64,000 nucleotides of DNA from an uncultured delta proteobacterium (lineage in GTDB: Bacteria > Desulfobacterota > Binatia > UBA9968). Below the pieces are notes generated by a model that was given only the letters and a program-made list of their open reading frames with translations, was not told the DNA's origin and made no database searches. Shown here piece after piece: positions 1 to 64,000 of the stretch (position 1 is its first letter; every line of letters begins with the position of its first letter). Both the position numbers and the translations under genes were made by a program. The stretch lies in NCBI GenBank assembly GCA_963727625.1, contig CAVSHR010000014.1, positions 1 through 64,000 of the forward strand, in the 5' to 3' direction.

Positions 1-74
1 ATTTCTTCCCAGTCAACAAAATCTCGCCAGCGAGATGCGCAAGGCGAGTTAGCACCTCGTACACAAACGCTGAA

Positions 75-97
75 TGTCAAGAGTAAAGACTTGACCC
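75..97 (-). repeat. REP-like GGGTCAAG...TTGACA motif (outer left)
   Basis: Minus strand reads gggtcaagtctttactcttgaca; it is an imperfect inverted match (16/22 by eye) to 5032-5053. Confidence 0.5.
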
Positions 98-307
98 TAA
101 CCTTGCCATTTTCCCGAAACAGCCGGTATCGGTCAGCCGCACCAAACAGCTGGCCGCAAACAAAACTCGTGTGATAAAAACTCCGCTGTGAATCCATGCG
201 TTGTACGCTCATATATGCAAATTAAAGACTGCCACTCACTTTTTCAAAGGCACTTATTCGTTTCTTCGCTAGTCAAAAACAATTTACATGAGGGTTTTTC
301 AGCAGAA

Positions 308-330
308 TCAAAGTAAAGCCCTGACCCTCA
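308..330 (-). repeat. REP-like GGGTCAGG motif (inner left inverted repeat)
   Basis: cctgaccctca (320-330) is a perfect 11-bp inverted repeat of tgagggtcagg (4989-4999). Confidence 0.55.
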
Positions 331-370
331 TGGGCTCCATTAGCTCATCGCGTCCCCTCTATTTTCTCTC

Positions 371-797
371 TCAGGGAATTACTTTTCTACACGCTTTACA
401 CGTGTGACCTAATAGCTCTGAAAATTGGCTGGGGAATGCGTGAATCTTAAACTCATCATTGTGAAGTGCAACCTTGACTGCATTTGCAGGCGCGTGAAAT
501 TTCCCATCGCGGTATGAAATTCCAATGTTTTCTGAAGCGACCCAAATCACGTTGACCCTACCCGCGATTGTCAATCTGAACATGGCCCGACGACACGGCG
601 CTTACGATGTAATCCCTATAAGCAACAGTTGAAGGGTCTGAGAACACTGAATTAAAGCTGCTCGTGGACGGAGTTGTATGTTTTATAAATTTTTCTAGCT
701 TATAGTGCGTGTCAAAAAGGTCGGCGGGGACCTCGGGGGTGATCCAACCGCGTTTTTTAGCGCATTCTATACAATAGTATTCCACTTTCGCGGCCAC
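371..797 (-). CDS. Hypothetical ~140 aa protein with N- and C-terminal CxxC (one frameshift near 560)
   Basis: ORFs 558-797 (YYCIECAK) and 371-583 (KIHAFP...HTCKACRK) join at IDNRG/RVNVIW; AT-rich. Confidence 0.6.
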
Positions 798-886
798 GAT
801 CGAGCTTATTCAGAGTACATAGTCTTTACGCGGCGGTTGCCTCGCAATCGCCGGCGGACCGGACATACGGCCATCCAACGCAGGAG

Positions 887-1672
887 TCAGCTCGGGAGCC
901 AAAGTAGGCTCACGACAGCCCAATCGAGGGAATCGCCATCGAGTGTTCCACGACCTCGGGTGCGCGTCCACTACTAGACTCTATCCACGCATCACCTCTA
1001 ACCTCTTCCGGCTCCTCAGGCACGGCACCCTTCTGGAAGAAGTCAATCGCGAGAGACGCCGGTTCGAGTGGCTGTCCCCAGCCGATAAGCCGGGAACCAA
1101 AAGCTGTCACTCTTTCGCGTCCATCGGACGCAACCCTTCTCCGAGTAAACAAGGGCACACATCTCGGGCGAGAACTCAACGAAGCGAATCGCGGTTGCCG
1201 TAATTGACGTTTCGAAGTCGTTCGCAAGCTTCTGAATCGGTCGCAGGTCGACCGGGGATACCTCACAGCGACGACGTACCAACTTTTCAGGCAGCAGAAG
1301 TTCGACGGCGAAGATATTCGCCTCGGATTCTTCAGACTCGCCCTTGTAGTCCAGCATGGACCGTTCTTGGCAACCTGCAAGCGCAGACCCGTCGTGCTTG
1401 AGCGAAAGTGCCCCAGCTCATGCGCAACGCTGAATCGTTGCCGTCCCCACGTTCGAGATCCAGCTTGCGACTCGTATGCGCCCGCGTTCGCCGACTCGCA
1501 CCAGGCGAGCGACCGCGCCATCTAACTCGCCTCGCACGACAGTAACACCTAGGTCAGCCGCAAGACCTTCGAGCACGAGGTGTTTCGGCTCCTCAATGGC
1601 GTAGCGATCAAGGATATCTCTGGCCGCTGCTTTCGCTCGTCTCTCAGGGAATGATAGTTCTCGACGGCTCAA
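887..1672 (-). CDS. ImmA/IrrE (CapP-like) Zn metallopeptidase, several frameshifts
   Basis: Fragments join as ...GELDGAVARLV... / RQRFSVAHELGH (HExxH) / ESEANIFAVELLLP...FETSITATAIRF / EVRGDAW...EHSMAIP; stop at 887-889. Confidence 0.85.
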
Positions 1673-1674
1673 AA

Positions 1675-2070
1675 CTACTCCTCGCTGCCGCTTTTGTCCG
1701 TCTTCACCGAATCGAGGTCTTCGAGCAACGAACGTAAATCGTCATCCGGTACATCGGTCAACTCGCGGTGCTCGACGGCGGCTTGCCGTTCTCCAATCAG
1801 CTTCAATAGTTCTGCCCGGGGCATCCCACGATACCGGCCCACGGTCCGGGCCGCAGGCAGCGCACGGCCTAGCGCCGCGATACGCGCGCGCCGCTGCTCT
1901 GCGATAGCTGCGTTCGCCACTCGCGAGCCTGCGCAATTGCCGCATTCGCATCTGGTCCCAGCCGAAGTGCCTCTTCGCAGGCCGCTTCATCTTCAGCGAA
2001 GACCTCCGACGCAAGGTCAGTGCGACAGAGTCTCCAGAAACTTCAGCTCGTCTCGATCTCCTCCGCTCAT
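1675..2070 (-). CDS. Small helical protein between sigma factor and peptidase (putative anti-sigma / peptidase substrate), frameshifted
   Basis: ATG at 2070 just after the sigma stop (MSGGDRDELKFLETLS...); C-terminus AVEHRELTDVPDDDLRSLLEDL; tightly packed in the operon. Confidence 0.6.
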
Positions 2071-2076
2071 AGAACC

Positions 2077-2691
2077 TCAGTTTATCACTTTGCGAGCCGC
2101 CTCGACGAGCTCCGGCGGGAGTTCCGCAATGAGCCGGTCGAGCCGCTTGCGTGCGTTTGTCACATCACTCGGCGAAAGTCCCGTCGCATCCCCGATGGCG
2201 CTGCGCCCTTCGATGCCCTCCTCATAAGCCATCAAGAGGAACTGAACACCCTCGTCTCCCTTTACAGTGGCCGCCCGGAAGAGGTAATCCTTGACCTTCC
2301 GCACCACGTCCCGCAGCGCTACCAATTCTCCGGTTGGTAGGCGTTGGCCCCACGCTTCGCCATCACCTTGTCGATCACCGTCTCCGACGCCGCAGGCTTG
2401 CGCCGGCTCAGGAGCTTCGACGTCCGCGCGGAAATCGCACCGCAGATGCGTCGAGAGAGCAACGGTCTCGGGATTCCAAGTCAGGCGGCCACGCACCGTA
2501 TCGACGATGACTTGGTTCACGAGGTCGTCCTGATTCAGGTCTATACCGACGCCAAACTTTCGGAGGAGGAACGCCCGCCTTCGCGCGTAGCCGAATACCA
2601 CCTTCAGCGTTCGCGGCTCTGCGAGCGCAGCCTGGATGGCCGCCAGGACCTCCGGCCCCGGCGGCCGCTCTTTTTCGTCGTCTTTATCCAA
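2077..2691 (-). CDS. ECF-like sigma-70 family factor
   Basis: Region-2-like DDLVNQVIVDTVRGRLTWNP; region-4 HTH RSAIGDATGLSPSDVTNARKRL; middle may be frameshifted. Confidence 0.7.
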   Translation of the reverse strand: MDKDDEKERPPGPEVLAAIQAALAEPRTLKVVFGYARRRAFLLRKFGVGIDLNQDDLVNQVIVDTVRGRLTWNPETVALSTHLRCDFRADVEAPEPAQACGVGDGDRQGDGEAWGQRLPTGELVALRDVVRKVKDYLFRAATVKGDEGVQFLLMAYEEGIEGRSAIGDATGLSPSDVTNARKRLDRLIAELPPELVEAARKVIN

Positions 2692-2939
2692 ACCGCGTCA
2701 CCTTGCTTCGTTCTGTCCACGACTCATTCCAATTTGCCGCCGCCTTGCTATTTTCTGCGGCCTGCCCTCGAACTTCTCGTGGCCCGTCGCGGCAATCCGT
2801 CAGTCCAAGCGGATACTACCTCACCGAGGACGGACACCGCGACACCGGCCCGCAGTGGTAAATCGAACGCCGTCATGGACATACCTATTCAAAAGACAAA
2901 ATCTGGAGCCCCCAAGTTGTCCGGCGATGGAGGTATCAG

Positions 2940-3206
2940 ATGGAACAACACCAAGAGTCAATAGTATCCGAGCATCCGGGCAAGGGCCCGAAGTTCGAAG
3001 TGAACGTCGAGGGCATCATCCACGAGTGGTCGTCACCGACCATCACAACGGAGCAGGTTGCCGCGCTCGGCGGCTTTGATCCTGCCCTAGGCGTGCTCGA
3101 AATCGACCTTACCACGAACGAGGAACGACAGCTTCGTCCGGGCGAGACCATCGAGCTCAAGCCTGGCATGGGATTCGCGAAGAAGCGCCGCTTCCGTCGC
3201 GGATGA
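2940..3206 (+). CDS. Ubiquitin-like (multi-ubiquitin domain) protein, BubA/BilA-like
   Basis: Beta-grasp pattern KFEVNVEG...TITTEQVAALGG...ETIELKPG; ends FRRG-stop; RBS ggagg. Confidence 0.8.
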   Translation: MEQHQESIVSEHPGKGPKFEVNVEGIIHEWSSPTITTEQVAALGGFDPALGVLEIDLTTNEERQLRPGETIELKPGMGFAKKRRFRRG

Positions 3207-3212
3207 ACCACC

Positions 3213-3607
3213 ATGGAGGCACGGATCGAGCAGGAACTCCGGCTTCTCCGCACTAGGTGGGCGGAGCTCAAGTACGACTCCGGGGACCGGTGGGTCTTCC
3301 TACCAGGGTACCCGCTGCCCGCCGGCTGGAACCGACCCGTGACCGACATCGTCTTCCAGATTCAGGTTAACCATCCAGGCGCGGCTCCTGGTCACGGCTT
3401 CCTGACGTTGAAGGGGCTGCTCTACAACGGCAAAGTTCCGACGAACTACCAGGACCCTGCGCCAACGCAACCCCCTTTTCCCGGGCCGTGGGGGCCCTTT
3501 TCCTGGTCGCCGGAAGACTGGCAACCGCACGCCGACATCGCCGGCGGCTCGAACCTGTTCACGTGGGCCAGAGCTTCACGCGGCGCTTCCGCGAAGGGGT
3601 GCATGAT
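3213..3607 (+). CDS. Prokaryotic E2/UBC family E protein (BubB/BilB-like); 3' frameshift fuses it to JAB in the ORF track
   Basis: WVFLPGYPLPAGWN...PGAAP...WGPFSWSPEDWQP...NLFTW; an alternative frame gives SFTRRFREG; no Cys. Confidence 0.75.
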
Positions 3608-4130
3608 GCGCAGCGAACTGCACGTTCCCGCGATGACGTACCAGAAGGTGCTTGGCCACCTGTTCTCAAACATGGAGACGGAGCACGCAGCCTTTTTCTA
3701 CGCTCGCGTATCTTCTTCGGAGAGGACGCTCGTGCTCTCGGTAGAGAACCACTTCTTAGTGCCGCCCGACCGGTTTGTCCTCCGGTCTGCCTATCACTTC
3801 GAGCTGTGCGACGACGTCCAACGCGAGATGATCAAGGAAGCGCACGCTCGTGAGTGTTGCCTCGTTGAAGCGCACTCGCATCCGTTCCCGCGCCGGCGTG
3901 CTTCTCAGACACCGACGTTCTCGGACTCCTCGACTGGTTCCTCACGTCCGCTGGCGTCTCGCGAGGCGCCCATATGTTGGCATCGTAGTCGCCCCGGGAG
4001 CTTCGACGGAATTATGTTCTCCGATGGAGAGACGCCGGTCGTGCTCGACACTCTCATCGTCGGCGGAATCCAAATGCGACCGACCGGCGCCACGATTCAC
4101 GATTGGGAGGCTCTCAGTGCACGACGATAA
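3603..4130 (+). CDS. JAB/MPN+ metallopeptidase (BubC/BilC-like), frameshifted
   Basis: TEHAAFF (catalytic E), LVEAHSHP followed by FSxxD in a shifted frame (JAMM motif), PYVGIVVAPGSFDG. Confidence 0.8.
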   Translation: MMRSELHVPAMTYQKVLGHLFSNMETEHAAFFYARVSSSERTLVLSVENHFLVPPDRFVLRSAYHFELCDDVQREMIKEAHARECCLVEAHSHPFPRRRASQTPTFSDSSTGSSRPLASREAPICWHRSRPGSFDGIMFSDGETPVVLDTLIVGGIQMRPTGATIHDWEALSARR

Positions 4131-4961
4131 GCGGTTCGACCGCAGCATCCGGTTCTTTGGTCATGAAGGACAGCAGCGGCTGCAGGCTACGCGCATAGGC
4201 GTGGTCGGCGCCGGCGGGCTCGGGACCCACGTTTTACAACAGCTCGCGCTTCTCGGCGTCGGCGCCCTCATCGTGGTCGACCCGGAGGAACTCGACGACA
4301 CTAACCGCAATCGCTACGTCAGCGCACGGCATGATGACCTTGTTCCGGGGACGCTGAAGGTAGACATTGCGGAGCGTCTCGTCGCCAGCATCAACCCCCA
4401 GGTTATCGTGACGAAGGTACCTTTCTCGTTGATGAGCAGCGAGGCTCTCGATGCCCTCGAAAGCGTCACACATGTGTTCGGTGCCTTGACCACGACGCTC
4501 TACGTCTCGTTCTGACCGAGATCACTGCTGCGTATCGATTGCCGTACGTCGATGCCGCGTCCGAGATTCTTCCGGGACACCCGCCCGAGTTTGGTGGACG
4601 TGTGTGCGTCGCATGGTCCGGAACGTCGTGTCTCTGCTGCATGGACGAGCTCGACCCGGAGGAGTCTCGGGATGCTAATGTTAGGAGAGACCGAGCAGTC
4701 GTCTACGGCCTATCACTTGTCCAAGGCGAGGCAACTCCGTCTGTCGTCTCCTTGAACGGCATCATTGCATCACTGGCGGCGACTGAGTTCATGGTTGGCG
4801 TCACCGGTATCCGCGCGCCGTGGCCGCTTCTCACATACTATGGTGCGTCGGGTACGGTTCGCGTGCGCACTGACGCTCGTCAGGGTTGCTACTACTGTAA
4901 GACGGTCCACGACGCTGGCGACCGCGATGCTGTCCGGCGTTACATCACGGCTGACAAGTAA
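4117..4961 (+). CDS. ThiF/MoeB/E1 adenylyltransferase (BubD/BilD-like), one frameshift near 4480
   Basis: RFDRSIRFFG, VGAGGLG, DPEELDDTNRNR, GCLD after the frameshift, Zn sites CLCC and CYYC, PSVVSLNG. Confidence 0.9.
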
Positions 4962-4988
4962 ATCCACGGGCTCGTCAAGGGAAAAATC

Positions 4989-5053
4989 TGAGGGTCAGGC
5001 CTACTATCGAAGCACAAGAGCACGGGATAGAGAGTCAGATCTTGTATCTTGAC
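4989..5053 (+). repeat. Two REP-like motifs (tgagggtcagg; gagtcagatcttgtatcttgac) at the right boundary
   Basis: Inverted counterparts of 320-330 and 76-97. Confidence 0.5.
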
Positions 5054-5099
5054 TTGTGGATTTTTGTCGTCACCACGCGGCTGCGAAAAATACCTTCTC

Positions 5100-5668
5100 T
5101 CAACCGATAACGGGTTTTTTGACGAGGCTTTCGGTAACGAATGGGAAATTGTCCGCTAGCCAGGCGTCGATCCCGCCTTCGAGCGGGCGAACCCTGGTGA
5201 TTCCTTTGGGTCGTAGGAACAGCGCCACCCGGGCGCTGGTCGCTTCATTGGGTCACGAACAGTAGAGAACGACGTCGCGACCCGGGGAATCTCTCCGTGG
5301 CGCTCCTCGATCTCTTCCATGGGGATACGAAGCGCACCCGGGATCATCTGAGGGAACGCCTCGATATCCATGGGCTGGCGCAAGTCCACGATTGAAATAT
5401 TTTCTCCGGCGTTAATTTTGTCCATGAGTTCCTTCGGAGTGATGCGCGCAATCCGCAGCCGGCGAAGAAAGCGTCGGCGCTGAATGAACTTCCACAAAAC
5501 ATAAGCGGCCAAACCTCCCGCTAGGACCGCGACCAGCCAACCGCCCCAGCGCAGTGCGATCCGCTCGAGTTGTTCGCTGAATATCAAGCCCAAGCTCGTG
5601 ACGCTGACGACCCAGAACAATGCGCCCAGGGAAGCGAAGATCATGGCGACACCCATGAGCAGGCGTTT
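5100..5668 (-). pseudogene. Deleted/truncated copy of the DedA-rhodanese selenoprotein gene
   Basis: 5081-5643 aligns to 7502-8065; 5642-5661 matches 8793-8812; retains the in-frame TGA at 5253-5255; 1-nt indel near 5280. Confidence 0.85.
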
Positions 5669-5720
5669 GTCGGTTGGCTTGTTATGTCAGGCCCTAGTCT
5701 AAGCGCTCATCGTTTTCGCG

Positions 5721-5750
5721 TTACACTTTTCACGGAGAATTTGGTATGAT
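5721..5750 (+). promoter_or_regulatory. Putative sigma70 promoter (TTACAC-18-TATGAT, with extended -10 TG)
   Basis: Consensus-like boxes upstream of the 5804 ATG and its taagga RBS. Confidence 0.45.
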
Positions 5751-5803
5751 AAGGTGTAGGTTAACACGGTAGAGATAAAATCTTCCCTTAAGGATTTTCG
5801 CAG

Positions 5804-6061
5804 ATGGCAGGTCCATCATTTCCAGACATTCTGTATGACTTGATGCAGAAGCAAGCCATCACCTCTCGCGACTTCGATCAATTTATATATAATTACAGGT
5901 TCTTCGATCAGCAGCGATCGAATATTCAAAGATTATATCCTCATCAGTGGGTGGCCGCTTTAGAACTCAAGCTATACAACTCGAAGGACTTCAATGATCT
6001 TCGTGCTCAGCTACGGGATCGACAGAATTTTCGTTACGCCTATATTGAACAAATCTTGTAG
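5804..6061 (+). CDS. Small DUF5678-like protein
   Basis: LYPHQWVAALELKLY resembles the DUF5678 Y..xWVA motif; directly upstream of an Asp protease, a typical pairing. Confidence 0.55.
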   Translation: MAGPSFPDILYDLMQKQAITSRDFDQFIYNYRFFDQQRSNIQRLYPHQWVAALELKLYNSKDFNDLRAQLRDRQNFRYAYIEQIL

Positions 6062-6496
6062 GACTACATGGTGGCACGGGTATCCGTCTGATGGTCGCAT
6101 TGCGGCAGACATTCGTATTCTCAATACTGCAGCGTCGAGTTCCGATATAACATCACTCATTGCCGACACAGGCGCACCGTTTAGTGCGCTTCCGTATTCT
6201 AAAGTATCATTAATAAATAGCGGTGGTACAATTTCCACGCCAATTACGTTTTACGTTGGTGGTAATTCAATCACAACAATGGAAATAGTGGAGGATGGGC
6301 TGCTGACTAATGTTGAGCAGCCTCAGTACACTGGAGGTGGTTGGTGAAGTGCTTAATGGTCCATTTAGAGTTCACTATGCATCTTCGGATCAACCTGTTG
6401 CGGCATGCAGCTGGTATTGATCTTTTCGATTCGTTTGGAGCTGATCCTGTCAAGGACGCTTCAAGTCATCGCGCATATCTGGCAAAGAGAACTTAG
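6062..6496 (+). CDS. Retropepsin-like (clan AA) aspartic protease, frameshifted; start uncertain
   Basis: LIADTGAPFSALP catalytic motif; a C-terminal AGIDLFDSF segment in a shifted frame resembles the LLGxDF motif; stop at 6494-6496. Confidence 0.65.
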
Positions 6497-6526
6497 CATT
6501 AGCAAGCGGCCGAAAGAGAGGAAGTC

Positions 6527-7400
6527 ATGCCCCGAATGATACCTGAGGTTTATACCACGTCGATTCATGAAGGATTGAGGTTATACGCCACATGGCCGAT
6601 CGGGACAGAACTCGAATTAGGTGACTTCGGGCGGCTTGAAAATTATCTTTTCATTAAAGAAGGAAACATTGCTAAGACCTACCGAATTCCTGTCAAGGTA
6701 AAGGATTATCCTCGGCCAGTGTTTTTTGAGTTTAAGTCGTTAGGTACCCAGGGAATTTCGGATTCACTCCCAGGCAGCCGTGAATCCGAGCGTTGGGTGT
6801 TGCTCCCGTAGCCGTTAGGGCGGGCGTGACAGTGAAGTTCGCAAATGAAAATGGATGCTATTTTCGCTCGGTAAAATTGCAGCAATCGTATATCGACAAC
6901 TTGGAAAAAGTTAACACCGCAATCATGAAGCAGTTCTCAAATAGAAAATGGAACGGCCAGTCCGCGTTTGTACATAGCCTTTTTAAGTCTGAAGGAACAT
7001 CAGTTCTTATCGCTAGCTCGGCGGGAGCGCAAATAGAATTTGAAGCTAGTTCAAACGCAATAAAGGAGTTTGATCTCGCGGATGCTTCTGGCGCGTTCCA
7101 AAAAAAAAGTGAGATGGATATAGCATTTAAGCTAATTGCCAAAACAGGTTTGGTTCCGTTATTTACATTATCCCAGGTCCAACCCAAAAACCGGTGGCTC
7201 GCCCTCTTTGGCGCCGGTGGAAAGACAGCACGTCCTCTCTTAGCCGTCTCACCACAGGAAGCGAAAGCGTCCCACTACCTGGATCAGTAATTACCACCTA
7301 TCCACCGACAGTTTCGCCTGATGTGGCACAGGAACTGGACAAGTCTGTAGACGAGTTGTTCCACGTTGTGGAGATTCCTATCCACAGCGGCGGCCACTGA
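6527..7400 (+). CDS. Putative gasdermin-like pore-forming protein (~290 aa after joining two frameshifts)
   Basis: YATWPIGTELELGDFG N-terminal motif; long amphipathic beta strands; W..xFVHSL; LVPLFTL followed by a linker and short C-terminal tail; RBS gagagg. Confidence 0.5.
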
Positions 7401-7456
7401 GCGCGAGCTTTTCTCTGAAAATTTTCGCGCGATGGAAACAGCTAGGGCGAAGCATC

Positions 7457-7480
7457 GGGGTCAGGCTTCTACGACTCGAC
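7457..7480 (+). repeat. REP-like GGGGTCAGG motif
   Basis: ggggtcaggcttctacgactcgac, in the same relative position to the dedA copy as 5032-5053. Confidence 0.45.
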
Positions 7481-7520
7481 TATCCTGAGAAATTGCGGAA
7501 CCTGCGAAAAATACCTTCTC

Positions 7521-8870
7521 TCAGAGAACAACGGGTTTCTTGACGAGGCTTTCGGTAACGAAAGGAAAATTGTACGCGAGCCAGGCGTCGATCCCGCCTT
7601 CGAGCGGGCGAACCCTGGTGATTCCTTTGGCTCGCAGCAGCAGCGCCACACGGGCGCTGGTCGCTTCGTTGGGTCACGAACAGTAGAGAACGACGTCGCG
7701 ATCCCGGGGAATCTCTGCGTGGCGCTCTTCGATCTCTTCCATAGCTATACGAAGCGCACCGGGGATCATCTGAGGGAACGCCTCGATATCCATGGTCTGG
7801 CGCAAGTCCACGATGGAGAGGTTTTCTCCGGCGGTGAGCTTGTCCATGAGTTCCTTCGGCGTGATGCGCGCAATCCGCAGCCGGCGAAGAAAGCGTTGGC
7901 GCTGGATGAACTTCCACAAAACATAAGCTGCCAAACCACCGGCTAGGACCGCGACCAGCCAACCGCCCCAGCGCAGTGCGATCCGCTCGAGTTGATCGCC
8001 GAGAATCAAGCCCAAGCTCGTGACGCTGACGACCCAGAACAATGCGCCCAGGGAAGCGAAGATCAGGAAACGTCGCACGGGCATGCGAAAGACTCCCGCT
8101 AGAGACGATGCCGCGGTATTCAGGCCGGGTATAAATTTGGCGACGAGCAAAGAACGGGCGCCATGCCGGATGAAAAGGTTCTCGGTCCGCCGCACGCAGG
8201 AGTCAGGTTCGAGGGAAATGCGGCACAGTAGCTTCAGTATGCGGCCGCCGCGGTAACGGCCTAGGAAGTACCAGAACAGGTCGGCCAAAATAACCGCGAC
8301 GAACGGCAACGCCAGCGCGAACGTCAAATTCATTTTACCGGCACGGGCCAGCGCGCCGGCCGCGATCAACAGAGGACCAGCCGGGATAGGCAGACCCAGC
8401 TGTTCGAGCAGCACCCAGCCGAACAAGACAGTGTAGCCGTGCCTGATCAGGAAATCGGCCGCTTGGTCCAGACTCAAGGAACTGGCCGCCTCGGGCAAAA
8501 CGCTCGCAAAAAAGAAACTAAGGACAGTCAATATCAGCGCCGCAAGCGCCGATTCGACATAGATCCGACGAGCCTGGGAGCGGAGCCGTTTCTCGGCGCC
8601 TTCGTCGCCGACCGGCTCTTCGGTGCCGTTCATCTTGCGCGCGCCGCGCGCGGCCAAAGCGACTCAGGTCTTTTTGCGCGCCTGGGAGAGAGCGAGAGTT
8701 CCTATCCAGAACGGCAGAAATAGCGCCGCATACCATCCGTGGCTTACATCTGCATGCGCGAAGACGACCGCCAGGACGACGCCCACGGCGAGCATGGCGA
8801 CACCCATGAGCAAACGCTTACGGATCTCCTTCGGCCCGATATTGGCGAGCTCTGCTTTTCCGCCGTTCAT
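7521..8870 (-). CDS. Membrane protein-DedA/VTT-rhodanese fusion with two in-frame UGA (probable selenocysteine) codons, 449 aa
   Basis: ORFs 8664-8870 and 7674-8657 and the tail to 7521 share one frame: QARKKT-U-VALAARG and VVLYCS-U-PNEATSARVA...RPLEGGIDAW; DedA motifs EQLGLPIP and AKFIPG. Confidence 0.85.
7641..7659 (-). promoter_or_regulatory. SECIS-like hairpin for UGA 7674-7676
   Basis: CAGCGCC-cgugu-GGCGCUG; loop starts 21 nt after the UGA; the stem is conserved in the copy at 5220-5238. Confidence 0.6.
8637..8651 (-). promoter_or_regulatory. SECIS-like hairpin for UGA 8664-8666
   Basis: GCGCGC-ggc-GCGCGC; loop starts with G, 18 nt after the UGA. Confidence 0.5.
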
Positions 8871-9087
8871 CGAAGGCCATCGGTACTTTTCTTCATTTTT
8901 TCGATCTCCGCTCAGGTTTCACCTTTAATAGCCGACATTCGCACATCCGGCTAGAGTGCGCTGCAGCCGCGGCAGAGATTTGCGGTTCGTGAACTGACTG
9001 CTAGTGTATGATGTGATTCTCGGTGAGTTCTAGAGATGAATTCCGACCGCGTTACTTTGCAGGGAAAAGCCCTGCCCGAGTCAGACG

Positions 9088-10959
9088 ATGTCCGCTGATC
9101 TGAGCAGTTTGGAAAAGGCCCGGCTGCTGGTCTCTACCAAGTTTTCCGAGGATGAACGCGCCCGCGGCTCGATGGAACGCGGCGCGGAAGCGGCTGAGCT
9201 CCTCGGTAAACTCGGAATGGATGCCGAGACCCGCGCAGTCGCCCTGCTGCTTCCCCTGGTCGACGAGGGCGCGCTCGATCCGGCGGCGATTGAGAAAGGC
9301 ATCGGCGTTCAAGTGGCCCGCCTGATCCGAGGGGCTCTTCGCATCACCAGCCTTAAAGATCTGCGCAAAACCGCAACCGAGACTCTCCAGGCCCATCGTC
9401 TGCGACAGATGCTTTTGACGATCGCGGAGGACCCACGGGTTGTGCTGGTGAGCCTGGCGCACCAGGTCTGTGCTCTGCGCGCCGCCGGGAACGCCGAGGA
9501 ACAGACGCGACGCACCGCCAGCCAGGAAGCCCTCGAGGTCTTCGCGCCGCTCGCAAACCGGTTGGGCGTGTGGCAGCTCAAACAGGAGCTCGAAGACCTC
9601 GCTTTTCGTTACTTGGAGCCGGACATCTATCGGCGCATCGCCGACGGCCTCGACCAGCGGCACGCGGACCGCGGGCGTTACATCGCGCAGGTGGTCGCGC
9701 GCTTGCGCGAAGAATTGAATCGCGCCGGTATCAGCGCCGAGATCAGCGGCCGCCCCAAGCATGTTTACAGCGTCTGGAACAAGATGCGCGAGAAGAGCCT
9801 CGACTTGAGCAAGGTCTTCGATGTCCTCGGTTTTCGCATCCTGGTAAACGACGTAAGCGGCTGTTACGCGGCGCTGGGCGTGGTGCACGGGCTGTGGGAG
9901 CCGATCCTGGATGCGTTCGACGACTACATCGCCAAACCCAAACCCAATGGCTACCAGTCGCTGCACTCGGCGGTGATCGGTCCGGAGGGAGTAACCATGG
10001 AGGTGCAAATCCGCACCTTCGACATGCACCGCCACGCCGACCTGGGGGTGGCGGCCCACTGGCAGTACAAGGAAGGTCTGCAGACGCGCATCGCATGGTC
10101 GCGCAGCTTTCTCGAAAGCGCGAAGAGCGCGACGGACGACTCCGATCTTATCGAGCGCTTCAAGCAAGCGGCTTTCCACGATCGGATCTACGTGCTCACG
10201 CCGCAGGGTCAGATCATAGATCTCCCGGCCGAGGCCACGCCGCTCGACTTCGCCTATGCGGTTCATACCCAGGTGGGGCACCGCTGCCGCGGCGCCAAGC
10301 TCGACGGGGTTATGGTCCCGCTTACGAAACCCCTCGCGAGCGGCCAACAAGTCGAGATCCTGACGGCGCGGGAGGGCCACCCGAGCCGCGACTGGCTGAA
10401 TCCTAGCCTGGGCTACCTCAAAACCGCCTCTGCGCGCGCGAAGGTCCGTCGCTGGCTCAAGCAGCTGGATCATGAAGCTCATGTCGCCCAGGGCCGGGCA
10501 GTCCTGGAGCGTGAGCACCGGCGCCTGGGTCTCGGCGAGATCAACATTGCCGAACTCGCCAAACGCTTCAAAATGCGGCGGCCCGAGGAGCTGCTGGCGG
10601 CGCTCGGGCGCGGCGACATCGGCACGGCGCGGCTCGGCCAGGCGCTCGGCGTCGAGTTGCCCGCTCAAGCGCCGAGCACGGCGGCATCATTGCCGGCGGC
10701 GCGGGGCAACTTGCTGGTGCACGGTGCCAGCGACGTTCTGACCAAGATTGCCGGTTGTTGCAGGCCCGTGCCGGGCGACCCCATCGGCGGCTACGTCACC
10801 GCCCAGGGAGGCGGCATCTCGATTCACCGCCTCGATTGTCCGAATCTGGAGCGGCTTGCGGCGCTACGACCTCGCAAGCTGATGCAGGTTGCGTGGGGAG
10901 AAACCAGCGCGCAGCGCCATACCGCGGAAGCAATGAAGCGAAAAGCGAATGCGGATTGA
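9088..10959 (+). CDS. relA: (p)ppGpp synthetase RelA, lacking the C-terminal ACT domain
   Basis: APLANRLG, ELEDLAF, GRPKHVYS, KPNGYQSLH, EVQIRT, TGS TPLDFAY, CCRPVPGD; the HD motif is degenerate. Confidence 0.9.
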   Translation: MSADLSSLEKARLLVSTKFSEDERARGSMERGAEAAELLGKLGMDAETRAVALLLPLVDEGALDPAAIEKGIGVQVARLIRGALRITSLKDLRKTATETLQAHRLRQMLLTIAEDPRVVLVSLAHQVCALRAAGNAEEQTRRTASQEALEVFAPLANRLGVWQLKQELEDLAFRYLEPDIYRRIADGLDQRHADRGRYIAQVVARLREELNRAGISAEISGRPKHVYSVWNKMREKSLDLSKVFDVLGFRILVNDVSGCYAALGVVHGLWEPILDAFDDYIAKPKPNGYQSLHSAVIGPEGVTMEVQIRTFDMHRHADLGVAAHWQYKEGLQTRIAWSRSFLESAKSATDDSDLIERFKQAAFHDRIYVLTPQGQIIDLPAEATPLDFAYAVHTQVGHRCRGAKLDGVMVPLTKPLASGQQVEILTAREGHPSRDWLNPSLGYLKTASARAKVRRWLKQLDHEAHVAQGRAVLEREHRRLGLGEINIAELAKRFKMRRPEELLAALGRGDIGTARLGQALGVELPAQAPSTAASLPAARGNLLVHGASDVLTKIAGCCRPVPGDPIGGYVTAQGGGISIHRLDCPNLERLAALRPRKLMQVAWGETSAQRHTAEAMKRKANAD

Positions 10960-10971
10960 CGCTAGAGTTTA

Positions 10972-11077
10972 CGCGTTCAAAACATTCAAGCCGTTCCACC
11001 GCTGCGCTCAGCTATAAACGAAGCCCGTTCCAAACGTTCCACCGCTGCGCTCCGTTCCAGTCGTTCCAATCGTTCGA
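10972..11077 (+). repeat. Intergenic CGTTCxA short-unit repeat element
   Basis: Repeated cgttcaa/cgttcca units with two copies of cgttccaccgctgcgctc. Confidence 0.7.
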
Positions 11078-11079
11078 CG

Positions 11080-11575
11080 GTGGGTGAAAGCATAACCAGG
11101 GCCGGCGGCGTGGTCGATAAATTCATCGGTGACGGCGTCATGGCGCTATTCGGCGTCGAGAGCGGGCTCCAAGCGGGCTGCAGGGAAGCGTTGGCCGCTG
11201 CGATGGGGCATGGTCGAGCAAGTCAAAGGACTCAGCCTAGCGCTCGCCGACGAGCTCGCCGAACCGCTCAAGATCGGCATCGGGATTCACCGTGGGCCGG
11301 TGGTGGTGGGCCGAATGGGCTACGGCGCAACGGTTCATCTCACCGCCATCGGCGATACGGTGAACGTGGCAAGCCGGCTGCAAGATTTGACTAAGGAATA
11401 CGCTTGTCCGTTGGTCATATCGGAAGAAGTCGCCATTCGGGCGGGACTGCGAGTGACCGGCTTGCCGCGGCACGCGACCACGGTGCGAACTCGCCGCGAA
11501 GCGCTGGCGATTTTCGTCATCGATGATTTGGGCAAACTGGTGTTTGCCGGCGACACTGTTGGAGAAAGATTTTAA
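11080..11575 (+). pseudogene. Class III adenylate/guanylate cyclase C-terminal fragment
   Basis: VDKFIGDGVMALFG, IGIHRGPVVVG, TAIGDTVNVASRLQ; 5' part is missing and there is a frameshift near 11205. Confidence 0.8.
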
Positions 11576-11630
11576 GGTCTCCGCCGGTACTGGAGTTTTG
11601 ATTTTGACTCTGCGCTCGTCGCCAGCTTTT

Positions 11631-12122
11631 TTAATGGTGAGCTGACTGCTGCCAGTCCTTCAGTATTTGGTTCAGCTGCTCGCGGATCTCAACTTCGCTT
11701 TTAGTCACATCCATCGGTTTGCCGAAGGGCTGGGGCACGTCGACGCCGCTCGGCCAGTAAACTTCGACGGAATTGCCGTCGGGGTCCTGGGCGTAAACGC
11801 TGACCGTGTTGCCGTGGCTGACCACGCGGTTGATCGGGACATGGTTATTGACGAAGATTGTGTAGAAATCTTTCACGTCTTTGAGGGTTGCGCAGCGAAA
11901 CGATATCTGTTGAATCACGTTTACATCGCCTTCGTCATTGCGCCCCGGCGCGAGTAGAAGCTCATGATGTTCCAGCGTGCGCTCCTGCGCGGTCATGAAA
12001 ACTCCGCCGCGCGGGCTGCGGTCGCTAACTTGCAAGCCGAGGATGTCGCGGTAAAAGGCAACCGAGCGCTCGATGTCGCGAACGTAAACGCCTACGTGAC
12101 CCAGCGAACTGACTTTCGGCAT
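11631..12122 (-). CDS. VOC/glyoxalase family protein
   Basis: LGHVGVYVRDIERSVAFYRDILG; YAQDPDGNSVEVY. Confidence 0.9.
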   Translation of the reverse strand: MPKVSSLGHVGVYVRDIERSVAFYRDILGLQVSDRSPRGGVFMTAQERTLEHHELLLAPGRNDEGDVNVIQQISFRCATLKDVKDFYTIFVNNHVPINRVVSHGNTVSVYAQDPDGNSVEVYWPSGVDVPQPFGKPMDVTKSEVEIREQLNQILKDWQQSAHH

Positions 12123-12239
12123 AGGACCTCCTTCGGACGGGCGGATTGTTAAATTTTTGCAGCGGCGCTGTCAATGCTTGCGTCGTTAGACATTTTGCTG
12201 CTCGAATCCAGGCAAACTCAAGGGCCGAGCGGTGAGCGC

Positions 12240-13874
12240 TTAACGGCGCAGCACGCGTGCGAATCTGCCGGCGACGGCGTTGACCGCCTCGGGCAATTCT
12301 TCGATTCTAAAGAATCGGCAACCAAAGTAAAAGACGATCGCCGCCAAACCGATGGAGGCGATCACTTGGACGAGATGAACCCACAGGCCGCGCAGCGGCA
12401 GCACGCCGGCCAATTCACTGGTGAACCACGCTGTCGCTGCCATCGGCAAAGATGCGGCGCAAATGCGCAGGACGGTTTTCCCGAGCCTTCGACCTTCGAG
12501 CCGTTGCAGCCGGCGGCGCATCAAAAGCGCCAGCAGTAAGAAATTGACCAGCGCCACCGTGGAGGTAGAAAAAGCCAAGCCCACATGGCCGAAGGGGCCG
12601 ACCAGCAGGGTGTTCATGACGTAATTGACCGCGATGGAGCCCAGGCTGATCAGCATTGGCGTGCGCGCGTCGTTGAGCGCGTAAAACGCCGGCGAGAGCA
12701 CTTTGACAGCAGCGTAGCCGGCCAGGCCGATCGCATAGGCGGCCAAGGCGTTGGCCGTCTGCACCGTGTCGAAGCTGGTGAATTTGCCATGCTCGAACAC
12801 GAGCGCGACAATCGGCCGGCCCATGACCGCCAGCCCGATCGCCGACGGAATGCACAGGAGAAACACCAGCGCCAGGGAGTGGGTCAGCGTTTGGCGAAAT
12901 TCGTCATAATTGGGATTCGCCGTGCTGCGCGATAACGATGGCAGCGTCGCCGTGGCGATGGCGACGCCGAAGACGCCGATGGGAAATTGCATGAAACGAA
13001 AGGCGAAGCTCAGCCACGAAACCGGACCATTGAGTACGGTGCCGGTCGCCGGGTCGATGATTGCCGAGGCAAAGTTAGTATTTACAAAAACATTGATCTG
13101 CACGGCGGCGGTGCCGATGATCGCCGGTCCCATCAGCCGCAAGATCTGGCGCACACCGGGATCGCTCAAATTAAAATCCGGTCGATAACGAACGCCGCGG
13201 TGCCACAAGCTTGGCCACTGGACCGCCAGCTGCAAGCAGCCGCCGACCAGCGTGCCGTAAGCCATTCCGGCGATGGGCGTGAGTCCGATCATCGGACCGA
13301 AGGAAAAGCCGAGAAGCAGGCCGCCGAGGATCGAGCCGACGTTAAAAAATGCCGAGGCCAGGGCGGGCAGGCCGAAAACATTAAACGTATTCAACATGCC
13401 CATCGCCTGCGCCGCCAGCGCGATCAGCAACAGAAACGGGATCATGATTCGGGTCAAACTGATGGTCAGCTCCGCTTTGCCGGGAATGTCGAAAAATCCC
13501 GGCGCGAGCAGACGCACGATCGCCGGCGCATAGAGCCAAGCCAAGACGGCAATGACGCTGATGCTGATCATGATCAAGGTGGCAACGCGGTTCGACAGTC
13601 GAATCGCCGCCTCTTTGCCTTTGCTTTGCAGCGTTTGCGAAAACGTGGTGACGAAGGCGGCGGACAGCGCGCCTTCGGCAAACAGGTCACGGAGCAAATT
13701 GGGAATTCTAAACGCTGTCAGAAAGGCGTCGTACTGCAACCCGGCGCCGAAAAGCGCGGCGAATACCTGGTCGCGCACCAGGCCGAGGACCCGGCTGGCC
13801 ATGACGGCAAGACTGATAATCCCCGCGTTGCGCGCCACGTTTGCGCGCGCCTGTTGCGTCGTGTTTTCGTCCAT
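12240..13874 (-). CDS. murJ: Lipid II flippase MurJ
   Basis: SRVLGLVRD, AFRIPNLLRDLFAEGALSAAFV, QFPIGVFG. Confidence 0.95.
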   Translation of the reverse strand: MDENTTQQARANVARNAGIISLAVMASRVLGLVRDQVFAALFGAGLQYDAFLTAFRIPNLLRDLFAEGALSAAFVTTFSQTLQSKGKEAAIRLSNRVATLIMISISVIAVLAWLYAPAIVRLLAPGFFDIPGKAELTISLTRIMIPFLLLIALAAQAMGMLNTFNVFGLPALASAFFNVGSILGGLLLGFSFGPMIGLTPIAGMAYGTLVGGCLQLAVQWPSLWHRGVRYRPDFNLSDPGVRQILRLMGPAIIGTAAVQINVFVNTNFASAIIDPATGTVLNGPVSWLSFAFRFMQFPIGVFGVAIATATLPSLSRSTANPNYDEFRQTLTHSLALVFLLCIPSAIGLAVMGRPIVALVFEHGKFTSFDTVQTANALAAYAIGLAGYAAVKVLSPAFYALNDARTPMLISLGSIAVNYVMNTLLVGPFGHVGLAFSTSTVALVNFLLLALLMRRRLQRLEGRRLGKTVLRICAASLPMAATAWFTSELAGVLPLRGLWVHLVQVIASIGLAAIVFYFGCRFFRIEELPEAVNAVAGRFARVLRR

Positions 13875-14027
13875 AGCTTGCGGCGTCAGTGGATAACCCG
13901 TAGCACGAAAAACATTGGCCGTCGACGCGCACCCGGCTGCGAGATCGCTTTTGTCCTGGCCAGAGCCGCGAGGCTTTGTTAGAAGAATTGGGAGCAATAC
14001 TTATCGACAGTTCTTTTAGGAGGGATT

Positions 14028-15380
14028 ATGGACGTGACGGCAAAGATCGCCCGTTTCGCAACCGAGTTGAAGTTCGACAGCGTTCCGGCAGCGGCGGTGC
14101 AAACGACCAGGACCGCCGTGCGCGATTGCCTCGGCGTGGCACTTGCCGGCAGCCGGGAAGAGGACGCCAAAATCTGCGCCGCCATCGCCCGCCAGGAAAA
14201 TGCCAAAGCGGAAACCACCGTGATCGGTCAAGGTTTCAAAACTTCCGCGTTGAACGCCGCGCTCGCCAACGGCGCGGCGGCGCACGCGCTCGATTTCGAC
14301 CATAGCTTTACTTTGATGGGCCAGCCCACCGCGCCCATCGTGCCCGCGGTCTTCGCCCTCGGCGAAGCGCTCGGCGCCGGCGGGCGGCGGTTGATCGAAG
14401 CCTACGTCGTCGGGTACGAGGTGACCGCCAAGCTGGCGCATTCCCTGCGCGATAGCGCCCATGACGGCTGGCACGCGCCGAGCACTTTGGGTTCCTTTGG
14501 CGCCGCCGCGGCCTGCGGCAAGCTGCTTGGCTTGAGCGCGGCGCAAACCGAAATGGCGCTCGGCATCGCCGCTTCGATGGCGAGCGGGGTCGTGGCCAAC
14601 TTCGGCACCATGACCAAGCCACTCCATACCGGCCTCGGCGCCCGCAACGGCGTGCTGGCGGCCAAACTGGCGCAGGGCGGTTTCACGGCCAACGCCAAAG
14701 CCATCGAAGCCAACGGCGGCTTTTATCAGATCTATCATCCGGGCACGGCGATCAACGAGGCGGCGATCGATGAGCTCGGTCAGTCCTTCGCGCTCCTGAC
14801 CGATGGCCTGAGAATCAAGCCCTATCCTTGCGGCGGTCTCACCCATCAAGTGATCGATTCGGTGCTCGAGTTCAGAGCCAAACATGGCCTCACGGCCGAG
14901 ATGATCGAAGCGGTCGACGTCGACGTGGTCAAACACACCTTCGATCGCATCGTCTTCCGCGTGCCGCAAACCGGCATCCAGGGGAAATTCTGCATGCCCT
15001 ATTTGGTCGCGCGGGCGATCATTGACGGCAAAGTCGGCATCGACGCGTTCACCGACCAGGCGGTGCGCGATGCCGATGTCCTAAAGCTCGCCGCAAGAGT
15101 TGAGATGCGGCTCGAGCCGAACTTGAAGAAGTCCGACGCGGCGGGGCGCCCCTGCCGGGTGACGATTCGTTTGAAAGGTGGAAAGACTTTCTCCCGCGAG
15201 GCGCAACATGCCAAAGGCGGCCCGGAGTTTCCGCTGACCGAAGCGGAGCTGAACGCAAAATTCTTCGAGTGCGCCCGGCACGCGATCCCGGCGGAAACCG
15301 CCCAGAACGCGTTGGATCATATCCAAAAATTAGAAACTCTCGATGACGTCCGCCCGCTTTGCGAACTGATCCGAGGTTAG
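14028..15380 (+). CDS. MmgE/PrpD family protein
   Basis: AHALDFD, GTMTKPLHTG, IKPYPCG. Confidence 0.9.
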   Translation: MDVTAKIARFATELKFDSVPAAAVQTTRTAVRDCLGVALAGSREEDAKICAAIARQENAKAETTVIGQGFKTSALNAALANGAAAHALDFDHSFTLMGQPTAPIVPAVFALGEALGAGGRRLIEAYVVGYEVTAKLAHSLRDSAHDGWHAPSTLGSFGAAAACGKLLGLSAAQTEMALGIAASMASGVVANFGTMTKPLHTGLGARNGVLAAKLAQGGFTANAKAIEANGGFYQIYHPGTAINEAAIDELGQSFALLTDGLRIKPYPCGGLTHQVIDSVLEFRAKHGLTAEMIEAVDVDVVKHTFDRIVFRVPQTGIQGKFCMPYLVARAIIDGKVGIDAFTDQAVRDADVLKLAARVEMRLEPNLKKSDAAGRPCRVTIRLKGGKTFSREAQHAKGGPEFPLTEAELNAKFFECARHAIPAETAQNALDHIQKLETLDDVRPLCELIRG

Positions 15381-15394
15381 CAGGCCGCAAGGGG

Positions 15395-15791
15395 TTACGG
15401 ATGCCAAGATCTTTTGCCCGTTAGCTCCTTAAGGCTGCTGTACTCCGGCCGCACCATGAGCCACTGCAAAACTTTGTCATTGACCGCCATCACTGTCTTG
15501 AGCGGCGCATTGCCTTTGGTGACCGCGATCAAGGCGCCGCTGCCGGAGCCGGTAAACTGCGAGCCGCCGGCCAACATCGATTGGATGCCTGCGGTCGATT
15601 GCATAAAGGCGACGTTGAGGTCGATGCCTTCCTCGCTCATGTAGCCGAGTTCCTTGGCGATGGGGAAGATCGCGAATTGGAACGACTTCGACGGCAAAGC
15701 CCCCCGTGATGGTTTCGAGAGCGAAGGCGCTCGGCAAAGGCAACAATAAACCGCCGAGCAAAATCAGCGAGCAAAGTTTTCGGCGCATCAT
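15395..15791 (-). pseudogene. NitT/TauT-type ABC substrate-binding protein, 3' truncated and frameshifted
   Basis: Signal peptide MMRRKL...AFA; AKELGYMSEEGID; ends after SLKELTGK. Confidence 0.7.
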
Positions 15792-16127
15792 GATGGACCG
15801 CCTGGAGGCCAGTGTTATGAAATTTGCTGGCAAGGTTTAGACTTTTGTCGAACCGCCTTGAAATCGAAATCAGACGGCGGGCTTTTTCTAAGTCTACCCC
15901 TTTTGAGGAATTCTCCGGCTCAGTCAGCCGCGCGGGCGAAGCCGGCCAGCAATTATTTTTCCTTTGTGATATTTATGTGTTTACCGAATGGTCGAGCCTG
16001 TTTGCCAGCAAATCGCAATTGAAGCTATAAGCATACCTGGCGCTTGCTCCGACGGGTTATCGGTTCCGCGCTATCCCTCGGGGCTCAACCCTTCAAGACG
16101 AATATTTGGAGCGGAGGTTTATTCCGT

Positions 16128-17564
16128 ATGCCCATTAGAAAAGGGGCTGACTACATACGGGCGTTGCGCGACGGCCGCGAGGTCTGGCACGCCGGGCGGC
16201 GCATCGCCGACGTGACCGCTCATTCCGGCTTTACCGGCACGATCAAAACCCTGGCCGACCTGTACGACAAGCAACATGAGTCCGAGTACCAAGACATCAT
16301 GACGTTCGCACGCGACGGCGAGCGCATTTCGTACAGCTATCTGCCGCCGCGCAACGCCGAGCAGTTGGCGCTCAAGCGCCGCAACATCGAGTTCTGGGCG
16401 GAGCAGACCTTCGGCCAGATGGGGCGATATCCCGAATTCGTCGCTGAGCTGGTGATCGGGTTGCTCGACTGGACCCACGTGATCGAACAGACCAACAAAC
16501 AGTGGGCGGAAAACGTTCGCGCCTATTACCGCTACGTGAGCCAAAACGATCTCTGTCTGACCCACGCCTTGACCGATCAGTATTATGACCGGACCAAGCG
16601 CGTCAGCGAGCAGGAAGATCCCGATCTGATATTGCACGTCGTCGGCGAGAGCAAAGCCGGACCGGTCCTACGCGGGTTACGCACGCTGGCGACTCTCGCT
16701 CCGATATCCGATGAAGTTTTGGTCTATCCCAACCGGCCGCGCGACCCCGATGAGCCGGACTACGCCATCGCCTTTGCGATCCCTATGAACACGCCCGGTC
16801 TGAAAATCCTCTGCCGCGATCTTTACGCTGACAATGCCGATCCCGAGCGCTACCCGTTGACGACGCGTTTCGATGAAGTCGACGCGGCGTTGATCTTCGA
16901 CGATGTCGTGGTGCCGTGGGAGCGGCTCTTCGTCTACAAAGATCCGAAGCTGCTCAGCGGCATTCGCTACATTCACACCTGGGGCCAGTACTCGACGATG
17001 CTTAGGTTGGTCACGAAGTTAGAAGGCTTCTTGGGGGTGGCCCAGTTGTTGACGCAGTATGCTAAGCGGCAGAGTACCGCCGCGTCGCAGCTATTGTTGT
17101 CATCTTTGATGCAGGATATTGAGATCTTACGCTCGTGTCTTCGGGACGGTGAGTTGCGCGGCTACGTGAGCCCGGGTGGCACTTGGGCGCCGCTCTTGAG
17201 CGCTGCTTATCGCGTTCATAGTATCGAAGCTTCGGATCGCGCCGAACGCACCCTGGAAGGTTTGTTGACCAGCACGCTGATGTTGAGCGGCGGAGCATCC
17301 GATCTGGCTAACGGCGAGATCGGTCCCTTCGTCGAACGCTACTTTCGTGGCGGCGCGCCGAACACCAAGGAGCATTTGCGCTTAATGGCGGTGGCCGCTG
17401 ACATGGTCATGAGCCGGTTCGGCAAACGCAGCCAGCTCTACGAACGGCTGCAGAGCGGCGAGGTCGACCGCATGCGCCAGCGGCTCTACGCGCAGTACAA
17501 AGATCCCGCGCCGGCCGAGCGCATGCTCAGATTCGTCAAGGGGCTCGACGCTGACCGTCGGTAG
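16128..17564 (+). CDS. 4-hydroxyphenylacetate 3-hydroxylase (HpaB)-family flavin monooxygenase
   Basis: YIRALRDGREVW, MGRYPEF, IPMNTPGLKILCR, RFDEVDA...FDDVVVPWER. Confidence 0.9.
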   Translation: MPIRKGADYIRALRDGREVWHAGRRIADVTAHSGFTGTIKTLADLYDKQHESEYQDIMTFARDGERISYSYLPPRNAEQLALKRRNIEFWAEQTFGQMGRYPEFVAELVIGLLDWTHVIEQTNKQWAENVRAYYRYVSQNDLCLTHALTDQYYDRTKRVSEQEDPDLILHVVGESKAGPVLRGLRTLATLAPISDEVLVYPNRPRDPDEPDYAIAFAIPMNTPGLKILCRDLYADNADPERYPLTTRFDEVDAALIFDDVVVPWERLFVYKDPKLLSGIRYIHTWGQYSTMLRLVTKLEGFLGVAQLLTQYAKRQSTAASQLLLSSLMQDIEILRSCLRDGELRGYVSPGGTWAPLLSAAYRVHSIEASDRAERTLEGLLTSTLMLSGGASDLANGEIGPFVERYFRGGAPNTKEHLRLMAVAADMVMSRFGKRSQLYERLQSGEVDRMRQRLYAQYKDPAPAERMLRFVKGLDADRR

Positions 17565-17599
17565 AGACTAAAGTAATTTGTATTTTTCCCGGAGTATTT

Positions 17600-18070
17600 A
17601 TGGCTAAGAGGGTTAAGAAAAAACTGCGGCGTATCGCCGTGCGCAATTCGCCGATCCATGGCCGCGGCGTTTTTGCACTCACACGTATCCCCAAGGGCAC
17701 GCGCATCATCGAATACAAGGGCGAGCTGATTTCCGACGCCGAAGCGGACCGGCGTTACAGCCGCATTCATGAGAATTCGCCGCACACGATGCTGTTCTCG
17801 GTGGACGGCGGCCTGGTCATCGACGCCACCCGGCGCGGCAACTCGGCGCGCTGGATCAATCATTCCTGCGCGCCCAACTGTGAAATCGAAGAGGAGGGCG
17901 CGCGTATCTTCATCGAAGCGCGCCGCAATATCCAACCGGGAGATGAGTTGGCGTACGATTACAACCTGCAGATCGGCGAGCGCCATACCAAAGCGGCCAA
18001 GCGGGAACACGCCTGCTTCTGCGGCGCGCGCCGCTGCCGCGGCACCATGCTCGGTGAAGAAGAAGAGTAA
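17600..18070 (+). CDS. SET domain lysine methyltransferase
   Basis: SPIHGRGVFA, ARWINHSCAPNC, ELAYDY, post-SET CFCGARRCRG. Confidence 0.95.
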   Translation: MAKRVKKKLRRIAVRNSPIHGRGVFALTRIPKGTRIIEYKGELISDAEADRRYSRIHENSPHTMLFSVDGGLVIDATRRGNSARWINHSCAPNCEIEEEGARIFIEARRNIQPGDELAYDYNLQIGERHTKAAKREHACFCGARRCRGTMLGEEEE

Positions 18071-18095
18071 ATCGCCGGGCGGAGCGGGCGCCGGT

Positions 18096-19115
18096 TTAGC
18101 GGTAAAGGTTATCGCGAGCCAGGCCGTTGTTGAACCATTGAAGGTAGGCGTGAAGCTTGTTTTCCAATCGCGCTTGAACCGCCGGGTTGTCGGTTGGCGC
18201 TGCGCCGAGGTCGCCCATCCAAAACAAACGGCCCGGTTCGTTCATGCGTGATTCCAGGTAATACCGATCCGCAGTAATCCAGAAATTGCCCGCTTTTTGT
18301 CCCAAGGCGATACCCGGGTACGACGCATCGAAAATGGTGTGACCGAAGGGCAAGGCTGGGGCGGCAATTGTCGCTTGAGCTCATCATCGGTTGGAAAGTA
18401 GCGGAGCGGCGTCAGGCTGGAGGCGTTGCATTTGGGTTGACTGTTGATCAGCGTGTAAGTGGAGTTCAACGCCAGTTGGGCGAGGCATTCCTTATCGCTC
18501 ACTTGGGCGAACGCGGCGGTGAGACGCCGGCGCTGCCAGCCGCCCCGGCCGCCGATGACCGCGAGCGCTACCACGACGAGTAAAATTACGCTCTCGCGAA
18601 TCCAGACGGCCGCTTGTCGCTGTGGCTTCGGCGTTACAGGGATCGCATTGCGGTTTTGGAAGAATTTATAGATTGTCAAAGCGAACAGGACTGAGATTGC
18701 CGCAAGGTACCAATAAAGGTCAACTGGCCGATCTGGATCGGAATATCCGCGCCCAGATCGAGCAAGCTCAGTGACGAACGCTGACCGGTAAATTTAAGAT
18801 ACTCGTAACCGGCGATGTCAAAGATCAAAAACGGCACGTTGGTCAGCAAGAAAATAAACTTGAGAAAACGCTGAAACGGATTTTTCTCGATGAAAGCGAG
18901 CGGCAGCATCGACAAAACGATAAAGGGCTGTTGATCCGGAAGAGTGCCGCGATATCAAATCGGAGCCCGACGCCGAAGGCGAGCAAAATCTGCTGCAGCG
19001 GTATTTGCTGATAGCTGTGAAAATTAAATGCGAGGAAGAGCAGACGGGAAAAGGTATAAAGGAGGCAAAGCAATCCCAGCCGGGATAACAGAAGTTTCAA
19101 TTTTTCGCTGAACAT
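18096..19115 (-). pseudogene. LTA synthase/sulfatase family membrane protein, fragmented with a large internal deletion
   Basis: GLRFDIA, DIAGYEYLKFTGQR, IGGRGGWQRR, then jumps to PFGHTIFD...NNGLARDNLYR; most of the catalytic domain is absent. Confidence 0.7.
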
Positions 19116-19353
19116 AGGGTTTCCTGGCCGCGCACATGCCCGCTCTCGGACGGGCGTTAAGCCACTAAACTCGTATTTAGAAATTGCGAAATCAAAGCGC
19201 CGGGAGTGTTGTGCTCGCGGCTGTCCACGCTCGGACCCGGCGGTGGAACTATTTTGCATAGCGTAGTAGGTATGGCTTCAATCCGAAACGCCGTATCGTG
19301 AATTAAAAGGAAACTCAAGATATTTATTTCGTGAACGGTTAGGTTGGGCGATT

Positions 19354-20571
19354 ATGGAAGCACCGGCGGAAATTCATTGGAACGGGTACTCGCGGCGCGA
19401 GCGCGACTGGCGCTGGCAACGCGTGCGCGACAACGCAGCCAAAGCCGGTTTCGACGCCATCTTCGTGCCGCTCTGCGTCGATGGACGAAATTTACATCTG
19501 TCGCTGGAACAGGCGCGCGGCACGCGCTCGGATTGCCGCTTTTTAACCCAGCTGGAAAACGCCGCGGTGATCCTGCCCACCGACGGGCGCGAGCCGATCA
19601 TCGTTTCGGATCAAGAGTCGGGTAACGACTGGGTGACGGAGCTTCGCCCGGTGGAAAATTCCTGGGGCGAAAGCATGGCGCAATCGTTGATCGATGCCGG
19701 GCTGGAGCGCGGGCGCATCGGCGTGTCGGGTATCCGGCGCGGATTTTACACCCATGGCCGGGCTTTCCATGGTGTGGTCAATCACAGCTCCTACGTCGAA
19801 GTGCTGCGCCGTTTGCCCAATGCCCGCTTCGAAAACGCCACGGAAGTCATCGGTCGCGCCCGCTATGTCAAGAGCGCCGAGCAGATCGCCTGTCTGCGCC
19901 GCGGTGCGGCGATCGCCGCCGCCGGCATCGACAAGATGGTCGAGCTGGCGCGTCCGGGCGTGGACGAAGGGCTGCTCTATACACGCGTCATGCAGCGCAT
20001 GGTCGGGCTCGGCAGCGAGTACTATCCGATGGCGTTTTACAGCGGATTACACGGCGGCGGAAGGTTGCCGCGCTTCGAAGATCCGACCGAAGACCGCACG
20101 CTGCAACCGATGTACCGGATCGCCAACGAAGTCGACGCCGTGTTCGGCGGCTTGATCGCGCAGGAACAGCAGCCGATTTATCTCGGCGCCATTCCCGATG
20201 CGTGGAAGCAGGCCATCGAGCTGCAGCGCGAGATGTATTACGCCGCCTTGGAGCAATTGACGCCCGGCCGGCCGTTCGGCGAATTCATGGATCTGATTAA
20301 CGGTTTCGGCGCCAAGCGCGGCATGAAAAGCCAGCTACTCATGCATGGGCGCGGTTACGGCGACGACGGGCCGCTGTTCACGCCGCAGAATCAAGGCGCG
20401 CGCAACCGCGAGTTGCTGATCGAAAAAGATTGCGTCTTCATCGTCAAACCGATCGCGCACAGCGCGGACGGAACATTCGACACCAGTTGGGGTGGCTGCG
20501 TGCTGGTGACCGAATCGGGCGGCGAACCGCTGGTCAAGCGTACGCCGGGAATGGTTGCGATTATTTCGTAG
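19354..20571 (+). CDS. M24 (Xaa-Pro peptidase/creatinase-like) protein
   Basis: Creatinase-like N-domain, RYVKSAEQI, MHGRGYG. Confidence 0.8.
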   Translation: MEAPAEIHWNGYSRRERDWRWQRVRDNAAKAGFDAIFVPLCVDGRNLHLSLEQARGTRSDCRFLTQLENAAVILPTDGREPIIVSDQESGNDWVTELRPVENSWGESMAQSLIDAGLERGRIGVSGIRRGFYTHGRAFHGVVNHSSYVEVLRRLPNARFENATEVIGRARYVKSAEQIACLRRGAAIAAAGIDKMVELARPGVDEGLLYTRVMQRMVGLGSEYYPMAFYSGLHGGGRLPRFEDPTEDRTLQPMYRIANEVDAVFGGLIAQEQQPIYLGAIPDAWKQAIELQREMYYAALEQLTPGRPFGEFMDLINGFGAKRGMKSQLLMHGRGYGDDGPLFTPQNQGARNRELLIEKDCVFIVKPIAHSADGTFDTSWGGCVLVTESGGEPLVKRTPGMVAIIS

Positions 20572-20688
20572 ATCACGCTTAGAGTCTAGCGTCTCGGGTC
20601 TCGAGCTCACAAAATCGGTAGCAGCTGCAGATTCTTCAAATAAGTTCTAAACCCTGGACTCTGGGGGCGAGACGAAGGAGACATTTCG

Positions 20689-21873
20689 ATGCCTTGGACG
20701 ACACCGCCGGGAGCCGGCGCGACGGTTCATATCTGGAACGGCTATTCGCTGGCGGAGCGCGAGCGGCGCTGGCAGGCGGTTCGCGCCCATGCCGCCAGAG
20801 CTGGCGTCAACTGCATTTTGGTCCCGCTCGGTAACGGTATCGACGGTCGCTACATGACGCAGCTGCGCTGTTCGGCGATGGTGTTGCCGACCGACGGGCG
20901 GGCGCCGATCGTGATCGCCGACCGGCGGTCGAGCAATGCCTGGGTGCCCGAGCCCTGGCAGACCGGCCGCGAATGGGCCGAGCCGATGGCTGAAGCGCTG
21001 CTTGATCTCGGCATGGCGCGGGCGCGGGTCGGCGTCGCCGGCTTGAAGGGCGGCGCGGTGACGCACTGCAGCTCCATCGACGGCGTGGTGAATCACACCG
21101 CGCTCGTGCATGTCATGAGCAAATTGCCCGATGCGGCCTTCGAAGACGCTACCGACGCGGTTGGCTTCGCCCGTTTCGTCAAAAGCGGGGAGGAAATTGC
21201 CTTCGTGCGCCGCTCGGCGCAGGTCGCGGCCGCCGGTCTCGATGAGTTGATCAAGCTGGCACGGCCGGGTGCGGATGGGGGCAAGTTATACGCAGACGTG
21301 CTGGCGCGCCTGCTCGAGCTGCGCAGCGAATATTTTCCGCTGAATCTCACCATCGATCCGATTGGCACGGAGAAACCAAAACGGCACGGCAATCCGCCGC
21401 TTGGACGGCGGTTGGAGACCGACGCGCTGATCGCCAGTGAAATAAACGCCATCCTGGGCGCCCAGCTCACTCAGGTCAGCCAGCCGATCCTACTCGGGAA
21501 AATTCCCGACTCATGGAAGCCGGTGATCGAGCTGCATCGTGCGGTTTATGAGGCCGGGCTGGCGATGATCAAGCCGGGAACCAGTTTTCGCGTTTTGAGC
21601 GATTTCGTCAACGGCTTCGGCGCCAAGCGCGGCATGAAGACGGTCGCTCGGCTGCAAGGCTGCGGTTATGGCGACGATGGCCCGCTGCTTCCGTCGCGCG
21701 CCGGACGGCTCGGCGATCTCCGGATTGAACCAGGCAACGCTTTTATCTGGAGGCCGTCCGCGTTGTCGGCCGATGGAAAAATTCAATTTAGTTTCGGCGG
21801 CCCGGTGTTGGTGAGCGAGCAAGGCTGCGAGAATTTATTTCCGCGCGAGCACGGAATGGTATCGATTACCTGA
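20689..21873 (+). CDS. M24 family protein, tandem paralogue
   Basis: HIWNGYSLAERERRW, RFVKSGEEI; clearly similar to the upstream gene. Confidence 0.8.
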   Translation: MPWTTPPGAGATVHIWNGYSLAERERRWQAVRAHAARAGVNCILVPLGNGIDGRYMTQLRCSAMVLPTDGRAPIVIADRRSSNAWVPEPWQTGREWAEPMAEALLDLGMARARVGVAGLKGGAVTHCSSIDGVVNHTALVHVMSKLPDAAFEDATDAVGFARFVKSGEEIAFVRRSAQVAAAGLDELIKLARPGADGGKLYADVLARLLELRSEYFPLNLTIDPIGTEKPKRHGNPPLGRRLETDALIASEINAILGAQLTQVSQPILLGKIPDSWKPVIELHRAVYEAGLAMIKPGTSFRVLSDFVNGFGAKRGMKTVARLQGCGYGDDGPLLPSRAGRLGDLRIEPGNAFIWRPSALSADGKIQFSFGGPVLVSEQGCENLFPREHGMVSIT

Positions 21874-22006
21874 TGGGATGAAGCGGGGACGTGATCACCA
21901 GGCATTTGACAAAAATTGTTTTTACATTCCTCTCGTTCGTTTAAAATTACAACTCGCTTTCTGGTTTCGAATGTTTGAGACGCTTTCCGACGCTGGGTTT
22001 GTCTGT

Positions 22007-22546
22007 TTAAAATGTTTTGACTCCTTCTGGCGGCCTGACATCGAACAGCCTGATGACGGTACCAATAGTGATGTAGTGGCCGAGCAGGCCGACGGCTTCG
22101 ACAAGCCTTGCCCGGCCGAATTCGCTCTCCATGCGCGCGAACAACTCATCCGGGAGCGTATGGTCATGCATCAGCGTGCGAGTGAACTCGACGAGCAACC
22201 GCTCTCGGCCGGTGAATTTGTCGGCCGGGGCTTTCGCGCGCAAGGCCTCGATGACTTCCGGCGCGATGCCGATGTTATGGGCGCGGATCTCGTGGCGCGA
22301 CCAGGCGTAGCGCGCGTCGACTTCCCGCGCAGCGGTCAAAATGATGATCTCGCGGTCGGCGTCGGGCAGCAAAGAGCTGGTGCGAAAGTAGTCCTCGGTC
22401 GCCGCGAAGTGCTGCGCCATGGCCGGCGAATGCAGCAACATCGAATAAGGGCCGCCACCGCCGCTGCGCGCGGCGTTGATATGGTCCCAAATCTCTTGAT
22501 GCTCGGGCGAGAGATCTTCGCGTCTGGCGCGCGGAATTCGGCTCAT
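22007..22546 (-). CDS. Carboxymuconolactone decarboxylase (CMD/AhpD-like) protein
   Basis: GPYSMLLHSP, REIIILTAAR...YAWSRH. Confidence 0.85.
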   Translation of the reverse strand: MSRIPRARREDLSPEHQEIWDHINAARSGGGGPYSMLLHSPAMAQHFAATEDYFRTSSLLPDADREIIILTAAREVDARYAWSRHEIRAHNIGIAPEVIEALRAKAPADKFTGRERLLVEFTRTLMHDHTLPDELFARMESEFGRARLVEAVGLLGHYITIGTVIRLFDVRPPEGVKTF

Positions 22547-22555
22547 AGTTCCTCC

Positions 22556-23494
22556 TCAGCTCGCTTTGATCGATAGGCCCATCAGCTTCAGCGCGGCGCG
22601 GCCGGCGATGCCGTAAGGGTTGCCAAAAGTTTCCTGCATCTCGAAGTGGTTGAAGCCTTCGCCGATGATCAGGTCCACCGGCTTGCCCGCGGCTTTTACA
22701 GCCGCCGCGAAATCGCGGCTCTGCCTCTGAAACTCGGGTGTCTCTTGCGTGCCATAGGCGACGATGATCGGCGCGTTCAACTTATCAAGGCGGCGCTGCG
22801 CGCTGAGCACTTGCTCGATCTCGTCGGTGAATTTTACATACTCACTGCGCTTGGAAAGTCTGACCGGTTTCAAATCGTACATGCCGCTGACCAATAAGCC
22901 GCCTTTGATGGCGTTTGGCGCCAGGCCGAAGTCTTTCCAGTCGGTCACCAGAGTGCAACCGGCGAGATGAGCGCCCGAGGAATGACCGGAAATATAGATG
23001 CGCTCGGAGTCGCCGCCGAAGCCCGCGGCGTTTTTACACACCCAGGCTACCGCGCGGCGCACCTGCTCGACCATCGGCATCAGACTGCCGTCCGCGTTTT
23101 GCACCTGAATAAAATCCGGGACAACGAAGTGCGCGCCGGCGTCGAGAATCATTTCCGCGGGAAAGGCAAACTCCTTGGCGAGACCGTTACGCCAGGCGCC
23201 GCCGTGGATAAAAATGAGGATCGGCGCATTGGCGCGACGGGTCTTATAAATATCGAGCTTTTCGACTTCGGTGGGGCCGTAGGCGGCGCGTTGGGGCGGG
23301 CCGAGCCGCTTCAGCGCCGCCTCGCTGGCGAGCCGGCGCCGATTGCCGACCAATTGTTGGTTGGGCGCATAGACGCTCTGGTCGTAGGCGTCGTCGAGCT
23401 CTTTCTGATCCATGTCGAGCCAGACCAAGGGGCCTTTGAGGCGCTGCGTTACCGGCCCCGGCCCGTTCTGATCTATTTCGAGTTTGCGTGCCAT
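22556..23494 (-). CDS. Alpha/beta hydrolase, arylformamidase-like
   Basis: FIHGGAW, GHSSG, GMYDL, NHFE. Confidence 0.9.
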   Translation of the reverse strand: MARKLEIDQNGPGPVTQRLKGPLVWLDMDQKELDDAYDQSVYAPNQQLVGNRRRLASEAALKRLGPPQRAAYGPTEVEKLDIYKTRRANAPILIFIHGGAWRNGLAKEFAFPAEMILDAGAHFVVPDFIQVQNADGSLMPMVEQVRRAVAWVCKNAAGFGGDSERIYISGHSSGAHLAGCTLVTDWKDFGLAPNAIKGGLLVSGMYDLKPVRLSKRSEYVKFTDEIEQVLSAQRRLDKLNAPIIVAYGTQETPEFQRQSRDFAAAVKAAGKPVDLIIGEGFNHFEMQETFGNPYGIAGRAALKLMGLSIKAS

Positions 23495-23809
23495 TATCGC
23501 TCCCGCTTTATGTAGTTCAAGGTTGAAACTGCAGGCCAAAGACGGCCCGTATTGACTAAGACAAATTTGACCTGACGGACCTCGTACTCAGTTCCTGCTC
23601 CGACTTTTTAATGATCCCCATCGTTGGGGTCTAAATAGAGCGAATGATGAGTTCGGGTCAAGGGGAAAACAGCGCGAGAATTCGTCTCCAGCTGATGAAT
23701 GGCTGACTTGAACGGCTGGAACCCATTTCACGGCGACAGCGGCGCCTGTTGACAGAAAACCGGAATTTAGTAGTAATCAAAAAATCTCTGCTTCTTGAAG
23801 AGGAATAGC

Positions 23810-25564
23810 ATGGCGCAGCGCAAGATTTTCCGTCTTGTTCTGATCAAGCCGTCGCACTACGATAATAACGGCTACGTGATCCAGTGGGTGCGGTCAGCGA
23901 TTCCCTCCAATTCCCTCGCGTCATTATACGCACTTGCTGCAAATTGCGCGGCGCGTAAGGTGTTGGGCCCGGACGTTGACATCGAGATTGAGGCCTATGA
24001 CGAGACCAATACTCGTATTAGGTCTTCGCGCATCGCCCGGCGCGTACTCGCGGCTGATGGGGGCATGGTGGGTTTGGTCGGAGTGCAATCGAACCAATTC
24101 CCGCGCGCCGTCGACATCGCCCGGCCGCTTCGAGCCGCAGGCATTCCTGTGGTTATCGGTGGTTTCCACGTTAGCGGCTGTCTGGTCATGCTTCCCGAGC
24201 TCCCCGCCGACATTAAGGACGCAACGGCCATGGGCATTACGATTTTCGCCGGCGAGGCGGAGGGCCGGCTCGATAACCTGTTGAAAGATGCCTGGGCGAA
24301 TCAACTAAAACCGATTTACAATCATATGGACGACCTGCCGGCTTTAGAAGGCTCTGTCTATCCAATTTTGCCGTCTCGGGCAGTGGCGCGGACGGCAGGT
24401 TCCGTTACGAGCTTCGACGCCGGACGGGGCTGCCCATTTCAGTGTTCCTTTTGCACGATTATCAACGTACAGGGCCGCAAAACACGGCACCGTGCCGCGG
24501 ATGACGTGGAGCGGATTATACGCGCCAACTTGGCCAATGGCGTGAATAGTTTTTTCATTACCGACGACAACTTTGCGCGCAATCGCAATTGGGAAGCGAT
24601 ATTCGACCGCATGATAGAGCTGCGCATTCGGAAAGGACTTGTTTTCACTTTCATAATGCAGGTCGATACGATGTGTCATAAGATTCCGAACTTCATTGAG
24701 AAGGCAGCCAAGGCAGGCTGCCACAGGGTCTTCATCGGTCTGGAAAATATCAATCCGGATAATTTGCTAGCAGCGAAGAAAAAGCAGAATCGCATCACCG
24801 AGTACCGCACCATGCTGCAACGCTGGAAGGCGGTGCGCGTGGTGACCTATTGTGGTTACATTCTCGGTTTTCCGGCGGACCGGCCCGATCGAATCCTGCG
24901 TGACATCGAGATCATAAAAAATGAACTGCCGGTCGACCTCTTGGAGTTCTTTTGCCTGACGCCGCTCCCGGGTTCCGAGGATCACAAGAAACTCTCGGCC
25001 CTAGGCAGCTGGATGGACCCAGACATGAACAAGTATGACCTGGAACATGTCACGACGGGTCACGCCCAAATGTCTCATGAAGAATGGCAGGGTATCTATC
25101 ACCGCGCCTGGGAGGCTTACTATACGCCGGAGCATATCAATCGAATTATGCGGCGTGCCGCCGCCTGCGGTATGAGCCCAGGTTACGTGATGTTTTACTG
25201 TCTGTGGTTCTATGGCTGCAAAACACTCGAAGGCATCCATCCTCTGGAAGGCGGTTACCTCAGGCGCATGTACCGACGCGACCGCCGTCCGGGATTACCG
25301 AGGGAATGGCCGGTGCTGTTTCACGCGAAATACGTAAGACATCTCTGGCGCGCGAATTGGGGAATCATTTCCCTGCTGCGCCGCTTTAACCGGGTGCGCA
25401 AAGAGATCAAAGCCGATCCCAATCGCCGCGCCTATAGAGACGTCGCTCTGGCGCCAGTGGAAGAGACCAATGCCGAGTCCCTGGAACTGTTCACCGTAAC
25501 CGATTCGGCAAAGGCTGCGCTGAAAAAAAGCCGAAGCGCCCAGCCTGGCGCCGTGATTATATAA
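23810..25564 (+). CDS. B12-binding radical SAM protein
   Basis: VVIGGFH cobalamin domain, GRGCPFQCSFC, FFITDDNF. Confidence 0.9.
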   Translation: MAQRKIFRLVLIKPSHYDNNGYVIQWVRSAIPSNSLASLYALAANCAARKVLGPDVDIEIEAYDETNTRIRSSRIARRVLAADGGMVGLVGVQSNQFPRAVDIARPLRAAGIPVVIGGFHVSGCLVMLPELPADIKDATAMGITIFAGEAEGRLDNLLKDAWANQLKPIYNHMDDLPALEGSVYPILPSRAVARTAGSVTSFDAGRGCPFQCSFCTIINVQGRKTRHRAADDVERIIRANLANGVNSFFITDDNFARNRNWEAIFDRMIELRIRKGLVFTFIMQVDTMCHKIPNFIEKAAKAGCHRVFIGLENINPDNLLAAKKKQNRITEYRTMLQRWKAVRVVTYCGYILGFPADRPDRILRDIEIIKNELPVDLLEFFCLTPLPGSEDHKKLSALGSWMDPDMNKYDLEHVTTGHAQMSHEEWQGIYHRAWEAYYTPEHINRIMRRAAACGMSPGYVMFYCLWFYGCKTLEGIHPLEGGYLRRMYRRDRRPGLPREWPVLFHAKYVRHLWRANWGIISLLRRFNRVRKEIKADPNRRAYRDVALAPVEETNAESLELFTVTDSAKAALKKSRSAQPGAVII

Positions 25565-25647
25565 TTAGGGCTTGTTCTAGCCCTTCGATGAGAGTTTCAT
25601 CGCGATCCTGCTTCGCTTACCGATGCCTGAGGTCTCCCAGCTGTTTT

Positions 25648-26712
25648 TCAGTTGATGCCATAGAACCGCTTGGCGTTTTGGCCGAGGATCGCTTGTTTGT
25701 CGGCTTGGCTGAGGTCTTCGCGGCGGAGCACATGCTCGATTTCGCCGCGACAGGATTTTGCGTCGAAGCTTTCATGGGGAAAATCCGTGGCGAAGACAAA
25801 GGACTCGTTGCCCGCTTCTTTGACGGCATAACCGAGTCCGTGGTCGTCGCCGTCAAAACCGACGAAGATCCTGCCGGCTTTCATGTGGCGCCTGCAATAT
25901 TCGCTGGCCGCCACGTCCGGCTGCGCGCTCGATAAAAACTCACCATTGATGTCGACCTGCAGATGGTGCGGATAGGAGCGGTCGAGACGATCCATGAAAA
26001 ACGGCACCCAGGTCGCGCCGCCTTCGAGAAAACCGACGCGCAATTTGGGAAATCGATCGAACACGCCGTAAGACAGCATCGCGGCGGCTTGAGCCATGAT
26101 GCCGAACGGATGGCCGAGCGCGTGGACCGGATAGTAAACGCCGATGCTGTCCATGCCGAGATGATGCAGCGCGCCGACGTGGACGGCCAACGGCACATTG
26201 AGTTTTTCGGCCTCGGCATAAATCGGCCAATAGATCTTCGAGCCGTAGTGGCCTTTGATGCCTTCGCCGTTGGACGGTAGCATAGCGCCGGCCATGCCGA
26301 GTTGTTTTACTGCGCGGTTAAGCTCCGCCACCGCGGCGTCGGCATCTTGAATCGGGATCAGCGCCATACCTTTGATGCGCGGGCTGACCCTGGTGAATTT
26401 CTCGTAGAGCCAATTATTATAAGCGCGGCAGGCGGCAATGGCCCAATCCTCGGAGATGATTCTGCCCACGGCTAGACCCGCCGTCGGATACACCACCGTC
26501 CAGTCGATTCCCGTTTCGTCCAAGAAATTCACCCACTCCTTCGGTCCGACGTTGCCGGTACGCGAGCGTTTCTCGCCGCCTTCTAAAAAATGGAAGTGGA
26601 TGTGATCGAAGGCCGGGAACACTTCCGTGCGGTTGCCCGGTGGCATGTACCCGGAAATTTCTTCCATGCAAGGCCGGTCGTTAACATGGCCGTCGGCATC
26701 GATGATCTGCAT
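25648..26712 (-). CDS. Amidohydrolase_2 family protein
   Basis: IDADGH, RAYNNWL, FLEGG, FATDFPH. Confidence 0.9.
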   Translation of the reverse strand: MQIIDADGHVNDRPCMEEISGYMPPGNRTEVFPAFDHIHFHFLEGGEKRSRTGNVGPKEWVNFLDETGIDWTVVYPTAGLAVGRIISEDWAIAACRAYNNWLYEKFTRVSPRIKGMALIPIQDADAAVAELNRAVKQLGMAGAMLPSNGEGIKGHYGSKIYWPIYAEAEKLNVPLAVHVGALHHLGMDSIGVYYPVHALGHPFGIMAQAAAMLSYGVFDRFPKLRVGFLEGGATWVPFFMDRLDRSYPHHLQVDINGEFLSSAQPDVAASEYCRRHMKAGRIFVGFDGDDHGLGYAVKEAGNESFVFATDFPHESFDAKSCRGEIEHVLRREDLSQADKQAILGQNAKRFYGIN

Positions 26713-27073
26713 GCGGTAACTTCCTTTCACGATTGACTGAGACGGCTATAACAAGGGCGCTTCAGGGCTGTCAATGATCGGATCGTCTAGCGCCTCGTAT
26801 CGATGTCTCGCGATCACCGAAAAAGTCGCATCGTGTGAGGGGCTGTTGCGCGGAACGGAGGATTAAGCTGACAGCATGGAGATCCTCACCCTGAGCGGCG
26901 AATTTGCCAACCGAGAAGGGCGGCTGCCGCCGCTTGCGGAGACCGGAAAAATTTCAGGACGTGCGAATAGAAGTATTGCAGACGAAAGCGTTCGGGGAGA
27001 AAAAGCAAGGGTTCGGCAAAATCTTTTTACGTTGAACGCTTGCGCAACCGTACGGCGCGATTGGAAGATCTCG

Positions 27074-27352
27074 TCACCAACGAAAGAGAACGATCGGGTT
27101 CAGCACTTTTGCCTGCCGTTTCCTGGCGGCGTCATCTTTACGAGCCTTCTCTTCAGGCGTCGCGTCCTTTTGCGCCGCTGCCGCGAGCTCCTGGACGTAC
27201 TTATCGAAGTCTTGCTGCGCTTGAGAAGGAACCGGGTCCAGCTCGATGCGTAAACGACGCTCGTCGCGCTCAAAATTTTTCAATTCAAACGGCGAAACCG
27301 GGATAGTCTTGAGGCTAAAAAACAGCGCAAATATGAAAAGGCCGTATTGCAT
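27074..27352 (-). CDS. Small hypothetical exported protein
   Basis: Hydrophobic N-terminus; ends LNPIVLFRW. Confidence 0.5.
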   Translation of the reverse strand: MQYGLFIFALFFSLKTIPVSPFELKNFERDERRLRIELDPVPSQAQQDFDKYVQELAAAAQKDATPEEKARKDDAARKRQAKVLNPIVLFRW

Positions 27353-27544
27353 AGTTTTCCCCCCGCGCATTAAAACTGCAAAGCGCAGGCCAGCCGGAAG
27401 TCGCGGGAATTGCGGGTTTTACGGATTCCTCGCCGGACCGGAGCAAGAGAACTTCCTACACGAAGAGCGGGTAATTTTTACGCGATGGAAAAATCGGCGG
27501 TTCTCCTCGCATGCGCAGATTCGCGGATTGCGCGGAGTGAATAT

Positions 27545-28987
27545 TTACCTCAGGCCAAAGAAAGTGCGGCCGAACTTGCCGAGAACTTGCTTCCTCAGCT
27601 CGGGGCTGGTTTCGGCGACTTCGGGGAATTTAGCCATCCATTCATAGGGCCGACAGGCGTCGATCACCGCGCGCGAGTTCAAGAAGATTTTCGAATCCGG
27701 ATGAATCATCGGATCGAGAGAGCTCGACCAGCAACGGCGCTGAATATCGATGTCCTGCGCCGGATCGCAGCGCGTCGATAACGCCCAGACCACGTCGTCC
27801 ATGCGCGTCGGATCGATGTCCTCGTCGACGACGATGGTGAAGCGATTTTGATAGCCGCCGGAAAAACACTGTGACGCGATCATGCCGGCTTGCTTCATGT
27901 GACCGGGGTAGCGTTGCTTGATCGCGACGACAGTAAATTGCCGCGGCCCCGGCTCGTGCGACCAGACGCCGCGAATGTCCGGCACGCCGGCCCTTTCGAG
28001 CTCCTCCCAAACATGCGCCGAGCGCGTGATTGCGCGCAGCAAAGTCAAAGTGTGCGGCGGGCGCGCCGGATTGGCACAGGAGAGAATCGGATCGTTGCGC
28101 TGCAGCACGCGTTTGACGCGGATGAACGGCTCCATGCTTTTGGGGCTCGCATAGTAGCCGGGCCATTCGCCGAAGGGCCCTTCCTCCTTGAGTTCGCCCG
28201 GTCTGATTTCTCCTTCGAGAACGATTTCTGCATCGGAGGGATAGGGCAGGCCGGTGATGTCGCTGCGAATGACCTGTGTGGGGGCGCCGCGCAAGCCGCC
28301 GGCGAAATCGAACTCGCTCACGCCAGCCGGCACGGGACAGGAGGCGGCGAACCAATCGAGCGGGTCACCGCCGAGGACGACGTTGACCGGCATCGGCAAT
28401 TTTTTTTCGAAATATTTTTGCTTGTGGATGTAGCCGTGTTTTCCCGGGCCTATATAAATACTCGCCGTGTTTCGATCCTGCGCCATGATCCGGTAGGTGC
28501 CGACGTTGACCCAATCGGAGTCAGGATCCTTGGTGATGACCAGATGGCCGGTGCCGAGATAACGGCCACCATCCTTTTCGTGCAGCAGCGGCGCGGGGAA
28601 ATCGAGCAGGTTCACGTCATCGTCTTCCCGCGCGTTTTCATGCACCGGGCCGGTATGGACGTCCCGCCGCGGCAGCGGCACACATCGCTTCATCGTCTCA
28701 TGGTACATTCGGGTGAATTGCAAAACGTGCTCGAAAGGTTCGGTGATGCCGAGCGTCAGCGCGATGCGCTGCGGCGAGGCAAAATGGCCGAATAGCGCGC
28801 GATAACCGGGTTTGTGATCTTTGATCCGGTCGAAAATCAGCGCCGGCGCATAGGGCGGATGCTCGCGGTAGAGCACGTCGACGATGGCGCCCATCTCGAG
28901 GTTCCAGTCGACGTCCTCGATCATCGTAAGCTCGCCTCGTTGGTCAATTTGCGCCAACCAGTCGCGCAGGCCTTGGTAGTTGGTCAT
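27545..28987 (-). CDS. UbiD family (prFMN) decarboxylase
   Basis: DGGRYLGT, NVGTYR, EGPFGEWPGYY, VDEDIDP, IDACRP. Confidence 0.95.
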   Translation of the reverse strand: MTNYQGLRDWLAQIDQRGELTMIEDVDWNLEMGAIVDVLYREHPPYAPALIFDRIKDHKPGYRALFGHFASPQRIALTLGITEPFEHVLQFTRMYHETMKRCVPLPRRDVHTGPVHENAREDDDVNLLDFPAPLLHEKDGGRYLGTGHLVITKDPDSDWVNVGTYRIMAQDRNTASIYIGPGKHGYIHKQKYFEKKLPMPVNVVLGGDPLDWFAASCPVPAGVSEFDFAGGLRGAPTQVIRSDITGLPYPSDAEIVLEGEIRPGELKEEGPFGEWPGYYASPKSMEPFIRVKRVLQRNDPILSCANPARPPHTLTLLRAITRSAHVWEELERAGVPDIRGVWSHEPGPRQFTVVAIKQRYPGHMKQAGMIASQCFSGGYQNRFTIVVDEDIDPTRMDDVVWALSTRCDPAQDIDIQRRCWSSSLDPMIHPDSKIFLNSRAVIDACRPYEWMAKFPEVAETSPELRKQVLGKFGRTFFGLR

Positions 28988-29089
28988 CGTCGCTCCTTCG
29001 CCGAATTTTAACGCGGAGATCCCAAACGTCGCAAAGTAACGGCAGGGCATGCCGTGTCCCGCTCCCGCGATCGTTTCGTTGAAATTGAT

Positions 29090-30568
29090 CTAAGCGGGAG
29101 GCGCGGCAACCGCTGATTTCGCAAGCGTGAGCGAGATTCCGTCTCTGCGAATAGAGATCTGATTATAGTCTTTCTTCGTGCTCAGTTGTTCGATCAGCTG
29201 TAAGAGCGATTCTTTGCCGTCGAGTTGCGGCTTGGGAGCACTGGCGGTCGAGAGCGCATCGACCGCCTCCGGGCCGGCGTAAAGCCGGAGCAACAACTCC
29301 TCGTCCGATATCGCCGCACCGTATTTTTGCCGAACTTCATACAAGCTCGGATCCGGCGCCGTCCAGGTCTCCCATTCTTTTGCCCGGCGTCGGCCCAAAA
29401 TCTTGTCTTTGACATCCGGCGCCATGATTTCGGGCGCCTCTTTACCCCAGATGCCCAAAGCGTATTGGATCACTTGATCGGTGACTTCTTTGTAGCGCTC
29501 GCCGACCATGACGTTGATCGCCGCCTGGCTGACGACGAACTGCGACAGCGGCGTGACCATGATCGGGTAGCCGAAGTCGGCGCGCACACGCGCGGCTTCT
29601 TCCAGGGTCGCCGCCAGTTTGTGTTCTTGGCCGATCACTTTGAGCTGATGGTGTAGATTGGAAATCACGCCGCCGGGAACCTGGTGCAAATACTGCGACT
29701 CGTCGTAGGCGAAGGGTTTGCCGATAGCGAGGCCCTGGGCTTTGGCAACGGCGGTAAAGTGTTCCTCGACGGGCTGCACCGCTTGATCATTCACCATCGG
29801 CGTGTAGCCGAGGGCGCGGAGATTTCTCGCGACATTCAATACCGAAGGCTGCGACGAGCCGTTGGCGAGCGGCGGTACCGCGGTGTGCAGCGCGGTGATA
29901 CCAAGCTTGACGGCCTCGAGATAACAGATCGGCGCCAAACCGTTATTACAGTGCGCGTGGTACTCGACCGGGACATTGCCGGCGTTTTGCAAGATGGCCG
30001 GCAGCAAAGTTCGCGCCCGCCCCGGCGTGAGCAGCCCGCCCACGTCCTTGAAGCAGATGCGGTAGGGCCGGATCGCCGCCGCTTCGCGCGCTTTTCGCGC
30101 GTAATAGGCGTCGGTGTGGCGCGGCGAAACGGTGTAGATCAGATTGACGATCGTGTCCATGCCCAAGTTTCTGAGGTCGCGCAGTTCGCCGCGCATCTCT
30201 TCAAAATCATTCCAGCAGTTGGAGGTGCGCGTCTGCGTGATCCCATAAGACACGACGCGCTCGGCGAGCAGCTTCATGGCGGCCTGGGGCAGCTTCTCCA
30301 TGGCGCCGGAGCCGTGCAGGCCGCCGTGATTGCGCAAGCGCGTGCGGTGGAATCGTTTGACTCCCTCGCGCAGCCAGATCCAGGGGTTTTCTTTATGTTC
30401 GCGGACATATTTCTTGATCATGATCGAGACAAAAAATTCCATCGACTCGAAGCCGATGCGATCCATTTGCGCCGCGATCGGCAGCATCGCTGCCGTTTTC
30501 ATGCCCAGCGCCCAGAGGCTCTGTTGACCGTCGCGCAGGGTGGTATCGATGAAATGGATGTCAGGCAT
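29090..30568 (-). CDS. Pyruvate carboxyltransferase / oxaloacetate decarboxylase alpha-like subunit
   Basis: DTTLRDGQQSLW, FKDVGGLL, HAHCN, HQVPGG, GYPIMVTPLSQ. Confidence 0.9.
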   Translation of the reverse strand: MPDIHFIDTTLRDGQQSLWALGMKTAAMLPIAAQMDRIGFESMEFFVSIMIKKYVREHKENPWIWLREGVKRFHRTRLRNHGGLHGSGAMEKLPQAAMKLLAERVVSYGITQTRTSNCWNDFEEMRGELRDLRNLGMDTIVNLIYTVSPRHTDAYYARKAREAAAIRPYRICFKDVGGLLTPGRARTLLPAILQNAGNVPVEYHAHCNNGLAPICYLEAVKLGITALHTAVPPLANGSSQPSVLNVARNLRALGYTPMVNDQAVQPVEEHFTAVAKAQGLAIGKPFAYDESQYLHQVPGGVISNLHHQLKVIGQEHKLAATLEEAARVRADFGYPIMVTPLSQFVVSQAAINVMVGERYKEVTDQVIQYALGIWGKEAPEIMAPDVKDKILGRRRAKEWETWTAPDPSLYEVRQKYGAAISDEELLLRLYAGPEAVDALSTASAPKPQLDGKESLLQLIEQLSTKKDYNQISIRRDGISLTLAKSAVAAPPA

Positions 30569-30580
30569 GGGGCGGTTCAA

Positions 30581-30658
30581 TGGTTGGAATGCTGGCGTAG
30601 TGGAGTATTGGGTTTGGATTCCATCCCTCCATCATGCCACTCCTCCAACACTCCAATC
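30581..30658. repeat. Intergenic GGAGTA/ACTCCA octamer hairpin element
   Basis: tggaatgc/tggagtat units mirrored by ccactcc/aacactcca. Confidence 0.5.
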
Positions 30659-30660
30659 TG

Positions 30661-31641
30661 CTATTTCGTCGTCGGTACGGATTTACTTGCCAGCAGCTCT
30701 TTTAAGATCGAATAGTCCGCTAGTTTGCTGCGGTCAAGCGTCGCGGCCCGTTTATCGATGTAGGTCATCATCTTGACCAGGTTTTCGACGGCGGCGTCGG
30801 GCGGCAGCAGATCGACGGTGGCGCGCTGGCGCATCTGCTCGTAGGCGTGATCGAGGGTTTCTTTGTCGTCGGTTTGGATGATTCGCTTCAAGACTTGCAC
30901 TGAACCTTCCTTATTCGTCATCATGTAATGGGTGGCTTCCAAGTAGGCTTTGACGAATCGCACCCATTTGCCGCGGTTCGCTTTGAGCGATGCCACTGTG
31001 ACCGTGATCGGGCCGTTCATGAACGGAGTTTTTCGTCCGGCGACCAGGTGGAAGCCCATCTTTTTCATCTTGGGCTCGAAGGCGAAATCCACTGGCGCCG
31101 CGTCAATGCCGCCGCGAATCAGCGCGGCCAATCTTTCTTGAGAGCCGCCAAGCTGCAGCAGGATCACATCCTTCGAAGGGTTAAGACCGGCGTCTTCGAG
31201 CATGACGCGGAGAATCAAGGACGATTTACCCCCGAGGCGATTGATACCGATTTTTTTGCCGCGCAATTGCGACAGATTGTCGATCTTTTCGCGGCTGATC
31301 ATGGTGTAGGAGACGAGATTGTCCCAGCTGCCGAGAGAGACCACCGGCACCCCCTGGATATTCGATTGCACCAGACCGGTGGGCGCGCCGGAGGTAGCAT
31401 CGATATCGCCGGAGATGAGCGCTTGATAGGTGGTCGGTTCGCTGTTGATCCGGATGATCTCGTCCTTGATGCCGTTCTTCTCGAAGAAACCTTTCTCGTG
31501 CGCGATAAATACCGGGTAAGAAACCGTGGGAAACAACGGCACGCCGATGCGCACCCGGTCTCGCCCGAAACCGGTGGCGGGCAGAAAGATGCAAAGCGAT
31601 AGAACGAGCGCTGACAAGGCTAGGAACTTCATTCGTTTCAT
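30661..31641 (-). CDS. NitT/TauT-type ABC substrate-binding protein
   Basis: Signal peptide, AHEKGFFEKNG, LRGKKIG, RLAALIRGGIDA. Confidence 0.9.
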   Translation of the reverse strand: MKRMKFLALSALVLSLCIFLPATGFGRDRVRIGVPLFPTVSYPVFIAHEKGFFEKNGIKDEIIRINSEPTTYQALISGDIDATSGAPTGLVQSNIQGVPVVSLGSWDNLVSYTMISREKIDNLSQLRGKKIGINRLGGKSSLILRVMLEDAGLNPSKDVILLQLGGSQERLAALIRGGIDAAPVDFAFEPKMKKMGFHLVAGRKTPFMNGPITVTVASLKANRGKWVRFVKAYLEATHYMMTNKEGSVQVLKRIIQTDDKETLDHAYEQMRQRATVDLLPPDAAVENLVKMMTYIDKRAATLDRSKLADYSILKELLASKSVPTTK

Positions 31642-31860
31642 GGCACCTCCGTATTCACGCTGTACCGTTTACCGCCCGCATTATGGTTTAGGTCTATGAA
31701 AAGTTGCAAGCCGATTTTGCCTTTGGCCACGGTTCCAAGGTTCGAAACGAGCACAAGGTTGGCGGCGTTTAATGTGGATTCGCCTTCGATAAAACGCCAG
31801 CGAAGTTCGTGCGACTCCGTCGGGGGGAAAATTTAGCGTTGGGTTATTTCTAAAGTTAGG

Positions 31861-31889
31861 TTGACTTTGCCGACCGGGCGGAGTAGTAT
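31861..31889 (+). promoter_or_regulatory. Sigma70 promoter of the RRM gene
   Basis: TTGACT-17 nt-TAGTAT, giving a ~200 nt leader. Confidence 0.6.
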
Positions 31890-32094
31890 CTCCTATCTTC
31901 ATCAGTATACGGCCTTCTGATAGAGGACATTAAAAAGTTGAAGGCCCCTGTCAGTCTCTTTCCTTGCGAGCAGAAATCTAAAGGATAACCCGACCAGCGT
32001 GCGGTTCAGCAATTTAGACCTCCCATGTTCGGTTCCCGTTAGCAGTTAGTTTCTCAGGGTCAAAGACAATAACATTCTCTGATAGGAGGAGAAC

Positions 32095-32409
32095 ATGGGT
32101 AGTAAATTATATGTCGGCGGCTTGCCCTATTCGGTGACCGGCGACCGATTGCAGGAAATCTTTGCGGAGCATGGCACCGTGGAGTCGGCCAGCGTCATCG
32201 CCGATAAATTCACCGGCCAATCGAGGGGTTTCGGCTTCGTAGAGATGGGCTCCAGCGGCGAGGCGCAAAAGGCGATCGATAGCTTGAACGGAACGCAGCT
32301 CGACGGCCGCACGTTGACGGTCAACGAAGCCAAACCAATGGCTAAGCGCGACAACTTCGGCGGTGGAGCGCGCGGCAACCGCGACGGCGGCAGCCGTAAC
32401 CGCTGGTAG
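32095..32409 (+). CDS. RRM RNA-binding protein
   Basis: RNP2 LYVGGL, RNP1 RGFGFVEM, Gly-rich tail. Confidence 0.95.
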   Translation: MGSKLYVGGLPYSVTGDRLQEIFAEHGTVESASVIADKFTGQSRGFGFVEMGSSGEAQKAIDSLNGTQLDGRTLTVNEAKPMAKRDNFGGGARGNRDGGSRNRW

Positions 32410-32432
32410 TTTTTCGCTAGCGAATAAATTGC

Positions 32433-32465
32433 AAAAGGGCAGCCCTTCGGGTTGCCCTTTTTTTT
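32433..32465 (+). terminator. Rho-independent terminator
   Basis: aaaagggcagccc-ttc-gggttgccctttt followed by a U-tract. Confidence 0.85.
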
Positions 32466-32618
32466 ACCCCGGAGAGTTGGTAGCCAGGGATCAACGGGCC
32501 ACGGGCTATCACGGACAGGGTAAGAGGGTGTGAGTTTTCCGTTTTAGTAATAATAAGGTTTGTCGCAGCATGAAGTTGGCAGCTGGATTTTAATTTTATA
32601 CGGCTAGAACAGAAAGCC

Positions 32619-33773
32619 ATGGAAAGGTTTTTTACCACTTGCCCGCGCGGTCTCGAGCTGCTGCTGGCCGATGAACTGCGGGAACTTAACGCAGAGAAGG
32701 TTCACGCCGTCGGCGGTGGCGTGCAGTTCACAGGCGATTTTTTACTCTGTTACCGGGCCAATCTCGAAAGCCGCCTGGCCAGCCGGATCCTCTGGCAAGT
32801 GGCCGCCGGCGGCTATCGCAATGAAGAGGATATATACCGCGTCGCTTATGCGCCGCGCTGGAGTGATTGGTTCGATTCGGCGCGCACGATTCGCATCGAC
32901 GTCTCGGCGACCAAGAGCCCGCTCGCCAGCCTCAATTTTGTTACGCTTAAAATCAAAGACGCGATATGCGACAAGATCCGCCGGCTTTCGGGTCGCCGTC
33001 CCGGCGTCGATACCCGCGCGCCCGACATTCCGATTCAGGGCCACTTGACCGATCGCGAATTTACCCTCTATCTCGATACAACCGGCGAGCCGCTCTTCAA
33101 GCGCGGCCAGCGCCTGGCCACCGGCGAGGCGCCGCTCAGGGAAAATCTCGCCGCGGGGATTCTACGTCTCGCCGCTTGGACGCCCGGCACGCCGCTCCTC
33201 GATCCCATGTGCGGGAGCGGTACGATCCTGCGCGAAGCGGCGCTTATGGCGCTGGATGTTGCGCCCGGTTTAGGGCGCCACTTTGCGTTCGAAAAATATA
33301 AAAATTTTGACGGGTGGCGCTGGCGCGAGTTGTTGCAGCGAAGAGCCGCGCGGCAGAAGCCCGGAGCGCCGCTGCCGATTTATGGCAGTGATCTATCCGG
33401 CGATGTGCTCAAAACGGCACATGCCAATTTCAGGGCGGCCGGTTTGGAGGACGTGGTCAAACTCAAACGGGCCGACGTCCTGGACCTCACTGCGCCGGCG
33501 AAGGAAGGCATCATCGTCACCAATCCGCCCTACGGCGTGCGCCTGGGTGAACAGCAGCAACTGGCCGAGTTTTATCCCAAGCTCGGCGACCTATTGAAGC
33601 AGCAATTCAGCGGCTGGCGCGCCTATCTGCTGAGCGCCGACATGCGCCTGCCGAAACTCATTCGCCTCGCCGCCTCCAAGCGCACGCCGCTCTTCAACGG
33701 GGCGCTGGAATGCCGCCTGTTCGAGTACAAGCTGGTAGAGGGTGAAATGCGGAAGAACAAAGTTAAACAGTGA
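32619..33773 (+). CDS. rlmL: THUMP-domain 23S rRNA m2G methyltransferase
   Basis: TCPRGLE, EAPLRENLAA, DPMCGSGT, NPPYG. Confidence 0.85.
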   Translation: MERFFTTCPRGLELLLADELRELNAEKVHAVGGGVQFTGDFLLCYRANLESRLASRILWQVAAGGYRNEEDIYRVAYAPRWSDWFDSARTIRIDVSATKSPLASLNFVTLKIKDAICDKIRRLSGRRPGVDTRAPDIPIQGHLTDREFTLYLDTTGEPLFKRGQRLATGEAPLRENLAAGILRLAAWTPGTPLLDPMCGSGTILREAALMALDVAPGLGRHFAFEKYKNFDGWRWRELLQRRAARQKPGAPLPIYGSDLSGDVLKTAHANFRAAGLEDVVKLKRADVLDLTAPAKEGIIVTNPPYGVRLGEQQQLAEFYPKLGDLLKQQFSGWRAYLLSADMRLPKLIRLAASKRTPLFNGALECRLFEYKLVEGEMRKNKVKQ

Positions 33774-33857
33774 GCTGTTCTCTGATGCTTGTCGCGTTGT
33801 TGCTTGTTCCCATTGAAACGCGTTGAACGTATTGATCGATTCTCGCGTCTTGAATTC

Positions 33858-35153
33858 CTAGATGATCGTCCCATCCGGAATGGTTGCGTTCTTGATGATG
33901 ACGACGATGCCGTTCTGGATGACAAAGCCGAGATCTTCCCGGCTGCCTTCCATGACTTCCTCTTTATTTACAATCTGAACGTTGCGGCCGATGCGCGCGT
34001 TTTTGTCGACGATCGCTTTGCGGATCGTCGTATTGGCGCCGACGCCTAAAGGGACGTTACCGCTTTCCAGGCATTGCAATCGTTCGGCTGGCGACTCGTA
34101 AAAGTCCGATCCCATTAAAAGCGTGTTATCGATGACACAGCCGGTTTCAATGCGCGAGCGAATGCCTATGACCGATCGCTTGACGGTGCACTCCTTCAGA
34201 ATGCAGCCTTCACCAACCATCGATTCAATGACTTTACTGTCGAGCAACTTCGTCGGCGGCAGATAGCGTGAGCGCGTGTAGATGGGCGCCTTTTCGTCGT
34301 AAAAGCTGAAAGGCGGAACGGGCTGCTCGGTGAGGGCGAGATTGGCGTGGTAAAACGCTTCGACAGTCCCAATATCTTCCCAGTAGTCGTTGAAAAGATA
34401 GGCCTGCACATTGTGGCCGCTTAACGCCGCAGGCAGAATCTCCCTGCCAAAATCCGTTCGATTGGGATCGTGGCTCAATAAATCGTGCAACACCTGCTTT
34501 TCAAAAACGTAGATGCCCATGGAAGCGATATAAGGTGAATTCTTTGCATCTTCAGCAGGCAGGCCGAGAACGCTCGTGTCCACGCGCATGGACCTGAGCG
34601 CTTGGCCTTTGGGCTTTTCGCTAAACTCCGTCACGCGCCCTGTATTGTCGATCTTCATCAATCCGAAGTCGGAAGCCCGACCCTCATCCACTGGGACTAC
34701 CGATATCGTGATGTCGGCTTTCGTTTCTCGATGACGGTGGATAAAATCGGCGTAATTCATCCGGTACAAATGGTCGCCGGATAGAATCAAATACTGATCG
34801 ACGTCCCACTCCGCGAATAGCCACAGATACTTGCGCACCGCGTCGGCGGTCCCTTCAAACCAACTCGGGCTTTCCTGTGTCTGCTGAGCTGCGAGCACCT
34901 CGACAAAACCCGGAGAGAAGCCTGTGCTGGCCATGGCGTAAGTGCGAGCGATATGCCGGTTGAGAGACGCCGAGTTAAATTGCGTTAGAACATAAATACG
35001 ATGGATTTCAGAGTTGATGCAGTTACTGATGGGAATATCGATCAAGCGATACTTGCCGGCCAGGGGCACCGCCGGCTTGGCGCGTAACTTTGTCAACGGA
35101 TACAGACGAGTCCCGGCGCCACCGCCCAAAATGATCGCCAATACTTTTTTCAC
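33858..35153 (-). CDS. glgC: Glucose-1-phosphate adenylyltransferase
   Basis: [35 protein letters not shown]. Confidence 0.95.
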
Positions 35154-35547
35154 GAAGCCGCCTTCATGATGCCCTTTTTTGTCTGAAAAAAGATCCCGCT
35201 CGATTGCGTTGTTTCTCACACAATATTCAACGAAGTACGGCTAAGTCAACCTCGCAGGGAAGGGACGCGGCGTTGTAAGGGTAGGTGTCGCGAATCACCG
35301 ACTCCGAGCTCTGAGCGGTGGGTTCGTGAAGCATGTTTGACGGGGCTGACGGGCTATCATTACCAATCGCTTATGCTATACTTACAAAAGATGTAACTAT
35401 TGGCGTCCCGAAGTCCAATCAGAGCATGCTCGGTCCAATCTTGACCGGGTTTCAACGAGGCGGTCCCTATGGGTACCGCCTTTTTGCGTTTAGAGCCCGG
35501 AAATCAGCGCGGGAGCTGGAACCCATGCGATCAACGAGAGGTTACTC

Positions 35548-37833
35548 ATGAACCGGTATGCGAAGCATTCAGATAACGATCGAATTGCCTTTATTGGTAA
35601 CTACTTGCCGCGCCAATGCGGCATTGCCACGTTTACGACAGACCTATGTGAGGCGATCGCCGCCGAACAGCCAGCCGCAACCTGCATTGCCCTGCCGGTA
35701 AACGACATCGAAGGCGGCTATGCCTACCCGTCACGGGTTCGTTTCGAGCTGGTGGAAAGAGACATAGACTCTTATCTCCGCGCCGCCGATTTTTTGAATA
35801 TCAATAGCGTAGATGTCGTGTCCCTGCAGTTCGAATACGGCATATTCGGCGGCCGGGCGGGCAGTCATATTTTGGCATTGCTACGCGAGTTGCGCATGCC
35901 CATCGTCACGACGTTTCACACGATTCTGCGTGAACCGGATACGCAGCAGCGCCGGGTCCTGGAAGAGGTGGCGGCGCTGTCGGATCGCTTGGTCGTCATG
36001 AGCGAATGCGGCGCAACGTTCTTGCGCGAGATTTATCGCGTTTCACCAGAGAAGATCGATCTGATCCCGCATGGAATTCCCGATCTACCCTTCGTTGATC
36101 CTGGCTTTCATAAAGACCTCTTCGGCGTCGAAGGCAAAGTCGTCTTGCTCAGTTTCGGCTTGCTGTCGGCCAACAAAGGCATCGAAAATGTTATCGCGGC
36201 CCTGCCGGCGATTCTCGCCAAGCACCCCAACGTGGTGTATTTCATCGTCGGCGCTACCCACCCGCAGGTGAAGCAGCAGGACGGTGAAACCTATCGTTTA
36301 TCCTTGCAGTGGCTCGCCCAGGAAAAAGGCGTCGAGGGCCAAGTCATTTTTTACAATCAGTTTGTCACGTTGGAAGAACTGGTCGAGTTCATCGGCGCGG
36401 CCGATATTTATATCACGCCCTATCAGAACCCGGCACAAATCGTTTCGGGTACGCTGGCCTATACTCTCGGCGCGGGCAAGGCCGTCATCTCGACGCCCTA
36501 TTGGTACGCCGAAGAAATGCTGGCCGACGAACGGGGCGTGCTGGTGCCGTTCCGCGATCCCGCGGCGTTGGCGGCGCAAGTCATTGACCTATTGGACAAC
36601 GAGGCTAAGCGCCACGCCATGCGCAAGCGCGCTTATATGTTCGGACGGGCAATGATCTGGCCGCAGGTAGCGCGCCGCTATCTGGAGAGTTTTGCGCGAG
36701 CCCGCGCCGAAAAACGCCATTTCACTCCCAATAGTTTCGCCGTTAAGCCGCTCGACCAGCGGCCGGCGGAACTTCCTCCGCTTAAACTGGATCACTTGCG
36801 GCGCATGACCGATGATACCGGCATGTTGCAACACGCTCTCTTTACTGTGCCGAACTACCGTGAAGGGTACACCGTCGATGATAACGCGCGCGCTCTGCTG
36901 GTGAGCGCTCTGCTGGAAGATCTGGGGCACTCGGATTTTTACGAGCTGACGTCTCGCTATCTGGCTTTTATTGGCTACGCTTTCAACTCCGAAACCAAGC
37001 GGTTTCGTAATTTCATGGACTTCCAGCGCCACTGGCTGGAAGACCGCGGCTCAGACGATAGCCACGGCCGCACCTTATGGTCATTGGGCACACAATTGGG
37101 CCGTTCCAAAGTGCCGGCGCTCAATAGTATGGCTGGCGGGCTTTTTGAGCAGGCCTTGCCGGCGATTATCGACACGACGAGCCCGCGGGCTTGGGCTTTC
37201 GCCCTCATCGGTATTCACGAATATCTGCGTCGGTTTGGCGGCGACCGCAGGGCCGGCCACGTGCGCGAGGAATTGGCCGGGCGGCTGCTCACGTTGTATC
37301 AAGCGAATCGGTCGGACAAATGGTGCTGGTTTGAAGAAAGCCTGAGTTATTGCAACGCCGCGCTGCCCCATGCCTTGCTGATGTGCGGTCAATCGATACC
37401 GAACAGCACCATGAACGACGCCGCGCTCGAGTCCCTCAGCTGGCTCGCTGCTATTCAGCGAGACAAGACGAACGGCGGTCATTTTGTGCCGATCGGCTCC
37501 AACGGTTTTTATCAGCGCGGCGGTGACCGAGCCCGCTTCGATCAACAGCCGGTCGAGGCTCAAGGCATGGTATCCGCTTGTCTCGAAGCGCTTCGGATAA
37601 CGGGTGACAAGAACTGGTATAAAGAGGCGCGCCGCGCTTTCGACTGGTTCCTCGGGCGCAACGATCTCAATCTTCCCATCTACGACCCAACGACGGGCGG
37701 TTGTCGCGATGGTTTGCATGCCGACCGCCCTAACGAAAATCAAGGCGCAGAGTCTTGCCTGGCCTTTCTCCAGGCCGCGCTGGAACTGCGACTGGCCGAG
37801 AATACGCTCTTGACCGTGGAGGCGGGATCTTAA
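35548..37833 (+). CDS. GT4 glycosyltransferase with C-terminal (alpha/alpha)-barrel domain
   Basis: PRQCGIATF, FGLLSANKGIE, GYTVDDNARA, FDQQPVEA, NQGAES. Confidence 0.85.
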   Translation: MNRYAKHSDNDRIAFIGNYLPRQCGIATFTTDLCEAIAAEQPAATCIALPVNDIEGGYAYPSRVRFELVERDIDSYLRAADFLNINSVDVVSLQFEYGIFGGRAGSHILALLRELRMPIVTTFHTILREPDTQQRRVLEEVAALSDRLVVMSECGATFLREIYRVSPEKIDLIPHGIPDLPFVDPGFHKDLFGVEGKVVLLSFGLLSANKGIENVIAALPAILAKHPNVVYFIVGATHPQVKQQDGETYRLSLQWLAQEKGVEGQVIFYNQFVTLEELVEFIGAADIYITPYQNPAQIVSGTLAYTLGAGKAVISTPYWYAEEMLADERGVLVPFRDPAALAAQVIDLLDNEAKRHAMRKRAYMFGRAMIWPQVARRYLESFARARAEKRHFTPNSFAVKPLDQRPAELPPLKLDHLRRMTDDTGMLQHALFTVPNYREGYTVDDNARALLVSALLEDLGHSDFYELTSRYLAFIGYAFNSETKRFRNFMDFQRHWLEDRGSDDSHGRTLWSLGTQLGRSKVPALNSMAGGLFEQALPAIIDTTSPRAWAFALIGIHEYLRRFGGDRRAGHVREELAGRLLTLYQANRSDKWCWFEESLSYCNAALPHALLMCGQSIPNSTMNDAALESLSWLAAIQRDKTNGGHFVPIGSNGFYQRGGDRARFDQQPVEAQGMVSACLEALRITGDKNWYKEARRAFDWFLGRNDLNLPIYDPTTGGCRDGLHADRPNENQGAESCLAFLQAALELRLAENTLLTVEAGS

Positions 37834-38774
37834 TGACCGCTCAACATGGCGAACTCTTCGAGCGTTGCCAGCTCAATCCCATTTTAACCGCGGCCGATTG
37901 GCCGTATCGGGTCAATAGCGTTTTCAACCCTGGCGCGACATTGCTGGCGGACGGAACAACCCTTCTGTTATGCCGTGTAGAAGATCACCGCGGACATTCT
38001 CATTTTTCCGTCGCTCGCTCGGTCAACGGCGTGGATGATTGGCAAATTGATTCCCGGCCGACGCTGCCGGCCGATCCCGAACATTTCCCGGAAGAATTGT
38101 GGGGAATCGAAGATCCGCGCATCACGTATATCGACGAACTCAAGAAATATGCCGTCGTCTATACAGCGTACACGCGGGACGGCCCTGGCGTATCGCTGGC
38201 GCTCACGGAGGATTTTTGCAACTTCGAGCGCTATGGCGTGATTATGCCCCCGGAAGACAAAGACGCGGCCCTACTTCCTCATCGCATCGGCGGTCAGTGG
38301 GCTTTGATCCATCGTCCGGTCAGTGCGCCGCGCGCGCATATGTGGATCTCCTTTTCCGAGAACCTATGTCACTGGGGTCGCCATAAGCTGATGCTCGAGG
38401 CGCGCCGCGGCGCCTGGTGGGACGCGAACAAAATCGGCTTGTCGCCGCCGCCCATAGAAACAGCTCAAGGATGGTTGGTGATTTATCACGGCGTGCGTCA
38501 GACGGCCGCCGGCGCGATTTACCGGTTGGGACTGGCGCTCTTTGATTTGCTTAAGCCGGAAGTTTGCCTCAAACGAAGCAACGAGTGGGTCTTCGCGCCG
38601 CAAACACCCTATGAGCAGCGCGGTGATGTCGACAACGTTGTCTTCCCCTGCGGCACGACCATCGCTCCCGACGGCGACACCCTTCGTCTCTATTACGGCG
38701 CGGCAGACACGAGCATCGCGATGGCGACGGGCAGCATCCGCGGAATGCTCGAGCGGTTGGAGAAAAGTAGCTGA
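37833..38774 (+). CDS. GH130 glycoside phosphorylase/hydrolase
   Basis: VFNPGA, GIEDPRIT, DKDAAL, VVFPCG, YYGAAD. Confidence 0.9.
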   Translation: MTAQHGELFERCQLNPILTAADWPYRVNSVFNPGATLLADGTTLLLCRVEDHRGHSHFSVARSVNGVDDWQIDSRPTLPADPEHFPEELWGIEDPRITYIDELKKYAVVYTAYTRDGPGVSLALTEDFCNFERYGVIMPPEDKDAALLPHRIGGQWALIHRPVSAPRAHMWISFSENLCHWGRHKLMLEARRGAWWDANKIGLSPPPIETAQGWLVIYHGVRQTAAGAIYRLGLALFDLLKPEVCLKRSNEWVFAPQTPYEQRGDVDNVVFPCGTTIAPDGDTLRLYYGAADTSIAMATGSIRGMLERLEKSS

Positions 38775-38822
38775 AGAAAACGTCCGAAATGTTTAGGCTG
38801 GGAAGGTTCAGAGGAGGCTCGA

Positions 38823-39359
38823 ATGACGTTCGGTATCGGAGAAAAAGTTGTTTATCCGTCTCAAGGGCCCTGCTTGATCGGCGGGGTGGAAAATAAAGTC
38901 GTGAGCGGTCGGCCGACGAGCTTTTACCGATTGACGTTGTTGGACGATAGCGGCGACGCAGTTTTTGTCCCGGTAGACAAGGTCAGGGCCCTGCGTATCC
39001 GGCAGTTACTGACCAAAGCGGAAGTTCCGAAGCTGCTGAGCCAATTAGAAAATTCGATGACAACGGCTAAGAACTGGAAGCAGCGGGCCATCGACAATGC
39101 CAAACTGCTCAGCTCAGGGTCGGCGTTCGACCTGGCCGAAATCGTTGAGTCCCTCACTGAGTTGAACAAGACCAAAGCGCTGACGCCGCGCGACCGACAA
39201 ACACTGGATAAGGCGAGAAAGTTCCTGATTTGCGAGATCGCCGAAGCGATGGGAGAGGCCAGAAGTACGGCGGAAGAATACGTAGACAAGGCTCTCGGAC
39301 TGCAAAGGCAGGGCTTGGGCGACCCGAAGGAAGACAGGGTTACAGCGAATCATTCTTAA
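38823..39359 (+). CDS. carD: CarD family transcription factor
   Basis: FGIGEKVVYPSQG, NWKQR. Confidence 0.85.
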   Translation: MTFGIGEKVVYPSQGPCLIGGVENKVVSGRPTSFYRLTLLDDSGDAVFVPVDKVRALRIRQLLTKAEVPKLLSQLENSMTTAKNWKQRAIDNAKLLSSGSAFDLAEIVESLTELNKTKALTPRDRQTLDKARKFLICEIAEAMGEARSTAEEYVDKALGLQRQGLGDPKEDRVTANHS

Positions 39360-39513
39360 GTCGATGGAAGCCGTAAGCGTCGTCAATTCACGATTGCCGG
39401 AGGGTGATCGCCATTAGCTTCTGGGTTAGCCAAGAGCCCCGGACATTACACGAGATCGCTTCGTATGCGGCTTAGCCAACGCCGCATTAATTTTGAGAGA
39501 ACTAAGGTATTGG

Positions 39514-40551
39514 ATGATCAACGATATAGTTTCTGACACGAATTCGGCGGAACCGGAGATGGTTAAATCCGCTTGGTATCGGACCACCGCCAAGTATGGT
39601 CGTTCGAATCTGCGCAAATCGCGCTGGCAACTCTTCGACACGTTTGTTCCTTATTTCGCGCTATGGGCGTTAATGGTCTATACGATTCGAGAGGGATTTT
39701 CCTATTGGATCACTCTGAGCCTTGCCTTAGTGGCAGGCGGCATCCTGGTACGGATTTTCATTCTGTTCCACGATTGCTGTCATGGTTCTTTCTTTGCGTC
39801 GCGCCGTGCAAACGCAATCCTGGGCTATGTCACCGGTATTCTAACGTTCACGCCGTTTGACGACTGGCGGCATGCGCATAACCGCCATCATGCTACGGCG
39901 GGAAATTTGGACCGGCGGGGAATTGGCGATATCTGGACGATGACAACGAAGGAATATGCGGCGTCGTCGACGGGAAAAAAAGTCGCCTACCGGTTTTATC
40001 GGAATCCGTTTGTATTGTTCGGTCCAGGGTCGCTGGTTCTGTTTCTGGTCCTGCAGCGATTTTCCAAGCGAGGCGCGGCTAGGAGAGAGCGGATGAGCGT
40101 CGTTGCTACCAACGCGGCGCTATCGCTCGTTGTCGCCGCGGCAATCTGGACGATCGGATTTTGGACCTATCTATTAATTCAGCTGCCCGTCCTGCTGATT
40201 GGCGGCGGAGTCGGACTCTGGTTGTTCTACGTCCAGCATCAATTTGAGAATGCCTATTGGGTGCGCCAAGAATCCTGGGATCCGATGAGAGTGGCGCTGG
40301 AGGGCAGCTCGTATTTCAAACTGCCGAAAATTCTCCAGTGGTTTACCGGCAATATCGGTCTGCATCACGTACACCATGTTCGACCGAGCATTCCCAATTA
40401 CAACCTGCAACGATGCCACGATGAAGTGCCGGCTCTAGCGGCGGTCCACGCGATTACCTTCGAGACCAGTATCCGATCGCTGAGGCTCGGTCTGTATGAC
40501 GAGACGCAAAAAAAACTTGTGACCTTTCGTTCCTTGGCGACGGCCGCTTAG
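39514..40551 (+). CDS. Membrane fatty acid desaturase
   Basis: His boxes HDCCH, HNRHH, HHVHH. Confidence 0.9.
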   Translation: MINDIVSDTNSAEPEMVKSAWYRTTAKYGRSNLRKSRWQLFDTFVPYFALWALMVYTIREGFSYWITLSLALVAGGILVRIFILFHDCCHGSFFASRRANAILGYVTGILTFTPFDDWRHAHNRHHATAGNLDRRGIGDIWTMTTKEYAASSTGKKVAYRFYRNPFVLFGPGSLVLFLVLQRFSKRGAARRERMSVVATNAALSLVVAAAIWTIGFWTYLLIQLPVLLIGGGVGLWLFYVQHQFENAYWVRQESWDPMRVALEGSSYFKLPKILQWFTGNIGLHHVHHVRPSIPNYNLQRCHDEVPALAAVHAITFETSIRSLRLGLYDETQKKLVTFRSLATAA

Positions 40552-41408
40552 GCGGTTGGGCGGGACTTGATCTACTGTGCCGACCCATATTTCGGCGCCT
40601 GTGTTCCCGAGTCGCTGGAGTGCGGATGGGGTGGACCGAGGAACTACTTTGAGATGATTGGGTAGCGTCACCGCCTGGCTTGCTATCACCACTGAATTCA
40701 CCTACGCTTAAGAGGTAACTACGGCCGTAGGGTTCCCCTCCGTGGTTGCTTGAAATCCTTCAAGTAAGCCTTCTTTCCTCAGCCCTCCAATAGTACGGTC
40801 GGTAATATCGACCGGAAGGAGCAAGAGAGTGAGTCCGCTACTGGCTATTGCTAATCCCATCGCGTTAACGATCATCGGCATCATGTTGAACAGTTTTCAT
40901 GTTGTCCATGACCAGCCGCAATTTTCGCTGGAAACGAATCCGGTCGACAAACTCGCGTCCGAACGGCAAGCGGACTCTCGGTACTTCTTCTTGCAGAGAG
41001 TGCGAATTTTGCAACGCCAAGAAAGAATCGGTCAGTATGGCTGGTTAAATCCTAGCGCGATTCGTCGCATCTTCATGGTTTCTTTACTCCGACGCTGTCA
41101 AGGCTCCTACGGCGTCAAAGCAAGTCCGCTCGATCCAAACCTCCGCGCAAGCCGACAGCGAAGAAGCGGTACTGTCGCTCACGCTTAGCGATGGCAGTAA
41201 CGTGAAATATGTCGTCAAAGCATCGGAACCCTATTCTGCGTATGTACCCAAGCGAGATGTGCGCCCTGCAGAAATCGTACATAACTGGCAACTGGCGAGG
41301 GCGGGAACGGCAATCAATGTCGGCGATGCTACGGAGCCTCTGGGCATCGCTCTGAGAATTGCGAACTAAGCGACCGGTTGCCGTGCTTATGACGCATGGG
41401 AGTGACCG

Positions 41409-41651
41409 ATGAAGAACAGTATTTCCTACAAGAACTGTCTGATTCGCGGCGATTCGTTTCAGCTCGCGCAAAGCTGCGGCTGGATTCCTCGATATACTTT
41501 GACCCGCTCGGACTTCAGGAATCAGTGGAACACCAATCCCTCGCATCACGATCGACTCGACCTGGTTTTCAGGAGCGAAAACGAAGCCGACAACTTTGCC
41601 CTGCAGGACGCCATGCGTTGGATCGATGAGAACTCTCAGCTACAGAGTTAG
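41409..41651 (+). CDS. Small hypothetical protein
   Basis: RBS ggag; globular-looking 80 aa. Confidence 0.55.
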   Translation: MKNSISYKNCLIRGDSFQLAQSCGWIPRYTLTRSDFRNQWNTNPSHHDRLDLVFRSENEADNFALQDAMRWIDENSQLQS

Positions 41652-42100
41652 TACGGGAATCAGGAGGTTTTTACGTCCTTGTTGAATCAATTACTGGAAA
41701 CGGCACGTCTTTCAGCAACTGAGCAAAAATCGAGAGCGCCGCGGGTTACGATCGTGGACGAAAATTACGATAGGAGCTCCGTGCGACTGCGTGAAGATAC
41801 AAGGGGGCTGAAGAATCTTCAGCTAGAGCTGTTCGGTACTGCATTCTCGCATCCGGCCGATGAGAATCTCCGTCGCGGGGATGCTCGCAAGATCGACGAA
41901 CGCCGTAACGGAGTGGAAGTCGCGGGATATCTCCGCCAAGACCGAGCAATCGATTCGAGCAGCGACCTCTACGTGACCAACGACGCGGCAACGCGCCGGC
42001 TCGAAGAGCGGCAAATGGAACTCCATGCAAGGAGCGAATGACTACCGATCGCGAAAGCGGTCTTACCATGCCCGGTTGCGCGTTTTCTTGAAAGGCAGGG

Positions 42101-42298
42101 ATGAAACGCATTGAACACATGTCGCTCTGGGAACGGTTCTATTTCCTCGAGATTGCCCGCGGCCTTGCCGTAGCCGGGCACCGCTTTTCGCGGAATTTTA
42201 GCATCTATATTCTGCATGCTTTCGGTTTGGTGAAAACTTGTCAAGCCGAAGGCAGGCCCAATATTCGGAGGAAAGGGCTCCCTACCCGGATCCCTTGA
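42101..42298 (+). pseudogene. NuoI-like N-terminal fragment
   Basis: SLWERFYFLEIARGLAVAGHRFSRN resembles NuoI N-termini; no Fe-S Cys motifs follow. Confidence 0.45.
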
Positions 42299-42326
42299 GT
42301 TCTCCGACTCGAAAGTAGGGTTAAAT

Positions 42327-44393
42327 ATGAGCTTGCCACTTATTTCCGACCGGCAGTTCGCCAAACCGCCGCGCGAGCCCGAGGCGCGAAACCCTCTGGC
42401 GAATTTCATTGCCGGAGTCCGCGCGCGTTACGATGAGAAAAAGAAAAATGCCTCGCCTGAGAAAAATTACCGACCGTCACCGATGTGGTATTTCTTCGTC
42501 ACAATTTTTCTTGTGCTAATGATGCAAAATTTCCTTGGCCGCTCACCTGTCGAGATTATCAGCTATAGCCAATTCAAGTCTCTGCTCAAAAAAGATTTGA
42601 TCAGCGATTTGATTATTCGCGAGACGACCATCGACGGCAACTTGAAAGGCGGCGCCGCTAAGGAGATTTTCAAGCCGGAGAAACTAAAAGAAATATCTCC
42701 GGAGGTTCTGGCGAGCAAGAAAGTTTTCCGATTCGAAACGGTAAGAGTCGAAGATTCGGGCCTCACGACCGAACTTGAGGCGGCCAAAATACCGTTTCGG
42801 GGAGAGCTCACCAGCAATTGGCTGCCGACCATCTTATCCTGGTTGGTCCCCGTGGGTTTGTTTTTTCTGCTGTGGAGCTATCTTGGCAAGAAGATGGGGT
42901 CGGCAAGCGGCGGTCTAATGCAAATCGGCAAGAGCAAAGCGAAAGTCTACATCGAGAAAAAAACCGGCGTCACCTTTGCCGACGTAGCGGGCATCGATGA
43001 AGCCGAAGAAGAAGTGGCCGAAGTCGTAGGGTTTCTGAAGGATCCGGATAAATATCAAAGATTGGGCGGGCGTATTCCAAAGGGTGTTTTGATCGTGGGG
43101 CCTCCGGGGACCGGGAAAACCCTGCTCGCCCGCGCTGTCGCGGGCGAGGCCGGTGTTCCATTTTTCAGCCTCTCCGGTTCTGACTTTGTCGAAATGTTTG
43201 TCGGGGTCGGCGCGGCGCGGGTCAGGGATCTTTTTATGCAAGCGGTAAAGAATGCCCCAAGCATCGTCTTCATCGACGAGCTCGATGCCATAGGAAAAGC
43301 ACGGGGAGTGAATATGCTCACGGGTAACGACGAGCGCGAACAAACTCTCAATCAGCTCTTGACGGAGATGGACGGGTTCGATCCGAATCAAGGGGTCATC
43401 ATCATGGCCGCTACCAACCGGCCGGAGATCCTCGACGCGGCGCTGCTCCGTCCCGGCCGCTTCGACCGGCAGATCCTGGTGGATCGTCCCGACATCAAAG
43501 GGCGCACGAAAATCCTTCAATTGCACGCGAAGAAGGTGAAGCTCTCGGCTGATCTTGATCTCGCCGTCGTGGCAGCCAAGACTCCAGGCTTTGTCGGCGC
43601 GGATCTCGCCAACATCGTCAACGAAGCGGCCTTGCTGGCGGCGCGCCAGGACAAAGAGTCGATCGATATGACGGAATTTGACGAGGCGATCGAACGGGTG
43701 GTCGCGGGACTCCAGAAGAAGAGCCATGTCATCAATCCCAAGGAGAAGAAAACTGTCGCCTATCACGAGTCGGGTCACGCACTCTTGGCCGAGCTCGTGC
43801 CGGGCGCTGATCCGGTTTCCAAGATTTCTATTATCCCCCGAGGAATCGCCGCCCTAGGTTATACAACGCAGCTGCCGACGGAAGACCGCTATCTCATGAC
43901 ACGTTCTGAACTGCTTGCACGCATCGATGTTCTTTTGGGCGGGAGAGTTGCGGAGGAGATCGTCTTCGGCGATGTCTCGACCGGCGCGCAGAACGACCTG
44001 CAGCGAGCCACCGAAATTGCCCGGACCATGATCACCCAATTCGGCATGAGTGAGAAGCTCGGCCTGGCTTCTCTCGAAGGACCGCGCCATGCCACGTTCC
44101 TGATGATGCCCACTCAAAGTCCCAAAGAGTACAGCGAGGAAACCGCTCGGCTTATCGATGCAGAAGTTAATCAAATACTGTCCGAAGCGCATATCAAGGC
44201 GCGGGAGCTGCTGCTTGCGCACCGCCCCGCGCTGGAGGAATTGGCCAAGCTGCTGCTGGAAAAAGAAGTTGTCGACAGGCCGGCTTTGCAAGCGATTCTC
44301 AAAGTGCGGAGCATCGATAGCCTGAAAGAAAAAAAGCGGTCTGGGGAGCCATCCGGTAAGGAACGCAATCAGACCAACGCTGATCAGGAATAG
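42327..44393 (+). CDS. ftsH: ATP-dependent Zn metalloprotease FtsH
   Basis: [25 protein letters not shown]. Confidence 0.95.
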
Positions 44394-44461
44394 CCATGGG
44401 GTCGGGAGATGAATCGGGGGCGTTGCGCAGTAGGGATCCGATCAAATCAGGTGGAAGCAAT

Positions 44462-44812
44462 ATGACGCGCGAAACGAACCGGCCTGGCGAAAAACCGCAG
44501 TTCGACGAACGCGCCAGTGAGGATAACTATTTCGCCGCGAAAGAACATGAGCTGGTCGATGATATGAAAGCCGAGTATCGAAGAGACGAAGCGGCCCGGC
44601 GAGAGGCGCAGATGGCCACTTGCCCCAAGTGTTCTGGAAAATTCGCAAAATACAAGTTTCTGGGGTTCGATTTGGATCGCTGCGAAAACTGTGAAGGGAT
44701 CTGGCTTAACAAAGGCGAGCTCGCCTTGATTTTGCGACAGCAGGCGCGCGGTCCACTGGGAGTCTTCCTCGATCGATGTTTCTCCAAGAGTGAAAAACGA
44801 AAGACAAGTTAA
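44462..44812 (+). CDS. zf-TFIIB-type Zn ribbon protein
   Basis: CPKC...DRCENCEGIWLNKGEL. Confidence 0.8.
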   Translation: MTRETNRPGEKPQFDERASEDNYFAAKEHELVDDMKAEYRRDEAARREAQMATCPKCSGKFAKYKFLGFDLDRCENCEGIWLNKGELALILRQQARGPLGVFLDRCFSKSEKRKTS

Positions 44813-44934
44813 ATAGAGCTTCGCCGGCCTTACCATCGCGTTGTCATGCCCGCGTGCGCGAACATGACGACGAAGCAATGACTTGTTTAACGATTCTACC
44901 CTGACCCTGATCCACGGGCAGTCACACCCGCGTT

Positions 44935-45285
44935 TTATGGGGTTTTGTCGGTTAGATGCTTGGCGCAAGCCGCGGCAACTTGACTCTCGGGTTTATCTTC
45001 ACCCGGCATGATCGCCCAGCTCTGGGTCTCTATATAGCGGCCCTTGTCCCAAGAATCTTTTCCCTTCATTTCCTGGAGCTTCTGGACCTTCTCCGCGTCT
45101 CGGTTGAGCTGCGCGACACAAATTGCTCCGAGGCGGTCGGCGACCGCATCGGCAGCGGTCTCTTTGGCCATTGCCGCGGCAGTGCCGCTCGTAACCCATC
45201 CGCCATACTTGAATCCGACAAGAGCTAATACGGCCGCGCCACCGATGGCACTCCACGAACCCAGCTTAATTTTTTCCCAATCCAT
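44935..45285 (-). CDS. Conserved hypothetical membrane-anchored protein
   Basis: VGFKYGGWVT, ICVAQ, WAIMPG, AACA. Confidence 0.75.
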   Translation of the reverse strand: MDWEKIKLGSWSAIGGAAVLALVGFKYGGWVTSGTAAAMAKETAADAVADRLGAICVAQLNRDAEKVQKLQEMKGKDSWDKGRYIETQSWAIMPGEDKPESQVAAACAKHLTDKTP

Positions 45286-45826
45286 GAGACACCTCCCTAA
45301 AACCCGGGTTTTGAACACGCAGGTTTAATTCTCCGCAGCAGTGACAGATCCAATAGTCGGAAGACTGTTTTGCGGCGGAACATTCATCGCAATCGCCGCA
45401 ATGCTGATGGCGGCAATAATCGCAAAAAGGCATGGCACCTTCTTTCATCCACGCGATCGTTGGTCTGGAGTCTATTCAAAAATCTATGATGCGCCGACTC
45501 AGCGGCGGTTGCTGTCTAATATTGGACATTCTTGAAAAAGAATTTTCACGCCAATCTCACTTATTATTTACAAAAGCGTTCAAAATTAGACCGTAATCAC
45601 CACCGCGGCAGGCTAGGGTCGCTCTGAAGGGAAATAACGGATCATGCGGGCGTGGTTTGCTCGGACCAATCGGCCTCCGGCTGAGCTTTCCCTATCTATA
45701 TTTTGATTTATGGGTAGTGAAATTATAAGAAGGGGCGGCAGGATGTGCTATTTAAGAGCGGGACGGTAAAGAGCCGGTGGTATCTTGATCCGAGCCGACG
45801 CTTGCGCCGCGGCAGAAGCGTGCTTC

Positions 45827-47221
45827 ATGCGTGTGATTCAAAATCAAAGCAGATGGGCCGGATTACTGTCGATCGTCGGACTCGGCTTGATGGCCATGCT
45901 GGGATCGAGCGGGTTGGTCTTTGCGCAGAAGCCCACCGTGGTGGTTTACGTCGCGCCGATTGAGGGGATGATCGATCTCGGGCTCGCGCCTTTCGTTCAG
46001 CGGGTTTTAAACGAAGCAACACGAGCAGGCGCCGCGGCGGTCATTCTCGAGATCAATACCTTCGGCGGCCGCGTCGATGCGGCTGTGCTTATTCGTGACG
46101 CTTTGCTGAACGCCCGGGTGCTGACCGTGGTCTTCGTCAACAAAAGAGCCATTTCTGCCGGGGCGCTGATCAGTTTGGCCGCCGAGAAAATCGCGATCGC
46201 CAACGGCGGAACCATCGGCGCCGCAACGCCGGTGCAAATGGGGCAGCCGGGCGCACCCGCGCAGCCAGTGGCAGAGAAGACGGTTTCCTATGTACGAAAG
46301 GAGTTTCGCGCCACCGCCGAGGCGCGAAAGCGTCCTCCGCTTATCGCCGAGGCGATGGTGGATGCGGATGTGGAAATTCCCGGCCTCATTCAAAAAGGCA
46401 AGCTGCTGACGCTCACCACCGAGGAAGCTTTGAAGCATAAGGTTGCGGATTTTCGCGCCGAGACTATCGATAGTGTATTGGAACAGCTAGGTCTTGCGGG
46501 AGCACAGGCCAGGCGGGTGGCGCCCAACTGGGCGGAGGGCCTTGTCCGCTTCCTAACCGATCCCATTGTCAGTTCGCTACTCATGACCGTCGGAATGATC
46601 GGCATCTTTCTGGAAATCCGCACGCCCGGCTTTGGCTTGCCGGGTGCGCTCGGTATCGCAAGCCTCGGGCTTTTCTTTTGGGGCCATTGGCTGGTTCAGC
46701 TTGCGGGCTGGGAAGAGCTGTTGCTGGTGGCGTCTGGGTTTATGCTTCTGGTCCTAGAAATTTTTGTTATTCCAGGCTTTGGTCTCGCCGGAATCTTTGG
46801 GATCGGCGCGCTCCTCGCCGGCCTTGGCCTGAGCCTGATCGGCGGCGGCGCCACCTGGGAGTTCGTCGCCCTGGCGATGGGGCAAGTGTTAATTTCAGTC
46901 TTTTTGGCCCTCGCGGCGAGCCTCTTGGTGCTGCGTTTCTTACCGCGCCTGCCATTTGGGAGGCAGCTGATCCTGCAAACCGGCCTTGCCGCGGGCAAGG
47001 GGTATGCTTCGGCGCCAGAGAGCGATAACAAATGGCTTGGCAAAAACGGCACGGCGTTCTCGCCGCTGCGACCGGCGGGGATCGCGGAGATTGACGGTGA
47101 GCGTGTGGATGTCGTCTCCGACGGCGAATTCATCGATGCCGGAATGGCGATTGTGGTGACCCGCGTCGATGGCAATCGGATCGTCGTGCGGCGACACCGC
47201 AGCTTAACAGAAGGGAGTTGA
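45827..47221 (+). CDS. nfeD: NfeD membrane-bound serine protease
   Basis: [16 protein letters not shown]-terminal OB fold LRPAG. Confidence 0.9.
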
Positions 47222-47222
47222 A

Positions 47223-48203
47223 ATGGGTGGTCTCGAAACCGGATTAACCGGCGGTTTCGCGCTGCTATTGATGCTGATCGTGGGGTTGGTTTTTGTCTTG
47301 TACCTGGTCCCCATCCCGCTCTGGATTGCCGCTTGGGCATCGGGGGCATACGTCGGGCTCTTCACGCTCATCGGCATGCGCCTGCGCCGAGTGCCGCCCG
47401 GCACCGTGATCACGGCGCGGATAAGCTCGGTGAAAGCCGGTTTGGACATTCCCCTCAACGATCTCGAAGCCCATTATTTGGCCGGCGGCAACGTTGTCAG
47501 GGTCGTGAACGCCATGATCTCCGCGGACAAGGCGAATATTCCCTTGGTGTTTAAGCGGGCCGCCGCCATCGACCTGGCAGGGCGCGATGTCTTGGAAGCG
47601 GTGAAGATGTCGGTCATTCCCAAAGTTATCGAAACCCCGAAGATCGCCGCCATCGCCAAAAACGGCATCCAGCTCATCGCAGTTTCTCGTGTCACGGTCC
47701 GCACGAACATTGACCGGCTGGTGGGCGGCGCCGGCGAGGAGACCATCATTGCCCGGGTTGGAGAAGGCATGGTGAGCACCATCGGCTCCGCCGAATCGCA
47801 CAAGGACGTTCTCGAAAACCCCGATCATATTTCTAAGCATGTGCTTGGCAAAGGATTGGACGCCGGGACCGCCTATGAGATTCTTTCGATCGATATCGCG
47901 GACGTCGACGTGGGCGACAACATCGGCGCCAAGCTGCAAATCGATCAGGCCAACGCCGATAAGCAAATCGCTCAAGCCAAGGCCGAAGAGCGGCGCGCCA
48001 TGGCCGTGGCTTTGGAACAAGAGATGCGGGCGCGCGTGGTCGAGGCGGAAGCCGAAGTCCCGCGCGCCATGGCCGAAGCTTTTCGCCAAGGCAATCTCGG
48101 CATCATGGATTATTACCGCATGAAAAACGTTCAAGCCGACACGTCGATGCGCGATGCCATCGCGGAGAGCGACGACGATCCGTCGACGGGCCAGAAACGC
48201 TAG
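47223..48203 (+). CDS. floA: Flotillin-like protein FloA (YqfA)
   Basis: [34 protein letters not shown]. Confidence 0.95.
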
Positions 48204-48228
48204 GCTCAAGTCGCTTTAGGGGATTGTA

Positions 48229-48573
48229 ATGAACAATTTTAGTGTCGGACTGATCATCCTCCTGATGCTGTTCATTTTGATACCGCTGGCTAATTATGTC
48301 CTGAAGCGAATGCAACGGCGATTCGAACAGCCCGGTCCGGCGCGGCAACCGATGCCGGATATGGGCGTCCGCAGGCAGGCGGCGCGGGTGGCCACGCCCG
48401 CATCCGCCGCCCCTCGCGAACGAACACAGGCGGCGCCACCCGACCCCATAGTCGCGTCACCGCGAAGCCGCTGGTCGAGGAAGACGCTATTCAGAACCCG
48501 GCGCGATGTGCGGCGGGTCATTGTCGCGATGACGGTCCTGGGACCCTGCCGTGCTTACGACCCACCCGGCTAG
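48229..48573 (+). CDS. YqfB-like protein
   Basis: N-terminal TM segment; RRVIVAMTVLGPCRA C-terminus; follows floA. Confidence 0.65.
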   Translation: MNNFSVGLIILLMLFILIPLANYVLKRMQRRFEQPGPARQPMPDMGVRRQAARVATPASAAPRERTQAAPPDPIVASPRSRWSRKTLFRTRRDVRRVIVAMTVLGPCRAYDPPG

Positions 48574-48617
48574 ATCCACCTAGACTTATTTTATGTCCTT
48601 TAAAGTTGCCCGCGCAC

Positions 48618-49091
48618 TTACGCAAGGCGTAACTGCGCGAGCGATGCGCGGGCCGGTCCGCCGCCGATATTTGGAACGATGTTTAGTTCGAGTGTGGTCA
48701 CCCCGTCAAGATCCACAGGATAATCCTCGCGCTCGCGGGTCGTGCCGGCAGGGCTGAAATTATATTGCTGACGCACGATTTCCCGATAGGACTGCCCGCC
48801 GTTTGACGACCAGCGCAGGACAAACTGTTGAGTGCGCTCCAACTCATCTTCGTGAAACTCCAAATGCAGACGCTTGATTCTCTGTGGCTGGTTAAATACC
48901 AGACGCACGGTTTGCGGTCCCGGTTGCGCTGCTCGCCAACCCGATTCGCTTCCGGGCAGCAATCCCGATTCGATGGGATGCGCTGCGTCCTCCGAGGTCA
49001 CTTCCACCTGAGCTAAAGCTTCCATGTTCAACCACTGCTGATTCGAGGGTGATGCATCTTGAGTGTCCTGACCGATGATCCTTTTGAGCAT
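48618..49091 (-). CDS. Discoidin/galactose-binding-like domain protein
   Basis: VTSEDAAHPIE, GWRAAQPGPQ, RQQYNFSP. Confidence 0.75.
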   Translation of the reverse strand: MLKRIIGQDTQDASPSNQQWLNMEALAQVEVTSEDAAHPIESGLLPGSESGWRAAQPGPQTVRLVFNQPQRIKRLHLEFHEDELERTQQFVLRWSSNGGQSYREIVRQQYNFSPAGTTREREDYPVDLDGVTTLELNIVPNIGGGPARASLAQLRLA

Positions 49092-50054
49092 AGCTTACCT
49101 CCTCACGATCGATTGTCATTAGATTCATCGAGTGTGCGCTTTTATTCGCGTGCATGAAAGAGCGTCCCTCCGCTCAAGAGAGCCAAATTTTGGACCTCAA
49201 GCGGTTACTCTGAGTTATCGCGCGGTTAAGAGGCCACGGCTCTGACGGCAGATTGGCCCAACATTGTCTGTGATAATTCTTTTTCAATCGATTCAATATG
49301 AGACGGCAACTCGGCGATCGGTCGACTAAGCTCAGCTGGAAACAAGGACAACTTAACGACCCTTGCACTAGCAATACTCCCGCAGCCACTAGAGCATAAG
49401 CGATGGGGCGTCGTTGTTTTATAGTTCCCGATTCTATCTGGCTAAAACGCCTCCAGGATAAAATTATTAGGCAGTCATTGTTTGTAAAGCCGTCCACTAT
49501 TGGACAGCAATCATCGCCAAGTCCGCATAGGGTGGCGTGGGCTCGATCTGGTTGATTTCGAGCTTTGCGTATTGGTGTGGAATTTAGCTTTATATTTTAG
49601 GATGAACAACGACTACTGAAACACAGCCCGGAACGAGTATTGGGTTCAAGCCGGCGCAAACAGTACGCCCGGCCTTCTGGCTGGTGCTTAGCGGCGTGAC
49701 GCTGTTTCAAGTATTCGGCCAGGGCGACACCATGCAGAAAGCGCGCGACAGTATCTTCGATCAGATTCAGAGCGAGTGTAGGTCGCGGGTTATTGAGCTC
49801 ATCCACAGGCAGGAGAATCAGAGTCTACTATTTGGCGTACAAGTATCGACCACAAGTCTTCTCCCCGATCGCGATTGCTTGATCTCTGAATTTTGTCAAC
49901 CTTGCGATTTCTCGCCCTCCCATATTGTCAACAGTGAGAAGTCTGAGAACGTAAACGTCGGAAGAATCACGCAATTCCAAACAGCAGGAACCTTGCATCG
50001 AAATTGCTCTACGTAGGTAGACAAAGGGGTAGCCATACCAAGGAGGAGGTCAAA

Positions 50055-50282
50055 ATGAAAAAATTAATGTTGGGGTTGGTGATGCTAGTTGGTCTTGGTC
50101 AAAGCGGTTGCATGTTCTTGGGGGGAGCGGCATTAGGCGCCGCCGGCACAGGAGGCGCTTACGAATATAACGCCCATCAGCAGATGGAGAAGCTGGACGC
50201 GGATTATAAAGCCGAGAGAATTTCTCGCGCAGAATACGACGCGCGGAAAAAACAGATTGAGGCAGGATCGATCATTTATTAA
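50055..50282 (+). CDS. Small lipoprotein
   Basis: Lipobox QSGC; RBS aggagg. Confidence 0.75.
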   Translation: MKKLMLGLVMLVGLGQSGCMFLGGAALGAAGTGGAYEYNAHQQMEKLDADYKAERISRAEYDARKKQIEAGSIIY

Positions 50283-50388
50283 CCGCTCGCGGGGCTTCGT
50301 TGCTCGCATATTCGTTACTTGTTGACTGGTTTATTCGAAGCAACAGGTAACCAAGAACGAGCGACGCTAAAACAAAAGGAGGTAATTT

Positions 50389-50700
50389 ATGGTGCGGGCA
50401 CTCAAGAGGTTGGCAGTTGCGTTGGCCGTTCTGTTCTTTATGACCGGCTGCCAAGCCATGACCGGTCAGACCGTGGGCGAGAGCATGGACGATTCGGTTA
50501 TTACGAGCTCGGTGAAGACCCAACTCGCAACAGACAAAATTGCCACCCTGACGCGCGTGGAAGTTGAAACCAATAATGGGACTGTCTATCTGACCGGCCA
50601 AGTCCGGACCGCCGAAGAGAGGTCCCACATTGGGTCGCTTGCGCGCCAGGTAAAGGGCGTCAAACGGGTCGTCAATAACCTGCAAGTCATCAACCGTTAG
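50389..50700 (+). CDS. BON domain lipoprotein (OsmY-like)
   Basis: MTGC lipobox, DDSVITSSVK, GVKRVVNNLQV. Confidence 0.9.
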   Translation: MVRALKRLAVALAVLFFMTGCQAMTGQTVGESMDDSVITSSVKTQLATDKIATLTRVEVETNNGTVYLTGQVRTAEERSHIGSLARQVKGVKRVVNNLQVINR

Positions 50701-50745
50701 AGCAGACTGGATCAGCGTGAGCGTAACAAGAGAGAGGGTGAAGGC

Positions 50746-51045
50746 ATGAGAACCAACGGTGAATCGAAATTCTCCTACTTGCTTATCGGTCTGGGACTAG
50801 GGGCCATCGGCGGGCTGATGGCTGCGCTGCTCGCGCGCCAAGAAACGCGGGATCTGCTGCACGAACGCAGCAGTAAGACTCTCGATTATCTGAATCAGCA
50901 GGGGAAGAAGCTGCGCGAGACCGCCGAAGGAATCGTCGAAAAAGGCAAGGAACTCGTGACTCATCGCTGCTGCTCGGATGACGTGGATATGGATGCCGAA
51001 ACACAGGCCCACCAGGAAGACAAGCGAGAAACATCGGGAGGGTAG
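50746..51045 (+). CDS. YtxH domain protein
   Basis: LIGLGLGAIGGLMAALLA..ETR. Confidence 0.75.
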   Translation: MRTNGESKFSYLLIGLGLGAIGGLMAALLARQETRDLLHERSSKTLDYLNQQGKKLRETAEGIVEKGKELVTHRCCSDDVDMDAETQAHQEDKRETSGG

Positions 51046-51074
51046 GCCGGCCGGATTTTTTACGGGGAGGCTTT

Positions 51075-51302
51075 ATGAACAAATTCAGAAGGGTCGTCTG
51101 TGGGGCGGCAATCCTGGGTTTCATGTTGGTATCCAGCGGCTGTCCGTGGGGGTATCGCGACGGTGACCGTTGGTATGACAGGGGTGACACTCGCTCCGAC
51201 AGATATGATCGGGATCGAGATCGGGACCAAGACCGAGATCGGGATTGGACCAGGGATAGGGATGGCGACCGAGACAGTGGATACCCACGGCGGGACCGAT
51301 AG
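51075..51302 (+). CDS. Small lipoprotein with Arg-Asp repeat tail
   Basis: SSGC lipobox, (DR)n tract, RBS ggagg. Confidence 0.65.
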   Translation: MNKFRRVVCGAAILGFMLVSSGCPWGYRDGDRWYDRGDTRSDRYDRDRDRDQDRDRDWTRDRDGDRDSGYPRRDR

Positions 51303-51416
51303 GATCTGGCATGAAATCGCCCGCGAGCCGGAGAGGAGACTGCTGAAGAGGCGTGGGGGGAAGAGAAGGGTTGGAGGAGACCGTAGAGGGTGGATTTGTC
51401 GGAAAGGAGTTGGAAC

Positions 51417-51566
51417 ATGGTGTGGACGATTTTTGTGATTTTATTGATCATGTGGGCGCTGGGACTGGTCACTTCGTACACGATGGGAGGATTCATTCAT
51501 ATTTTATTGGTCCTCGCCGTGTTGATGCTGGTGATCAATCTGGTTCAGGGGCGAAGGGTCTGGTAG
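51417..51566 (+). CDS. lmo0937/DUF5670 family small membrane protein (49 aa, not in the ORF track)
   Basis: MVWTIFVILLIMWALGLVTSYTMGGFIHILLVLA...QGRR; RBS aagga. Confidence 0.85.
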   Translation: MVWTIFVILLIMWALGLVTSYTMGGFIHILLVLAVLMLVINLVQGRRVW

Positions 51567-51599
51567 CCGTTTTGGCTTCGTGACCAAGGAAGGGAATGT

Positions 51600-51827
51600 A
51601 TGAGTCTCAAACCGATAACGCTTGTGGGGATCGTTCTGATCGTACTGGGGATCGTAGCTTTCGCGTACCAGGGCATCACCTACACCAGCCGCGAGAAGGT
51701 TATCGACATTGGTCCGTTTCACGCCACCGCCGAGACCCAGAAGACCATCCCGCTTTCACCTCTGTTGGGCGGGTTGGCGCTGGTCGGTGGAATCGTGTTG
51801 GTCGTGGTCGGAGCCAAGAAGGCGTAG
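51600..51827 (+). CDS. DUF3185-like small membrane protein
   Basis: GIVLIVLG...YTSREKVIDIGP...IPLSP. Confidence 0.8.
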   Translation: MSLKPITLVGIVLIVLGIVAFAYQGITYTSREKVIDIGPFHATAETQKTIPLSPLLGGLALVGGIVLVVVGAKKA

Positions 51828-51869
51828 TTGAACTTGGGGGATTGTCCACCCAATTGGCGACAAGGATAC

Positions 51870-52646
51870 ATGCTGATGATTCAACGGACTCCTGGAGCCG
51901 ACCCGTTCAAAGAGCAACTGCGTGAGTCCTTGCAGCGCGAGGCGGTAAATTCCCGCGCCGTCACGATTGCCCGGCACGCCAACGTCTACAGCTGCGGCGA
52001 CCAAGACCAGACGGTCTACTTCATTGAGAGCGGCCAGATCAAACTGCTCATGCTCTCGCCCGAGGGTAAAGAATGCCTGCTCGCCATCCACAGCGCGGGA
52101 GATATTTTCGGCGAGTTATGTCTATCCGGCTCGGGCTCGCGACCGGAAACCGCCACCGCGATGGAAGAAACGGTTTTAAAGAAAATGCCATACGGCCAGT
52201 TTTTCGAACGCTTGAGCCGGGACGGGCTGCTTGAGGGGTTTGTCAGATACCTGGCCCTGCGCATCGCCGAGCAACAGCAGGTGATCGCCAATCTGGTGAC
52301 GGTGGACAGCGAGCAGCGCTTGGGTAAGACGCTGTTGCAGTTGGCGCGCACGCTGGGCAAGAGAGACCAACGGAGCACGCGCATCGAGCTGAAGATATCC
52401 CATGAAGAGTTGTCCGAGATGGTCGGCACGACGCGGCCGCGGATCAGTTTGTTTATGCAACGCTTTCGCAACCTCGGGTTGATGGCGAGCAACCTGGATC
52501 GCTTTCTGGTTGTTGATGAAAAGAAGCTCACCGATTATCTGGCTCGGATTGCCATCGCCCCCGGGCGGGTCTGCGCCCGTCGCAATACTTCTATTCAGAA
52601 TCGTTCAGAATTGGACAGAGATCTCTTGGGAGTCAGGGTAAGTTAA
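51870..52646 (+). CDS. Crp/Fnr family regulator
   Basis: GDIFGELC, HTH SHEELSEMVGTTRPRIS. Confidence 0.9.
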   Translation: MLMIQRTPGADPFKEQLRESLQREAVNSRAVTIARHANVYSCGDQDQTVYFIESGQIKLLMLSPEGKECLLAIHSAGDIFGELCLSGSGSRPETATAMEETVLKKMPYGQFFERLSRDGLLEGFVRYLALRIAEQQQVIANLVTVDSEQRLGKTLLQLARTLGKRDQRSTRIELKISHEELSEMVGTTRPRISLFMQRFRNLGLMASNLDRFLVVDEKKLTDYLARIAIAPGRVCARRNTSIQNRSELDRDLLGVRVS

Positions 52647-52669
52647 ATTGAATAAGGCGGTAACTTCCT

Positions 52670-52819
52670 ATGGGACTGATATTGTTGATCGTCTTACTTC
52701 TCCTGGTGTTTGGCGGTCTGCCCAACTGGGGATATCACTCCTATGGTTACGCTCCCTCGGGCATCCTGGGGACGATACTGATTATCGTCCTGATTCTGTT
52801 CTTGTTGGGCCGAATTTAA
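52670..52819 (+). CDS. DUF3309 family small membrane protein (49 aa, not in the ORF track)
   Basis: MGLILLIVLLLLVFGGLPNWGYHSYGYAPSG...LLGRI. Confidence 0.85.
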   Translation: MGLILLIVLLLLVFGGLPNWGYHSYGYAPSGILGTILIIVLILFLLGRI

Positions 52820-53010
52820 GGGTGCTCGGGGTCTCGTAGGGTCTAGTGGCGATACCCACAAAACATCGCCGCAAACCTCTACGAAGGGTGAACCGAAGGC
52901 TTGTTCAAACAAATCGAAATCCATGGACAGCGAGGTATAGCTTTCAACGGCAAGAGGAAAAATCGGTTCAGGTAGTAGCGGAGGTGTGGCATTTCAACTG
53001 GGAGACTCAG

Positions 53011-55032
53011 ATGAAGACATTAAAGCTCATTTTAGTGGCGCTGGCGGTATTTCTACTGCCCAGATACGCCCATGCATTGGATCTCGGTTCCGTGCGCATC
53101 AGCTATTTGGACGGCGAAGTCCAGATGAGGACAGCCGAGACGGGGGATGACTGGGTTCCTGCTGCTGTAAACACGCCTCTGATAGAAGGGGACGAGTTAT
53201 GGGTGCCGGAGGGAGGAAGGCTTGAATTCCAGCTCGAGACCGGGACCGCCGTAAGGCTGGACCAGAATTCTGCATTGCAGATCCTGACACTGGACAGGGC
53301 TTCTTCGCAGTTTTATCTGACCGAAGGACATGCCTACGTGGACCACAACTCGCCGCGCGGCAACCTGATCCAGATCGACACGCCGGTGGCGTCCCTGCGC
53401 GCCTATGACAGATCAATTTTTAGAGTAGATGTCCCTGACCAATATACCGATGTCTCGGTGTTCTCCGGTTCGGTGGACGCCGAAGGAAGGTATGGCAGGA
53501 CGCGGGTGAGCGCGGGACGGACCCTGACGCTCGGAGACGACAGAGACGCGGAACTCGCGCTGAACGGCCGAGCCGATGAGTGGGAAAACTGGAACAGGCA
53601 ACGGGATACGCGATTTGCCTCACGAGGAGACAGTTACCGCTACCTCCCCGATGAACTGCGGGTCTACGCCAGCGATTTGGATGATAATGGAAGGTGGGTG
53701 CAAGTACCGGAATACGGTTACGTATGGATTCTCAGAGCGGTTGCAGCGGACTGGGCGCCCTATCGGACGGGGAGATGGATGTGGCGAGGCGGAGATTATG
53801 TCTGGATATCCTATGAGTCCTGGGGCTGGACACCCTATCATTACGGCAGGTGGTCCCATGATCCCCGTATCGGATGGTTTTGGGTGCCGCCGCGGCGGGG
53901 CCAGGTCTACTGGGGGCCGGGATATGTCGGGTGGGTCAGGACGGCTAACTACGTCGCGTGGGTGCCGCTTGCACCGCGGGAGATCTACTATGGCTATGGC
54001 AATTACGGCCCAAACAGCGTGGACCTAAGAAAGCGCAATGTCAGGGAGATCAACATAACAAAAATCACTTATCGAAATGTCCGGGTGACCAATAGCGTGA
54101 CGGTCATCAACCATAATACCTTCGTGACCGGACGGCGCGAAGCGGTCAATGTGAGAGAGAACCCCTTCGTGACCGAGAAAGTAAACATCGGCCGGCCCGA
54201 TATAAAACCAGAAAGAGCGAGCTATGCCCCGGTGGTAAGGACGATCGAGCCTGCCAAGCGGCCGCCGCAGGAAGTCAACAGGATAGCGGTGAAAGAACTA
54301 AAGCAAGAACGGCAGTTGGTGAAAGAGCAGAATCGGTCCGTGATCCATAAGGGTCAGCCGGTAAAAGCCTTGGCCGTAAAGACCGTGGAGCAACCGAAGA
54401 GCCCAACGGAAAAAGTGCAGGAGCGCAAACAGAGGGGCACGAGTGCCGCACCAGGGGAACGCCCCCGCGTGAAGGGCGATGAAAAGTCTGCAAGCCCCAG
54501 CGCAGCCACTGAGACAAAGGAGACTACAGGCCGCGGACAGTCAAGCCGAGAGCCGGCGGTAAAGCAACCGGCCGGCGCTCGTGCAAAACCGCCAGAGCGC
54601 CAGCCTCAGCCGGAGAAGGGTAAGACCCAAAAAGCCGTGGAAAGCCCCAGAGCAAAGCCCGAGACAAGGGTCGAAAAGCCGGTGAAAGCCGAGGACAAGC
54701 AAAAACCAAAAGCACCTCAAGCAAAGCCCGAGTCCAGAGTGGAACCAAGGGCCAGGAAAGCCGCAGAGGCAAAACAAAAGCCTGGAGGAGCGCCAAGCAA
54801 AGCGCCCGCGATGATCGATAGGAAAGCCGAAAGGCCATCAGGCCCTGTAGAAAAGGCAAAGGCAGCGGCGGCTCCGGCCAAGGCCGCTGAGGCCAAGGGT
54901 GAAGTAAAGGGCGGCAAGCAGACTGTCGCAGAAAAGAATCAATCAAGGGAAGAAAAGAAGGCCACCAAAGATGGGCTGGAAGGCAAGGGAAAATCCGACG
55001 AGACAAAAGAAGAGAAGATCGAGAGAAGATAG
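53011..55032 (+). CDS. FecR + DUF6600 exported protein with a K/E/P-rich disordered tail
   Basis: Signal peptide, FecR-like N-domain, WAPYRTGRW / WGWTPYHYGRW / WVPLAP repeats. Confidence 0.85.
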   Translation: MKTLKLILVALAVFLLPRYAHALDLGSVRISYLDGEVQMRTAETGDDWVPAAVNTPLIEGDELWVPEGGRLEFQLETGTAVRLDQNSALQILTLDRASSQFYLTEGHAYVDHNSPRGNLIQIDTPVASLRAYDRSIFRVDVPDQYTDVSVFSGSVDAEGRYGRTRVSAGRTLTLGDDRDAELALNGRADEWENWNRQRDTRFASRGDSYRYLPDELRVYASDLDDNGRWVQVPEYGYVWILRAVAADWAPYRTGRWMWRGGDYVWISYESWGWTPYHYGRWSHDPRIGWFWVPPRRGQVYWGPGYVGWVRTANYVAWVPLAPREIYYGYGNYGPNSVDLRKRNVREINITKITYRNVRVTNSVTVINHNTFVTGRREAVNVRENPFVTEKVNIGRPDIKPERASYAPVVRTIEPAKRPPQEVNRIAVKELKQERQLVKEQNRSVIHKGQPVKALAVKTVEQPKSPTEKVQERKQRGTSAAPGERPRVKGDEKSASPSAATETKETTGRGQSSREPAVKQPAGARAKPPERQPQPEKGKTQKAVESPRAKPETRVEKPVKAEDKQKPKAPQAKPESRVEPRARKAAEAKQKPGGAPSKAPAMIDRKAERPSGPVEKAKAAAAPAKAAEAKGEVKGGKQTVAEKNQSREEKKATKDGLEGKGKSDETKEEKIERR

Positions 55033-55199
55033 AAAGCCGTGGAGGTTCCCGTGTGCGGAACTGGCAGGGCGCGCCGCTCGGCCCTCTGGAATATCATCGT
55101 GACTCCGATAATCCTTCGATGCGGAAACGGCCGGGGTGTCATTAAGCATAGCGCGGCGAATCGCGATCCGGAAGATCCCTCCCCTGTTTGGAACCAAAT

Positions 55200-56987
55200 A
55201 TGAGCGGCGACACCAAGCTCAAGAGCATGGGAGCCATTCCTCACTCAAAGGGAGTCGCCTTTCGGGTATGGGCACCCAATGCTCAGCGGGTTTCCGTCAT
55301 CGGTTCGTTCAACGACTGGGACGGCACCAAGCATCCCATGCAGGCTGAGGAGAACGGCCACTGGTACGTCGATGTAGCCGAGGCTAATGTCGACGATCCG
55401 TACCGTTATCTGCTGACCACGGCAACGGGCCCGTTCAAGCGCATCGACCCCTATGCCCGCGAGGTAACGAGTTCGGTCGGCAACGCCATCGTGCACGACC
55501 CGAGCTTCGACTGGGAGGACGACGACTTCCATATCGCGGCGCGCAGCGAGCTGGTTATCTACGAACTGCATGTCGGCACCTTCAACGACGAGGAGGACGA
55601 CAAGTTACCCGGCAAGTTCGCCTCGGTGTCGGCCCGTCTGCGACATCTGAAAAAGCTCGGCGTCAATGCCATCGAGATCATGCCGATAGCCCAGTTCGCC
55701 GGACTTCGCTCATGGGGTTACAACCCCGCGCATATCTTTTCGGTTGAGCTTGCTTACGGCGGCCCTTTGGCGTTCAAGAAGTTCGTCAAGCGCGCGCACC
55801 GGAATGGTATCGCGGTGATCCTCGACGTCGTCTACAACCACTTTGGCCCGGGGGATCTCGATCTTTGGCAGTTCGACGGCTGGTGCGAGAACGATCGCGG
55901 CGGGATTTACTTTTATAACGACGACCGGGCGAAGACACCGTGGGGAGAGACCCGTCCCGATTACGGACGCAGCGAGGTTCGACAATATATCTTCGACAAC
56001 ATTTTTATGTGGCTCGATGAATACCATGTCGACGGTCTGCGCTTCGACGGCGTCGGCTACATTCATTCTTTCCCCGGACCAGGCGGTCGAGATCTGCCCG
56101 AGGGGTGGGGCCTACTCCAATGGATCAACAGCAGGGTCGCCGAGAAATTTCCCGGTCGGATCACAATCGCCGAGGACCTGTTGAACAACAACTGGATTAC
56201 CAAGGACGTGGGGGCCGGCGGAGCTGGGTTCGACGCGCAGTGGGATGCCAACTTCGTCCACCCCATCCGCCAAGCGGTGATCACCTCCGAGGATGGACAA
56301 CGCTCCTTGAGCGCCATTCGCGATGCGCTCTGCTATCGCTATAACGACGATGTCTTTGAAAGGGTCATCTACAGCGAATCGCACGACGAGGTGGCAAACG
56401 GCAGGGCGCGCGTGCCTCAGGAGGTGAGCCCCGAGCATGCCAAAGGATGGTATTCTCAGAAGCGCTCGACGCTGGCTGCGGCCATGGTGTTCACCGCGCC
56501 GGGCATCCCCATGCTCTTCCAGGGCCAGGAATTCCTCGAAGGAAATTATTTCCGCGACACGGTCCCGGTCGATTGGGACCAACGCGACGAGTTCCACGGC
56601 ATCGTAAGGCTGTACCGCGACCTCATCCGGCTGCGGCTCAACCGCGACGGCTTTACCCGTGGTCTCTGCGGGCAGTTCACCCAGGTCTATCATTTGAATG
56701 ACGAACGCAAGCTTCTCGCCTACCACCGTTGGGACAAGGGCGGCCCGACGGACGACGTCGTGGTCGTCGCTAACTTTCTTAATGAGCCGCAGGATCAGTA
56801 CGTCATCGGCTTTCCGGCTGCAGGGAGCTGGAAGCTACGCTTCAACAGCGATTGGCAGGGTTACAGCGACAACTTCGAAGGCCATTGGAGCGGCAACGTG
56901 ATCGCCGAACCGGGCGAGTATGACGGCTTACCCTGCCACGCCGAGCTTTCCGTTGGTCCGTACAGCGTGCTGATTTTTTCGCAATGA
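55200..56987 (+). CDS. GH13 alpha-amylase family enzyme (GlgB/TreZ-like)
   Basis: FRVWAPNA, YELHVG, DVVYNH, DGLRFD, IAED, ESHDE. Confidence 0.9.
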   Translation: MSGDTKLKSMGAIPHSKGVAFRVWAPNAQRVSVIGSFNDWDGTKHPMQAEENGHWYVDVAEANVDDPYRYLLTTATGPFKRIDPYAREVTSSVGNAIVHDPSFDWEDDDFHIAARSELVIYELHVGTFNDEEDDKLPGKFASVSARLRHLKKLGVNAIEIMPIAQFAGLRSWGYNPAHIFSVELAYGGPLAFKKFVKRAHRNGIAVILDVVYNHFGPGDLDLWQFDGWCENDRGGIYFYNDDRAKTPWGETRPDYGRSEVRQYIFDNIFMWLDEYHVDGLRFDGVGYIHSFPGPGGRDLPEGWGLLQWINSRVAEKFPGRITIAEDLLNNNWITKDVGAGGAGFDAQWDANFVHPIRQAVITSEDGQRSLSAIRDALCYRYNDDVFERVIYSESHDEVANGRARVPQEVSPEHAKGWYSQKRSTLAAAMVFTAPGIPMLFQGQEFLEGNYFRDTVPVDWDQRDEFHGIVRLYRDLIRLRLNRDGFTRGLCGQFTQVYHLNDERKLLAYHRWDKGGPTDDVVVVANFLNEPQDQYVIGFPAAGSWKLRFNSDWQGYSDNFEGHWSGNVIAEPGEYDGLPCHAELSVGPYSVLIFSQ

Positions 56988-57145
56988 TCGAAGCAGCAGA
57001 GAGGTCCGATTATCTCAAACGACAAGATTGAATACGGTGTCAATGAATTGCTGCCGCCCTTCTGAAGCAGCTCTGCGAACGGGATGCTGCGGGAAGCGCC
57101 TTGAGACAGCCAAGGAAGGCGATCCGAGGTATTATTTGAAGAGCT

Positions 57146-57364
57146 ATGGTCAAGCAGAAAATCTTCCCAAAGACTCTCATCCTTTTGGTCGCTCTGTTCA
57201 GCCTTCCGGTGTTGCAAAGTTTTTCTCTGGCAGCAAGCGGCTTAATAGGTTCCGCCGCTCCCTTTTTTAGAGTTCAATCGGGCGATGGCAAGGAGCTGAG
57301 CTTAGCCATGATCAAGGCCAAGGTCGCCGCCATATTCTACCAGAACAAAGACATTGCGCTCTAG
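57146..57364 (+). pseudogene. Truncated exported thioredoxin-like/YtfJ-like fragment
   Basis: Signal peptide followed by GSAAPFFRVQSGDGKELSL; stops early. Confidence 0.4.
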
Positions 57365-57660
57365 CGGCGGTCGAGTTCTTGCCTAGCCGGCCAAGGCATC
57401 ATGGCGCAAAAACAGATGCAATGGCTTATTTGCCATCTCTTCGGTTTCTTGCCACCAAAATTGGTCAGATTTTGACCCAGTTCGATCTCCACGGCAGTCC
57501 ACGCACTCAAAACCGGTGCCGGCGTGCGTGAAGCCCAGAATTTTTCAAAAACCGTTCAATATTAGACTGAAACTATCTCAGCGCCCGCGTATTTTGGAAT
57601 GAAAAGACCGGCTCCGACCTCATCATCACGATGGGTAATGCCTGGTTCAGAGGAGAGCCG

Positions 57661-58092
57661 TTGAGATCAGAAAAAATACTGGTTGTCGAAGATTCTTTTG
57701 ATCTTCGCGAGATTCTCGGAAAACTTTTTGCATCCTTGGGATGGGATCCCATCCTTGCCGAGAGCGGCCGGAAAGCGTTGGAGAAACTCGAGCACGAAAC
57801 GCCGAAAATTATTCTCCTGGACATGCGGATGCCGGAAATGAACGGCTTCGAGCTCGCGAGAATCCTAAAAACACATCGTGTTTACAGGAACATACCGATA
57901 CTTGCTGCCACCGCGTTTCCCGACCACATCGCCAGGCGGCAGTGTCTTGCGGCCGGCTGCAATGATTTCATTTCTAAGCCTTTCTCGTTTGCCGCGCTCC
58001 AAGCGAGTCTTGCAAATCTAGTGTCCGGAGAAAGACCAAATATCGTTCCTGTTCCTTTAAGTGAAAGGCAGCAGCATGAAATTCAGTCATAA
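57661..58092 (+). CDS. Single-domain response regulator
   Basis: ILVVED, LLDMRMPEMNG, ISKP. Confidence 0.9.
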   Translation: MRSEKILVVEDSFDLREILGKLFASLGWDPILAESGRKALEKLEHETPKIILLDMRMPEMNGFELARILKTHRVYRNIPILAATAFPDHIARRQCLAAGCNDFISKPFSFAALQASLANLVSGERPNIVPVPLSERQQHEIQS

Positions 58093-58282
58093 CAGAAACA
58101 GAATCGATACCACCTTGGGAGAGCTCATAGCAACGATCAGCGATGTTGCCTTTGAATACTCCGATGACTCAGACGAGGCTTACCATCTTGCCTGTATGGT
58201 TTTGGCAGAGATTCTAAAAGACGCAGCGCTCAGGCGTCAGAACGCTGGCAGGCACTTTCCCAAGGTCGACTATCTGCATTAA
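58076..58282 (+). CDS. Small hypothetical protein
   Basis: TTLGELIATISDVAFEYS; ATG preceded by aagg. Confidence 0.55.
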   Translation: MKFSHNRNRIDTTLGELIATISDVAFEYSDDSDEAYHLACMVLAEILKDAALRRQNAGRHFPKVDYLH

Positions 58283-58654
58283 TTGCTTACAGAACGGGCT
58301 TCACCTAGTCGACCGTTTGGTCGAAAGTTCCGTCACTTTCGACGAGGTTTCTCCCGCTGCTTAGCCCGACGGGAAGAAAAGTATCCGAACAATTAGCTGT
58401 CTTCCTCACGAACAGTTGTGGCACAAGGCTTGCGCCTACTGGGCTTAGATAGTTGTTTCAGTGAAGCGATATGCGCCCAACTATTTTGATCGGCGTCATG
58501 ATTCTACTGACGATGGGCGGATTGTCATCCGGCCTCGCGGTCGGTCGTTGGATTACTCCCGCCGCGGGGAGATGGAATCGCAAACCGGCTTACTAACAAA
58601 TCAAATCTGGGAACGGCCCCAAAGGCGCCGAACTCCGAAATTGGGAGGTGCTTT

Positions 58655-58873
58655 ATGCCTTTAGTTCAACTCGTGGTGGTCTTGATCGTAGTCGGGGTTC
58701 TCCTCGGCATGGTTAATCGCTACATACCGATGGCAGGATCCATTAAGTCGATTTTGAACGGCGTTGTGGTGATCGGCGTAGTTCTGTGGCTACTGAATGT
58801 TTTTGGACTTTTCAGCTCCCTCTCCGCAATCCATGTGGGCAAATTGTCTTGGCTCGGTGGGATCGGCGCTTAG
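58655..58873 (+). CDS. Thivi_2564-like small membrane protein
   Basis: LIVVGVLL..VNRYIPM..SIKSILN. Confidence 0.8.
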   Translation: MPLVQLVVVLIVVGVLLGMVNRYIPMAGSIKSILNGVVVIGVVLWLLNVFGLFSSLSAIHVGKLSWLGGIGA

Positions 58874-58938
58874 TTGCAGTAATAAGGAGTCGCAATGGGT
58901 TTCCAACTGACCCGATGAGTATCCCATAATTTGAGATC

Positions 58939-61371
58939 ATGAGTGCAGGGATGTTGTATTGGTCGTTGATGTTTCTTCTGGTTGCTCTAAGCGCCGGGCT
59001 GCTGGTCGTTGCGCTCACCGCAACCGGCGCGCGAAAAATTTTGCCATGGCTCGCTCCGCACGCCCGCTGGGACTGGGCGACTTCTATTCCAATATGGTTC
59101 AGATCGATGCGCGAGAAAGCCCTGGCAGTCGCTCAAAGCTTCCACAGTGACCGATTAGGGAGGCTGCGTTGGCGAAGAGGCATCTTTAACCTGGTGATTG
59201 TCGCGCCGCCGATGATCGCTGCATTTCTGTCGATCGGATTTTATCACGTCTATTTTGACCGAAGCGATTTGCCCGACATAGAAGCGTTGGTTCGCTTTGA
59301 GTTGCCTACCATTGGCACGGTCTACGATGCCAAGGACGAGCCGCTCATCGAACTGGCGAAAGAGTACCGGAAGATTGTCAAGTATGAGGACATCCCGCCG
59401 ATTGTTCGCGATGCAATCATCGCGGCTGAAGACAAGGATTTCTTCGTCCATGGCGGCGTCAATTATGCGGTCATTCCTCGGGTGCTGGGGAAAGTCAGAA
59501 TTCGAGCTCTGGCGTCGCGTCTGATCGGATTGGGGGATCAAGACCCGGTGCTGTTTCCGCAAGGCGGATCGACGATCACCCAACAGCTCGTGCGAGGGTA
59601 TTTTCTCAAGAACTTGACGGCTCGAGAAAACAGCAGCCGGCTCCAGCATGGCGGAATTTTATCTAGCGCGCTGTCTTACCTAATCGGAGCGCGCAGCGTC
59701 AACATGCTGGTGCGCAAGCTCGAGGAGATTCGCCTCTCGTTGTGGCTCGAAAGCGAGATGCGAAAGCGCTTCGGCTCGAAACGCAAAGCCAAGGAAAAAA
59801 TTCTCGCCCTTTACGCCAGCTTCATTTACATGGGAAACAGCCGGTACGGGTTTGCAACGGCAGCGGAATATTATTTTGGCCGGCCGCTCGCCAGCTTCAC
59901 CGTCGATGATGCGGACAAGGCGGCGCTCCTCGCAGGCATTGCCAAGGCACCGCGCACCTACGCGCCCAACGCGACGGCAACGGCGAGAGTTCTGCGTCGG
60001 AGAAATCAAACTCTGGCGCTTATGGCGGCGAACGGGTTCATTTCCCGGGACAATGTGAATTCAGCCGAGCAGCGTCCGATTCAAGTGATCGCGGGCGGCA
60101 AAGACAAAATGATTCAGGCGCCCGCGGTCCTTGGAACCATTGTTCAGGAGCTGAAGCGACGCGGCAACCTAAGCCTTGACGACTTTCGGCAGGGACGAGT
60201 CCAGGTTTACTCCACGGTGGAAGCCAGAGTGCAGCAACTTGCCAACTCGGCGCTGGAACATGGACTTGAACTTTACGAGCAGCGACACCCGAGCGCCAAA
60301 GGAATTGTCCAGGGTTCTGTCGTCGTGCTGCGGAACCGTGACGCCGGTATCCTCGCCGAGACGGGCGGTCGCCAGTTCTACCAGGACCGCTCAGCGGCAT
60401 ATAGCGACTTTAACCGTGTCACCAAGTCGGTGCGACAACCTGGGTCAACGATGAAACCGATGGTCTATCTCGCTGCCTTTCGGCAGGGAAATTTTGACCT
60501 TGAAACGGTCGTTCCCGACGAACCGATCGGCGTTCCGGACGGAGCGCAGCAGAGCACGAAATGGATCTCGAACTACGATGATCAATTCAAAGGCATGATT
60601 CCGCTGCGCGAGGCGCTCGCAGAATCGAGAAACGCCGTCGCGGTCTGGCTCACCGGGCAGATTGGGATTGGCAGCGTTCTACGGACTTCGCATGCTTTAG
60701 GGATCCAGTCGCGGTTGCAACCCTACGCGACGACGGCATTGGGCGCCTCTGAAGTGAATTTGCTGGAGCTGGCCAATGCGTACCGTACCATGGCCTCGGG
60801 GATTTTGGTCGAGCCGACCGTGATTCGAAAAATCGTCCGAGATTCGGCCGAGGTGAAGGCCGAGAACGAGATGGGGCGACCTGCGGTGGATGTCAATGAC
60901 TCCGCGCTCGCGCTTATTCAGGAAGGCCTGCGCAGTGTCGTGCGCATTCCCAGCGGCACGGCTCATGCGCTTGACTCCAGCGTTTTCCCGATCGCGGTCA
61001 TGGGCAAGACAGGGACGACAAACGAGTTCAGAGACGCGCTGTTTGTGGGGTCGACCTACGGCCCCGAAGGAATAACCATCGCCGTTCGTATAGGCTTCGA
61101 CGACAACCGTTCGCTCGGGCCCCAGGAAACCGGTGGTCGGGTTGCGCTGCCGGTGTTCAAGGACCTCATGCTCAGAGTTTACCGCGAAAAGCTGGTCGGC
61201 GCTGCGCCGAAGTTTCCGGCGCAAATGGAGGAGAATATCGATGAGTACCTCGCGGGCGGCTCGGTGGCGAACGGAGAATCCGTGAGCGCAACCGAAAACC
61301 CATCAAATGCATTGCTACCGCTTTCGGTGGGCTTCACGGATCGTAGCGAGCCGTCTCAAGAACGGCCGTAG
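58939..61371 (+). CDS. Class A penicillin-binding protein (PBP1A-like)
   Basis: AEDKDF, GGSTITQQ, STMK (SxxK), SRN, KTG. Confidence 0.9.
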   Translation: MSAGMLYWSLMFLLVALSAGLLVVALTATGARKILPWLAPHARWDWATSIPIWFRSMREKALAVAQSFHSDRLGRLRWRRGIFNLVIVAPPMIAAFLSIGFYHVYFDRSDLPDIEALVRFELPTIGTVYDAKDEPLIELAKEYRKIVKYEDIPPIVRDAIIAAEDKDFFVHGGVNYAVIPRVLGKVRIRALASRLIGLGDQDPVLFPQGGSTITQQLVRGYFLKNLTARENSSRLQHGGILSSALSYLIGARSVNMLVRKLEEIRLSLWLESEMRKRFGSKRKAKEKILALYASFIYMGNSRYGFATAAEYYFGRPLASFTVDDADKAALLAGIAKAPRTYAPNATATARVLRRRNQTLALMAANGFISRDNVNSAEQRPIQVIAGGKDKMIQAPAVLGTIVQELKRRGNLSLDDFRQGRVQVYSTVEARVQQLANSALEHGLELYEQRHPSAKGIVQGSVVVLRNRDAGILAETGGRQFYQDRSAAYSDFNRVTKSVRQPGSTMKPMVYLAAFRQGNFDLETVVPDEPIGVPDGAQQSTKWISNYDDQFKGMIPLREALAESRNAVAVWLTGQIGIGSVLRTSHALGIQSRLQPYATTALGASEVNLLELANAYRTMASGILVEPTVIRKIVRDSAEVKAENEMGRPAVDVNDSALALIQEGLRSVVRIPSGTAHALDSSVFPIAVMGKTGTTNEFRDALFVGSTYGPEGITIAVRIGFDDNRSLGPQETGGRVALPVFKDLMLRVYREKLVGAAPKFPAQMEENIDEYLAGGSVANGESVSATENPSNALLPLSVGFTDRSEPSQERP

Positions 61372-61502
61372 CATCGGCCGGTCGTTGGGTCGCCATCCAG
61401 ACCGGTCATGTTGACCGGATCTCAACTTCTCCGATTCGCAGCGCGTAGATCGAATCGCGATTATCTGAGGCAGCGGCATTTCGGCAATAGTAAGAAAGTT
61501 CC

Positions 61503-63416
61503 ATGAAAAATCCATCCGAGCGACTTAGTCTCCAGGGCCATGGCGGTCCCGGCACCGGAACACTGCCATATGTGATCGCCGTCGCGACTTTCGTTCTGAT
61601 CATTGCGTCGCTCTATTGGGCGCAAGCTGTCCTGATCCCCGTCGCTTTGGCGATCTTGTTGACCTTTTTGTTGACTCCGGTTGCGGGCGCCCTGGAACGG
61701 ATCACTCGTAGACGACTTCCTTCAGTGATCCTGGTCGTAGTTCTGACATTTTCTCTCCTGGGAGGAATCGGCTGGATCGTCACGCTTCAACTCGGCAGCC
61801 TGGCGAACGAGCTGCCTAAATACACACGCAACATCCGGCAAAAAATTGCCGACGTCCGCGGGGCGGGCAAGGGCGGTGCCTTTGAGAAAGTGCAAAAAAC
61901 CGTCGAGGATGTAAAAAGCGAAATTCAGAAAGGCGACGAGTCCGCAGGGGTGAGTGGTCAAGGCCTACCAGTCATCGTGCAGCCTGAGTCTTTCACGTTT
62001 TGGCCTGTTCCACAGGCCGTTGGGCCGATGTTGGAACGCCTTGCCAGCGCCGGCCTCGTGATTGTGTTGGTCATCTTTATGCTGATTCAGCGCGAAGATC
62101 TGCGCAATCGCTTCATCCGGCTCGCGGGTTATGGCCGTTTGACGATTACGACTCTGGCGCTGGAAGAAGCGGGTCAGCGCATTAGCCGTTACCTGTTGAT
62201 GCAGACGATCATCAATTGCTCCTTCGGGCTAGCGGTGGGTTGCGCGCTTTATCTGATCGGTGTTCCCTATGCCATCCTCTGGGGTTTTCTTGCCGCCGTG
62301 TTGCGATTCATTCCGTATATTGGATTCTTCGTAGCGGCGATCTTGCCCAGTGCGCTCAGCCTGGCGGTTTTCGACGGCTGGCTGTGGCCGATCGTCGTTG
62401 CCGGACTCTTTTTGGCGCTGGAACTCCTCAATAATATGGTTCTGGAGCCGCTGCTCTATGGCGAGAGCGCGGGCGTCTCGGGAGTCGGGCTCCTCGTTGC
62501 ACTGGCGTTCTGGACATGGCTTTGGGGGCCGGTCGGACTGGTCCTCGCCACCCCGCTCACGGTCTGTGTTGTCGTGCTGAGCAAGTACGTGCCCGGGATG
62601 GATTTTATCGGAGTGCTGATCAGCGATCAGCCGGCGCTGGAATCAAACATAAGCTACTACCAGAGACTGTTGGCCATGGACCAAGCCGAAGCGGCCGAAA
62701 TCGTCGAAGAACATCTCAAGACCCATCCGCAGGAACAGCTCTTCGATGCGGTGCTGGTGCCGGCGCTGAACTACGCCCGGAGGGACCGAGAGCTCGGAAG
62801 GCTGACGGACGATGGCGAACAATTTGTTTTCCGCGCGACACGGGAGATTTTGGAGGACCTTGACCGTTTGACGCCCAAGAGTTTGCCGGAGGCTCCCGAC
62901 TCTGCCAAAGCAGAGTCGATTGTCGAAGGCTCCCAGGTCACCCTTTCCCCGAAAGTTCGCGTCTTAGGGTGTCCCGCCCGCGACGAAGCAGACGAGCTGG
63001 CGCTCCTCATGTTCAGTCAGCTACTGGATTCCAGCAAATTTGAATTCGAGGTCGTATCCGATGCGGTGCTGGCTTCCGAAGTTGTTGCCCGGATCGAAGA
63101 AAAAACCCCAGCGATGATTTTTATCGCCACCGTATCACCCGGAGGACTGGCGCAGACACGTTATCTCTGCAAGCGGTTACGGGCGCGATGTCCCAATCTC
63201 AAGATCGCGGTCGGACGATGGGGTATGGGAAGCGAGGATAAAAATGGCATTCTGCTCGCGGGTGCCGACAGGGTTGGGACGACCATGATCGAAACGCGCG
63301 AGCAGTTGATTCAATTGTGCCAATTCGGCGCCCAGTCAGAAGAGCCGTCGGTTGCAACGGTTCCTGCTTGTCCTACCAGCAGAGAGACGCGCCCCCTGAC
63401 TTTATCTGCTGATTAA
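61503..63416 (+). CDS. AI-2E family transporter with C-terminal B12-binding/receiver-like domain
   Basis: EDLRNRFIRL, RFIPYIG, WLWGPVGLVLATPLT; soluble C-terminal domain. Confidence 0.85.
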   Translation: MKNPSERLSLQGHGGPGTGTLPYVIAVATFVLIIASLYWAQAVLIPVALAILLTFLLTPVAGALERITRRRLPSVILVVVLTFSLLGGIGWIVTLQLGSLANELPKYTRNIRQKIADVRGAGKGGAFEKVQKTVEDVKSEIQKGDESAGVSGQGLPVIVQPESFTFWPVPQAVGPMLERLASAGLVIVLVIFMLIQREDLRNRFIRLAGYGRLTITTLALEEAGQRISRYLLMQTIINCSFGLAVGCALYLIGVPYAILWGFLAAVLRFIPYIGFFVAAILPSALSLAVFDGWLWPIVVAGLFLALELLNNMVLEPLLYGESAGVSGVGLLVALAFWTWLWGPVGLVLATPLTVCVVVLSKYVPGMDFIGVLISDQPALESNISYYQRLLAMDQAEAAEIVEEHLKTHPQEQLFDAVLVPALNYARRDRELGRLTDDGEQFVFRATREILEDLDRLTPKSLPEAPDSAKAESIVEGSQVTLSPKVRVLGCPARDEADELALLMFSQLLDSSKFEFEVVSDAVLASEVVARIEEKTPAMIFIATVSPGGLAQTRYLCKRLRARCPNLKIAVGRWGMGSEDKNGILLAGADRVGTTMIETREQLIQLCQFGAQSEEPSVATVPACPTSRETRPLTLSAD

Positions 63417-63716
63417 GATGGCTTCGCCATAATCAAAATCAATTAGACTGGCGTCGTCGGCGGCAGAGGACAGGATTGGGAATCAACAGCAAGTTAAGTA
63501 GGTCGCCGCGAATCGAGAACTGAACGGACCACTCACGCGAAACGATTCCAAACGGTTCGCCCCATCGCACGTGAAAGTAGGGGAAAGCAAAGATTCTTCC
63601 TAGATATCGTCCAGTATTGGACAGCAAACCAACTTAACTTGAGCGAGTATGTGGGTTGATGATCGACATAAATAACCCGATCCTCATAAAAGAGCCGAAC
63701 TCTAGAGGAGGTAGAA

Positions 63717-63929
63717 ATGTGGAACAAAGATGAAATCAAAGGCAAGGGCAAGCAAATTTCCGGCGCGGCAAAGAATAAAGTCGGGGAATTGATCAAGGAT
63801 CCCAAATTCGAAGCCAAGGGGGAAGCTGAACGTGTCGCAGGTAAGATTCAGGAGAAAACCGGCGAAGCGCGCCGAAAAACCGGTGAAGCGATTAAAAAGG
63901 CCGGCAAGGCGATCGCCGGAAAACTATAG
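63717..63929 (+). CDS. csbD: CsbD family stress protein
   Basis: NKDEIKGKGKQISG..K.KVG...EAKG...GKIQEK. Confidence 0.9.
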   Translation: MWNKDEIKGKGKQISGAAKNKVGELIKDPKFEAKGEAERVAGKIQEKTGEARRKTGEAIKKAGKAIAGKL

Positions 63930-64000
63930 TTAGGGAGTCTCACGTCATCGGTCAATGACAATTCCTGGCGGCAACAGAGAGGAGGCGATTTTCATGGAAC

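Follow-up and report, generated by a model that had tools for sequence, protein, structure and literature searches.

A predicted sigma/anti-sigma switch with a CapP-type peptidase, divergent from a Bub-type ubiquitin-like operon in an uncultured delta proteobacterium

Three co-oriented genes near the start of a 64,000-nucleotide stretch of DNA (the whole of which we call the window) encode a divergent sigma factor, a small acidic partner protein, and a CapP-family zinc metallopeptidase. We consider it moderately probable that they form a portable switch, in which the partner holds a private ECF-type sigma factor inactive until the peptidase, likely activated by ssDNA, cuts the partner, so that sigma can transcribe both the facing ubiquitin-like (Ubl) operon and the triad itself. 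The triad lies head-to-head with this operon across a 248-bp gap (2692-2939), as the first-pass annotation had already described, and no XRE or other HTH gene is present within the seven-gene cassette (Table 1). The idea put forward there, a positive control of defense by a dedicated sigma factor, is supported by the predicted sigma-partner complex, by the lack of an HTH in the partner, and by the defense-type operons that related triads face. The triad itself is confirmed. That its genes are frameshifted, that the gap holds a promoter-like motif, and that the operon is of the Bub type had gone unnoticed there.

Table 1. Features of the cassette, with positions counted from the first letter of the window
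Feature	Position	Strand	Remarks
CapP-family Zn metallopeptidase	887..1672	-	261 aa in the intact relative; five indels in the window
HELGH motif of the peptidase	1422-1408	-	
About 130-aa all-helical acidic partner	1675..2070	-	Three indels in the window
Bond His100|Arg101 in the partner, predicted cut position	1765..1770	-	From the conserved Arg and alignment to XRE-partner C-termini
Divergent ECF-type sigma (sigma2 and sigma4 only)	2077..2691	-	TTG start; 205 aa in the intact relative
Bipartite promoter-like site GGCAA-N14-TGGACA	2714..2738	-	Towards the triad; predicted autoregulation
Bipartite promoter-like site GGCAA-N14-CGGATA	2791..2815	+	Towards the Ubl operon
Second bipartite promoter-like site GGTAA-N14-TGGACA	2857..2881	+	Towards the Ubl operon
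Ubl (Multi_ubiq), BubA-like	2940..3206	+	88 aa, intact; first operon gene; E 5.9e-9
E2 of family E	3213..3606	+	No Cys (G004 copy), conserved Ser of BubB; frameshifted in the window
Stand-alone JAB peptidase, BubC-like	3603..4130	+	Frameshifted in the window
Single-domain E1/ThiF	4117..4961	+	Has a Tyr where fused Bub-like E1s conserve one; a single frameshift in the window

None of the three triad genes forms a clean frame in the window assembly. In another genome of the same genus (G004) the seven-gene cassette is intact and 85% identical to that of the window, with homology stopping at the E1 stop codon. Against this copy the window triad shows 10 small indels: two compensating ones in sigma (~2446 and ~2337), which leave about 36 middle codons off-frame and a second-frame match at 2340-2459, three in the partner (~2019, ~1995, and ~1920), and five in the peptidase (~1448, ~1407, ~1402, ~1094, and ~921). 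The Ubl operon adds 8 further small indels, and 17 indels in the window copy are frameshifting. Quite probably this broken reading reflects sequencing or assembly errors. That the whole contig is noisy is true only in part, as floA and nfeD (45.9-48.2 kb) are without frameshifts.

The sigma family profile matches solved ECF sigma factors across both domains (SigH, E 6.5e-8; SigE, 9e-6; CnrH, 5e-5), 23 of 107 family members match Sigma70_r2, and the structure model has two domains (pLDDT 89), bearing out the earlier view of this protein as ECF-like. Both domains and the Asp-Leu of region 2.2 are conserved. Its divergence is evident from standard searches: Pfam gave no match for the window sigma, nor did Pfam or NCBIfam for the intact G004 protein, and in the proteins scanned scores stayed below the curated sigma cut-offs (for TIGR02937, 29 of the 42.9 bits at best among the relatives). 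Foldseek returned nothing at E<=0.001, the best hit being CnrH at E 0.12, and one scan of viral contigs with the alignment of close sigmas found no relative. The main text of PMC7826278 does not mention IrrE, ImmA, or a peptidase.

For the intact G004 sigma and partner, structure prediction with 107-row alignments gave complex scores of 0.89, 0.90, and 0.89, compared to 0.36 for the best of three controls, in agreement with the suggestion that the small protein is an anti-sigma factor. These scores pass a mark that 116 of 157 solved complexes attained, as did 2 of 215 mismatched pairs; this calibration is rough for alignments of our own, and the complex may owe its pass in part to resembling sigma/anti-sigma pairs already solved. 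The runs have at least 91% of their contacts in common, with a partner pLDDT of at least 74. In these models the partner binds sigma between domains 2 and 4, residues 5-62 of the partner meeting residues 10-96 and 124-189 of sigma with helix 1 on sigma4; the three N-terminal helices, a predicted anti-sigma domain, would be inserted between sigma2 and sigma4, masking the surfaces of sigma that bind the polymerase and the -35 element. A similar arrangement, with helix 1 on sigma4 and sigma2 contacted too, is described for class I anti-sigma domains in PMC7406223. The partner (monomer model pTM 0.39) has no anti-sigma factor among its sequence or fold matches: the window partner gave no match in Pfam, and PDB sequence and fold searches returned neither an anti-sigma factor nor a CapH domain, only weak helix-extended-helix matches.

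The partner's C-terminus is predicted to be a helix-extended-helix module with a conserved x|R site, the Arg being kept in 118 of 128 family members. Its C-terminal 37 columns, to which the profile match is limited, align Arg on Arg with the C-termini of XRE partners (hhalign probability 62.6, E 7e-5), the reference being XRE partners of the same peptidase family collected here rather than CapH itself. The first-pass annotation had noted that related peptidases cut just before an Arg near a C-terminal helix, and both the Arg and the helix that follows it are found in this alignment. CapH is cleaved at F82|R83 (10.64898/2026.05.16.725639), and by analogy the peptidase would cut the CapH-like module of the partner before Arg101, in the segment AVEH-RELT of the window (H codon 1770-1768, R codon 1767-1765).

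How such a cut might free sigma is the weakest step of the proposal. The predicted cut position is outside the predicted sigma interface, so that cleavage alone probably leaves sigma bound. For this reason we propose that the new C-terminus most likely serves as a degron and that ATP-dependent proteases clear the sigma-bound fragment, as with CalpT and RseA; clpX is present in the genome. In CalpT the cut anti-sigma factor stays bound and an LAA degron is exposed (10.1101/2024.05.08.593097). However, the predicted end after the cut is Ala-Ala in 16 of 100 members and mostly His, Phe, or Tyr, and AA|R is found in partners other than anti-sigma factors as well; the window's own end, AVEH, is no recognised degron. 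These ends would suit a switch that needs no degron, in which the C-terminal module dimerises the partner or adds a second sigma contact and the cut lowers affinity enough to free sigma. The homologous C-terminal domain of CapH is a dimerisation domain (10.64898/2026.05.16.725639), and those residues that the predicted interface does not name are to be regarded as uncertain, not as excluded. We nevertheless regard release of this kind as unlikely, since the roughly 150 confident contacts all fall within residues 5-62, so that the N-terminal fragment should stay bound, and since cleavage of CalpT by itself left sigma unreleased (10.1101/2024.05.08.593097).

The peptidase, which comprises the HELGH motif, a third-ligand Glu, a cysteine switch, an HTH, and a GAF-like part, is matched by the PADLOC capP model over positions 4-241 of 242 (E 3e-52), and its profile matches 7t5t over 67-261 (E 2.7e-30). 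H84, E85, H88, and E115 are invariant in 52 of 52 peptidases, as is the switch Cys (C101), which aligns with the Cys of 7t5t; HExxH and the third Glu are also seen in the window. An Arg that precedes an F-S-I-A-H motif and corresponds to R90 of CapP is kept. Judging from its family, the peptidase is likely activated by ssDNA, and ssDNA arising from damage or infection would open the cysteine switch. In the model of CapP with CapH, the HTH of CapH also docks on the GAF domain (10.64898/2026.05.16.725639), a contact that is impossible in the triad.

The facing ubiquitin-like operon is of the Bub type, as judged from its sequence. It matches BubCD at E 4e-13 (BubB, E 0.23), and the columns of the E2 Ser and the E1 Tyr, putative counterparts of S333 and Y370 of Citrobacter, are conserved among the Bub-like loci collected here. 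Like Bub operons it combines a Ubl, a family-E E2 with Ser in place of Cys, a JAB peptidase, and an E1 with the conserved Tyr. It differs in having four separate genes and no DUF6527/BubE, which was absent from the window, G004, and loci L016, L019, L046, L055, and L096, while Bub types I and II have fused C-D or B-D and all carry BubE (PMC11601596). An assignment to type II Bil was rejected, given an E2 without Cys and a single-domain E1 with a Tyr. Among the Bub (6E/DUF6527) operons of that same study, 168 of 544 adjoin CapH and CapP.

The order sigma, partner, peptidase recurs in 116 of 162 CapP-like loci from many phyla, which argues against a chance arrangement and makes the triad common among the closest relatives of CapP, although these loci are mutually related and were selected by similarity to one CapP; they were gathered through the peptidase because the partner alignment is too diverse for a locus search. 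Among the 90 triads with 2 kb of flank, 63 face a defense-type operon (Bub, CBASS, Bil, Pycsar), 54 of them established defense or conjugation families and 9 candidate ones, and the six largest neighbor families are all on the divergent side. The link between triad and defense loci suspected at first is seen beyond the window. Loci L086, L089, and L091 belong to cultured hosts. The remaining 27 of the 90 triads have no recognised divergent defense gene; among them are the majority of the myxobacterial sigma clade to which the window belongs (FastTree tree) and one locus that adjoins dxs. Together with the absence of phage protection for any Bub operon in a Bub preprint, and with the finding that free zinc also governs IrrE activity (10.64898/2026.05.16.725639), these loci raise the question of whether the same switch may answer to another trigger, such as zinc or redox stress, and control general stress or accessory genes. 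The 63 defense-facing triads, and the retention of both the switch Cys and the Arg matching R90 of CapP, render this improbable.

Once free, sigma is predicted to act with core polymerase at GG(C/T)AA-N14-YGGA(C/T)A sites, two towards the Ubl operon and one towards the triad, giving positive feedback that newly made partner would later dampen. A bipartite motif was recovered independently of the window in two clades, in 11 of 11 and 14 of 14 loci, with an information content of 29.8 and 24.5 compared to 16.5-18 for shuffles, and the pattern of the operon-facing strand was found on the triad-facing strand too in 12 of 24 loci (shuffle, 0.6). Copies of the respective motif version all lie inside the gap (three in the window, three in G004, and four in L096), and their spacers of 14-15 nt and their location shortly upstream of start codons fit a promoter. 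The window pattern was composed after its sites had been seen, so that its chance figure of 0.22 is circular. Gibbs searches in the alphaproteobacterial and Verrucomicrobia groups gave no clear margin over shuffles, the motif was weak in the myxobacterial group, and in Bacteroidota it was palindromic. Genome-wide, 35 matches at spacer 14 compared to 13-33 at other spacers represent no excess, and the sigma regulon appears to be local. A scan of positions 700-5200 for sigma70 promoters and terminators found nothing above chance.

The palindrome in Bacteroidota could also be taken to mean that the partner serves additionally, or chiefly, as a DNA-binding repressor that acts through its helix-extended-helix module and is cut to derepress, as CapH is, with sigma as an accessory. 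Residues 76-125 resemble Rho-N/LEM/EndoVII folds (Z 6.0, rmsd 2.4, 45 aligned), and in Lau et al. such loci appear as capH + capP + sigma; the passages concerned place capH and capP beside a predicted sigma70-family factor in 24 CBASS systems and give no mechanism (10.1101/2022.04.27.489752). However, for so small a helical motif a Z of 6 is a weak score, two back-to-back -35 elements also yield a palindrome, and elsewhere it is a directional, bipartite motif that is seen. None of 107 members matched HTH or XRE families at E<=0.01, the structure model has no HTH, and the partner is acidic, with a median pI of 4.9 (5.9-10.1 for 14 XRE partners) and a median net charge of -7, or -6 after the Arg. 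We thus see little likelihood in a repressor role, an outcome that the first-pass annotation had named as contrary to its reading. A very slight likelihood remains for a sigma-like protein that no longer works with RNA polymerase and instead occupies the bipartite sites as a site-specific repressor or as a decoy, the partner being its co-factor, which its scores under all curated cut-offs and the empty fold search would allow, and against which speak the conserved domains and region 2.2, the promoter-like spacing and location of the sites, and the lack of a sigma70-type promoter in the scanned region.

The proposed sigma switch shares features with several known systems. With CapH and CapP (10.1101/2022.04.27.489752; 10.64898/2026.05.16.725639) it has in common the peptidase family with its cysteine switch, the divergent placement next to CBASS, Bub, and Bil operons, and a substrate whose C-terminus has x|R and then a helix; its partner, in contrast, lacks the HTH and is a predicted sigma binder, and control would be positive, exerted by the switch's own sigma at its own promoters, rather than derepression of a host promoter. 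CalpL-CalpT-CalpS of type III CRISPR (10.1101/2024.05.08.593097) is likewise a defense triad of soluble protease, anti-sigma, and ECF-like sigma. However, CalpL is a SAVED-Lon protease activated by cA4 whereas the protease here is a zinc peptidase and predicted ssDNA sensor, and CalpS is an effector downstream of CRISPR whereas this sigma would sit upstream and control a divergent operon. DdvA-DdvS of Myxococcus xanthus, which controls a CBASS-CRISPR island, also pairs an ECF sigma with an anti-sigma whose three-helix N-terminal bundle binds sigma2 and sigma4 (PMC11506125), but DdvA spans the membrane, binds zinc, and carries its TPR-CHAT sensor in the periplasm, while the triad partner is soluble and without a conserved Cys and would leave sensing to a separate cytoplasmic peptidase. 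IrrE/DdrO and ImmA/ImmR also have an M78 peptidase, one that DNA damage triggers (3dte, E 1.8e-5), and there XRE repressors are cleaved and no sigma is involved. The motif on both strands of the gap recalls, putatively, the autoregulatory bipartite promoters of ECF sigmas.

We tentatively suggest, as a view somewhat short of probable, that the C-terminal module of CapH acts as a portable tag ("cut me on DNA damage") that evolution has joined to at least three different heads, namely an XRE repressor, a zinc-ribbon/excisionase-type HTH, and an anti-sigma domain, and that its anti-sigma form is a widespread, self-contained, positively acting immune switch with a sigma and promoters of its own. 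If so, the switch would work in any host whatever the types of its promoters, defense genes could stay inducible even after the housekeeping sigma has been disabled by a phage, and some published "CapH+CapP" defense loci would be sigma switches.

To our knowledge, the DNA-damage controllers of immune operons, namely CapW, CapH+CapP, as well as CapK+CapS, all lift a repressor. The triad, which annotation has missed because its sigma and partner are labeled "hypothetical," would, if our reading is true, be a positively acting damage controller that joins an ssDNA-sensing peptidase to sigma/anti-sigma logic. It offers a possible inducer for Bub operons and, to synthetic biology, a compact orthogonal switch that damage would turn on, and the unassigned genes faced by 27 of the 90 triads make it a hook for the discovery of new defense systems.

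A six-frame reading of window positions 700-5200 confirmed the triad of a sigma factor, a small protein of about 130 aa (the partner) and a metallopeptidase that the first-pass annotation had placed head-to-head with a ubiquitin-like (Ubl) operon across 248 bp; the gap is of that size, and both the HELGH motif and the partner segment quoted there were found. As assembled the window copy is frameshifted, with no clean reading frame in any of the three triad genes. The seven-gene block was matched in one of 60 relatives, a genome of the same genus (G004), where it is intact (sigma 205 aa, partner 130 aa, peptidase 261 aa), and this copy (labelled L005 and also L016) was used for structure, complex and locus searches. 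Window 867-4947 aligns with it at 84.9% identity, and homology ends at both cassette edges. A pair of short ORFs on the minus strand just downstream of the peptidase (371-797; 79 and 70 aa) looks like one further frameshifted gene outside the cassette common to both genomes.

Coordinates of the triad, the Ubl gene and the promoter-like motif copies in the window
Feature	Position	Strand	Basis or direction
Sigma gene	2691-2077	minus	six-frame reading of 700-5200
Partner gene	2070-1675	minus	six-frame reading of 700-5200
Peptidase gene	1672-887	minus	six-frame reading of 700-5200
Ubl gene	start 2940	plus	six-frame reading of 700-5200
Motif copy	2738-2714	minus	toward triad
Motif copy	2791-2815	plus	toward Ubl gene
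Motif copy	2857-2881	plus	toward Ubl gene

Between the two copies there are 18 indels of 1-3 nt, 17 of which shift the reading frame. Codons differ synonymously at 257 positions and non-synonymously at 177, with no new stop codon. The indels are probably sequencing errors at the contig end, because long-ORF cover in the contig's first 10 kb (0.29) is the lowest measured on that contig (whole contigs, 0.50-0.68) and several indels lie in short single-base runs. Elsewhere on the contig, two genes (45.9-48.2 kb) read clean, which counts against error, and decay of the cassette is the less likely source.

The peptidase matched the PADLOC capP model at E 3e-52 over model positions 4-241 of 242, its closest solved structure is 7t5t (E 2.7e-30), and an alignment of 52 relatives (the first plus 51 of 120 listed) shows no variation at H84, E85, H88, C101 and E115. 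Judged by sequence it is a CapP, and its profile matched the triad peptidase alone in the genome. The sigma protein of the window or of G004 gave no match to Pfam or NCBIfam sigma models, and 23 of the 107 aligned family members matched Sigma70_r2 at E<=0.01. The family profile matched solved ECF sigmas over both domains (SigH, E 6.5e-8; SigE, 9e-6; CnrH, 5e-5; RpoE, 2e-4), and the structure is modelled as two helical domains (pLDDT 89), for which Foldseek ranked CnrH first at only E 0.12. We regard it as a putative, divergent ECF-type sigma that scores below curated thresholds; in a FastTree phylogeny the window protein clusters with myxobacterial sigmas.

The partner profile found 37 matches at E<=0.001 among 1.84 billion representatives, mostly of 125-143 aa. 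Profile searches found no HTH family match in any of 107 members, which bears out the earlier statement that no Xre repressor is present. The partner model is all-helical (pTM 0.39), and residues 76-125 weakly resemble helix-extended-helix folds (Z 5-6). Partners have a median pI of 4.9 and a median net charge of -7; the pI is 5.9-10.1 in 14 XRE partners, picked by eye from non-triad loci with an XRE gene before the peptidase. The best-conserved partner residue is Arg101 (118/128); the residue before it is F (43), H (28), Y (27) or A (23), and an acidic helix comes after it. The C-termini of the XRE partners match only this segment, with the Arg residues aligned (probability 62.6, E 7e-5, 37 columns). 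According to the accessible part of one report (10.64898/2026.05.16.725639), the HTH repressor CapH is cut at F82/R83 and, by prediction, docks on CapP through its last helix. The partner thus appears to retain the substrate module and to have its DNA-binding head replaced by another.

Other arrangements occur among the collected CapP-like loci. A third partner kind lies upstream of capP in L062, L094, L155, L163 and L050, with a zinc-ribbon-like domain and an excisionase-type HTH (by-eye labels), and has the same AA|R-helix module at its C-terminal end (hhalign probability 45.9, E 2e-4). Similar-sized upstream genes with a similar C-terminal module, overlooked by the partner profile, make L119, L143, L159, L161 and L133 probable further, more divergent triads. 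At L063:8515-9774, partner and peptidase share a single open frame, a possible fusion.

Complex prediction scored sigma with partner at 0.89, 0.90 and 0.89, and the best of three controls at 0.36; by a rough calibration that used our own alignments, the mark is reached by 116/157 solved complexes versus 2/215 mismatched pairs. At least 91% of contacts were common to the runs, with partner pLDDT at least 74. These models support binding, and resemblance to solved sigma/anti-sigma pairs may have contributed to the score. Confident contacts join partner residues 5-62 to sigma 10-96 and 124-189, and helix 1 of the partner sits on sigma4, a dual pattern like that of class I anti-sigma domains as described in the available text of PMC7406223. 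The x|R module is absent from this modeled interface, so a cut there would need a second step or another effect.

A Gibbs search of the 330 nt before sigma (window excluded, two shuffles each) found TGGC(A/G)AAA, a 14-15 nt spacer and CGG(C/T) in 11/11 Desulfobacterota-type and 14/14 Chloroflexota-type loci, at 29.8 and 24.5 bits versus 16.5-18.0 in shuffles. The other four groups gave weak motifs (myxobacterial, 19.7; Bacteroidota, 19.9, palindromic) or no clear one. Across 24 of the 25 loci (L054 excluded), the operon-facing pattern occurred on the operon strand in 23 and on the triad strand in 12 (shuffles, 0.9 and 0.6). The pattern GG(C/T)AA-N14-YGGA(C/T)A, composed after viewing the sites, has three copies in 64 kb, all in the gap between sigma and Ubl genes; G004 has the same three, and L096 has four under a slightly relaxed pattern, one beyond the aligned stretch. 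A genome-wide scan gave no excess at spacer 14, and no sigma70-type promoter was found in 700-5200. Confinement to the gap in both directions without genome-wide excess fits a private sigma that regulates itself and a local set of genes.

The target operon encodes Ubl, a family-E E2, JAB and E1. In G004 the E2 lacks Cys but retains the Ser column of Bub-like loci, the E1 retains their Tyr column, and BubCD was matched at E 4e-13. The operon is predicted to work like Bub. The same organization of four unfused genes for Ubl, E2 (Ser), JAB and E1 (Tyr), without a DUF6527 gene, is seen at window 2940-4961, L016, L019, L046, L055 and L096. Bub types I and II, in the portions available of PMC11601596 and of the preprints, are defined by fusions and carry BubE, whereas the target operon has neither, and neither type fits the operon of the window and those loci. 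Nearby, a 564-bp direct repeat (5081-5643 and 7502-8065, 92.6% identity), a partial second copy of the end of a DedA/rhodanese gene, brackets a lower-GC island (5650-7500). In this island two abutting ORFs (6527-7290; 94 and 165 aa) are probably one frameshifted gene; they gave no convincing Pfam, NCBIfam or PDB match, and their WP-x6-GD start is reminiscent of bacterial gasdermin-like proteins.

The locus set comprised the 80 best matches to the peptidase alignment from genomes and the 80 best from metagenomes, plus two of four loci from a partner-alignment search of 400 genomes by phylum, leaving out L013 (a duplicate of L017) and L015 (a triad too; strand). Among these 162 loci, position-restricted profile iteration gave partner in 128, sigma in 120 and both in 116, in phyla including Myxococcota, Thermodesulfobacteriota, Chloroflexota, Pseudomonadota, Verrucomicrobiota, Acidobacteriota and Bacteroidota. 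Sigma and partner genes are overlapping or almost adjacent, at a median distance of -4 nt across 107 full pairs. After removal of two near-duplicates, 90 of 114 triads had 2 kb upstream, and 63 of the 90 face a divergent defence-type operon, by manual labels on related loci analysed without genome-wide background: Bub-like in 23, CBASS in 19, MBL+E2/E1 in 4, Bil in 2, established kinds occurring once each in six, and candidate kinds in nine. Facing genes in the remaining 27 carry no defence label; in a further scan, four of these had same-strand restriction or DarTG genes upstream, one had dxs, one had a HAD gene resembling PDC-S34, and the myxobacterial clade yielded mostly nothing. With gene calls by a simple longest-ORF rule on these related loci, the six largest neighbour families (30, 17, 12, 9, 8 and 8 proteins) are all divergent, and the nearest large ORF is divergent upstream in 67/90 and splits into 38 minus versus 46 plus downstream. 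A 103-aa gene without Pfam or PADLOC match recurs directly divergent from sigma in L052, L101 and L109.

The predicted complex, the lack of an HTH and the linkage to defence operons support the earlier interpretation of the partner as an anti-sigma holding a dedicated sigma for positive control of defence. Sequence itself establishes the order of the genes, the family to which each protein belongs, the missing HTH, the conserved Arg, where the motif copies lie and the linkage to defence. In this scheme ssDNA would trigger the peptidase, which would cut the partner before Arg101, and a degron on the cut partner would release sigma. For release we favour the degron because CalpT fragments stay bound after cleavage until an LAA end is degraded (10.1101/2024.05.08.593097, in the text available), 16/100 partner members would expose an AA end, and the genome has clpX. 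The window partner would itself end in AVEH, which makes degron release the least certain step.

In passages that give no mechanism, Lau et al. mention 24 CBASS systems in which capH and capP accompany a predicted sigma70-family factor; these systems may be triads as here or an HTH-bearing form. Regulator columns in the accessible Bub table name CapP, CapH and CapW only, with no 'sigma' entry. The available parts of PMC10557695, 10.1101/2024.11.21.623966, PMC13373217 and PMC7826278 describe no CapP-cleaved anti-sigma, nor did literature search results, whose coverage stops short of most subscription papers and bioRxiv supplements. DdvA-DdvS (PMC11506125) and CalpL-T-S, as far as the accessible text describes them, are also sigma-based defence controls but use other sensors.

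Lacking the HTH, the triad is not a member of CapH+CapP; it shares that system's sensor and substrate module and would reverse its logic. The clade closest to the window sigma comprises 12 myxobacterial triads (L022, L023, L026, L027, L032, L033, L036, L037, L042, L047, L063 and L085), five of which have another upstream motif in common (GTTCAGTAACC...). The genes facing these 12 mostly have no Pfam or PADLOC assignment and are candidate new targets.

Follow-up and report, generated by a model that had tools for sequence, protein, structure and literature searches.

Analysis of the window, the whole 64,000-nucleotide stretch of Binatia DNA examined here, points to a single gene at positions 7521 to 8870 of the minus strand, encoding a 449-residue inner-membrane selenoprotein with two selenocysteine (Sec) residues. 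Taken as a whole, this is the best explanation of the data, and it is held with considerable confidence. Both internal UGA codons are very probably read as Sec, judging from the sequence and its relatives. The encoded protein combines an N-terminal membrane module, a DedA/VTT domain and a rhodanese domain.

When TGA is read as U, the strand from 8870 to 7521 translates as a single frame of 449 codons, from an ATG at 8870-8868 to a terminal TGA at 7521-7523. Only two internal TGAs interrupt it, one at 8664-8666 (residue 69, within QARKKT-U-VALAARG) and one at 7674-7676 (residue 399, within VVLYCS-U-PNEATSA). The first-pass annotation had described one frame broken by these two codons only, and the read-through translation bears this out. 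The start methionine is common to homologues, which begin with MNVGK or MTVGK. Under translation table 11 the same DNA yields ORFs at 8664-8870 (68 residues) and 7674-8657 (327 residues), together with an untracked tail. The earlier expectation that gene callers would split and truncate the gene is matched by the public databases, where 120 of the 120 best matches stop at LYCS and 68-residue fragments of the gene end at KKT. The terminal TGA is regarded as a real stop because the frame diverges immediately beyond this codon among 56 relatives and stops at variable places; the same divergence rules out a third Sec at 7521-7523.

The gene has no conserved neighbours. A leader of about 95 nucleotides (8871-8965, minus strand) travels with it and is the sole flank conserved among relatives, with no synteny found beyond about 90 nucleotides upstream. 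A TAGCCG-17-TATTAA element in this leader was considered as a promoter and is unsupported, since a consensus scan found no sigma-70 match. Elsewhere in the window, 2 kb away at 5100-5650, lies part of a second copy of the gene, in decayed form.

The genome also encodes the machinery for Sec insertion. The first-pass annotation had named selA, selB, selC and selD as genes to look for, and selA, selB, selD and tRNA-Sec were all found. The selA, selB and Sec-type selD genes adjoin each other on contig C5 of the same genome, all scoring above curated cut-offs, and a tRNA-Sec with anticodon tca was identified on that contig by ARAGORN. The selD gene carries an in-frame TGA of its own, within A-A-G-U-A-A-K, and the frames of selA and selB are open, without internal stops.

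Related genomes and metagenomes were searched for the same arrangement. The search covered 60 other related genomes, and 8 of them gave a full-length match, at 80-91% identity, that keeps two TGAs. Among 80 metagenome loci in all, the first site is TGA in every locus that covers it (73/73) and so is the second (68/68), and neither TAA, TAG nor a sense codon was seen at either site in these covering loci. The two-TGA arrangement is therefore beyond chance. Nine of the relatives' loci (L015-L022 and L027) have TGA at the first site, as does L030, a stand-alone homologue of the N-terminal module. No frameshifts were found among 51 distinct full-length genes, and protein conservation extends to either side of each TGA. 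Contigs from relatives' RNA libraries bridge both sites, although DNA may be present in such libraries. These data are at the contig level, and the sequencing-run shares are small (0.08-0.26).

Cys is the usual counterpart of Sec. Among the 150 best representatives, 138 span the column of the first site and carry 135 Cys, 2 Gly and 1 Asp; at the second site, Cys is present in all 119 full-length DedA-rhodanese homologues. Both observations agree with what the first-pass annotation had given as background, namely that the upstream membrane family has Cys at this position and that DedA-rhodanese fusions carry a YCxCPNE motif at the second. It had also suggested aligning homologues for UGA/Cys correspondence, and Cys dominates both columns. 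Its proposal of a 449-residue fusion with two Sec residues is thus supported by the Sec machinery, the Cys columns and the conservation of the TGAs.

The N-terminal membrane module (8463-8870, minus strand; residues 1-136) belongs to a family without annotation. It comprises about 125 residues and is predicted by AlphaFold2 as one domain over residues 1-136, with pLDDT 95.1 and pTM 0.85. Three helices (13-40, 44-66 and 70-74) come first in the model, then a beta-hairpin (77-86) and lastly a long helix spanning 90-133; UGA 1 (8664-8666, minus strand) would place Sec69 at the N-terminal end of the short helix 70-74. Two motifs are conserved in the family, N-I-G-P-x-E-x-R-K-R and Q-A-x-x-x-T-[C/U]-V-x-L-A-A-R-G, and the Sec codon falls within the T-U-V-x-L-A-A-R-G part of the latter. 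Alignments A1 and A2 place the first motif ahead of helix 1 and the second past helix 2, followed by the third helix, with U in place of C. A profile of the module matches 1324 proteins at E ≤ 1e-3. In these alignments, Sec69 takes the place of the one conserved Cys in the family, whose widespread members are membrane proteins of about 120 residues and lack annotation; in this Binatia lineage that family is fused ahead of a DedA-rhodanese protein.

Searches for a known relative of this module returned little. Neither Pfam nor NCBIfam held a matching family, Foldseek against the PDB gave no fold match at E ≤ 1e-3, and the highest Z reached by VIA-align over 48,161 chains was 6.9, a level within the noise for helical proteins. 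In the protein atlas only unannotated clusters were matched, and ten family members are named by their sources as hypothetical protein or not at all. E. coli YgaP presumably resembles the present protein in having a rhodanese and a two-helix membrane domain (PF11127) that begins N-x-G...R...G and, past the second helix, has a conserved Cys. It differs in having its domains in the opposite order, and the module described here has a third helix and a beta-hairpin in addition. PF11127 gave no row at E ≤ 10 for the module or for L030, and was not found in the organism's own genome. Across 300 genomes sampled from the phylum, a profile search found the module in its own genome only. In L030, a stand-alone homologue of 117 residues with 44% identity, the first-site column also holds TGA, and the alignment extends to either side of this codon. 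No longer fused Cys form was found among the 120 matches listed of 138, all of which are known truncated DedA pieces.

Behind each UGA lies a SECIS-like hairpin. Hairpin 1 (8637-8651, minus strand; GCGCGC-GGC-GCGCGC) starts 12 nucleotides past UGA 1 and encodes A-R-G-A-R, and its stem is invariant across 40 distinct sequences. Part of this conservation is at the protein level, since the hairpin overlaps the conserved peptide A-A-R-G-A-R. The fold energy of this GC-rich sequence has a z of +0.85, with 159 of 200 dinucleotide shuffles as good. Hairpin 2 (7641-7659, minus strand; CAGCGCC-CGUGU-GGCGCUG) starts 14 nucleotides past UGA 2 and has a z of -2.45, with 5 of 200 shuffles as good; its inner six pairs are kept in 26 of 26 distinct sequences, with two G-U substitutions. 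Structure counting over the 40 and 26 distinct sequences, respectively, found no covariation in either hairpin, because the stems do not vary. A search of Rfam, in which bacterial SECIS elements are poorly covered, returned one chance-level row and no SECIS family.

Synonymous sites were compared among the 51 distinct full-length genes. The third base is invariant in 31 of 155 conserved four-fold codon columns, and the two longest frozen runs lie directly past the two TGAs: one covers 6 columns in codons 74-82, the other 5 columns in codons 398-406, with 408-410 following. Between codons 398 and 410, eight of the nine four-fold codons are frozen. Over 20,000 permutations, runs of at least 5 turned up at a frequency of 0.031, and at least 8 frozen codons of 9 at a frequency of 0.0011. 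The codons right after UGA 1 vary synonymously (GTC/GTG/GTT and TTG/CTG/CTC).

It could be argued that only UGA 2 encodes Sec and that the TGA at 8664 is a true stop, giving a 68-residue two-helix peptide and a DedA-rhodanese selenoprotein that starts downstream by coupling, at TTG 8657 or ATG 8633. Gene callers yield exactly that split, hairpin 1 folds no better than shuffled sequences, and three relatives (L024-L026) have DedA-rhodanese Sec proteins without the N-terminal module. This arrangement is nevertheless improbable, given that the first site is TGA and never TAA or TAG in the covering loci, and that the homologues with Cys at this column continue as single ORFs of about 120 residues. 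A conserved start codon downstream of UGA 1 was not found in the relatives, where the TTG becomes CTG or CTC and the ATG becomes ATA in L021. The stand-alone L030 needs read-through to reach its third helix, and a domain modelled with high confidence would, in a 68-residue product, lose its conserved motif, beta-hairpin and third helix. The frozen synonymous sites just past the first TGA likewise argue for decoding. A decaying gene, with TGAs that arose through nonsense mutation or misassembly, is an explanation to which the decayed copy nearby would lend some colour; its probability is negligible, as the same two TGAs stand in independent assemblies and in all covering metagenome loci, flanked by conserved protein in genes free of frameshifts; the RNA-library contigs that bridge both sites add weakly to this, given possible DNA. 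Reading TGA as an ordinary sense codon for Trp or Gly (codes 4 or 25) would fit the two Gly residues at site 1 and is hardly credible, since the gene itself ends at a TGA past which relatives diverge at once, selA and selB are open beside a full Sec system, and Cys dominates both columns.

With two Sec residues in one protein as the preferred reading, the second lies in the rhodanese domain (7575-7862, minus strand; residues 337-432; Pfam PF00581, E 6.9e-13). The Pfam match spans the second TGA, in line with the earlier remark that the rhodanese fold is incomplete without the tail. UGA 2 (7674-7676, minus strand) falls in the active-site loop C397-S-U399-P-N-E-A-T-S. The best NCBIfam match is NF041203 (rhodanese_LYCAU), at 80.9 bits against a cut-off of 115, and at 77.2 bits on DNA; its L-Y-C-x-U motif is present in the loop as V-L-Y-C-S-U-P-N-E. 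In the best PDB sequence match, 6mxv, the Cys of the C-G-S-G-F-R-S loop aligns with U399 without gaps. By alignment, Sec399 replaces the catalytic Cys of the rhodanese loop, and Cys397, two residues before it, could act as a partner thiol.

The DedA/VTT domain occupies 8010-8387 on the minus strand (residues 162-287; Pfam PF09335, E 2.5e-15). The NCBIfam equivalog cut-offs for UptA/DedA were missed, with 68.6 against 250 for NF052604 and 55.6 against 236 for PRK10847. In undecaprenyl-phosphate flippase-type DedA proteins (COG0586; UptA, YghB), Glu39 and Asp51 are presumably among the essential charged residues. Arg130 and Arg136 are essential there as well, according to the available portion of the source (PMC10127716). 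Aligned with E. coli YghB, the present domain retains E39 and has G or P for D51, K for R130 and N (S in most of the family) for R136, so that it differs from the flippase type in lacking Asp51 and Arg136 and in having Lys for Arg130. With two of the four charged residues absent and this Lys substitution, the domain probably handles a substrate other than undecaprenyl-phosphate, as far as its residues can tell. A Cys pair, C216 and C225 (8196-8225, minus strand; L-C-R-I-S-L-E-P-D-S-C), is invariant in the DedA-rhodanese family and corresponds to the invariant columns C80 and C89 of an alignment of 63 sequences (A6).

Cys-x-Sec rhodaneses have already been catalogued as rhodanese-like selenoprotein form 3, NF041203, with a CxU motif (Table 1, PMC13188914). 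That family shares with the present protein the L-Y-C-x-U of the active-site loop, with Sec two residues past Cys; it differs in being a protein of about 126 residues, whereas here the rhodanese forms the C-terminal end of a membrane fusion of 449 residues that has a second Sec elsewhere. DedA-rhodanese fusions (COG0586 DedA plus PF00581) are known under the NCBI name DedA family protein/thiosulfate sulfurtransferase GlpE, an example in the available portions of the sources being PA1209 of P. aeruginosa (PMC10127716, PMC12893004). Residues 137-449 align to 62 of them at 47-63% identity and share with them the order VTT to rhodanese, the C-x-C-PNE loop and the invariant Cys pair, but these fusions have Cys where Sec stands here, and the N-terminal module occurs in none of the 119 examined. 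TsoB (NF045694), a rhodanese/DsbD fusion-like selenoprotein with two Sec residues (Table 1, PMC13188914), is similar in joining a rhodanese to a membrane redox module, and differs in its UxxxxU motif and its other partner domain; NF045694 was not among the 12 NCBIfam families matched at E ≤ 1. Among the 119 selenoprotein families of Table 1 of PMC13188914, none is a DedA/VTT protein and none resembles the N-terminal module. What is new is the second Sec, the uncharacterised family that carries it and the three-part fusion.

The proposed mechanism begins with translation from 8870, where the UGA at 8664-8666 would be decoded as Sec69 with the aid of the GC hairpin downstream. Translation would continue through the DedA/VTT membrane domain into the C-terminal rhodanese, where the UGA at 7674-7676 would be decoded as Sec399, aided by the second hairpin, and would end at the third TGA. 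Because their loops are K/R-rich, Sec69, the Cys216/Cys225 pair and Cys397-x-Sec399 would all lie on the cytoplasmic face; the five conserved Cys/Sec residues fall within K/R-rich, probably cytoplasmic segments by hydropathy and charge only. There they may act as a short relay of persulfides or selenosulfides, through which sulfur or selenium would be passed to the DedA-type transport domain or received from it. A coupling of Se/S transfer to a membrane transporter, as the first-pass annotation had suggested, is plausible. Its fullest form is put forward tentatively and is itself unlikely: the N-terminal module would be a new widespread small-membrane family whose conserved Cys/Sec takes up or gives off sulfane sulfur or selenium at the membrane face; together with the Cys pair of the DedA domain and the Cys-x-Sec of the rhodanese, it would make up a built-in chalcogen relay to load or unload a DedA-type transporter.

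It is also conceivable, with a sizeable minority of the probability, that both UGAs encode Sec and that the fusion has no relay role. The N-terminal module would then be an extra anchor or an independent redox or metal-binding unit, and the rhodanese a redox sensor or regulator of DedA instead of a sulfur or selenium carrier. The modules occur separately in relatives, the DedA-rhodanese Sec protein in L024-L026 and the N-terminal module by itself in L030, so the parts can work apart. The neighbours of 19 stand-alone Cys homologues, found with a 9-row alignment, are variable; none is sulfur-related at these 19 loci. Five of the 19 homologues follow FtsX/MacB-HlyD efflux genes, the rest of the neighbours being unrelated. 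In the available portion of PMC10127716, the link between rhodanese and DedA is called "unclear". Set against this, none of the 51 distinct full-length genes has lost the three-part fusion, and the five conserved Cys/Sec residues share probably cytoplasmic segments, two points that discriminate weakly between a relay and its absence.

The predicted two-Sec fusion adds a selenoprotein family that is absent from the current inventory (Table 1, PMC13188914), and offers a rare instance of Sec occurring twice in one polytopic membrane protein, once in each of two domains and each time with a separate hairpin downstream. Public databases contain truncated fragments of the gene by the hundred, so that soil Binatia proteomes are systematically mis-annotated at this point. 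The replacement of Cys by Sec singles out the chemically critical position in each of two uncharacterised families and gives a precise experimental target in both: residue 69 in the membrane family of about 120 residues, and in the DedA-rhodanese fusions the second Cys of C-x-C. The relay, if true, would for the first time tie a DedA protein mechanistically to sulfur or selenium trafficking, and might be a device for selenium uptake or delivery to the cell's own Sec system.

Translation of the minus strand with TGA read as selenocysteine (Sec, U) gives a single frame of 449 residues from window position 8870 to 7521. It contains TGA at 8664-8666 (site 1; U69 in QARKKT-U-VALAARG) and at 7674-7676 (site 2; U399 in VVLYCS-U-PNEATSA), and ends at a third TGA, 7521-7523. 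Under translation table 11 the same DNA yields a 68-aa ORF (8664..8870), a 327-aa ORF (7674..8657) and an unlisted tail. In Pfam, residues 162-287 match VTT/DedA and residues 337-432 match a rhodanese domain, the latter match spanning the second TGA. The first-pass annotation had described one frame with two internal TGAs, split in the ORF track, and translation, ORF listing and Pfam bear this out as written. The third TGA reads as a real stop, because in 56 relatives the translation 3' of it diverges within a few codons and stops at varying places.

Exactly two TGAs were found in full-length matches (80-91% identity) of 8 of 60 other related genomes, and in a ninth, G018, the two halves lie in different frames. 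The second TGA is kept where the N-terminal part is absent, in 67%-identical DedA-rhodanese proteins of G005, which is flagged unpublished, and of G031 and G026, on which this form also rests. In G034 the N-terminal part stands alone (locus L030); its frame spans 117 residues at 44% identity and keeps TGA in the site 1 column. Searching metagenome contigs gave 80 loci at 81-91% identity. Site 1 is TGA in 73/73 covering loci (the other 7 start later) and site 2 in 68/68 (the other 12 end earlier), and neither site shows TAA, TAG or a sense codon in any of these loci. True stops usually switch among all three stop codons.

For site 1, a profile built from eight N-terminal parts was searched against 1.84 billion representative proteins, matching 1324 at E <= 1e-3 and 348 at E <= 1e-10. 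Among the best 150 matches, 138 span the Sec column, with Cys in 135, Gly in 2 and Asp in 1; five stop at ...KKT, i.e. are cut at the TGA, and seven begin past the column. Most of these 150 are stand-alone proteins of 115-130 residues, and the homologues carry the motifs N-I-G-P-x-E-x-R-K-R and Q-A-x-x-x-T-C-V-x-L-A-A-R-G. For site 2, residues 330-449 were used as query and the window's own truncated product, one of 120 listed matches, was left out. All 119 other matches listed are full-length DedA-rhodanese fusions with Cys at the Sec column (119/119; motif [LVF]-[YF]-C-x-C-P-N-E), so the UGA/Cys correspondence proposed earlier holds at both sites. Of the PDB sequence matches, the best (6mxv) pairs U399 gap-free with the cysteine in its C-G-S-G-F-R-S loop; a weaker one (3tp9) pairs Cys397 instead, with a two-residue gap. 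Sec399 is taken as the putative catalytic residue, with Cys397 a nearby thiol.

The assembly screened for Sec genes comprises 6.6 Mb in 15 contigs and is 98.45% complete, the window being contig C14. Genes for selA (527 bits), selB (397.5 bits) and selD (377 bits), each above its curated cut-off, adjoin on contig C5 (715340-719466), and ARAGORN found one tRNA-SeC with anticodon tca (C5:768830-768924). A single in-frame TGA lies within selD, in A-A-G-U-A-A-K. With all four components present, selenoprotein synthesis is, judged by gene content, within the organism's ability. Near-identical database proteins carry names that assign the lineage to Candidatus Binatia.

A short GC hairpin follows each TGA on the minus strand: hairpin 1 (GCGCGC-GGC-GCGCGC, 8651-8637) lies 12 nt after the first and hairpin 2 (CAGCGCC-CGUGU-GGCGCUG, 7659-7641) 14 nt after the second. 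The evidence for these as signals is mixed. Compared with dinucleotide shuffles, hairpin 1 folds no better (z +0.85; 159/200 as good), while z is -2.45 for hairpin 2 (5/200) and -2.84 for the L030 counterpart (4/200). No covariation was found in either stem among 40 distinct sequences of hairpin 1 and 26 of hairpin 2, and an Rfam search gave no match. All six pairs of hairpin 1 are invariant across the 40; in hairpin 2 the inner six pairs persist in 26/26 (with two G-U substitutions), three of the 26 break the closing pair, and the proposed outer helix is poorly kept. These points speak against the hairpins. In their favour, of 155 conserved four-fold-degenerate codon columns only 31 keep the third base invariant across 51 distinct full-length genes. 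The longest invariant runs gene-wide are codons 74-82 (6 columns) and 398-406 (5 columns), the latter continued by 408-410; Arg407, located in the loop, is the sole variable column of the second block. In 20,000 permutations a run of >= 5 arose at a frequency of 0.031, and >= 8 of 9 at 0.0011. Both blocks sit immediately 3' of the two TGAs, as two SECIS elements predict.

Short GC hairpins also stand at similar distances in other TGA-bearing genes of this genome, selD and two further rhodanese frames. The latter (G000:C9:51470-51772, VVLY-U-ACPHH, and G000:C2:630507-630857, YCAGPT-U-PLGKQ) each have an in-frame TGA, at differing loop positions, with a hairpin after it. Rhodanese matches with one TGA occur in many relatives too, and the genome itself seems rich in rhodanese-type selenoproteins.

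Alternatively, the first TGA could end a 68-residue peptide, followed by a separately started DedA gene. Five points argue against this. The Cys-bearing relatives of the N-terminal membrane part (the N-module, residues 1-136) are single ORFs that require the part beyond the column. Codons directly 3' of the TGA vary synonymously (e.g. GTC/GTG/GTT, TTG/CTG/CTC). Of the candidate starts, TTG at 8657 is replaced by CTG or CTC in relatives, and ATG at 8633 is ATA in locus L021 and absent from L030. Gene callers disagree on where the downstream piece begins, using four or more different starts. Finally, residues 1-136 are predicted by AlphaFold2 to fold as one unit (42-row alignment, mean pLDDT 95.1, pTM 0.85), with helices 13-40 and 44-66, a short helix 70-74 with Sec69 directly ahead of it, a beta-hairpin 77-86 and a long helix 90-133. 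Read-through at the first TGA is therefore preferred.

The N-module matched no Pfam or NCBIfam family and no PDB fold; in the protein atlas it falls in unannotated clusters only, and names at source are 'hypothetical protein' or none. Nineteen of its stand-alone Cys homologues, from Acidobacteriota, Gemmatimonadota and others, have varied neighbours. FtsX/MacB-type permease and HlyD-type adaptor genes directly precede the homologue in 5/19 loci (L036, L038, L040, L043 and L045, Acidobacteriota MAG contigs, around position 4000), L045 being a variant with OEP and an HlyD-like gene ahead; the other 14 have unrelated neighbours. The DedA part is 32% identical to E. coli YghB, with Glu39 kept, Asp51 lost, Arg130 replaced by Lys and Arg136 by Asn (Ser in most of the family). 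These two arginines are described as likely phosphate binders of undecaprenyl-phosphate flippases (PMC10127716), and PA1209 is named as a DedA-rhodanese fusion (PMC12893004). Unlike YghB, the DedA-rhodanese fusions carry a cysteine pair inside the DedA part (L-C-R-I-S-L-E-P-D-S-C, window 8196-8225), and C216 and C225 are invariant in all 63 sequences of the family alignment A6. Among NCBIfam models the rhodanese matches NF041203 rhodanese_LYCAU ('rhodanese-related (seleno)protein') best, scoring 80.9 bits where the cut-off is 115.

Of the flanks, relatives conserve none but a leader of ~95 nt upstream of the start (window 8871-8965, minus), so gene and leader seem to travel together as one unit. 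Within the leader, GGAG precedes a 9-codon uORF, MKKSTDGLR; the uORF's TGA shares bases with the main ATG (ATGA), and the uORF's own ATG is ATT or ATC in several relatives. A consensus scan found no sigma-70 consensus in the leader. A RelA/SpoT-type (p)ppGpp synthetase/hydrolase gene (9088-10959, plus) is divergent from the locus, with a MurJ lipid II flippase gene nearby (12240-13997, minus); neither adjoins the locus in relatives. A decayed second copy (5100-5650, minus) shares ~95% identity with the final ~565 nt of the gene, TGA and hairpin 2 among them. An internal deletion fuses its ...KRLLMGVAM N-module start to ...IFASLG (about residue 262), and a 1-nt deletion just 5' of the rhodanese active site shifts its frame. 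Relatives also yielded a 60-residue contig-edge fragment with two TGAs (G032:C113:5-187, matching residues 63-123), possibly an N-module variant in which a second codon is recoded, and a paralogue-like match to residues 84-444 at 60% identity (G029:C14:230125-231222; 4 TGA, 1 TAG, 1 TAA), possibly a decayed copy.

RNA-library contigs from three soil or rhizosphere libraries cover the gene in relatives and bridge both sites (site 1, X16 records 23 and 24; site 2, X16 record 17 and X17 record 25). This is a weak hint of transcription, because RNA libraries can contain DNA and the records are contigs.

One inventory (PMC13188914, Table 1) already lists Cys-x-Sec rhodaneses, as 'form 3', and TsoB, a two-Sec rhodanese/DsbD fusion. 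That table has no DedA/VTT entry and nothing like the N-module, though supplements of the reviews might list further candidate families; the second Sec, its unannotated family and the three-part fusion are therefore new. Full-text literature searching found nothing combining selenoprotein, DedA and rhodanese, or Binatia and selenocysteine.

One frame, two conserved UGA/Cys columns, a hairpin and frozen synonymous sites after each, and the Sec machinery were computed directly, and both UGAs very probably encode Sec. From established knowledge of bacterial Sec insertion, SelB and Sec-tRNA would read each hairpin, placing Sec at residues 69 and 399. Hydropathy and charge predict a cytoplasmic location for the K/R-rich segments 1-19, 39-106, 201-267 and 323-449; since Sec69, Cys216/Cys225 and Cys397-x-Sec399 all fall within them, these five residues would share one face. 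Hence a persulfide or selenosulfide relay might run between the rhodanese and the membrane part. Its coupling to whatever the diverged DedA domain moves is a hypothesis, held to be less likely than not; the modules are also found apart in relatives, and gene neighbourhoods of N-module homologues and relatives support no pathway. Ledgham et al., in 2005, reportedly linked a DedA protein to selenite resistance. Public annotation thus chops up a genuine and conserved gene, one that very probably encodes a membrane protein with two selenocysteines.
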